34,374 nt of DNA from Patescibacteria group bacterium (GCA_021734135.1 JAIPJO010000003.1:1-34374), one strand, 5' to 3'; positions 1-34,374 are shown, counted from the first letter of the stretch. Made by a program: numbers and translations. The notes: a model not told the origin generated them from the letters alone.

Positions 1-332
1 GGCACACTAACAAAACTACCAGCACTAATTACCACCTTAGGCCTTATTAATGCGAGATAAATAAAAGATTGAATAAAACCAGCTAATATATTAAAAATAT
101 CTAAAAAGTTTTTAACAGAAAAATATCTACGAAACTTACCACTTAAAATAGGATAATATTTAATACTTTCCTTTTTTACCATCTCTTTTTCAATACCATG
201 AGTACTGCCGAACCAAAGCATATTCCAATCAGGATGTTTTGTTTTCAGATCTTTAATCACAGCTAAAAGAGGTGTTACTGAACCACCGGTTCCCCCTCCA
301 GAAAAAACAATTGTTTTAGGCTTAGTTTTCAT
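1..332 (-). CDS. murG: MurG (lipid II GlcNAc transferase), N-terminal part, runs off the window start
   Basis: Not in the ORF track. Manual translation from ATG at 332: MKTKPKTIVFSGGGTGGSVTPLLAV...ILSGKFRRY...RPKVVISAGSFVSV. These are MurG G-loop motifs, directly downstream of ftsW. Confidence 0.93.
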   Translation of the reverse strand, partial: MKTKPKTIVFSGGGTGGSVTPLLAVIKDLKTKHPDWNMLWFGSTHGIEKEMVKKESIKYYPILSGKFRRYFSVKNFLDIFNILAGFIQSFIYLALIRPKVVISAGSFVSV

Positions 333-356
333 ATATAAATTAATTTAAAAACATAT

Positions 357-1499
357 TTAATCTTCAACTGTATATCTACTAATATTAACTAATATACCCA
401 TAGCAATCAAGCCGGCAAGCATTGCTGAACCACCAGCAGAAATAAATGGAAGTGGCACTCCTGTCATAGGTATTAAATTAAGCATTCCACCAATATTTAA
501 GAAAGCTTGAAAAAATATCCAAGAAACTATACCTACAGCTAAAAGTCTTCCAAACATATCTTTAGCTTTTAAGGCTATGAGCCAACCACGATAGAAAATA
601 TAAGTATATAATAATATTAAGGTACTAGAAAAAATAAAACCTATTTCTTCTGATATAATTGGAAAAATAGCATCTCCACTAACTTCTGGTAAATAAGAAT
701 ATTTCTGTCTACTCTCCCCTAAACCCTTACCCCAAAGTCCACCTGAACCAACAGCTATAAGCGACTGATTTATTTGATAACACTTTTCTTGAGTATCAAA
801 AGAAGGATCTTTTAAACAAGCAAAACGATCTTGTTGATAATCAGTATAAGTAACCATTAAATATACCCCTATAATAGCAATTAAAAATAAAGCTATAATA
901 TGTTTTTTATTGCCTCCCCCAACAAAATAAACAAGTATAGAACTAAGAGCAATAATAGACCAAGTACCTAAATCTGGCTGAAGAAACATTAGAATGCTAA
1001 TAAGGGCAAAAATAATTAAAAAAGGCATTAAACCTTGAGACATTGTCTTTATATCTTTATATCTTATCTGCAACCAAGCAGCTAAATATATTAAAAAGGA
1101 AATCTTTACAAACTCAGCTGGTTGTAAAGATTGTCCAAATACCAAAATCCAACTTCTAGCACTGCCATGACCAGCAGATAGACCAGGAATAAAAACTAAA
1201 ACTAACAAAAGTATAGAGATTAATAAAAAATAAATAGCATTTCTTTTCCATTTTTGGTAATTTGTTTTACTAACAATATAAAAAAAGACTACTCCAATAC
1301 TTGTAGCTATAATTTGCCCTTGAATATATGCATAAGTATTTTGAAATTTAGTATAAGCCAAATAAGCTGAAGTTGAAGCTAGCATAACTAAACCAAAAAT
1401 GATTAAAATAAACAGGGCATAAATTAATTTTTTATCTGGCTCATGCTCATCTCTATCTTTTTTATTAAATTTTTTATAAGCCCTTTTTATTAACATCAT
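357..1499 (-). CDS. ftsW: SEDS-family peptidoglycan polymerase FtsW
   Basis: Multi-TM protein with SLQPAEFVK, QPDLG, GSGGLWGKG and PMTGVPLPFISAGGS motifs; lies between mraY and murG. Confidence 0.93.
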   Translation of the reverse strand: MMLIKRAYKKFNKKDRDEHEPDKKLIYALFILIIFGLVMLASTSAYLAYTKFQNTYAYIQGQIIATSIGVVFFYIVSKTNYQKWKRNAIYFLLISILLLVLVFIPGLSAGHGSARSWILVFGQSLQPAEFVKISFLIYLAAWLQIRYKDIKTMSQGLMPFLIIFALISILMFLQPDLGTWSIIALSSILVYFVGGGNKKHIIALFLIAIIGVYLMVTYTDYQQDRFACLKDPSFDTQEKCYQINQSLIAVGSGGLWGKGLGESRQKYSYLPEVSGDAIFPIISEEIGFIFSSTLILLYTYIFYRGWLIALKAKDMFGRLLAVGIVSWIFFQAFLNIGGMLNLIPMTGVPLPFISAGGSAMLAGLIAMGILVNISRYTVED

Positions 1500-1509
1500 A
1501 TTATAAGCT

Positions 1510-2559
1510 TTAAAGTCCTCTGTCTAATAAAAATAAAATAATACCAATAGCTGCTGTAATAGCTGATATAACCCAAAAACGCATAACAATTTTAGACTCT
1601 GACCAACCTATAGCCTGAAAATGATGATGAATTGGAGTAGAGTGAAATAATTTTCTTTTTTTTATCTTCTTATGAAATACTTGCAAAAGTACTGATAAAG
1701 ATTCAAAAACAAAGAGTAAACCAATAATAGGAAGTAAAATAACATAATTGGTTAACATAGCAATTATAGCTAAAGTAACTCCTAAACTCATAGCACCAGT
1801 ATCACCTAAATAAAAACGAGCAGGGGGAATATTAAACCATAAAAAAGCTAAAAGTCCACCAGTAATTACTCCACAAAAAGCAGCTAAATCATATCTACCT
1901 AAAGCAAAAGCGATAACACCAAAAGCTACATAAGAAGTAATTAAAGTGCCTCCAGCTAAACCATCCAAACCATCACTTTCGTTAACTGAAAAAGAAGTAC
2001 TAATAATTACTAAAATAAAAATAGGTATATACCACCAACCTATTTCAAAATTGCCAAAAAAAGGCACATGAAGCACTGTCCAATCTAATTTAAAATAAAA
2101 CCATAAAGCACCAACTAAAGCAATCACAGTATATATAAATAAACGATGCCCTACAGTAAGTCCACCACCACCTTTTGCCCCCTTACCTCTAACATCTAGC
2201 CAATCATCAACAAGTCCTACTATAGCAGTAGCAATTAAAGCACCAAGGGGCAAAAGAGTTTCACTTCTGGAAAGAAAATTAAGTTTAGTTAAAAATTCTA
2301 AGTTTAAAAAATCCCCCAAGAAACTAAAAAGTATAATTAGAATAAGAAGTGTTAACCAAATTAAAATTCCTCCCATAGTAGGTGTTCCGGCCTTATGGGC
2401 ATGAAGTTTTGAAAATACAGGTGTTTTACCACTATTTCTAATATTTTTACCCAATTTATATTTATATAAATAATGGGTTAAAAGTGGTGTCCATAAAATA
2501 GCAAAAACAAAAGCTAAAGTAGATAAACTAAGAATTTTGGCAATTTGAAATTCTGGCAT
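1510..2559 (-). CDS. mraY: Phospho-N-acetylmuramoyl-pentapeptide transferase MraY
   Basis: KAGTPTMGG, GLVDD, NESDGLDGL, PARFYLGDTG and PIHHHF motifs. Confidence 0.97.
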   Translation of the reverse strand: MPEFQIAKILSLSTLAFVFAILWTPLLTHYLYKYKLGKNIRNSGKTPVFSKLHAHKAGTPTMGGILIWLTLLILIILFSFLGDFLNLEFLTKLNFLSRSETLLPLGALIATAIVGLVDDWLDVRGKGAKGGGGLTVGHRLFIYTVIALVGALWFYFKLDWTVLHVPFFGNFEIGWWYIPIFILVIISTSFSVNESDGLDGLAGGTLITSYVAFGVIAFALGRYDLAAFCGVITGGLLAFLWFNIPPARFYLGDTGAMSLGVTLAIIAMLTNYVILLPIIGLLFVFESLSVLLQVFHKKIKKRKLFHSTPIHHHFQAIGWSESKIVMRFWVISAITAAIGIILFLLDRGL

Positions 2560-2560
2560 A

Positions 2561-2956
2561 TTAGAAAAAATTAACTAAATAAAGACTCAAAAGACTAAAA
2601 AAAGCAATTATATTAACAGCTAAAGAGCTTATTGGTAGCAAATGACTTAAAAAGTGAAAATGTTTTTTTCTAAAAAAACTAATAGTAAGCAGAGTATTAA
2701 AAATAAAAACAGCTAAAGCAATAAATCCTAAAATAAAGATTTCATAAGGATGACCAACTTTATCAATACCAAAAACTACATTATAGTGTAAAACCATTAA
2801 ATCTGAACTAATATTTTTATATAAATACCAAGCAAAAACAAATATTAAAATTAAGAATAACAAATTAATTATAGTATAAATACGCAAATGTTTATCATTA
2901 AAAATTCTTTTAAAAAACCACAAATAACGTCTTAATGCGATCAATATTTTTTGCAT
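2561..2956 (-). CDS. Small three-TM membrane protein, possibly DUF1648-like
   Basis: Three hydrophobic segments and an LHYNVVFGIDKVG loop; TAA-T-ATG junction with mraY. Confidence 0.7.
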   Translation of the reverse strand: MQKILIALRRYLWFFKRIFNDKHLRIYTIINLLFLILIFVFAWYLYKNISSDLMVLHYNVVFGIDKVGHPYEIFILGFIALAVFIFNTLLTISFFRKKHFHFLSHLLPISSLAVNIIAFFSLLSLYLVNFF

Positions 2957-2999
2957 AAGTTTAACTTAATTAAATCCCAATAAAAAAGGACTTTATTTA

Positions 3000-3008
3000 A
3001 TATTATCA
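3000..3008 (-). promoter_or_regulatory. Putative extended -10 promoter for the membrane protein-mraY-ftsW-murG operon
   Basis: Minus strand reads TG-A-TAATAT in the divergent intergenic region. Confidence 0.4.
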
Positions 3009-3032
3009 TATTTTTCCATAATGTAAAAATAA

Positions 3033-3041
3033 TGTTATAAT
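3033..3041 (+). promoter_or_regulatory. Extended -10 promoter giving a probable leaderless transcript
   Basis: TG-T-TATAAT, followed by 6 nt and then the ATG at 3048. Confidence 0.65.
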
Positions 3042-3047
3042 AATATT

Positions 3048-4139
3048 ATGAAATTAAACTTTATTAGCAAACTAATAAATTATGGGCTCTGGCAAGGTGC
3101 TAGTAGTCTTTATATTGAATTGAGCTCTGAAGGTTTAGAAGTAGATTATCATGAAGTTAACGCAGACGACCTACTACTTCCACAAAGGGCTAGCAATAAA
3201 TTCATAACTGAGTTAAACTCACTAACTAACGCTCAAAAATTAGAATCTGGCGCTAATATTTCTTTTAAATTACAAACACCAATTAATACTCGCAATGTTT
3301 ACTTAACTAGTGTTGCTGGTGAAAATCATAAATACCTATTGCAAGTAATTGAACCAGAAAGCACAGCCTGGAAACTATCAAATTTAGGTATGGATTCAAA
3401 TATTTTAAGAAATATTAAACAACACTTAAAGACAGAAAAAACTAAAGGTCTTATTACTATTTCCTCTAAAAATAAAGATGATAAAGAAAAAACTTTATCA
3501 GCTTTTATTCATGAATTAAATAAATTAAATATAGATATATTAAGTATAGGAAAACTTGATAAAAATATTATTTATCTTGATGAAAACCAAAATTGGTTAA
3601 AAAATATTGATGAACATGATTTAATTAGTCTTTTAAATAAACACAGTGAAAATGTTGTAATTACTAATAGTGAAAATGAAAATATCATTAAAGCCTTAAT
3701 AAAATATAGTTTAAATAGTGATAAACTAATAATTTTAAGCATAAATAGCGAAAGTTCACATGATGCTTACAGTAAATTACAAGAAAAAATTAATGATAAA
3801 GGATTAAGTAAGAATATAAATTTTATATTACACCAAGAGTCTTTTAAACATCTATGCCCTCATTGTTTAGATAAAGCTGAACATAGCTCTTATGAAAAAA
3901 AATCTTTAGATGATTTATCCTCTCATTATAATTTAGGAGATATAAAAAATAATTCTTATACTAGTAGTGGTTGTGATAAATGTAATTATAAATCATATAA
4001 TGGTAATGTTTTAGCCTTTGAAGTACTATCTTTTAAATACCCCCACCTTAACACAGCCTCAATAATAGATGATGCCTATAAAAAACAAAACTTAGGTATA
4101 ATCTCTGCTAATGATTTGCTAAGAATAAGTAATATATGA
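3048..4139 (+). CDS. Degenerate PilB/GspE-like secretion ATPase homologue (pseudo-ATPase) retaining the tetracysteine Zn motif
   Basis: Colinear with PilB by eye: GASSLYIE (cf. GASDIHIE), LSNLGM, GLITIS, LCPHC...GCDKCNYKSYNG..AFEVL, SIIDDAYKKQNLGIISANDLLRI. Walker A, Walker B and His boxes are eroded. Confidence 0.75.
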   Translation: MKLNFISKLINYGLWQGASSLYIELSSEGLEVDYHEVNADDLLLPQRASNKFITELNSLTNAQKLESGANISFKLQTPINTRNVYLTSVAGENHKYLLQVIEPESTAWKLSNLGMDSNILRNIKQHLKTEKTKGLITISSKNKDDKEKTLSAFIHELNKLNIDILSIGKLDKNIIYLDENQNWLKNIDEHDLISLLNKHSENVVITNSENENIIKALIKYSLNSDKLIILSINSESSHDAYSKLQEKINDKGLSKNINFILHQESFKHLCPHCLDKAEHSSYEKKSLDDLSSHYNLGDIKNNSYTSSGCDKCNYKSYNGNVLAFEVLSFKYPHLNTASIIDDAYKKQNLGIISANDLLRISNI

Positions 4140-4798
4140 AGATACTTTGTATAATTCCAGCCTACAATGAAGAAAAAAATATAAGTAAAACAGTATCATC
4201 TGCTAAAAAATATATTAGTGATGTTCTGGTTGTAAATGACGGCTCTAAAGATCAAACAAAAAAATTAGCCCAAGAAAATGGAGCTAAAGTAATTAGTCAT
4301 ATTATTAACCGTGGTCAAGGTGCAAGCCTTGAAACTGGTAATGAATATGCTAGAAGGCATGATTATGACGCAGTGGTTCACTTTGATGCTGATGGACAAT
4401 TTTTAGCTAAAGAAATACCTGATATTTTAAAACCAGTTATTGAAGAAGCTTACCCTCTTAGTTTTGGGTCTCGTTTTCTAAGTAAAAAATCTAATATGCC
4501 CTGGTTAAAAAAACATATAATCATGCCTCTAGCTAAAACAATTAATTATCTATTTTTAGGTATAAACACCAGCGACCCACAAAGTGGTTTTAGAGCTATG
4601 GATAAAGAAGCACTAGAAAAAATTAAAATTGAACACGATGGTATGGCTCATTGTAGCGAAATATTAGCTAAAACTCATAAATATAATTTAGTTTTTAAAG
4701 AAGTACCTATTACCGTAATATATAATGAATTTGGACAATCTCTAGGCTCAGGTTTTAAGACTATTAAAGACTTACTAATCAATAAAATAAATAAATAA
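4136..4798 (+). CDS. GT2 polyprenyl-phosphate glycosyltransferase (DPM1/GacI-like)
   Basis: IIPAYNEE, VNDGSKD, NRGQG, FDADGQ, GSRF and DPQSGFRA motifs; ATGA overlap with the upstream gene. Confidence 0.92.
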   Translation: MKILCIIPAYNEEKNISKTVSSAKKYISDVLVVNDGSKDQTKKLAQENGAKVISHIINRGQGASLETGNEYARRHDYDAVVHFDADGQFLAKEIPDILKPVIEEAYPLSFGSRFLSKKSNMPWLKKHIIMPLAKTINYLFLGINTSDPQSGFRAMDKEALEKIKIEHDGMAHCSEILAKTHKYNLVFKEVPITVIYNEFGQSLGSGFKTIKDLLINKINK

Positions 4799-4799
4799 T

Positions 4800-5141
4800 A
4801 TGTGGCAACAAACAATAGCTTTAATTTTAATTCTAATCTTCATTTTCAGATTAACACTGTTAAAAAAGAAAGGTAAAGTTCAAAATAATGAATATATTTT
4901 TTGGATGATATTCTGGTCCCTAGCTGCTTTAGCAATGTTATTTTTAAAACAATTAGATACCTTATTAATTGATCTTGGTTTTTCAGGTAGTGGTATTAAT
5001 TTTTTACTTTATTTAGCAATACTCTTTCTTTTCTATTTAATTTTTAGATTAAGATTAAAAATATTGAATCTAGACACAAAAATAACTAAATTATTACGAG
5101 AAATAGCCTTAAAAGATAGTGATAATAATACAGAAAAATAA
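4800..5141 (+). CDS. DUF2304-family small membrane protein (GacJ/Rv3632-like partner of the GT2)
   Basis: 113 aa, three TM segments, C-terminal KITKLLREIAL motif; immediately follows a DPM-like GT2. Confidence 0.8.
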   Translation: MWQQTIALILILIFIFRLTLLKKKGKVQNNEYIFWMIFWSLAALAMLFLKQLDTLLIDLGFSGSGINFLLYLAILFLFYLIFRLRLKILNLDTKITKLLREIALKDSDNNTEK

Positions 5142-5143
5142 AT

Positions 5144-6292
5144 ATGAAAATAGCTCAAATTGTCTGCTCCTTCCCTCCTTATAAAGGTGGAATAGGTAAT
5201 AGTGCTAAAGGTCTAGCAAAACTTCTCAGCCCAGAAATAGATATACATACTTTTACTACTGAGAAGCTTAAAGATGATAAAAAACATAATAAAAATAATT
5301 TACATAAAGACAAGTTTAAAGCTGAAAATACTAATGTCTTTTATTTAAAACCATTATTAAAGCTTGGCCAAGCTGCTATCTTACCAAGTCTTTTTTTTAA
5401 ATTAAAAAAATACGACGCTATTATTTTACACTACCCTTTTTTCGGTACTAATGAGATATTATATCTATATAGATTATTTAATAAAAAACAAAAACTTTAC
5501 ATCTATTATCACATGGATGTACAAGCTTTAAATCCTCTATATAAAATACTAAGCCTACCTGGACATATTTGTGGTAAAGCCCTAATAAAACAAGCTGATA
5601 AAGTTATTGTTTCTAGTCTTGATTATCTACAAAATTCACAAATTAAAAAATTATACCAAAAAGAAGTCCAAAAATATAAAGCCATTAGTTTTCATATAAA
5701 TGAAGATTATTATCACAAAGATTTCACAATAAAGGATAAAAATAATATACAACTTCTTTTTGTAGGAGGACTTGATAAAGCTCACTATTTCAAAGGTGTG
5801 GAAAATTTAATTAAAGCAACTGCTAAAATAAAACAAAAAAATTGGACTTTAAATATAGTTGGCAATGGTGAGCTATTAAATAAATACAAAAAGCTTGTTT
5901 TTAAACTTAATTTAAACAAAAATATTAATTTTTTAAATAATGTAGATGATAAAGAATTAAAAAAAATATATGAAAAAGCAGATATAATAATACTTCCCTC
6001 TTTTAATAAAAATGAAGCTTTTGGCCTTGTTTTAATTGAAGCCATGGCTAATTCTACAGCTGTAATTGCTAGCAACCTTAAAGGTGTTAGTCAGGTATTT
6101 AACGATGATTGTGGTTTAAAAGTTATTCCTGGTAGTATAATAGATTTAAAAAATAAAATAGAAAGTATAATCAATAAACCTACACTTATTCAAAACTTTA
6201 AAAAAGAAGCTTTCTATTTAGCTCAAGAAAAATATTTAGATAAACACATTAAAGAAAAATGGCTGAATATTTTAAAAACAGATGACAAATAA
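5144..6292 (+). CDS. GT4 glycosyltransferase
   Basis: PPYKGG at the N-terminus, LFVG...KG, LPS..EAFGLVLIEAMA. Confidence 0.93.
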   Translation: MKIAQIVCSFPPYKGGIGNSAKGLAKLLSPEIDIHTFTTEKLKDDKKHNKNNLHKDKFKAENTNVFYLKPLLKLGQAAILPSLFFKLKKYDAIILHYPFFGTNEILYLYRLFNKKQKLYIYYHMDVQALNPLYKILSLPGHICGKALIKQADKVIVSSLDYLQNSQIKKLYQKEVQKYKAISFHINEDYYHKDFTIKDKNNIQLLFVGGLDKAHYFKGVENLIKATAKIKQKNWTLNIVGNGELLNKYKKLVFKLNLNKNINFLNNVDDKELKKIYEKADIIILPSFNKNEAFGLVLIEAMANSTAVIASNLKGVSQVFNDDCGLKVIPGSIIDLKNKIESIINKPTLIQNFKKEAFYLAQEKYLDKHIKEKWLNILKTDDK

Positions 6293-6298
6293 TTATTT

Positions 6299-7483
6299 AT
6301 GAAAATAGCCTTAATTAACAATCTCTATCACAATCAAAAAAGAGGTGGAGCAGAAATAATTATAGAAAAATTAAAACACGCCCTTGAAGAAAAAGGACAT
6401 GATTGTTTTGTTATCTCCACTGCCCCCAAAAAGATTATAGAAAATAAAATAAATAATAATCAAAGAAAAAAAGAAGAAAAAGATATATCTAAAAATAATG
6501 ATTATTTGATAAATTCAATATACTATAATCTACATAAATTCCCTTATATAATCAGATTACTATGGCACTTATATAAACAAATAGAAAATAGGTCAGTTAA
6601 TAAAATAAAGAGTGTACTTAAACATGAAAAACCAGATTTAATTATTAGTCATAATCTTACAGGTTTTAGTATTAAAATATATAAACTTATTGAAGACTTA
6701 AATATTTCTCATATCCATTATTTACACGACATACAAATGCTTCATCCCTCAGGTAGGATGATATATGAAAAAGAAAATATAATTAATTCCTTTTTTGCAC
6801 GTCTTTATCAAAAAATACAAAAAAAATATAGTCAAAAAGTTGACTTAATTGTTTCTCCCTCCAAATGGTTATTAAAAATACATCAAGATAAAGGCTTTTT
6901 TAAAAATACAAAAGTTTGGCAAAAATTTAATCCTATTGAAAACATTAACATTAAAAATATAAATAAAAACTCTAAATCTAATTTCACTTTTATATACATC
7001 GGACAAATCGACAAAGATAAAGGAGTGGAGATTATGATAAAATCATTTCTTAAAACAGCAAATAATAGTGCCAAACTAAGAATAATTGGTGATGGAAAAG
7101 ATTTAAAAACTCTAAAACAAAAATATTATAAACATAAAAATATTATATTTTTAGGTAGACTCTCATATCAAGAGTCTATGCAAAAACTAGCAGAAGCTAA
7201 TACTTTAATTTTACCTTCTTTAATATATGAAAACTCACCTACCGCCCTCTTTGATGCTCTAAAGTTAAATATAGACATTATAGCTACAAATTTAGGTGGT
7301 AACACTGAAATAATTAAAAAATATTATGGACAATTAATTAAGCCTAATAATATCAATGCTTTAAGTAATGCCATCAGTAATTCTCTCAATAGTATTAATT
7401 CTCACAAAAAACCTGTAAATCTAAGTGATTTACAGGTTGATATTTATATACAAGAACTATTAAAGCAATTACATCTTTCTTAA
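6299..7483 (+). CDS. GT4 glycosyltransferase
   Basis: RGGAE, YIGQIDKDKG and LPSLIYENSP..LFDAL motifs. Confidence 0.88.
   Translation: MKIALINNLYHNQKRGGAEIIIEKLKHALEEKGHDCFVISTAPKKIIENKINNNQRKKEEKDISKNNDYLINSIYYNLHKFPYIIRLLWHLYKQIENRSVNKIKSVLKHEKPDLIISHNLTGFSIKIYKLIEDLNISHIHYLHDIQMLHPSGRMIYEKENIINSFFARLYQKIQKKYSQKVDLIVSPSKWLLKIHQDKGFFKNTKVWQKFNPIENINIKNINKNSKSNFTFIYIGQIDKDKGVEIMIKSFLKTANNSAKLRIIGDGKDLKTLKQKYYKHKNIIFLGRLSYQESMQKLAEANTLILPSLIYENSPTALFDALKLNIDIIATNLGGNTEIIKKYYGQLIKPNNINALSNAISNSLNSINSHKKPVNLSDLQVDIYIQELLKQLHLS
7406..7438 (-). terminator. Intrinsic terminator for the minus-strand epimerase operon, located inside the convergent GT4 ORF
   Basis: Perfect 12-bp stem AACCTGTAAATC-taagt-GATTTACAGGTT with an adjacent A-run (U-tract on minus), about 30 nt after the stop at 7469. 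Confidence 0.75.
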
Positions 7484-8485
7484 GCGTTTTCTGGTTCTTA
7501 AATCAAAAATTGTTTTCTTTAAGCCATTATCTAAAGTAGTAATAGGCATCCAACCAAGTTCATTTCTAGCTTTATGAATATCAGGAGTAAGTAGAGGTGT
7601 CATAAATAATTTACTTTTCTTATATACAATTTTAGAATCTGACTCAGTAGTTTCAATTATTTTTTTAGCCAAATCTGTAATATTAACGTCAACATCTGAA
7701 CCAATATTAAATGGACCAGCTAAATCTGATTCCATAAATTTCAAAGTTGCATCAATTATATCACTGACAAAACAAAGTGAAGAAGAAAAGTTCTCATCAC
7801 CATATATTTCAAGATCTTTACCTTCTAAAGCATTGGCTACCATATCTGGAATCATTTGTCCGTCACCTAAAGTCATACGAGGACCAAAAGTTCTAAAAAC
7901 TCTCATTATTTTAGCATCAATATGTTTCTGCTCTCTATAATTATGCACTAAAGTTTCTGCAAATCTTTTACCTTCGTCATAACAACTACGATCACTAGTT
8001 GTAGAAACTTGTCCCATATCTGTTTCTGTAACTTGATAATCTCTAAGCTCTTTACGTTTAAAACCATAAACAACAGAAGAAGAAAACTGCATAAACTTTG
8101 ACTCATATTTACTTGCTATATCTAATAAAACTTTCATTACCAATGAATTAGCATTGATAATATCTAATTTATTTTCAAGAAAATTATCAGGTGACATTGG
8201 ACAAGCCAAATTATATACCTCTTGAATACCCTGAAAACTAATCTTAAATCTTTTTAAAGTATTAATCTCTTCTAAATCAATAGGTTCAGAGAGGTCATGA
8301 TTAATAAACGTAAAATCTGGATTAGAAAGCAAATGATCAATATTTTTTTCTGAGCCAGTAGAAAAATTATCTATACAAATAACTTTAGCTTCTTTAATTA
8401 ATTCATCACATAAATGGGAGCCAATAAATCCTGCGCCACCTGCCACAATTACATTTTTTTTATCAAAGATTATTTTTTTGTCCAT
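7469..8485 (-). CDS. NAD-dependent epimerase/dehydratase, UDP-glucuronate decarboxylase (UXS)-like
   Basis: GGAGFIG, YNLACPMSP, RSCYDEGKR (YxxxK) and TFGPRM motifs. Confidence 0.88.
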   Translation of the reverse strand: MDKKIIFDKKNVIVAGGAGFIGSHLCDELIKEAKVICIDNFSTGSEKNIDHLLSNPDFTFINHDLSEPIDLEEINTLKRFKISFQGIQEVYNLACPMSPDNFLENKLDIINANSLVMKVLLDIASKYESKFMQFSSSVVYGFKRKELRDYQVTETDMGQVSTTSDRSCYDEGKRFAETLVHNYREQKHIDAKIMRVFRTFGPRMTLGDGQMIPDMVANALEGKDLEIYGDENFSSSLCFVSDIIDATLKFMESDLAGPFNIGSDVDVNITDLAKKIIETTESDSKIVYKKSKLFMTPLLTPDIHKARNELGWMPITTLDNGLKKTIFDLRTRKRLRKM

Positions 8486-8500
8486 ATTATTAAAATTATT

Positions 8501-10531
8501 TTATTTCCTTATTGAAATATAACTTACATCAACACCTAAATCATTACTAGCTTCACCAGCATAAAAACCTTGTAATACTTTTCCTTTATTATTATAAACT
8601 CTAACATGAGGAGCGCCACCTGGCCCAGCCCCAGTAATAATGTCTGCAAAACCATCTGCATTTATATCTCCTACACTTATACTAACCCCTTCTTTAAACT
8701 TAGGTGCATAAGCTAAAAATTTACTTTTTATTTGCGCACCTTCATTAAATATTTTTATCTCAGACTCAAGTCCTGGTCCAGGTGCAGTAATTATTTCTTC
8801 TTTATTCCTATCTCTTAAACTATCAATATCAGCAATTGCCACTTTAACACCTGTTCTACTGTGCTTGTCATAAGCAAAGAATTGACTAATAAGATTACCA
8901 TTCATATCAAAAACTCTTATCTGTGGACCTGACCCAGCTTTAGTAGAGCTAACTATTTCATCTCTACCATTACCATTTATATCTCCAACTGCTATATTAA
9001 CACTAATATTCATATTATCATAAGCATTGAAATTGCTAATAAGATTTCCTTTAAAATCGTAGACTCTAATCTCTGAGCTATTTCCAGAATCTAAAGTAGT
9101 TATTATTTCATCAACTCCATCTTTATTTACATCACCTACTGCTATATTAACTCCATTTCTTAAATTTTTATCAAAAGCAAAAAACTGAGACTTAAGTTCT
9201 CCCTCAATATTGAATACTCTAATATGAGCTCCTCCATCACTTTTAGCACCAGTTACTATTTCATTAACTCCATTACCATCAACATCACCACTGCCTATAT
9301 TAACACCTCCTTTAAAATTATCACTATAGGCTAAAAAAGATGATAATTCTACTCCTTTTATATCTCTAATATATACCCTTGGCTCATTATTTTTATGAGA
9401 ACTAGTAATAATATATGGCTTTTGTGAGCTTAGCTTTAACCAAGATATATCAACTGCCCTGCTGACATTAACTCTACCTCTACCTAATTTACCTAAATAA
9501 TCTAAATTTAACTTTCTAATATCATCTGTACTAGACATTAATATATCTGTAGCTTCTTCTTTAGTGATAGTAGGGTTAATACTAAGTATTAAAGCTAAAG
9601 AACCACTAATAACTGGTGCAGCCATAGAAGTGCCAGACCAATAACCATCATAAAGCTCAGAAAATTGATTTCTATCAAAACCTGGATTAGAAGCTACTGT
9701 TCCAAAAAAACTTACTCCTGGAGCACTAATATCAATACAATTTTTGCCATAACTAGAAAATTCAGCTTTTTGATCAAGTGCGTCAGTAGCTGAAACCCCT
9801 ATTACCATATTATCATCACCATCATGACAAACTGGATAAAGTGGGACCTCGTCTATATTATAACCAATGTCATTACTATTTTCATTGCCTGCTGCTGCTA
9901 CCACTAAGACACCAGCATCATGAGCTCTATTTATAGCTTCTTGCAATCCTTGACTATAATTTTCTCCTACAAAACTAAAGTTAATAATATGAGCACCGTT
10001 TTGTATAGCATAATCAACTGCTCTAATCACATCCCTCATGCTACCAGCGCCAGAATCATTTAAAACTCTAAGTGGCATTATCTTACTCTTCCAACTAATT
10101 CCTGCCACCCCTTCTTTATTATTACCTTGAGCAGCAATAATACCTGAAACAATAGTACCATGAGAAAGTCCACCCTCAGTCCAAGTTTTATTAAAATCAG
10201 GAGATGGATTATTGTTGTTTCCTACAAAATCCCAGCCATAGACATCATCAATAAAGCCATTTTTATCATCATCAATACCATTATCAGCTATTTCTTTTTC
10301 ATTTTTCCAAATATTATTTTTTAAATCAGGATGATTAATTTGCACACCAGCATCAATTACTGCTACTACAATCTCCTGAGATCCAGTACTTCTCTCCCAT
10401 GCACCTGGAGCATTAATTTTCTCTAAATACCACTGCCTATCATAATAGCTATCATTTGGCTCTAAAGCTAAAGACAAACTAGGTGTAGCTAGAAATATAA
10501 GTATAAAAAATGTAATCAAAATTTTCTTCAT
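8501..10531 (-). CDS. Secreted S8 subtilase with C-terminal FG-GAP/VCBS-like repeats
   Basis: Signal peptide; catalytic triad VIDAG / SHGT / GTSMAAP; oxyanion AAAGN; five GD(V/I)xxxGxxEI(I/V)T-type repeats. Confidence 0.93.
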   Translation of the reverse strand: MKKILITFFILIFLATPSLSLALEPNDSYYDRQWYLEKINAPGAWERSTGSQEIVVAVIDAGVQINHPDLKNNIWKNEKEIADNGIDDDKNGFIDDVYGWDFVGNNNNPSPDFNKTWTEGGLSHGTIVSGIIAAQGNNKEGVAGISWKSKIMPLRVLNDSGAGSMRDVIRAVDYAIQNGAHIINFSFVGENYSQGLQEAINRAHDAGVLVVAAAGNENSNDIGYNIDEVPLYPVCHDGDDNMVIGVSATDALDQKAEFSSYGKNCIDISAPGVSFFGTVASNPGFDRNQFSELYDGYWSGTSMAAPVISGSLALILSINPTITKEEATDILMSSTDDIRKLNLDYLGKLGRGRVNVSRAVDISWLKLSSQKPYIITSSHKNNEPRVYIRDIKGVELSSFLAYSDNFKGGVNIGSGDVDGNGVNEIVTGAKSDGGAHIRVFNIEGELKSQFFAFDKNLRNGVNIAVGDVNKDGVDEIITTLDSGNSSEIRVYDFKGNLISNFNAYDNMNISVNIAVGDINGNGRDEIVSSTKAGSGPQIRVFDMNGNLISQFFAYDKHSRTGVKVAIADIDSLRDRNKEEIITAPGPGLESEIKIFNEGAQIKSKFLAYAPKFKEGVSISVGDINADGFADIITGAGPGGAPHVRVYNNKGKVLQGFYAGEASNDLGVDVSYISIRK

Positions 10532-10540
10532 AGTACCTTT

Positions 10541-10570
10541 ATTCTATCATCTATTAGCTCTTTTATGCAA
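10541..10570 (-). promoter_or_regulatory. Putative sigma70 promoter for the subtilase gene
   Basis: TTGCAT-18-TAGAAT with a TGn extension, ending 9 nt before the ATG. Confidence 0.5.
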
Positions 10571-10602
10571 TTAATTTTATTACAAATTAATTTTAAATTA
10601 TT

Positions 10603-10627
10603 AAAAAATGCCCAATGATTGGACATT
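10603..10627 (-). terminator. Intrinsic terminator after the GT4 gene
   Basis: Minus strand AATGTCCAA-tca-TTGGGCATT then TTTT; the stem has one G-U pair that only works on this strand. Confidence 0.65.
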
Positions 10628-10648
10628 ATATAAACATATTAAATATAT

Positions 10649-11929
10649 TTATATTTCCTTAATTAACTTTAATGTCTCTCTAGCTGCTTTTTCCCAGGAA
10701 AATAGTTTAGCTCTCTGTAAACCTTTTACTTTTAAATCCTCTCTAAGTTCATTATTAGTAACTAAACTGTACATAGCATGACTAATAGCATTTTTATCAT
10801 AAGGGTTAAAAAATAATGCACTCTCACCTGCTACTTCTTTCATAACTTCAATATCACTTACAGCTGTAGGTACCCCACAAGCAAGCGCCTGTATTACTGG
10901 TATACCAAAACCTTCATGACGAGTTGGAAAAATAAAAGCACTGGCACCATTATAGATATAAGGTAAATCTTTTTCTGCTACCCAACCCAACATAATTACT
11001 TCCAAATTTAAATCAAATTCTTCAATATAATACTTAACTTCATCATAACCATAACTTGCATCACCAATTAAAACTAACTTATGTTTTATTTCAGGATTAT
11101 TTTCTTTAAGTATTGCTAAAGCCTCAATTAAATTAGGAGTATTCTTCTTTTTTTCTAATCTACCTACATATAAGAAGTATTTTTCTTCTAAACCATATTT
11201 TTTACAAACTGCTTCTACTTCTTCTTTATTACTAATATATCTATATAATTCATTATTATAACCATTATGCACTACAGATAATTTTTCTGGCTTAGTTTCA
11301 TAGACATCTATAATTTCTTTTTTAGTAAAATGAGAAACAGTAATTATTTTCTTAGCAGTTTGTAGAGCAAACTTAGTAGACCAATCAAGATAATCTAAAT
11401 TGTTTAAACTATATTTATTAAAACTTAAAATCTTTACTATCACATTAATTATTTTTCTAAAAAAGCCCGTTTCTTCCCAAGCCATCTTTTTACTGTATAT
11501 AGAGCCTTCTCTTTTAAAGGCAATATCATGTATAGTGGTTATAGTTCTTTTAGGATGTATTAAAGGAATAGTGTGTGCTGGCACAAATAAAACATCAGGA
11601 GCTTTAAAAAGCATCTGCAATGAAAATCTTCCTAAAGTCCATAAATAAGAAAAAGGCCAGCGTAAGACCTTTCCTTTAATATTATTATGTAGACTCTTAA
11701 TAATTTGATAACCATATTTATCAAATTTAGGTTTTTCATCTATGAGTTCAAAATTTTCTTCTTTTTGTGTAAAATCTAACAAACCTCCAGTTAAAGGTTT
11801 GTCAGTATAAAGTATATATTGATTTTCAGAATCTATCTCGGCTAAAGCTTTAATTAAATAATATGAATACCACTCTGTTCCAGTTTTATGCCGACGATTA
11901 GCTCTGCTTGCATCTATGCCAATTATCAT
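10649..11929 (-). CDS. GT4 glycosyltransferase (mannosyltransferase-like clade)
   Basis: IGIDAS, TGTEWY, TIHD, YVGRLEKKKN and FPTRHEGFGIPVIQALACG motifs. Confidence 0.93.
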   Translation of the reverse strand: MIIGIDASRANRRHKTGTEWYSYYLIKALAEIDSENQYILYTDKPLTGGLLDFTQKEENFELIDEKPKFDKYGYQIIKSLHNNIKGKVLRWPFSYLWTLGRFSLQMLFKAPDVLFVPAHTIPLIHPKRTITTIHDIAFKREGSIYSKKMAWEETGFFRKIINVIVKILSFNKYSLNNLDYLDWSTKFALQTAKKIITVSHFTKKEIIDVYETKPEKLSVVHNGYNNELYRYISNKEEVEAVCKKYGLEEKYFLYVGRLEKKKNTPNLIEALAILKENNPEIKHKLVLIGDASYGYDEVKYYIEEFDLNLEVIMLGWVAEKDLPYIYNGASAFIFPTRHEGFGIPVIQALACGVPTAVSDIEVMKEVAGESALFFNPYDKNAISHAMYSLVTNNELREDLKVKGLQRAKLFSWEKAARETLKLIKEI

Positions 11930-11940
11930 ATTTAATTTTA

Positions 11941-12948
11941 TTATTTAGTTGCAAGTATTGATCTCTTATATGAATCAAGATTCTCTAGTGCTGTACCAGT
12001 ACCTTTAGCCACACAAAGTAAGGCATCATCTGCAATATAGGCTGGCACTCCTGTAGTTCTAGAAAATAATTGATCTATATTTCTCAGTAAGGCACTACCT
12101 CCTGAGATAACTACACCTTTATCCATAATATCAGCTGCTAACTCTGGTGGAGTGTTATTTAAAACTTTCTTAGCTGCGTTTATTATTGCTTCTAATTCAT
12201 TTTGTATAGATTCAGTAATATCATCACTATTTACTGTAATTGACCTTGGTAATCCTGTCATAATATCTCTACCTCTAATTTCCATACTGAGTTTATCCTC
12301 AATAAATAGAGCTGAACCAATATTTATTTTCAGCTCTTCTGCAGTACGTTCACCAATAGCTAAATTATATTTCTTTTTAATAAATTCTAAAATAGACTTA
12401 TCAAACTTATTACCACCCACTCTTACAGAAGCAGAATAAACAACACCACCAAGTGAAATTACTGCCATCTCTGAGGTACCACCACCAATATCAATAATCA
12501 TATGACCAGTAGCTGAACCAATAGGTATATCAGCACCAATAGCTGCTGCTACTGGCTCTTTAATAATATAGGCAGCCTTAGCTCCAGCAGCAATAGTAGC
12601 TTCCACTACTGCTCTTCTTTCAGTAGAAGAAATACCAGCTGGTACTGCTACCATAACTTCTGGTCTAAACAATCTAATGCCACCTAAAGTCTTATTAATA
12701 AAATACCTAATCATAGCTTCAGTTGTACGATAATCAGCAATAACTCCATCTTTTAGAGGTTTTACAGCAATAATTGAGTCCGGTGTACGTCCCAACATAT
12801 CTTTAGCTTCATTGCCAACTGCTAATATTTTTTTATCGTCCACTGACACAGCCACAACAGAGGGCTCGTTAATTACTATACCTCTTTTAGGTAAATATAC
12901 TAAAGTATAAGTTGTGCCTAAATCAATGCCTATTTTTTTTGCAAACAT
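11941..12948 (-). CDS. mreB: MreB/Mbl-family actin homologue (stand-alone paralogue)
   Basis: GIDLGT, NEPSVVA, PLKDGVIAD, DIGGGT and SGGSALL motifs. Confidence 0.93.
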   Translation of the reverse strand: MFAKKIGIDLGTTYTLVYLPKRGIVINEPSVVAVSVDDKKILAVGNEAKDMLGRTPDSIIAVKPLKDGVIADYRTTEAMIRYFINKTLGGIRLFRPEVMVAVPAGISSTERRAVVEATIAAGAKAAYIIKEPVAAAIGADIPIGSATGHMIIDIGGGTSEMAVISLGGVVYSASVRVGGNKFDKSILEFIKKKYNLAIGERTAEELKINIGSALFIEDKLSMEIRGRDIMTGLPRSITVNSDDITESIQNELEAIINAAKKVLNNTPPELAADIMDKGVVISGGSALLRNIDQLFSRTTGVPAYIADDALLCVAKGTGTALENLDSYKRSILATK

Positions 12949-12964
12949 ATTTTAATTTAAAAAT

Positions 12965-13006
12965 AGCTAATACTTCATATTAGCTTATAATCAAGACCTT
13001 AGTCAA
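12965..13006 (-). promoter_or_regulatory. Putative promoter of the stand-alone mreB with an overlapping inverted repeat
   Basis: TTGACT (13001-13006) -18- TAATAT (12977-12982); AGCTAATA-n5-TATTAGCT at 12965-12985. Confidence 0.5.
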
Positions 13007-13008
13007 TA

Positions 13009-13413
13009 CTAAAAACTATTTCCACCTTTACTCTTATTACTTAAAATTCTAATTACTTTTTCTGAAAATTCATTAATATCAAAATCCGTTTTAATAAAGT
13101 AGTAATCAGCTCCTAAATCCATGCTACGGCTCTTACTATCCTCATCACTAAGGTCAGTAAAAACAAAAACAGATAAATCTTTAAGTTCATCTTCTGATCT
13201 AATAGCCTCTAAAAGTTCAAAACCATCTAAATCAGGTAAAATAAGATCTAAAATTACATAATCAAATTTACTCTTTTTAATGTAATTTATTAGTTCTTCT
13301 AAGGTTTCTTCTCCAGTAGTAATCTCCACTTCATAACCTTCTGAACTAAAGCGAGATTGCAAACCATAGAGTAAATTAGCATCATCTTCGATAATGTATA
13401 TTTTTTCACTCAT
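13009..13413 (-). CDS. Single-domain response regulator (receiver only)
   Basis: IIEDD acidic pocket, phospho-acceptor LDLILPDLDG, conserved T and K; no output domain. Confidence 0.9.
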   Translation of the reverse strand: MSEKIYIIEDDANLLYGLQSRFSSEGYEVEITTGEETLEELINYIKKSKFDYVILDLILPDLDGFELLEAIRSEDELKDLSVFVFTDLSDEDSKSRSMDLGADYYFIKTDFDINEFSEKVIRILSNKSKGGNSF

Positions 13414-13458
13414 ATTATTCTTATTAAATTATTTAAATATTTAAAAAAATTAAAATAT

Positions 13459-14424
13459 TTATTTTTTTAATTTCTGCCACCAATCAGTATTTTCTATATA
13501 CCAATTAGCAGTATCTTTCAATCCTTTATCTAAACTAATTTGTGGTTCAAAGTTTAGTTCACTTTTAGCCTTACTGTAATTAATGCCATAGCGTAAATCA
13601 TGACCAGCTCTATCTTTTACATATTCTATCATTGAATCATCTTTATTCATTATTTTAAGAATCTTCTTAGTTATTTCCATATTACTAATTTCACTATTTC
13701 CGCCTAACAAATAAGTTTCACCAATCCGCCCTTTTTTAATAATAGCTTCTAGTGCGCGGCTATGATCATCAACATGAATCCAATCTCTAATATTATTACC
13801 CTGCCCATATACTGGTATATTTTTACCTTCTATTAAATTTGTAAGAAATAATGGGATTAATTTTTCTGGATACTGGTAGGGACCATAATTGTTAGAACAA
13901 TTAGAAATAGTAATTGGTAGATTGTGTGTATGAAAATATGCTCTAACTAAATGATCTGAGGCGGCTTTAGAAGCGCTGTAGGGACTTCTAGGGTCATAAG
14001 GGGTGCTTTCATTAAAAGGCTCATCATCAAAAGATAAAGCACCAAAGACTTCATCAGTGGAAACATGATGAAATCTTGAAACACCAGCATACTTTGCCTC
14101 ATCAAGTAAAACTCTAGTTCCCTCTACATTAGTGCGGATAAAGTCTTCACTATTTTCTATAGATCTATCAACATGAGTTTCAGCCGCTAAATGCACCACC
14201 ACATCAATATCTTTCATTAAAGTCTTAACTAAATCTCTATCGCAAATATCTCCTTGAACAAAACTATAATTACTATTATTTTCAATATCTTTTAAATTAT
14301 CTAAATTACCAGCATAAGTTAATTTATCTAAATTAATTATTTCATCATTACTATTATTTTTTAACCAATAATGAATAAAGTTTGAGCCAATAAAGCCAGC
14401 TCCACCAGTAACTAGTAATTTCAT
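13459..14424 (-). CDS. rfbB: dTDP-glucose 4,6-dehydratase
   Basis: GGAGFIG, DKLTYAG, AAETHVDRS, STDEVFG, YSASK and NNYGPYQYPEK motifs. Confidence 0.97.
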   Translation of the reverse strand: MKLLVTGGAGFIGSNFIHYWLKNNSNDEIINLDKLTYAGNLDNLKDIENNSNYSFVQGDICDRDLVKTLMKDIDVVVHLAAETHVDRSIENSEDFIRTNVEGTRVLLDEAKYAGVSRFHHVSTDEVFGALSFDDEPFNESTPYDPRSPYSASKAASDHLVRAYFHTHNLPITISNCSNNYGPYQYPEKLIPLFLTNLIEGKNIPVYGQGNNIRDWIHVDDHSRALEAIIKKGRIGETYLLGGNSEISNMEITKKILKIMNKDDSMIEYVKDRAGHDLRYGINYSKAKSELNFEPQISLDKGLKDTANWYIENTDWWQKLKK

Positions 14425-14432
14425 ATAATATA

Positions 14433-14837
14433 TTAATTAATTTGTATCATCTTTAATATCTTCTCTGGCTCACCATCTTTATATTCTCTTTGTGGCCAAA
14501 GCCTTAAATGATCTTCTGGATTTCTAGGAATAACATGAAAATGGGCATGAGGAATCTCTTGTCCAGCCACAGGATCATTATTTAAATTAACATTATAACC
14601 AAGTGCTAAGTTAGCTTTAATACTATTTCCCACTTTTTTAACTACTTTAATTATATCAAGTAAGGTCTCTTCAGGCATATTTTCTAAATTATGATAATGA
14701 CCTTTAGGAATAACTAAAGTATGCCCAGGATTAACTGGTTTAACATCTAAAAAGGCTAAGACTTTATCATCTTCATATACCCTATAAGCTGGTAATTCAC
14801 CTTTTACAATTTTACAAAAAATACAATTATTATCCAT
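14433..14837 (-). CDS. HIT-family nucleotide hydrolase
   Basis: CIFCKI, PGHTLVIPK and the histidine triad HAHFHVIPR. Confidence 0.95.
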   Translation of the reverse strand: MDNNCIFCKIVKGELPAYRVYEDDKVLAFLDVKPVNPGHTLVIPKGHYHNLENMPEETLLDIIKVVKKVGNSIKANLALGYNVNLNNDPVAGQEIPHAHFHVIPRNPEDHLRLWPQREYKDGEPEKILKMIQIN

Positions 14838-14926
14838 ACTTATTATTTTTAATATTACTATTATTTATACAAATTAAAATATCATTAAAAATTAAAGAAG
14901 TAAAATTAATTAAAATTAATAAACAA

Positions 14927-15379
14927 TTATTCAATTATATAAGGTGAATCACTCTTTTCCTCCCATCTTATCTCATCAATATCATCTTCTTTTTGAATTC
15001 CTTTATATAACTTACTGGGTAAATTAATACTTAGTGCATCTATATCTGAACTACACTTATACCCATGCACTACTCCAGGTGGCACTATTACCAAACTGGG
15101 ATTATCCTCTCCCACCTCTATCTCTAAATGTTTACCATTTGTTTGAGATTCTTTTCTTCTATCCCATAAGTGTAATTTAAAAGTACCAGGGCCAATAAAG
15201 GCAAAGGCATCTGCTTGATAAACATGTTCATGCGGCCCTCTAACAACTCCTGGTTTGGTTAAACTAACATAAGTCATAGCTGGTAAATAATCTATATCAT
15301 CATGACGATATATCTCTGTTAACCACCCTCTTTCATCACTATATTTATTTAATTTTTTTATTATTACACCTTCTATCAT
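14927..15379 (-). CDS. rfbC: dTDP-4-dehydrorhamnose 3,5-epimerase family cupin
   Basis: DERGWL, GVVRGPHEH and VPPGVVHGY motifs; near rfbB. Confidence 0.85.
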   Translation of the reverse strand: MIEGVIIKKLNKYSDERGWLTEIYRHDDIDYLPAMTYVSLTKPGVVRGPHEHVYQADAFAFIGPGTFKLHLWDRRKESQTNGKHLEIEVGEDNPSLVIVPPGVVHGYKCSSDIDALSINLPSKLYKGIQKEDDIDEIRWEEKSDSPYIIE

Positions 15380-15423
15380 ATTATTTAAAACTTTTATTAT
15401 TAATTTATTCTTTCCAATTATAT

Positions 15424-16410
15424 TTAAATATTTTTAATATCCTTTTTTCTAAGTAAGCCATTTTGTGCACCTTGAGCTGAAATTACTGAAGCAGAGTTTT
15501 TTGCTCCTAATTTTAAAGCTTTCTGTATATCACCTTCATATAATTCCAAGCCATAAACAAAAGCGCTATTGTGAGCATCACCTACACCAGTAGTGTCAAC
15601 TCTTTTTTGTTCTTTCATAATTTTTTGCTTATATATTTTATCTCCGTCATAAGCACAAGAGCCATCTTTTCCCAAAGTAATAACTACTATTTCAGGACCC
15701 ATTTCTTTAATAACTTTAAGTAAGTTATTATTATCATTAAAAAAGCTCCTATTTTTATCCTTATACTTTTTATCACTAAATACCAACTCAATAGCTTCAT
15801 CTTTATTTAAACAAAGTACTGTAGTTTTCTTAAAATATTTCTTCAATACTCCCGCTCCAAGTTTTAACTGCTCAGATCCTGGATTCCAAGCCACTTTCTT
15901 AGCTGTAGTCACCACTTCAAATAACATACTCTTCCATGGCGTAGAAAGCGAAGTAACATAAAGCCAGTCTGCTGTCTTTATCGCTTTTAAGCTTTTCTTA
16001 TTTAAACTTAAATCAACTTTAGAGCCTTTATAGACAAAGGCAACATGCTCTCCTTTAGGGCCGATTACTAAAAGTGAATATGGACTAAGATTTTTAGAAC
16101 TATTTATAATATAACTAGTATCCACACCTTTAGCTTTTAAATTGGCCTTTATTTTTTTAGCTCTTTCATCTTTACCTAAAGCTGTGATAATAATAGAGTT
16201 AAAACCTAAATTACTAAAACTAATAGCACTATTAGCACTACCACCACCAAAGCTGGAAACCATAGCCTCCACAGATATTTTAGCACCATATTCAAAGGCT
16301 AAAAGTCTTTGTCTTAACAAATCCTTTTTATTGTCTACCACTGTAGCTTCTTGAGGGTATATTGTTATATCTTCAGTAGCTCCACCAAGTGTTATAATTT
16401 TTTTATTCAT
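15424..16410 (-). CDS. PfkB/ribokinase-family carbohydrate kinase
   Basis: GGGSANSA, LNKDEA, ITLGKDG and anion-hole DTTGVGDA motifs. Confidence 0.92.
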   Translation of the reverse strand: MNKKIITLGGATEDITIYPQEATVVDNKKDLLRQRLLAFEYGAKISVEAMVSSFGGGSANSAISFSNLGFNSIIITALGKDERAKKIKANLKAKGVDTSYIINSSKNLSPYSLLVIGPKGEHVAFVYKGSKVDLSLNKKSLKAIKTADWLYVTSLSTPWKSMLFEVVTTAKKVAWNPGSEQLKLGAGVLKKYFKKTTVLCLNKDEAIELVFSDKKYKDKNRSFFNDNNNLLKVIKEMGPEIVVITLGKDGSCAYDGDKIYKQKIMKEQKRVDTTGVGDAHNSAFVYGLELYEGDIQKALKLGAKNSASVISAQGAQNGLLRKKDIKNI

Positions 16411-16463
16411 ATCTTTAAATTACCTTTATATTTTATCATAATTAGAAGAATTAACAAAAGAAT

Positions 16464-16493
16464 AAAAAAAGAGCGGTAATTTTTATACCGCTC
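16464..16493 (-). terminator. Intrinsic terminator of the orphan gene
   Basis: GAGCGGTA-n7-TACCGCTC perfect 8-bp stem followed on minus by T7. Confidence 0.88.
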
Positions 16494-16507
16494 ATACTTT
16501 TTAATTT

Positions 16508-16538
16508 TTACGTTGAAATAATATTACGTTGAAATAAT
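16508..16538. repeat. Tandem duplication (15 bp, period 16) covering the stop codon
   Basis: TTACGTTGAAATAAT at 16508-16522 and 16524-16538. Confidence 0.9.
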
Positions 16539-17855
16539 GTTAAGTATCTCCCTTTGCTTTTTTCGAATAACTTTTTTCAAGTCATCATGCCCTACTTGCT
16601 CAATCTGTTGAACAAGTTTTTCAATAGAATTAACAACTATAGTGATAAACTCATCATTTCTAGTTTTCTGCAAAATAAAAGAGACTCTATCAAAAAAAAT
16701 ATCCAAATTATTATTCCATATATCACCTTTTAATCTAGAAACTTCAATAATTTTTTTATCTTCAAATTTCTTTAAAGACAAATTTTTAAAGAATTCCTTA
16801 AACAAATTTTCACAATAGAAATAAGAATATCCTTTTATAAATTCATCTACATTACCTTCAGCGATTTTTCTTTTTCTCAATCCATCTTTTTCTTCTTTTT
16901 CTTTTCGCTCTTCTTCACTCTTATCTATTACTAAACTAACAAGAGATTCAACATCAAAACTATAATTAAAAAGAGTTAAAGGTGATTTAAAAAGCTTCTT
17001 GGCAAAATTAAACTGCTCTTTATACATCTCTTCTCTTTTTCCATTAGTTAATTCAGTTCTGTTTTTAAGTATTTTATTTCCAGCTGAATTAACAATACTA
17101 GCCAATTGATGAAACTTTTCTTTTACAAATTTTGTATTTCTTTCATCTTTGTACTTATCAGCAAAGATTTCAAGGAAAAATAAAACAATGTTAATTCTCA
17201 AATTGTGAGATAGAACAGACTCCACAAACTCTCCCCTTTCTTTATTAAACAAAGCTTTTTCAGTAATAGCTAATTTAAAATATCTTTTAAATATTTTTCG
17301 TGAATAAAACTTATTCAAAAGCAATGTTTCAAGCTTTTCTAGCTTGTTAGCGGTTAAGCTAACCTTAAGGTAAATAATCCAAGGTTTAGCATTCTTAGAT
17401 ATTTTTTCAACTGCTTTTAAATTAAATTTACTTAATTTAATTAAAAAAACAACTAGCACAAAAACAGCTAACAGCCAATAATTGTTTGTTAGCACCTGCC
17501 ACAATGCAGATAAAGCCCAGGTAATTTCTTGCCAAATATTTGCATACAAACTTGGCCAAATTGCATAAATGGTAAATCCAAGTGCAAACAATGACATCAA
17601 AGCATGGATTATAAAAACCATGTTTTCCAGCTTATTCTTTAATTTTTTATTCCTAATACTACTTATTGACCTAAAAATATTTGTTTTAAATATCAAAGCC
17701 AATAGAAAGGTAAGCCAAGAAAACCAAGGTGTAATAAATAGACACAATCCTACTACAATAAGAGGATTAAATAACAACAACAAATTAAAGACTTTAGTAA
17801 TCTTCTTCGATTTAACACTTCTGTTTCTTTTCATAACTACTCTGTTTCTTTTCAT
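16524..17855 (-). CDS. Hypothetical protein with N-terminal TM segments and a large charged helical C-terminal domain
   Basis: 443-aa ORF with its own promoter and terminator; no recognisable motif. Alternative start at 17834. Confidence 0.75.
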   Translation of the reverse strand: MKRNRVVMKRNRSVKSKKITKVFNLLLLFNPLIVVGLCLFITPWFSWLTFLLALIFKTNIFRSISSIRNKKLKNKLENMVFIIHALMSLFALGFTIYAIWPSLYANIWQEITWALSALWQVLTNNYWLLAVFVLVVFLIKLSKFNLKAVEKISKNAKPWIIYLKVSLTANKLEKLETLLLNKFYSRKIFKRYFKLAITEKALFNKERGEFVESVLSHNLRINIVLFFLEIFADKYKDERNTKFVKEKFHQLASIVNSAGNKILKNRTELTNGKREEMYKEQFNFAKKLFKSPLTLFNYSFDVESLVSLVIDKSEEERKEKEEKDGLRKRKIAEGNVDEFIKGYSYFYCENLFKEFFKNLSLKKFEDKKIIEVSRLKGDIWNNNLDIFFDRVSFILQKTRNDEFITIVVNSIEKLVQQIEQVGHDDLKKVIRKKQREILNIIST

Positions 17856-17861
17856 AACTAC
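17820..17861. repeat. Perfect 21-bp tandem duplication covering the start codon
   Basis: TCTGTTTCTTTTCATAACTAC x2, giving MKRNRVV-MKRNR. Confidence 0.92.
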
Positions 17862-17944
17862 AATTTTTTAATTTGACATAAACAAAAAACGACATAGCTT
17901 TTTGTGAAAATTTATTTACTTGTAATGATCATAATTAGAAACTT

Positions 17945-17973
17945 ATATTAATATTAATAACACTTTATGTCAA
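17945..17973 (-). promoter_or_regulatory. sigma70 promoter upstream of the orphan gene
   Basis: TTGACA-17-TAATAT on the minus strand. Confidence 0.65.
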
Positions 17974-18066
17974 TATCTTTTATATATAAATTTTTCTAAA
18001 AAATAAAAACTTAATAGCACTAATCTTAATCTATTATAAATAAATATATTAGTTAGTTCTTTCTAA

Positions 18067-18603
18067 CTATTTCTTTTCTAGTAAATAAGGTCTTAGACGT
18101 CTAGTTGTGAAATTTATAATATAAAATAAGACTATAATAATTATACTATGTAATATTAACTTATACCCTAATGACTCCCAAAACCAAGCTTGTGTTAAAA
18201 AAAGACTATTTGAACTTTGATAAATATTAATAATAAAATTAATAATTTGATATGAAAAATTAAAAGTAACAGTTGCAAAGGCAGTAATGACAATAAAGGA
18301 GTAGATTGAACGATTAGTAAAAAAACTAAGCTGTAAATATCTAGAACTCATTACTGCAACAAGAAAACTAATAATAAATATAGGGAAAATATCAAAAAAA
18401 TAAATATCAAATATAAAACCAATTAAAAAAGCAAAGTAGATATGATAATTTTTTCTTCCTAAAATAATTATTAATATAAGTAATATTAAAGGTAAATTAA
18501 TTAAATTAAAAACTGTATGCAAAGAAGATATATAGGTAAATTGAAAAATAATTAAAAAATAGCTTAAAATTATTTGCAAACTTAGATGTAAATATTTAGT
18601 CAT
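18067..18603 (-). CDS. mreD: Rod shape-determining protein MreD (divergent)
   Basis: 178-aa polytopic membrane protein with GFIFDI, directly after mreC. Confidence 0.75.
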   Translation of the reverse strand: MTKYLHLSLQIILSYFLIIFQFTYISSLHTVFNLINLPLILLILIIILGRKNYHIYFAFLIGFIFDIYFFDIFPIFIISFLVAVMSSRYLQLSFFTNRSIYSFIVITAFATVTFNFSYQIINFIINIYQSSNSLFLTQAWFWESLGYKLILHSIIIIVLFYIINFTTRRLRPYLLEKK

Positions 18604-18606
18604 ATA

Positions 18607-19419
18607 TTAAGGAATAACAACTGCTAAAAAATCAAGTTCATTTAAATTATATAAAGGCTCAATAGTTGCTTCTTGCCAAATATCATTACTTTGTTTAGAA
18701 ATAGAATTAACTTCACCAATAATGATTCCTGGTGGTATATCTTTTTCTAAACCTGAACTAAGCACTAAGTCACCAACACTAATGTTATATTCTTGAGGAA
18801 TTAAATTCATAGATATAGTTAGACCTAAACTACCTTGAACTATCCCTAAGGCTTCATTTTGATTAGAAAAACGAGCAGCAAACTTACAGTCTTCATTAAT
18901 ACTTAAACAAACTTGAGCAGAATTATCATGAAGTGACAATATCTTTCCTACTAGTATACCCTCTTCATTTATCACAGCCATCCCTTCTCTTAAACCATCA
19001 TCAGATCCTTTATTAAGATAAATATTACTTTGATTTACTTCTTGTGATAATAAATTATCAGAAGCTACTACTCTAGCCATTACTTTACTATATTCATTAT
19101 CCTCAAAAAAATTCAAATAATTCCTTAACTTATTATTTTCTCTTTCAACTTCTTCCCACTTAGCTTTTTCAGCTAATAATTTATCAACTTCTTTTTCTAA
19201 TCTTTCATTATTTGCTTTTAGTTTTTTCTCCTCATCAGAACCTTCAAAAGATGAACGCCAATTACTACCTAAATTATAAAAAACTTCTCCACCTTTATTT
19301 ATTCCACTAACAATTACTTTCTCTATTGGTTTTAAAGCATTTAAATAATATAAAAAAACTAGCAATATAATTATAGCTAAAACAAAGTATATTTTCTTTT
19401 TATTAAAAGTTTTCTGCAT
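18607..19419 (-). CDS. mreC: Rod shape-determining protein MreC
   Basis: TM anchor, coiled coil ENNKLR, NKGSDDG, GILVGKI, GDLVLSSG and PPGIIIG motifs. Confidence 0.93.
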   Translation of the reverse strand: MQKTFNKKKIYFVLAIIILLVFLYYLNALKPIEKVIVSGINKGGEVFYNLGSNWRSSFEGSDEEKKLKANNERLEKEVDKLLAEKAKWEEVERENNKLRNYLNFFEDNEYSKVMARVVASDNLLSQEVNQSNIYLNKGSDDGLREGMAVINEEGILVGKILSLHDNSAQVCLSINEDCKFAARFSNQNEALGIVQGSLGLTISMNLIPQEYNISVGDLVLSSGLEKDIPPGIIIGEVNSISKQSNDIWQEATIEPLYNLNELDFLAVVIP

Positions 19420-19427
19420 GAAATATA

Positions 19428-20471
19428 TTAGTTTTCCATATCAGCAGAAGAGACTACCTTTTCTAAAAGTTCAGGATCATCAAGCAATGCCCCAGCACCT
19501 CTAGAAACACAAGTTAAAGGATCATCTACAATGTTAACAGGAATTTTAGTGGCTTGAGCAATAGCTTTATCTAGCCCTCTAAGCATTGAACCACCACCTG
19601 AGATATATATACCTCTTTGATAAATATCAGAAACTAACTCTGGAGGTGTATTTTCTAAAGTATTTTTTATATTATCAATCATTTTACTTACAGTTTTTGA
19701 TATAGCTTCCCTAACTTGATCATCGCTAATATTTATAGCCTTTGGTAAGCCAGTTAAAAGATCTCTACCCCTAACTTCCATAGTCTTAGGTTCCTCTAGT
19801 GGCAAGGCACTACCTATTTCAATCTTTACTTTCTCTGCTAATTGTTCACCAATTAAAATATTAAACTCTTCTCTTATATAATCTACAATATTAGAATCAA
19901 ACTCATTACCAGCTAACCTAAGTGACTTCCAAGTAACCACACCACCTAGTGATATCACAGCTATTTCAGTAGTACCTCCACCAATATCAACCATCATAGT
20001 AGCTGTAGCTTCAGTAACTGGTAATCCTGAACCAATAGCAGCTGCCATAGCTTCATCTATTAAATATACCCTTCTAGCTCCAGCTGACTTAGCAGCATCT
20101 TCCACTGCTTTTTTCTCCACCTCTGTTAAATCAAGAGGAATGCCAATCACAACTCTTGGTCTAGGTATAAGAGTAAAAGTTTCACTATGAACTTTATTAA
20201 TAAAATACTTAAGCATTTTTTCAGTTACTTCAAAGTCAGAAATTACACCATCAATTAATGGTTTAATAGCTTCAATGTGACCAGGGGTTTTTCCTACCAT
20301 TTTTTTAGCTGCTAAACCTACTTCTAGAATTTCAGCTGTTCTATTATTAATAGCTACCACAGAAGGCTCATTAATAATTACCCCTTTATCTTTAACATAA
20401 ACTAAAGTATTTTTAGTACCCAAATCTATTCCTAAATCATTGCTAAATTTTCCCAGTAATTTGTTAAACAT
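19428..20471 (-). CDS. mreB: Rod shape-determining protein MreB
   Basis: GIDLGT, NEPSVVA, DIGGGTT and SGGGSML motifs; first gene of mreBCD. Confidence 0.96.
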   Translation of the reverse strand: MFNKLLGKFSNDLGIDLGTKNTLVYVKDKGVIINEPSVVAINNRTAEILEVGLAAKKMVGKTPGHIEAIKPLIDGVISDFEVTEKMLKYFINKVHSETFTLIPRPRVVIGIPLDLTEVEKKAVEDAAKSAGARRVYLIDEAMAAAIGSGLPVTEATATMMVDIGGGTTEIAVISLGGVVTWKSLRLAGNEFDSNIVDYIREEFNILIGEQLAEKVKIEIGSALPLEEPKTMEVRGRDLLTGLPKAINISDDQVREAISKTVSKMIDNIKNTLENTPPELVSDIYQRGIYISGGGSMLRGLDKAIAQATKIPVNIVDDPLTCVSRGAGALLDDPELLEKVVSSADMEN

Positions 20472-20472
20472 A

Positions 20473-21723
20473 TTATCTTAACTTCGCCAAAACCTGTTCT
20501 AAACTTAAAAACTGAGGCTCAGCTTGTGAACGTTTTTTAAATTCAATATTATTATTTTCTATAGTCTTTGAGCTAATTACTATCCTATTAGGACAGCCAA
20601 TTAAATCAGAATCAGCTAGTTTAATTCCAGGTGAAACATCTCTGTCATCATATAAAACTTCAACACCTTCATTTATTAGTTTCTCATATATTTTATCAGC
20701 CTCATCATTTTGTCCCAGTGATAATAAATGTACACTATAAGGTGAAATTGACTGACTCCAACTCATACCTCTATCATCAGCAAACTTTTCCACTATCACT
20801 CCCATTAAACGACTAGGACCAATACCATAGGAAGCCATATAAACAATTTCTTTTTCACCTTTTTCATTGGTAAAGTAATAATCAAAAGCTTTAGAAAACT
20901 TAGTATTTAAAGGAAAAATATTGCCAACTTCAGAAGCTTTAGTAATTCGTAAATCTTTAGTTCCACACTCAGGACAGCTATCTTGTCTATCTAAGACTTC
21001 CTTATTTAAAGCAATTTTACACTTATCACAAACATGTATTTCATCTTCACCGGTTGGACATTCAGTTTGAAATTCATGTGAAAAATCTTTAGTAAAGTCA
21101 CCACCAGAAGCTAAAGTAATATAGGTGGTTTCACCAATACCTAATCTTTCAAATATTCTAAAATATGCTTCTTTAACTACCTCATAATATACCCTCATAT
21201 CCTCTTCACTCACATGAAAACTGTATAAATCTTTCATAATAAATTCCCTTCCTCTAAGTAGTCCAGATTTTGGCCTAGGTTCATTTCTAAACTTAGTTTG
21301 TATTTGATAAGTAGCAAAAGGTAAATCTTTATAGCTCAAAGCAAACTTTTTAACCAAAGGTGTAATAATCTCTTCATGGGTAGAGTTTAAAATATAAGAA
21401 CCGTCATTAACTCTTCTAGACTCTTCATTAGCTCCTCTAGTTTCAAAAAGTACATCCATACTATCTAAACGATTAGTAGTTTGCCAGTTTTCCTTAGGTG
21501 ATAAAGCAGACATGAATATCTCTTGTCCGCCAATAGCATCCATCTCTTCTCTAATAATTTGCTCAATTTTCTTTAAAACCCTATAGCCTAAAGGTAGAAA
21601 TTCATAAACACCGGCCATTATTTTATCAATAAAGCCAGCTTTAATTAGAAGCTGAGAGTTTAAACTTTGTTCATCTTTAGCTACATCTTTACTAGTTTTG
21701 GTAAATAAAACTGATTGTTTCAT
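20473..21723 (-). CDS. proS: Prolyl-tRNA synthetase, short form without the INS editing domain
   Basis: THEE, QTKFRNEPRP..GLLRGREF.MKD.YSF, EVGNIF, MASYGIG and anticodon-domain DDR..PG.K motifs. Confidence 0.95.
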   Translation of the reverse strand: MKQSVLFTKTSKDVAKDEQSLNSQLLIKAGFIDKIMAGVYEFLPLGYRVLKKIEQIIREEMDAIGGQEIFMSALSPKENWQTTNRLDSMDVLFETRGANEESRRVNDGSYILNSTHEEIITPLVKKFALSYKDLPFATYQIQTKFRNEPRPKSGLLRGREFIMKDLYSFHVSEEDMRVYYEVVKEAYFRIFERLGIGETTYITLASGGDFTKDFSHEFQTECPTGEDEIHVCDKCKIALNKEVLDRQDSCPECGTKDLRITKASEVGNIFPLNTKFSKAFDYYFTNEKGEKEIVYMASYGIGPSRLMGVIVEKFADDRGMSWSQSISPYSVHLLSLGQNDEADKIYEKLINEGVEVLYDDRDVSPGIKLADSDLIGCPNRIVISSKTIENNNIEFKKRSQAEPQFLSLEQVLAKLR

Positions 21724-21834
21724 ATGTGCAAATAATTTATACGATATTAACTATATTTAAATTTATCTTAACTTAAAAACTTGGGGTTGTAAAGATAAAT
21801 AATATTTCTAACTTAATTATTAAAACAATAAATA

Positions 21835-22404
21835 TTATATATTTTTAAGTGCCTGCTTCACTCTTTCTCCACTATCACTTATGTTTTTATCCACCTTTTT
21901 TAAAGCTTCTCTAGCTTCATTCATATTATAGCCTAGAGCCATTAAAGCATCTATCTCATCACTAGAGCTAACACCTGTTTGCATATCAGCTTTAAAGTCT
22001 TCTAGTTTAGCTATCTTTTCTTTAAGCTCTAATACTACTCTTTGAGCAGTTTTTTTACCTATCCCTGAAACTTTAGTTAACATACCAGCATCTTCAGATA
22101 TAATAGCTTCTTTTAAGTGATTAGTACTACTAAGTGATAGTACTGCTAGAGCAGACTTAGGACCAATACCAGAAACAGACAGTAGCATTTCAAACATCCC
22201 TAAATCATCTAAGTTTTTAAAACCATATAAATCTAAACTATCTTCTCTAACATGTTGATGAGTATATAGCTCAATTTCACTGTCTTTTGTGACTTCACTA
22301 TAAATATCAGCACTAACACTAACCTTATAACCTAAACCTTGATTTAAGATTATTAGATCTCCTGATTGTTTAGCAATTATTTTTCCTTTAATGTATGCAA
22401 TCAT
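21835..22404 (-). CDS. ruvA: Holliday junction branch migration protein RuvA
   Basis: MIAYIKG, VREDSLDLYGF, VSGIGPKSA, GIGKKTA and ALMALGY motifs. Confidence 0.97.
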   Translation of the reverse strand: MIAYIKGKIIAKQSGDLIILNQGLGYKVSVSADIYSEVTKDSEIELYTHQHVREDSLDLYGFKNLDDLGMFEMLLSVSGIGPKSALAVLSLSSTNHLKEAIISEDAGMLTKVSGIGKKTAQRVVLELKEKIAKLEDFKADMQTGVSSSDEIDALMALGYNMNEAREALKKVDKNISDSGERVKQALKNI

Positions 22405-22408
22405 ATAA

Positions 22409-23677
22409 TTAATTAATTTTTCTTCTTAATACACTAAGCTTTGGTATTTCTTTATCAAAATACATATATACTGTTTGTCCTCCCCCACCTCCATGAGCTT
22501 CAATTATTTCTTCTTGACTATCTTTATCTAACATTCTCTTTAATTTAAACTTTAAAACCTCATAACCTGGCATGATTAACTCTAAAGTATCACCCTTTTT
22601 TAAAGTATTATGTACCTTAATTTCAGTCTTATATTTATCCTTATTTTTCATATTATTATCTAGTTCTGAGCTAATAATCTGCCCACAAAACTCCCAATTT
22701 GGCTTATTATTATCATTACTTAAGTTCTGAGCTTCCCTGCCTTGTTTAAACATAAAACCTTCAGTATAGCCTCTGTGAAATAGTTTAGTTTCTAATTCTT
22801 TATATAAATAATCTAATTCCTTTTTCCTATCCTTAGCGCTTATAGTGCTGCTACTGCTAATATCTATAGCTCTACGATATACTCCCACCACATTAGCTAG
22901 ATAATAGACACTTTTAGCTCTACCTTCTATCTTGAAAGCTTTTATCTTAGCGCTTATCATCTCTGGTATTCTTTTAATCAAACAAAGATCTAATGAGTTG
23001 AAAATATAGGAACCATTTTTATCCTCTCCTAAAACAAAATTAGTGTCATGACCACGCGGTTTAATTTCATATTCCCACCTACAAGGTTGAGCGCAATCTC
23101 CTAAGTTAGCATCTCTATCAATTAACTGTTTAGATAAAAAACAACGACCAGAATAAGCCATACAAAGAGCGCCGTGCACAAACGTTTCTATCTCTAAATC
23201 AGGTACTTTAGTAATAATTTCTTTTATTTCTTTTAAAGCTAATTCCCTACCCAATATAACCCTCTTTACTCCCATATCTTTATACATCTGTGCTGACATC
23301 CAATTAGTACAGTTAGCTTGAGTACTTAAACTAATCTTTATCTCTGGCCAAATTTCTTTAATTAAATAAATTATTCCAGGATCAGAAACAAATAAAGCAT
23401 CGGGATTTAAAGTCTTTAATTTTTCAATATGTTTTTTCACCTTACTTAAATGGGTATTGTGAGCAAAAATATTTACCGTTACATAGGCTTTCTTACCAAT
23501 ACTATGAGCATATTCAATACCCTTCTTCATATCTTTTAAGCTAAAGTCATTAATACGGACACGTAGAGAAAAATCAGGTAAACCAAAATAGACGGCATCA
23601 GCACCGAAAGCAAAAGCTGTTTTTAATTTTTGCAAATTACCAGCCGGAGCTAATAATTCAACTTTATTTTTTTTCAT
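22409..23677 (-). CDS. Peptidase U32 family Fe-S protein, TrhP/YegQ-like tRNA hydroxylation protein
   Basis: ELLAPAG, GADAVY, HGALCMAYSGRC, CAQPCRW and KIEGR motifs, plus the C-terminal beta domain. Confidence 0.88.
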   Translation of the reverse strand: MKKNKVELLAPAGNLQKLKTAFAFGADAVYFGLPDFSLRVRINDFSLKDMKKGIEYAHSIGKKAYVTVNIFAHNTHLSKVKKHIEKLKTLNPDALFVSDPGIIYLIKEIWPEIKISLSTQANCTNWMSAQMYKDMGVKRVILGRELALKEIKEIITKVPDLEIETFVHGALCMAYSGRCFLSKQLIDRDANLGDCAQPCRWEYEIKPRGHDTNFVLGEDKNGSYIFNSLDLCLIKRIPEMISAKIKAFKIEGRAKSVYYLANVVGVYRRAIDISSSSTISAKDRKKELDYLYKELETKLFHRGYTEGFMFKQGREAQNLSNDNNKPNWEFCGQIISSELDNNMKNKDKYKTEIKVHNTLKKGDTLELIMPGYEVLKFKLKRMLDKDSQEEIIEAHGGGGGQTVYMYFDKEIPKLSVLRRKIN

Positions 23678-24624
23678 TAAAATCTTTTTACCCTAATTAA
23701 ACCTGAAACAGGAACTACTTCTATTCCCTGCTTTTCTATTTCATCTAAAAACAAATTCATACCTAAAGAATCAGAACTCATATGACCTGCAATAATAACA
23801 TTTATATGATGTTTTTCAGCCTCTTTTCTGTGCTCTTCTGACATGTGCATACCAATAACAGTACCAAAACCATATTGTGCCATTTTCTCAAAAATATCTT
23901 TAGAGCCACTAGTTCCACCGGTAAACTCTGTTACTACCACCTTACCTACCTTATTTTCTTTAGAGCCAGCAAAAAGTTTAGGTCCCATTTGTTTAGCACT
24001 TGACTCTTGATATTCTGGAATTTCTTTAAATATTTCAAAAATATCTTCTACATATTCTGGCTTTTTTTCTTCAATTAAGTCGTGCATAAATCTAGCTGCT
24101 AAATTATCAGCTGTAGTATGAGTACACATAAAGTCTAGTCCTAAGATCTTCGCCATGTCTATATTACGATAATGATTAATTGGTGATAGCTCTCTACTAA
24201 CCTCCTCTACCCTAGGTTGAGTTACAGCTTCAGCTATATTAATAGGTAATCCATATTTAGCTAAAACCTCAGCTTGCAAATCCATTACAGATCCTAGCTC
24301 TGCCAAAGCTGCTCCTTGAGGATGATGAGCAATTACTAAATCTATATCACCTAGCTTGTCAGCTAAGATAAGCTCCGCTCCACCAATATCAATACCAGCC
24401 ATTACTTTTTTAATTTCTTTAGTTTCATTAGGATTATTTAAAATCCTGCTATCTACATAAGGATTACTTAATTTTTCCTTATCAAAATCTGTTTTCTGAT
24501 TTTCAGGTAAATTATTAAACTTTTTATTAATACGAGTCATCCTCTTTTCAACCTCGCTCTTACCTCTTAAATCAGCTTCCATAGCTTTTTCTACAGCTAT
24601 TTTAAATATATCTTTAGTATTCAT
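23677..24624 (-). CDS. NIF3-like dinuclear metal-centre protein
   Basis: GID, IAHHP, HTTADN, GMH and AGHMSSD motifs. Confidence 0.8.
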   Translation of the reverse strand: MNTKDIFKIAVEKAMEADLRGKSEVEKRMTRINKKFNNLPENQKTDFDKEKLSNPYVDSRILNNPNETKEIKKVMAGIDIGGAELILADKLGDIDLVIAHHPQGAALAELGSVMDLQAEVLAKYGLPINIAEAVTQPRVEEVSRELSPINHYRNIDMAKILGLDFMCTHTTADNLAARFMHDLIEEKKPEYVEDIFEIFKEIPEYQESSAKQMGPKLFAGSKENKVGKVVVTEFTGGTSGSKDIFEKMAQYGFGTVIGMHMSEEHRKEAEKHHINVIIAGHMSSDSLGMNLFLDEIEKQGIEVVPVSGLIRVKRF

Positions 24625-24703
24625 ATATATAAATGATTAATTATTATATTTATCTTTTTTTCGTTTTATTTTTTTCTTTATTTTTTTTACATCTTTATTT
24701 TCT

Positions 24704-25597
24704 CTACTGCATTGATCTCAACTTTGCAATTCTCTCTTCTATTGGTGGATGAGTCATAAAAGCTTTTTTAAAAAGGCTTTTTCTCTTTTTTCCCTTCTTA
24801 TCTTTTAAAGGACTAGCAATGAAAAGGTGAGCCATAGCAGAATTAGCATGTTTTAAACTATTTTCATCTGCACTAATTTTTTCCAGAGCATTAGCTAAAC
24901 CTTCCGGATAACGAGTAAGCAAAGCTCCATCAGCATCAGCTAAAAACTCCCTTTTTCTGCTAATAGCAAACTTAATCATATAAGCAAATATAGGAGCAAT
25001 AATAATTACAGCAATTAATATGACTAAGAAAATTGGATTCTTTTTTGAATCTCCTCCTTTAAAAAATAATGAGTATCTAAGCATGTCAGCAAGAATTACC
25101 ACAGAACCCACTAAAACTGTTACTAAAGTAGCAAACAACATATCTCTGTTGCCAATATGAGAAAGCTCATGAGCAATAACTCCTTCTAACTCACTTTTAT
25201 CTAGCTTTTGTATTAAACCAGCACTAAGTGCTATTACTGCCTTCTCCTTATTTCTCCCAGTAGTAAAAGCATTAGGAGCTGGGTCATCTATAATATATAT
25301 CTTAGGCAGTGGTAGTCCGGCAGTAATACAGAGATTTTCTACTAATCTATATATCTCTTTATTATCCTCAAACTTTAACTCTCGAGCTTTAGCCATGTTA
25401 AGTAATATCTTATGGCTATTATAATAACTAAAGAAACTAGCTAGAACACTAATTAACACTGCTATAATTAAAATACTAGAGTCGTTCATATACCAACTAA
25501 CTGCAAAACCTATAGCAATGATAAAAACAAAAAACAAAGAGATAAGTAAATAACTCTTTCTAGTATTAGAGCTAGCATGTGTATATAAAGTGGCCAT
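24704..25597 (-). CDS. htpX: Membrane zinc protease HtpX (M48)
   Basis: PNAF, AHELSH, SRKREFLAD and THPP..ERI motifs; follows lemA. Confidence 0.95.
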   Translation of the reverse strand: MATLYTHASSNTRKSYLLISLFFVFIIAIGFAVSWYMNDSSILIIAVLISVLASFFSYYNSHKILLNMAKARELKFEDNKEIYRLVENLCITAGLPLPKIYIIDDPAPNAFTTGRNKEKAVIALSAGLIQKLDKSELEGVIAHELSHIGNRDMLFATLVTVLVGSVVILADMLRYSLFFKGGDSKKNPIFLVILIAVIIIAPIFAYMIKFAISRKREFLADADGALLTRYPEGLANALEKISADENSLKHANSAMAHLFIASPLKDKKGKKRKSLFKKAFMTHPPIEERIAKLRSMQ

Positions 25598-25602
25598 AAT
25601 TG

Positions 25603-26166
25603 TTAGAATTTAACTTCAATATTTTCTGCTTGAGCAGTTTCAATCTCAAAGTATTCATAGGGAGTAAAACTCAAACCTTTAGCAATCATATTGGTAGGAA
25701 AAACTTGGATTTTAGTATTAAACTGCCTAACATTAGCATTGAAAAATCTTCTAGCAGCTTGAATTTTATTTTCTGTATCTGATAACTCTCTTTGTAGTTC
25801 TAGAAAATTAGTATTAGCTTTTAAATCAGGATAGCTTTCTGATAAAGCAAAGATAGACTTTAAAGCTGAACTTAATGAATTCTCTGCTTGAGCCTGCTCT
25901 TTAGTGTCATTTTTCTGTTGTGAATTAATAGCTTGATTTCTTGCCTCTACCACACTATCTAAAGTTTCCCTTTCATGACTAGCATAACCCTTAACTGTTG
26001 AAACTAAATTAGGAATAAGGTCGTAACGTCTTTTAAGTTGTACATCAATGTCACTCCAAGCTTCATCAACTCTGTTTTTTAACTTAATTAAAGAATTATA
26101 TAAAGAGATGATGATAAGTCCTAGAAGGACTATCGCTCCAATAATAATCCATGTTGTTGTAGTCAT
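25603..26166 (-). CDS. lemA: LemA family protein
   Basis: IDVQLKRRYDLIPNLV, ESYPDLKA and ENKI..ARR motifs. Confidence 0.96.
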   Translation of the reverse strand: MTTTTWIIIGAIVLLGLIIISLYNSLIKLKNRVDEAWSDIDVQLKRRYDLIPNLVSTVKGYASHERETLDSVVEARNQAINSQQKNDTKEQAQAENSLSSALKSIFALSESYPDLKANTNFLELQRELSDTENKIQAARRFFNANVRQFNTKIQVFPTNMIAKGLSFTPYEYFEIETAQAENIEVKF

Positions 26167-26176
26167 ATTTTTGGGG

Positions 26177-29092
26177 TTATTTTATTTTTTCTAAACCAAT
26201 ACTTATTGATTTATTATTAATATTAATTTGTTTTTTAATCTCAGTTTCTAAGTCTTTCTCAGCTTTAATAATATTGTCAGCTAAAACTTCTCTTTCTATA
26301 TCTTTTTGATATTTATCTAACACTGCTTTAAATTCAGGCTCTGAGCTAAAATAATAGACAATAACTCTATCTTCTATAGTCAATCCTGAATTCTTTCTTA
26401 GATTATTAATAACTCTAATTAATTCCCTTTTCATTCCTTCTTCAATTAGGTCTGCACTTAATTCAGTATCTAAAACTACTTCAATGTTTTCCTTTTCCTC
26501 ATCTAGTTTAAAATTAACATCTTTAATATTTAACTCATCTTTAATTAAAGCACAGTAATCATTATCTAAAGCTAAATCCTCTTTATATACTACAGTAGCT
26601 TTTTGTAGTGGCTGTCTCACTTTAATCTTTTTCTCATCACGCTTTGCTAAACCTTTTTCTACCACTTCTTTAACTATTTCCATTTTAGAAATAATTTCTT
26701 TATCTATATTTTCACTTTTTGGCCAAGACTCTAAATGTACACTTTTGTTTTCATCCTTAAAATTATAGCCACTAATTTTTTGCCAAAGATTTTCAGCCAT
26801 GAAAGGCATAAAAGGTGCCATTATTAAAGATAGTTTTTCAAAAACCGCTTTTAAAGTACTAAGAGCTTCTAATTTATCTTGTCTGTTTTCCCCTTTTAGT
26901 CTATCTCTAGATCTTCTTAGATACCAAGTAGAAAGATCATCGATAAAGATAGCAATAGGTTTAGAAGCTCTAATTAAATTATATACTTTCATGTTATCTG
27001 CAATTGTTTGAGTTGTTTGTGACAGACGTGAAAGTATCCAATTATCTAAAACATTATTAGTTTCACTTATAGTTTCTTCCTCTTCTTCTCTATACATATC
27101 ATAGAATTTATATACATTCCAAACTAACATGGAAGTTTTACGAAATGATTGTAAAACATCTGCTTCACTAAAGTTAACAGTTTCTGCTTGCATAACTGGA
27201 GAGCTAAGTAAATAATAACGCAGAGCATCAGCACTATATTTATTAATTACTTCCATAGGATCAGGGTAATTTTGTAGTTTTTTAGCCATCTTTTTACCAT
27301 CCTCTGCTAAAACAATACCATTAACAATTACATTTTTAAAAGCAGGGGTTCCCATAATAGCAGTAGATAATACATGTAGGTAATAGAACCAGGCTCTAGT
27401 TTGATCTGCTCCTTCAGCAATAAACTCGGCTGGGAAATTATTCTCAAACTTTTCTTTATTTTCAAAAGGATAATGTTTTTGTGCATAAGGCATAGAACCG
27501 GACTCAAACCAACAGTCAAAAACATCTTCAATGCGTTGCATCTTACCACCACAAACACAGTTAATTTCTATCTTATCTAAAGTATGCTTGTGTAAATCAT
27601 CAATCTTTTCTCCACTAGCTTCTTCTAATTCTTTAACTCCACCAAAAACTTTAGTATTTTCACAGCTATCACATTTCCAAACTGGAAGTACCGCTGCCCA
27701 AAAACGTTGACGAGATATAGACCAATCCCTAGCACCTTCTAACCATTTACCAAACCTTCCTCTTTTAATATGTTCAGGTGACCAATTAATTTCTTTAGCT
27801 TTCTTTAATAAATCTTCTTTTATTTTCTCCACACTAACAAAATAAGAAGAAGTCGCATAATTAATTAATGGAGTATCACAGCGCCAACAATGAGGATAAC
27901 TGTGCTCATATTTTTCCTTAGTAAAAAGTTTATCATGATGAGCTAAATACTTAATTATTTCAATATCAGTAGCCATATGATTCTCTTTTGGTTTAACAGA
28001 CATATTTTGAAAATCTTGCACCTCTTCTTTAAATCTACCACCAATATCAATATGCTGAATAAAAGGTAAATTCTTTTCTTTACCTAAATTAAGATCATCT
28101 TCACCAAAAGCTGGAGCAATATGCACTATTCCAGTTCCCTCTTCAGTATTAACAAAATCAGCGCTATGTACCTTAAAGGCATTTTCCATATTTTCTATAT
28201 CAGCCTTTTCATAATAATAAAAGACGGGTTCATAGCTTAAACCTACTAAATCTTGAGCATATAAAGTCTCTTCAATTTTATAGTCTTTATCTTTAAAAAC
28301 TTCTTCTAATCTTTCTTTAGCTAAAATATAATACTCTTTCTCATGCTCAACTTTAACGTATTCTATATCTTCTCCCACAGCTAAAGCCACATTACCAATT
28401 AAAGTCCAAGGAGTAGTAGTCCAGGCTAGTATAGAAGTCTTATCTTGATCTTTTAATTTAAACTTAGCTATAGCTGATAAATCTTTTATATCTTTATAAC
28501 CTTCAGTAACTTCAGATTGAGACAAAGTAGTTTCACAACGAGGACAAACATGCATAGAACGATAACCTTTATATATTAAATCTTTATCCCATAGAGTTTT
28601 AAATACCCACCAAACTGACTCCATATAATCTAAATCCATAGTCTTGTAACTACTATCCATTTCTGCCCATCTACCTAATTTGTCTATAACCTTCCTCCAT
28701 TCATCTGCATATTTTAAAACCTTAGTCTGACAAGACATATTAAATTCTTCTATTCCATTATCAACAATATCCTTTTTACTCTCTGTGCCCATTTCTTTTT
28801 CCACAATATTTTCAATAGGAAGACCATGACAATCCCAACCCCAACGTCTTTCCACTCTATATCCTTGCATAGTCCAAAATCTAGGCACTACGTCTTTCAT
28901 AACGCTACCAACTATATGACCATAATGAGGTGTACCGGTAGCAAAAGGTGGGCCATCAAAAAATACATAATCACCATTTGGCGCTTCTTTATTTACCGAT
29001 TTTTTAAAAATATTGTTTTTATTCCAAAAATCAAGGACTTCATCCTCAAATTCTACAAATATATTCTTATTTTCTGTACTTTTTTCTGACAT
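26177..29092 (-). CDS. ileS: Isoleucyl-tRNA synthetase, type 2
   Basis: DGPPFATG.PHYGH, WDCHGLP, WTTTPWT, GTGIVH, DWSISRQR and KMAKK; type-2 C-terminus with no terminal Zn finger. Confidence 0.97.
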   Translation of the reverse strand: MSEKSTENKNIFVEFEDEVLDFWNKNNIFKKSVNKEAPNGDYVFFDGPPFATGTPHYGHIVGSVMKDVVPRFWTMQGYRVERRWGWDCHGLPIENIVEKEMGTESKKDIVDNGIEEFNMSCQTKVLKYADEWRKVIDKLGRWAEMDSSYKTMDLDYMESVWWVFKTLWDKDLIYKGYRSMHVCPRCETTLSQSEVTEGYKDIKDLSAIAKFKLKDQDKTSILAWTTTPWTLIGNVALAVGEDIEYVKVEHEKEYYILAKERLEEVFKDKDYKIEETLYAQDLVGLSYEPVFYYYEKADIENMENAFKVHSADFVNTEEGTGIVHIAPAFGEDDLNLGKEKNLPFIQHIDIGGRFKEEVQDFQNMSVKPKENHMATDIEIIKYLAHHDKLFTKEKYEHSYPHCWRCDTPLINYATSSYFVSVEKIKEDLLKKAKEINWSPEHIKRGRFGKWLEGARDWSISRQRFWAAVLPVWKCDSCENTKVFGGVKELEEASGEKIDDLHKHTLDKIEINCVCGGKMQRIEDVFDCWFESGSMPYAQKHYPFENKEKFENNFPAEFIAEGADQTRAWFYYLHVLSTAIMGTPAFKNVIVNGIVLAEDGKKMAKKLQNYPDPMEVINKYSADALRYYLLSSPVMQAETVNFSEADVLQSFRKTSMLVWNVYKFYDMYREEEEETISETNNVLDNWILSRLSQTTQTIADNMKVYNLIRASKPIAIFIDDLSTWYLRRSRDRLKGENRQDKLEALSTLKAVFEKLSLIMAPFMPFMAENLWQKISGYNFKDENKSVHLESWPKSENIDKEIISKMEIVKEVVEKGLAKRDEKKIKVRQPLQKATVVYKEDLALDNDYCALIKDELNIKDVNFKLDEEKENIEVVLDTELSADLIEEGMKRELIRVINNLRKNSGLTIEDRVIVYYFSSEPEFKAVLDKYQKDIEREVLADNIIKAEKDLETEIKKQININNKSISIGLEKIK

Positions 29093-29150
29093 ATTTTATA
29101 TAATATTACTTATTTATATACAAAAAAGCTATAAGCTCAGCTGTTTTATT

Positions 29151-29179
29151 ATTATATTTTATATAGAGTAGCAAGTCAA
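29151..29179 (-). promoter_or_regulatory. sigma70 promoter of ileS
   Basis: TTGACT-17-TATAAT. Confidence 0.75.
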
Positions 29180-29202
29180 TTTTTTAAAGTAATAATTTAA
29201 AC

Positions 29203-29229
29203 AAAAAAATAGACAAATAATGTCTATTT
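29203..29229 (-). terminator. Intrinsic terminator after the AAA ATPase gene
   Basis: AAATAGACA-n5-TGTCTATTT stem with an A-run (U-tract on minus). Confidence 0.7.
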
Positions 29230-29275
29230 ACCAAGAAAAACAAAATAATAAATATATTAAGATAAATAAATAAAA

Positions 29276-30439
29276 TTAATAAAAATTATTTACAGTCATC
29301 ATTTTTACAATTGCGTGTTTATATCTATTTTTAAAAGCTTGATTTAATGATCTTTTTTTATATTTAATTTCAACACCAATTAAACCTTCATTATTTTCTA
29401 AAACCAAATCAATCTCTGACCCCTGTTTACTGCGCCAATAATAACACTTATAATTTTCATCAGAATAACTTAATTGTTTTACAATTTCTGAGATAATAAA
29501 ATTCTCAAAAAGCGCACCCTTGTCTTCACGTAAAGAAAGATTAGAAAAGTTTTCTAAAAGTGCATTTCTTATACCATTATCATAAAAATAAATTTTAGCA
29601 GACTTAGAAATTTCATTTCTTTTATTTTTAGAATATGGATAAAGTCTAAATAAAATATAACTTTGTTCAAATATCTCTATATACCTTCTAATTGTTCTAA
29701 TATCCGCTCCTAGACGAGAAGATAATTCAGAATAATTAATTAAATTTCCAATTTGAGCAGCTAGGACTTTTAATAAATCAGTAGCTAATTTTTTATCTTC
29801 AATTAATTTTAATTCCAATATATCTTTAAAAATGAGGCTATCTACAAAATTTAGTAAATATTTTTTATCATTAGGATTATTAACATTTTGTGGATATTGT
29901 CCATATATTAAAATACTTTCTAATATACTTTCCATATCAAAAAGATAGTTTTTATCTTTCAACTCTTCTTTTAGGGTAACATTTTCTAAAATATTAAAAT
30001 TAAGATCTTGTTCAATATCTTTTTGCACTAAATATTCAGAAAAAGTAAGTGGATGTAGCTTGTAATCTATTTTCCTGCCAGCCAAACTTTCTGAGGTTTT
30101 ATTTTTGATATGAAAAGAAGATGACCCAGTAATTACTAAATCTACATTACTTAATTGATCATATATTATTTTAGCCGCTCTACCAGGATTCGATAATAAA
30201 TGAATTTCATCAATTATTAGCATTTTAGCGTCAGGGCTTATTAAATTCTTATATGATTCTATATCATAAGTTTCTAAAATCTTTCTAACAGGTTCATTAT
30301 CAACTAATAAATAAGTAGCTTTAGGAAATATTTTTTTCACAATAGTTGTTTTACCAACCTGCCTAGAACCAAGTAAAATAAGAATTTGTTTATACTTGGA
30401 AAAGTGTGTTTTTATTTTTTCATCTAAATGTCTATGCAT
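29276..30439 (-). CDS. AAA_14 ATPase with DUF4143 / PD-(D/E)XK-like C-terminus
   Basis: GSRQVGKT, IIDEIH, TGSS, ESLAGR, GALFEN, EIDL...EIK. Start moved from 30463 to 30439 (MHRHL) to match the paralogue N-terminus and the local start context. Confidence 0.9.
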   Translation of the reverse strand: MHRHLDEKIKTHFSKYKQILILLGSRQVGKTTIVKKIFPKATYLLVDNEPVRKILETYDIESYKNLISPDAKMLIIDEIHLLSNPGRAAKIIYDQLSNVDLVITGSSSFHIKNKTSESLAGRKIDYKLHPLTFSEYLVQKDIEQDLNFNILENVTLKEELKDKNYLFDMESILESILIYGQYPQNVNNPNDKKYLLNFVDSLIFKDILELKLIEDKKLATDLLKVLAAQIGNLINYSELSSRLGADIRTIRRYIEIFEQSYILFRLYPYSKNKRNEISKSAKIYFYDNGIRNALLENFSNLSLREDKGALFENFIISEIVKQLSYSDENYKCYYWRSKQGSEIDLVLENNEGLIGVEIKYKKRSLNQAFKNRYKHAIVKMMTVNNFY

Positions 30440-30487
30440 AAAAATATATAACTTTTTTAACATCTAATGTATAAATAGATATAACTA

Positions 30488-30516
30488 ATTATACATCCTA
30501 ATTAAAAAATAGTCAA
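30488..30516 (-). promoter_or_regulatory. sigma70 promoter
   Basis: TTGACT-17-TATAAT. Confidence 0.75.
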
Positions 30517-30544
30517 CATTAACCTTAAATATACTAATATACAA

Positions 30545-31714
30545 CTAAAATAATTGTAAATTTTTAATTTTAGCCAAATCTTTCCAATTTAAAACTTTAA
30601 CTCCTTTTCTACTTATATTCATATCACCTGCATAAAACAAAAATTCACTTTGTTTTTTGTTATCCTGCAATTCTCTCCAAGAAACTAAGTTTTTAAACAA
30701 TTCACTTCTAATAGTGCTACCTGCTTTAATTTCTATTGCTGTTACATCTTGACCATTATCAATTATTAAATCTACTTTATTAGCGTTACTATCTTGCCAA
30801 AAATAAAAATTAGCTAAATTACCTCTATTATAATCATATTTTATAATATCGCTGACAATAAAATTCTCAAAAATATTACCCTTTAGATAATGGTTAGTTA
30901 ACTCATCTTCTTTTCTTATACCCAAAAGATAAGATAATAATCCAGTGTCATAAAAAAATATTTTAGGACTCTTAATTATTCTCTTATTAAAATTCTTGTA
31001 ATATGGTTGCAATTTAAAGATTATATAACTTGTTTCCAAAATACTAATCCAATTTTCAGCAGTATGATATGAAATTCCACTATCTTCAGCTATAGTTTTA
31101 ATATTTAAAACTTGACCACATCTACCAGCTATTAACTTTAAAAACCTTAAAAATGAACTATAACTTGATATATTCTTTATCATCCTAATATCTCTTTCTA
31201 TATAAGTATTTACATATGACTTATAGAAACTACTAGGACGAATACTTTGATCAAATATTCTAGGATAAAAACCTGTAAAAATAGCTTTATTTAAATTAGA
31301 TATATTTTCTTTAGGTAGCTCTTCCATACTTAAAGGTAGTAAAGTTACAATACCAGTTCTACCTGCTAAAGACTGAGAAATACTTTCCATTAACAAATAA
31401 TTATGAGATCCAGTCAATATAAAAGAACCATTCTTTTTAATATTATCAACATGTGTTTGTAAATAAGAAAAAAACTCAGGTACTCGTTGCACCTCATCTA
31501 TTATAACATTCTTATCATACTCCTTTAAAAAACCTCGTGGGTCATCTTTTACCAATTCTCTAATATCTGGATCTTCAAAAGAAACATATTTATAAGTCTT
31601 AAAGATATCTTGAACTAAGGTGGTTTTACCTGACTGCCTTGGACCTAAAATAGTCACAATTGGAAACTCTTTTTTTAATTGTAGTATTTCTTTAGTTATT
31701 TTTCTTGAAATCAT
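30545..31714 (-). CDS. AAA_14 ATPase with DUF4143 / PD-(D/E)XK-like C-terminus
   Basis: GPRQSGKT, IIDEVQ, LTGS, SLAGR, KSPKIFFYDTG, GNIFEN, KVDL...IEIK. Confidence 0.92.
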   Translation of the reverse strand: MISRKITKEILQLKKEFPIVTILGPRQSGKTTLVQDIFKTYKYVSFEDPDIRELVKDDPRGFLKEYDKNVIIDEVQRVPEFFSYLQTHVDNIKKNGSFILTGSHNYLLMESISQSLAGRTGIVTLLPLSMEELPKENISNLNKAIFTGFYPRIFDQSIRPSSFYKSYVNTYIERDIRMIKNISSYSSFLRFLKLIAGRCGQVLNIKTIAEDSGISYHTAENWISILETSYIIFKLQPYYKNFNKRIIKSPKIFFYDTGLLSYLLGIRKEDELTNHYLKGNIFENFIVSDIIKYDYNRGNLANFYFWQDSNANKVDLIIDNGQDVTAIEIKAGSTIRSELFKNLVSWRELQDNKKQSEFLFYAGDMNISRKGVKVLNWKDLAKIKNLQLF

Positions 31715-31744
31715 ATATTTATATTTTACTGATATTACATAAGT

Positions 31745-31773
31745 ATTATATATTATTTATGTAATTTAGTCAA
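31745..31773 (-). promoter_or_regulatory. sigma70 promoter with overlapping inverted repeat
   Basis: TTGACT-17-TATAAT; ATTACATAA-n14-TTATGTAAT at 31734-31765. Confidence 0.75.
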
Positions 31774-31830
31774 TGGACTGATGAAATTGCAGAGTAAAAT
31801 AAGAACAACATATAACTTTAAATTTTATTT

Positions 31831-31860
31831 AAAAAAAGAAGCTTATAATAAGCTTACTTT
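31831..31860 (-). terminator. Probable intrinsic terminator of the secA-yjjX transcript
   Basis: AAGCTTA-n3-TAAGCTT stem followed on minus by C and T7. Confidence 0.55.
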
Positions 31861-32135
31861 GTGTCTCAAATATTAAAGTTTAAATTTATCCACACTGTCA
31901 GCAAATTCTTTCATAGTAAAGCTTTAACGATTTTCAATTAAGTTATTAAGATGTACTTTATTATTTTTAATAGCTATTCGAATTTTTAAAATAACTGATT
32001 TAGTTATTTTCTTCCAGTAAATTTAAATATTGCTTTAACTCTTTTTTGTTCTTGAGCTTGTAAAAATTCTTTACAAGTTAACCTTAGTTAAACCTCTTTC
32101 TAAACACTTTTATATTTGTAAAAAAGCTTAGCACA

Positions 32136-32657
32136 TTAATTGTCAATATGAATTAAAGAAGTTCTAATAGCTTCTTTAGTATATTCTTTTCTGGTTAACC
32201 TGCCTTTAGTCATAATACCCACTAATCCTTGAGCTGAACCAACTTTCATATTGTCAGTATAGCCAGCCTTATAGGCAGCTTCATTCATATCTAGCCCATC
32301 TTCTAGCATTAACTTAGAAACTCTCTCAGGAGCCTCCCAGGCTGAAGATAAGCCTAAGTGATACTCACTACCATCAAAGATAGCACAAGCACAAACATCC
32401 ATATAACCTGACTTAGTATAGGGCACTGTTATTAGTCCTGATTCAATACCAAAACTATAGTCACATTCACTATATGCTTTTCTAGCTCTGTTTTTAGCTC
32501 CAGTGATTGTCTCCTCTAAAGACTTGGGTTGATCACTAACACCTGAAGATACATCTATACTTTCTACTCTAGCGTTTTGCAGGTGTTTGTAATCTAAAAG
32601 CATCTCTTTTAGAGCTTCTATTTTAACTGGATTTTTTGAAGCAATATTTATATTCAT
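32136..32657 (-). CDS. yjjX: Inosine/xanthosine triphosphatase
   Basis: ASKNPVK, SGVSDQP, GAKNRA, GIESG and GLVGIMT.G..TR motifs. Confidence 0.92.
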   Translation of the reverse strand: MNINIASKNPVKIEALKEMLLDYKHLQNARVESIDVSSGVSDQPKSLEETITGAKNRARKAYSECDYSFGIESGLITVPYTKSGYMDVCACAIFDGSEYHLGLSSAWEAPERVSKLMLEDGLDMNEAAYKAGYTDNMKVGSAQGLVGIMTKGRLTRKEYTKEAIRTSLIHIDN

Positions 32658-32672
32658 ATTATCTACTAAAAA

Positions 32673-34374
32673 CTATCTACCACAGCACTTCTTATATTTC
32701 TTACCACTGCCACAAGGACAGGGATCATTTCTACCTACCGTTTTACCACCTTCAGTTTTAGGCTTAGATTTTGCCATATTTACCTGACTAGTATTATTAG
32801 CACTTTTCTCGCTCATAACTTTAGCAGGGGCTTGAAAGTTTTTAGCCCTATCAGCCAGTGATGGAGATTTAAACATATTTAAAGCATTGCCTTCAATAGC
32901 AGAAACTGTTTTGTATATTGAATATACTACTTGTTTTCTAATTAAATCTTGTAGTTCATTAAATAACCTAAAAGCTTCTTTTTTGTATTCAACTAAAGGA
33001 TCTCTTTGGCCATACCCTCTAAGACCAATTCCCTGTCTTAGATAAGCAATAGTTTCTAAATGTTCAATCCAAAGATTATCAATAGAGCGAATAAGGATAC
33101 CTTTCTCTACCTCAGCAAAATTTAAGTTTAATTCTTTAAAAGAATCTTTCATTTCTTGATACACCTTTTCAGCTTTAGTCTGTAAATATTTCTTAATTTC
33201 CTTTCTAGCCTCATCTTTAGACTTGTCTTTTAACATTGCCTGTAGTTTTTCTTCTAAATTACCATCCACTTTATACATAGTAACAATAGTTTCAGCAATC
33301 TCTTTAATATTCCAATCTTTTTGTAGTTCTGCGCTGGTATGAAAATCAACTAACATAGCAATTTCATCATTAACCATGTTTAAAATTCTCTCAGATAATT
33401 TATCTTTATCTTCTGCTTTCTCATAGATATATAGAATCTCTTTTCTTCGTTTGTAAATTGTTTCTCTATGTTTGTTAATAACATCATCATACTCCACTAA
33501 GTGCTTTCTCATATCAAAATTATTTCCTTCTACTTTTTTCTGCGCTGATTCTAAAGAATTAGAAATCATAGAATTTTGTATAGGTTGATCTTCTGGTAAT
33601 TTCATTCTAGACATTAAAGACTTCATTCTTTCACCTCCAAAAATACGCATCAAATCATCCTCTGCTGATACATAAAACTGGCTAGAACCTGGATCACCCT
33701 GTCTACCTGAACGTCCTCTAAGTTGATTATCAATACGTCTAGACTCATGTCTTTCTGTACCAATTACATGCACACCTCCTAAATCTTTTACTCTCTCTTG
33801 CTCTTCTTTATTAGGTGGATTACCACCTAAAACAATATCTACACCACGACCAGCCATATTAGTGGCAATAGTAATAGCTCCTGGACGTCCAGCTTGAGAT
33901 ATTATTTGCGCTTCTTTAGCATGGTTTTTAGCGTTTAATAGAGCTGGCTGTAATCCTTCTTTCTCCATTAATGCTACTAAAAACTCATTTTTTTCAATAG
34001 AAATAGTACCAATAAGTATGGGCTGACCTTTTTCATGTCTTTCTTTCACTTCTTTAATCACCGCTTTATATTTCCCCATCTCAGTTCTAAAAATAAGGTC
34101 ATTATAGTCTTTCCTGATCACTGGCTTATGGGTTGGAATTACAATTACCTCAAGTCCATATATCTTAAAGAACTCTTCCTGTTCAGTTTCTGCAGTACCA
34201 GTCATACCTGATAATTTCTCATACATTCTAAAATAATTTTGAAAAGTTACAGTTGCTAAAGTCTGTGATTCCCTTTTCACCTCTAATCCTTCTTTAGCTT
34301 CAATAGCTTGGTGCAAACCTTCACTATAACGTCTACCGGGCATTAAACGACCGGTAAATTCATCAACAATAATA
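32673..34374 (-). CDS. secA: Preprotein translocase SecA, C-terminal part; the frame stays open past the window end
   Basis: IIVDEFTGRLMPGRR, GMTGTA, ATNMAGRG, QLRGRSGRQGDPG and SEC-C motif GRNDPCPCGSGKKYKKCC. Confidence 0.98.
   Translation of the reverse strand, partial: IIVDEFTGRLMPGRRYSEGLHQAIEAKEGLEVKRESQTLATVTFQNYFRMYEKLSGMTGTAETEQEEFFKIYGLEVIVIPTHKPVIRKDYNDLIFRTEMGKYKAVIKEVKERHEKGQPILIGTISIEKNEFLVALMEKEGLQPALLNAKNHAKEAQIISQAGRPGAITIATNMAGRGVDIVLGGNPPNKEEQERVKDLGGVHVIGTERHESRRIDNQLRGRSGRQGDPGSSQFYVSAEDDLMRIFGGERMKSLMSRMKLPEDQPIQNSMISNSLESAQKKVEGNNFDMRKHLVEYDDVINKHRETIYKRRKEILYIYEKAEDKDKLSERILNMVNDEIAMLVDFHTSAELQKDWNIKEIAETIVTMYKVDGNLEEKLQAMLKDKSKDEARKEIKKYLQTKAEKVYQEMKDSFKELNLNFAEVEKGILIRSIDNLWIEHLETIAYLRQGIGLRGYGQRDPLVEYKKEAFRLFNELQDLIRKQVVYSIYKTVSAIEGNALNMFKSPSLADRAKNFQAPAKVMSEKSANNTSQVNMAKSKPKTEGGKTVGRNDPCPCGSGKKYKKCCGR

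Follow-up and report, generated by a model that had tools for sequence, protein, structure and literature searches.

A degenerate PilB/GspE-like protein as a candidate accessory of a GT2-DUF2304 glycosylation module in one order of Patescibacteria

In a stretch of 34,374 nucleotides from a Patescibacteria group bacterium (GCA_021734135.1, JAIPJO010000003.1:1-34374; the window), a gene resembling the PilB/GspE assembly ATPases of type IV pili and type II secretion lies directly upstream of glycosyltransferase genes (Table 1), raising the question of what a protein with eroded ATPase motifs contributes to a glycosylation operon. An initial annotation had proposed a dead ATPase linking pilus assembly to glycosylation in an undescribed system. 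The gene itself is real, although its ATG is at 3048, 15 nt downstream of the annotated start of 3033.

Table 1. Features of the locus, with positions counted from the first nucleotide of the window
Feature	Position	Strand	Basis
TM131, 131-aa membrane protein, divergent, heading a TM131-MraY-FtsW-MurG unit	2561-2956	-	Conserved position
Promoter-like site (TTTCCA, 17-nt spacer, TG-TATAAT)	3013-3041	+	Consensus scan, 10/12 matches
Degenerate PilB/GspE-like protein, 363 aa, N2D and CTD, without N1D	3048-4139	+	T2SSE, EpsE, AF2, Foldseek, dN/dS
Walker A equivalent, S140-T149 (SKNKDDKEKT)	3465-3494	+	Alignments; both P-loop Gly and Ser/Thr replaced
Walker B equivalent, S200-N210 (SENVV-ITNSEN)	3645-3677	+	hmmalign to T2SSE profile built from A5
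His-box equivalent, S224-S234 (SDKLIILSINS)	3717-3749	+	Alignments; both His replaced
Putative tetracysteine Zn motif, C270-x2-C273 ... C309-x2-C312 (CPHC-x35-CDKC)	3855-3983	+	EpsE cysteine alignment
GT2, GacI/PpgS-like polyprenyl-phosphate-HexNAc synthase by resemblance	4136-4798	+	Glycos_transf_2, 83.9 bits
DUF2304 small membrane protein, GacJ/Rv3632-type	4800-5141	+	Pfam, 62.5 bits
GT4a glycosyltransferase	5144-6292	+	Glycos_transf_1, 118.5 bits
GT4b glycosyltransferase, 3' end overlapping the convergent epimerase gene	6299-7483	+	Glycos_transf_1, 83.8 bits
NAD-dependent sugar epimerase/dehydratase, convergent	7469-8485	-	Pfam Epimerase, 136 bits

The PilB/GspE fold claimed for the 363-aa product was borne out by profile, pairwise and structural comparisons. 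The Pfam T2SSE profile (PF00437) matched at 38.5 bits (cut-off 24.9, E 7.2e-10), with residues 6-330 corresponding to profile positions 12-323 of 370, and a phmmer search of PDB chains aligned residues 5-327 with Vibrio cholerae EpsE (1p9r, E 8.3e-11). The AF2 model, built from a deep alignment dominated by canonical PilBs, reached a pLDDT of 92.6; its top Foldseek match was EpsE 1p9w (E 1.8e-23, TM 0.58), and EpsE, PilB, PilF and GspE were all matched at E 1e-21 to 1e-23. When a family-only alignment was supplied, the pLDDT was only 60, and this dependence of the confident model on a canonical-PilB-rich alignment counts against the explanation favored below. The N1D/GSPII docking domain is absent, as the protein begins at core-profile position 12 without an N-terminal extension; the same genome's own PilB is approximately 586 aa long.

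The erosion of the catalytic motifs described in the initial annotation holds for the Walker A, Asp-box, Walker B and His-box segments. According to the EpsE alignment and the T2SSE profile, the expected GPTGSGK[ST]TT is replaced by S140-KNKDDKEK-T149, and K146 within it is retained in 6 of 12 close homologues. The Asp box TIEDPIE reads SIGKLD; DPDxxxxGEIRD aligns with S200-ENVV-ITNSEN, such that the Walker B Asp has become Ser and the catalytic Glu N207; and TGHxVxSTxHx aligns with S224-DKLIILSINS, placing K226 and N233 at the two His positions. Within the close family, conservation is lowest in the P-loop and Asp-box equivalents (major-residue frequencies of 0.68 and 0.65 vs. 0.81 overall) and highest in the N-terminus and in residues 213-230. 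The four cysteines of the putative Zn motif were located where they had been annotated (C270/C273 at 3855-3866 and C309/C312 at 3972-3983) and are invariant in all 12 close homologues.

This combination of an intact Zn site with fully eroded ATPase motifs describes the genus of the window and does not extend to the whole orthologous group. A motif table was compiled for 56 orthologues (50 family loci, the window protein, P0012, P0014, P0015 and two further genomes of the sister family f148), none of which keeps the full catalytic set. The second His of the His box is missing from all of them and the Walker B Glu from most. The Walker A GK[ST], on the other hand, is retained in genera g322, g639, g641 and g647 and in g324 of f148, whereas it has been lost in g1, g648, g321, g637 and g642; the Zn region is deleted in g322.

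At the level of the operon, the 4-nt ATGA overlap between the stop codon of the PilB-like gene and the start codon of the GT2 gene is real, and this is indeed the sole plus-strand operon, with all other Pfam-assignable ORFs of the window on the minus strand. No GT-C transferase was identified in the window. The divergent TM131 has no Pfam match and is conserved at its position in the family with or without the PilB-like gene. The 91-bp spacer common to these two genes contains the promoter-like site, which is weak evidence because 42 such sites were found vs. 44 expected from shuffled sequences.

Within the family of the window's genome (f1), at least 59 of 101 genomes have a syntenic orthologue, as do 11 of 11 genomes of f148, and the gene always lies in the same glycosylation cluster. 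In all 50 mapped f1 loci, the PilB-like gene lies between the divergent TM131-MraY unit and a co-directional GT2-DUF2304-GT4 series, and its stop codon lies close to the GT2 start, with a junction of -4 nt at 27 of 49 loci and of no more than 8 nt at 45 of 49. The gene is directly upstream of GT2 in 8 of the 11 f148 genomes; in the remaining three the GT2 falls outside the 1.5-kb flank, and two of these loci, once extended, showed a single co-directional gene for a surface protein of 1152-1155 aa separating the pair. Therefore, the linkage to GT2-DUF2304 suggested by the initial annotation is conserved, and the adjacency has outlasted the inversion that sets f1 apart from f148, where the uninverted arrangement places the epimerase gene directly upstream of the PilB-like gene. 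Conserved position alone is nevertheless weak evidence of shared function, as MraY, FtsW, S8, epimerase and MreB genes are all syntenic too and gene order is strongly conserved in general across these small genomes.

The operon also occurs without the PilB-like gene. Four genera of the same family carry it with 54-114 bp from TM131 to GT2, the same-order genome G414 has the operon and is missing the gene, and the gene was absent from all 80 DUF2304 loci examined in the rest of the phylum, outside the order; with the window GT2 as phmmer query, a GT2 was detected next to DUF2304 in 60 of 85 loci. Any role of the PilB-like protein is thus dispensable, and the protein would be an accessory of a glycosylation operon rather than a core part of the proposed undescribed system. 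Additionally, in one genome of family f147 (G693), a short PilB-like relative adjoins TM131-MraY and is not followed by a GT2.

The PilB-like family is nested among Patescibacteria PilBs, and the clade g1+g644+g648 was recovered alike in its tree and in the tree of the neighboring genes. As part of the joint reading given below, these patterns point tentatively to vertical inheritance at the locus from before the split of the two families. Degenerate PilB-like representatives from a 1.84-billion-protein library (P0081, 572 aa; P0027, 528 aa; P0051, 596 aa; P0077; P0096) fall in the same clade with 100% SH-aLRT. Like the short family, they are without the second His-box His and have variably lost Walker residues; unlike it, some have the full length, including an N-terminal extension. 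The nearest matches of P0081 in 301 sampled genomes were canonical PilBs, and all 20 of those checked have every motif.

The initial annotation had raised neutral decay as the alternative to a retained function, and dN/dS indicated purifying selection instead, at 0.126-0.145 in three within-genus pairs (NG86 dS 0.87-1.08). Across the 10 of 14 pairs with computable dS, the PilB-like gene gave 0.057-0.190 (0.06-0.19 for sister genera), the GT2 gave 0.026-0.143 for pairs with computable dS, and the neighboring DUF2304 and TM131 genes gave values similar to those of the PilB-like gene. The frame is open in 49 of 49 complete orthologue-GT2 pairs aligned, at lengths of approximately 329-393 aa; the PilB-like gene is not a pseudogene. 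Between genera, however, the protein retains only 17-23% identity vs. 49-63% for GT2, and such rapid divergence could mean a weakly constrained protein. This extreme divergence, together with clean loss in at least four genera, deletion in places of whole motifs and of the Zn region, and the frequent 4-nt overlap with GT2, would suit a gene with no function of its own, either a decaying relic or a leader-like cistron driving translation of the GT2. The neighbor-like dN/dS, the uniformly open frames, the strongly conserved blocks of the genus-level family and the cost of a 1.1-kb leader to genomes of 0.7-1 Mb make this very unlikely. The motif table raises a different option, in which the protein would be a nucleotide-binding, non-hydrolyzing switch or sensor gating the operon enzymes by ATP level, with the window's genus as an end-stage form that has lost even binding. 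GK[ST] and the Walker B Asp survive in many orthologues that lack the Glu and the His-box residues required for hydrolysis (e.g., xDNQGKTTT with DSEIIxIDD in g639, GPFNSGKTTT in g324 of f148), and even P0012, the most distant close-family member, reads EGKTST. Against this, the five genera named above without the Lys and/or the P-loop Gly retain the gene at similar dN/dS, so that its conserved function cannot rest on nucleotide binding, and the switch is considered improbable.

A pilus connection, as originally proposed, would have the pseudo-ATPase joining or capping the PilB hexamer, or binding the pilus platform, to couple pilus assembly to pilin or surface glycosylation. The protein retains both lobes from which the PilB ring is built, N2D and CTD, the Zn domain is present in most genera, and a canonical PilB and a tandem double PilB in the genome are possible partners; moreover, Zn-site mutants of EpsE are reported to be dominant negative (PMC5061722), implying that defective subunits are able to poison or join wild-type rings. 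The missing N1D, on the other hand, is named as the likely stator-docking domain of assembly ATPases in a review (PMC11656802). No platform, alignment or pilin gene was found in the 34-kb window or beside the gene in the 50 f1 and 11 f148 mapped loci, the canonical and tandem double PilBs occur in genera both with and without the PilB-like gene, such that its presence does not track PilB, and g322 dispenses with the Zn region. The pilus link and the mixed hexamer are therefore unsupported by these data and, overall, unlikely. Still more doubtful, and the most remote of the options weighed here, is that the protein belongs to a pared-down pathway for exporting or assembling the surface proteins whose genes share the cluster, namely an S8 peptidase that carries FG-GAP repeats and the repeat protein of 1152-1155 aa whose gene directly follows the PilB-like gene in g326. 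Its fold does derive from a secretion-motor family, and the f148 gene order runs S8, epimerase, PilB-like, (surface protein), GT2 and onward. No PilC/GspF-like membrane platform is encoded nearby, however; the loss of the motor residues means that the protein cannot power export, and the surface proteins have ordinary N-terminal hydrophobic leaders, for which no special route is needed.

Combined, the results are best explained, at a probability of roughly 0.4, by a dead PilB/GspE paralogue that acts as a non-catalytic, dispensable accessory of the GT2-DUF2304 envelope-glycosylation module. A PilB copy would have lost its N1D docking domain, giving a short paralogue that settled directly upstream of a GacI/GacJ-type GT2 and DUF2304 pair before one Patescibacteria order split into the two families. 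In the genus of the window, the protein would no longer bind or hydrolyze ATP and may serve as a cytoplasmic scaffold or regulator, stabilized by the Zn domain where this is kept. Translational coupling could hold its output at a constant ratio to that of GT2, and it would tune, rather than enable, lipid-linked sugar synthesis; the operon has persisted through repeated losses of the PilB-like gene. A more specific version, in which the pseudo-ATPase was exapted into a polyprenyl-phosphate-sugar synthase complex as a subunit dedicated to it and translationally coupled, forming a Zn-stabilized cytoplasmic platform that organizes or gates glycosylation, is speculative and somewhat unlikely. The loss of the ATP-burning residues from a gene yet kept by selection suggests that a motor fold has been re-used as a non-catalytic helper. 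Under the more specific version, a secretion-motor fold would have been exapted for envelope or surface-protein glycosylation in one order of these ultra-small bacteria (Patescibacteria), and its genera would represent steps along the way from ATP-binding switch to nucleotide-free scaffold.

Compared with PilB, GspE (EpsE) and PilF (1P9R/1P9W, 5TSH, 5OIU, 4PHT), the PilB-like protein has the common bilobed N2D and CTD fold together with the CxxC...CxxC zinc motif found in assembly rather than retraction ATPases. It differs in being without N1D, in the loss of the Walker A Gly and Ser/Thr, the Asp box, the Walker B Asp and Glu and both His-box His, in not being encoded with pilM/N/O/C or pilins, and in evolving several times faster than canonical PilB copies. 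An analogy only, for a non-hydrolyzing P-loop protein beside a PilB-family motor, is offered by ArlH/FlaH of the archaellum, the RecA/KaiC-like ATP-binding partner of the PilB-family ATPase ArlI; ArlH/FlaH belongs to another fold family, keeps its Walker A motif and is encoded in the motor's own operon. The closest parallels for the downstream pair are GacI/GacJ of Streptococcus pyogenes and PpgS/Rv3632 of Mycobacterium tuberculosis. As the initial annotation had stated, these pairs make polyprenyl-P-HexNAc; GacI and PpgS are stimulated by GacJ and Rv3632, respectively, and such synthesis with a stimulating DUF2304 partner is known for these two pairs only. The available text of the source (10.1101/180810) mentions no PilB-like partner for either, unlike the window locus. 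The window GT2 scored 137 bits with the NCBIfam PpgS model, under the equivalog cut-off of 370, while the GT2 and DUF2304 genes of the window share the architecture and adjacency of both known pairs.

The PilB-like protein matches the Pfam family T2SSE with 38.5 bits (gathering score 24.9; residues 6-330, profile positions 12-323 of 370), and the NCBIfam GspE and PilB models also match it, far under their equivalog cut-offs. Among solved structures, it matches V. cholerae EpsE by sequence (1p9r, E 8.3e-11, residues 5-327). The start given in the initial annotation, 3033, lies 15 nt upstream of the ATG; its claims of eroded catalytic motifs were each borne out by residue-by-residue alignments. 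The stretch S140-KNKDDKEK-T149 stands opposite the Walker A consensus GPTGSGK[ST]TT, SIGKLD occupies the Asp box position, SENVV-ITNSEN lies opposite DPDxxxxGEIRD of Walker B with N207 at the position of the catalytic Glu, and SDKLIILSINS faces the His box TGHxVxSTxHx. The four Zn cysteines are present as reported (nt 3855-3866 and 3972-3983). With the N2D lobe as its first domain, the protein lacks the N1D/GSPII domain that assembly ATPases have.

AlphaFold2 modelled the protein poorly (pLDDT 60) when supplied with the 12 close homologues alone; a 148-row alignment, mostly of canonical PilBs, gave pLDDT 92.6 and pTM 0.76. In a Foldseek comparison with the PDB, the top match was EpsE (1p9w, E 1.8e-23), followed by PilB (5tsh and 5zfr), PilF (5oiu) and GspE (4pht), with PilT and DotB ranking lower. 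Because the leading matches are EpsE, PilB, PilF and GspE, the PilB fold assignment is sound, though the model leans on canonical relatives. Matches in the ESM Atlas were to generic T2SSE clusters only.

Substitution patterns indicate that the gene is not a pseudogene. All 12 homologues with 58-81% identity to the protein are 363 aa long, and Nei-Gojobori dN/dS for three within-genus pairs was 0.126-0.145 (dS 0.87-1.08). The ratio was 0.057-0.190 in sister genera (10 of 14 pairs computable, dS being saturated in four) and 0.026-0.143 for the computable pairs of GT2, the downstream glycosyltransferase gene; DUF2304 and TM131, the divergent upstream membrane protein gene, had values comparable to those of the PilB-like gene. 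The pseudo-ATPase reading of the initial annotation is supported, with catalytic motifs replaced in a gene under purifying selection. Within the close family, conservation was lowest at the former ATP site (0.68 at the P-loop equivalent and 0.65 in the Asp-box region, compared with 0.81 overall), and residues 4-18 and 213-230 were almost invariant. Given this distribution, selection acts on the fold and on surfaces elsewhere in the protein, not on the nucleotide pocket.

The stop codon of the PilB-like gene overlaps the ATG of GT2, and the operon (see table) is, as first described, the only one on the plus strand, the remaining assignable genes of the window all lying on the minus strand. The 131-aa multi-pass product of TM131 has no Pfam match, and its gene is kept directly upstream of mraY in three families (the host family f1, f147 and f148). 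At the other end of the operon, a perfect hairpin with a 12-bp stem (AACCTGTAAATC ... GATTTACAGGTT) lies inside the 3' end of GT4b, near a 15-nt overlap of the convergent GT4b (ending at 7483) and epimerase (ending at 7469) genes, and may be a bidirectional terminator. Elsewhere in the window, two ORFs without a Pfam match at E <= 1e-4 sit between sugar-nucleotide genes (RmlB-like, RmlC-like, PfkB) and mreC, and two adjoining AAA_14/DUF4143 ATPase genes occupy the stretch of lowest GC (0.21-0.25 vs ~0.30), which may be an acquired island. Among the matches listed in a sequencing-run search there is no RNA run containing the stretch. Of three DNA runs in that list, all from one lake-water study, two contain the stretch or part of it, one being its possible source.

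Coordinates of the features discussed (positions in the window unless another locus or contig is named)
Feature	Position	Strand	Remark
TM131	2561-2956	-	131 aa
PilB-like ORF	3048-4139	+	363 aa, Pfam T2SSE
GT2	4136-4798	+	
DUF2304	4800-5141	+	
GT4 genes (two)	5144-6292 and 6299-7483	+	
Hairpin	7410-7438		
ORF without Pfam match	16527-17855	-	443 aa
ORF without Pfam match	18070-18603	-	178 aa
AAA_14/DUF4143 genes (two)	29279-31714	-	
Surface-protein gene, genus g326	L230:6580-10047; L231:3793-7251	- (both)	1152-1155 aa
Tandem double PilB, own genome	contig C3, ~16.5-19.5 kb (L004/L005)		1012 aa

Searched against 400 other genomes of the class, the close-family profile had no match at E <= 1e-22, and at E <= 1e-3 it missed true syntenic orthologues in four sister-genus genomes; these ORFs of 333-369 aa at the same place (18-20% identity to the window protein, T2SSE 80-98 bits) were recovered only by walking from DUF2304. 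A profile of diverse short forms failed to set them apart from canonical PilBs, the top 150 matches in the phylum being almost all frames of ~570 aa. The samples for that search and for the search with P0081, a library representative, took in an unpublished genome (G154), on which no claim depends.

The family-wide search covered 101 f1 genomes in 16 genera, plus one locus found separately (G836), and short-frame orthologues were present in at least 59 of the 101. By genus, the counts were at least 3/3 in g1 (the host genus), 14/16 in g321, 21/22 in g322, 2/2 in g637, 9/11 in g639, 1/1 in g641, 4/8 in g642, 1/1 in g644, 2/3 in g647 and 2/2 in g648; among the 150 matches listed there was none in g645 (0/21), g640 (0/6), g638 (0/2) or g643, g646 and g649 (0/1 each). 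Because 341 further matches lie outside those 150, all presence counts are lower bounds. The linkage to glycosyltransferase genes proposed at the outset extends to all 50 mapped f1 loci, where the gene lies between a divergent TM131-MraY(-FtsW) unit and a co-directional GT2-DUF2304-GT4a(-GT4b) unit with short stop-start junctions (-4 nt to the GT2 start in 27/49 loci and <= 8 nt in 45/49). The same arrangement minus the PilB-like gene, with a TM131-GT2 gap of only 54-114 bp, was seen in four genera, in one genome of each (g640, g646, g645 and g638); since the operon persists in this form, the PilB-like protein is evidently dispensable. On a quick tree of three linked neighbouring genes, the gene-less genera are nested among carriers, with a minimum of four state changes (one gain and at least 2-3 losses). 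Loci L173, L175 and L176 show rearrangements of the operon. Across genera, identity to the window copy is 17-23% for the PilB-like protein and 49-63% for GT2.

Orthologues of 416-438 aa were found in all 11 f148 genomes, where the cluster is uninverted and entirely co-directional (S8, epimerase, PilB-like, GT2, DUF2304, GT4a, GT4b, TM131, MraY). Relative to f148 (L177, L179) and f147 (L040) loci, the f1 block from the PilB-like gene to GT4b is inverted with respect to both its flanks, S8-epimerase and TM131-MraY, also in genera without the PilB-like gene. The gene immediately precedes GT2 in eight f148 genomes; the other three, of genus g326, have no GT2 within the 1.5-kb flank, and in two extended loci a repeat-rich surface-protein gene separates the two. 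Its secreted product combines a hydrophobic leader at the N-terminus with D-x-D/N-G-D FG-GAP-like repeats, a hint that surface-protein glycosylation may be what the cluster serves. A related form of 383 aa adjoins TM131-MraY, with no GT2, in one f147 genome; another f147 genome has none, and the gene is absent from the single f149 genome. In the rest of the phylum, 134 of 401 genomes have DUF2304 (136 matches); in the 80 of these loci that were inspected (29 within the class, 51 from the wider phylum), no degenerate PilB-like ORF lay within ~5 kb. The only T2SSE ORFs there, two in family f7 (L059, L071), are canonical PilT-like genes 1.5-2.4 kb downstream of DUF2304 and unrelated to the PilB-like gene. 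Given 0/80 loci elsewhere and the presence in f1 and f148, the association is specific to the order and old within it.

The motifs have decayed by degrees. The second His of the His box is absent from every orthologue, and the Walker B Glu is retained in g637, g642 and parts of g322 and f148. Walker A GK[ST] is retained in most of g322, in g639, g641 and g647 and in f148 genus g324, and is changed to GR[ST] or to L, S or A in g321, g637, g642, g644 and g326; in the clade of g1, g648 and library representatives P0014 and P0015, the P-loop glycine and the Walker B Asp are gone as well. Only g322 and G885 lack the tetracysteine, through deletion of the entire region. Short forms from a library of 1.84 billion proteins all group with f1 orthologues (three are identical), and, in quick IQ-TREE searches with several long branches, they form one clade that also takes in the forms from f148 and f147 and some longer degenerate representatives (100% SH-aLRT) and is nested among Patescibacteria PilBs. 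A wider degenerate set (P0081, P0027, P0051, P0077, P0096), some of full length (528-596 aa), groups with the short family; the P0081 search for their genomic context returned canonical PilBs only.

Combined, these results describe a genuine PilB paralogue, motif-less and under selection, whose genomic association is new and conserved. The link to pilus assembly suggested by the initial annotation finds no support: the protein lacks N1D, its gene has no pilus genes in the vicinity, and the occurrence of the gene does not follow that of PilB. The window genome (730 kb, 87% completeness) also encodes a canonical PilB on contig 49. It additionally carries a tandem double PilB (N1D-N2D-CTD-N2D-CTD), each half of which has the full canonical set (GPTGSGKT, GEIRD, TGH..TLH and four Cys); double-T2SSE frames of 1004-1043 aa are found repeatedly in f1, f147, f148 and the library (P0016, P0020, P0021 and others), and the titles, abstracts and passages returned by a literature search held no description of fused double PilBs. 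Most economically, the PilB-like protein is read as a putative accessory, non-catalytic and produced in step with GT2, of the glycosylation module. Complex prediction with GT2 (score 0.00, mark 0.32) counts neither way.

The PilB/GspE family is generally regarded as one of obligate motors, and, to our knowledge, the envelopes of CPR bacteria are barely known. No paper in full-text searches contained both 'PilB' and 'pseudo-ATPase', and titles, abstracts and passages held no description of degenerate PilB/GspE paralogues. The gene is dispensable and occurs in a single uncultured order, and any partner of its product is putative. Within these limits, the clade represents a selected, vertically inherited, motif-less paralogue with graded decay states, a natural experiment on the capacities of a secretion ATPase fold that does without ATP, and its fixed position before a GacI/GacJ-type module makes it a concrete, testable candidate for a new factor that assists lipid-linked glycosylation in CPR bacteria. 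For the GT2 and DUF2304 module, the GacI/GacJ and PpgS/Rv3632 pairs provide the background (passages of 10.1101/180810); for the ATPase fold, it is provided by the Zn role in EpsE (abstract of PMC5061722) and the roles of the PilB domains (passages of PMC11656802). Compared with its own genome's canonical PilB of ~586 aa, the PilB-like protein is only 363 aa long and does without N1D.
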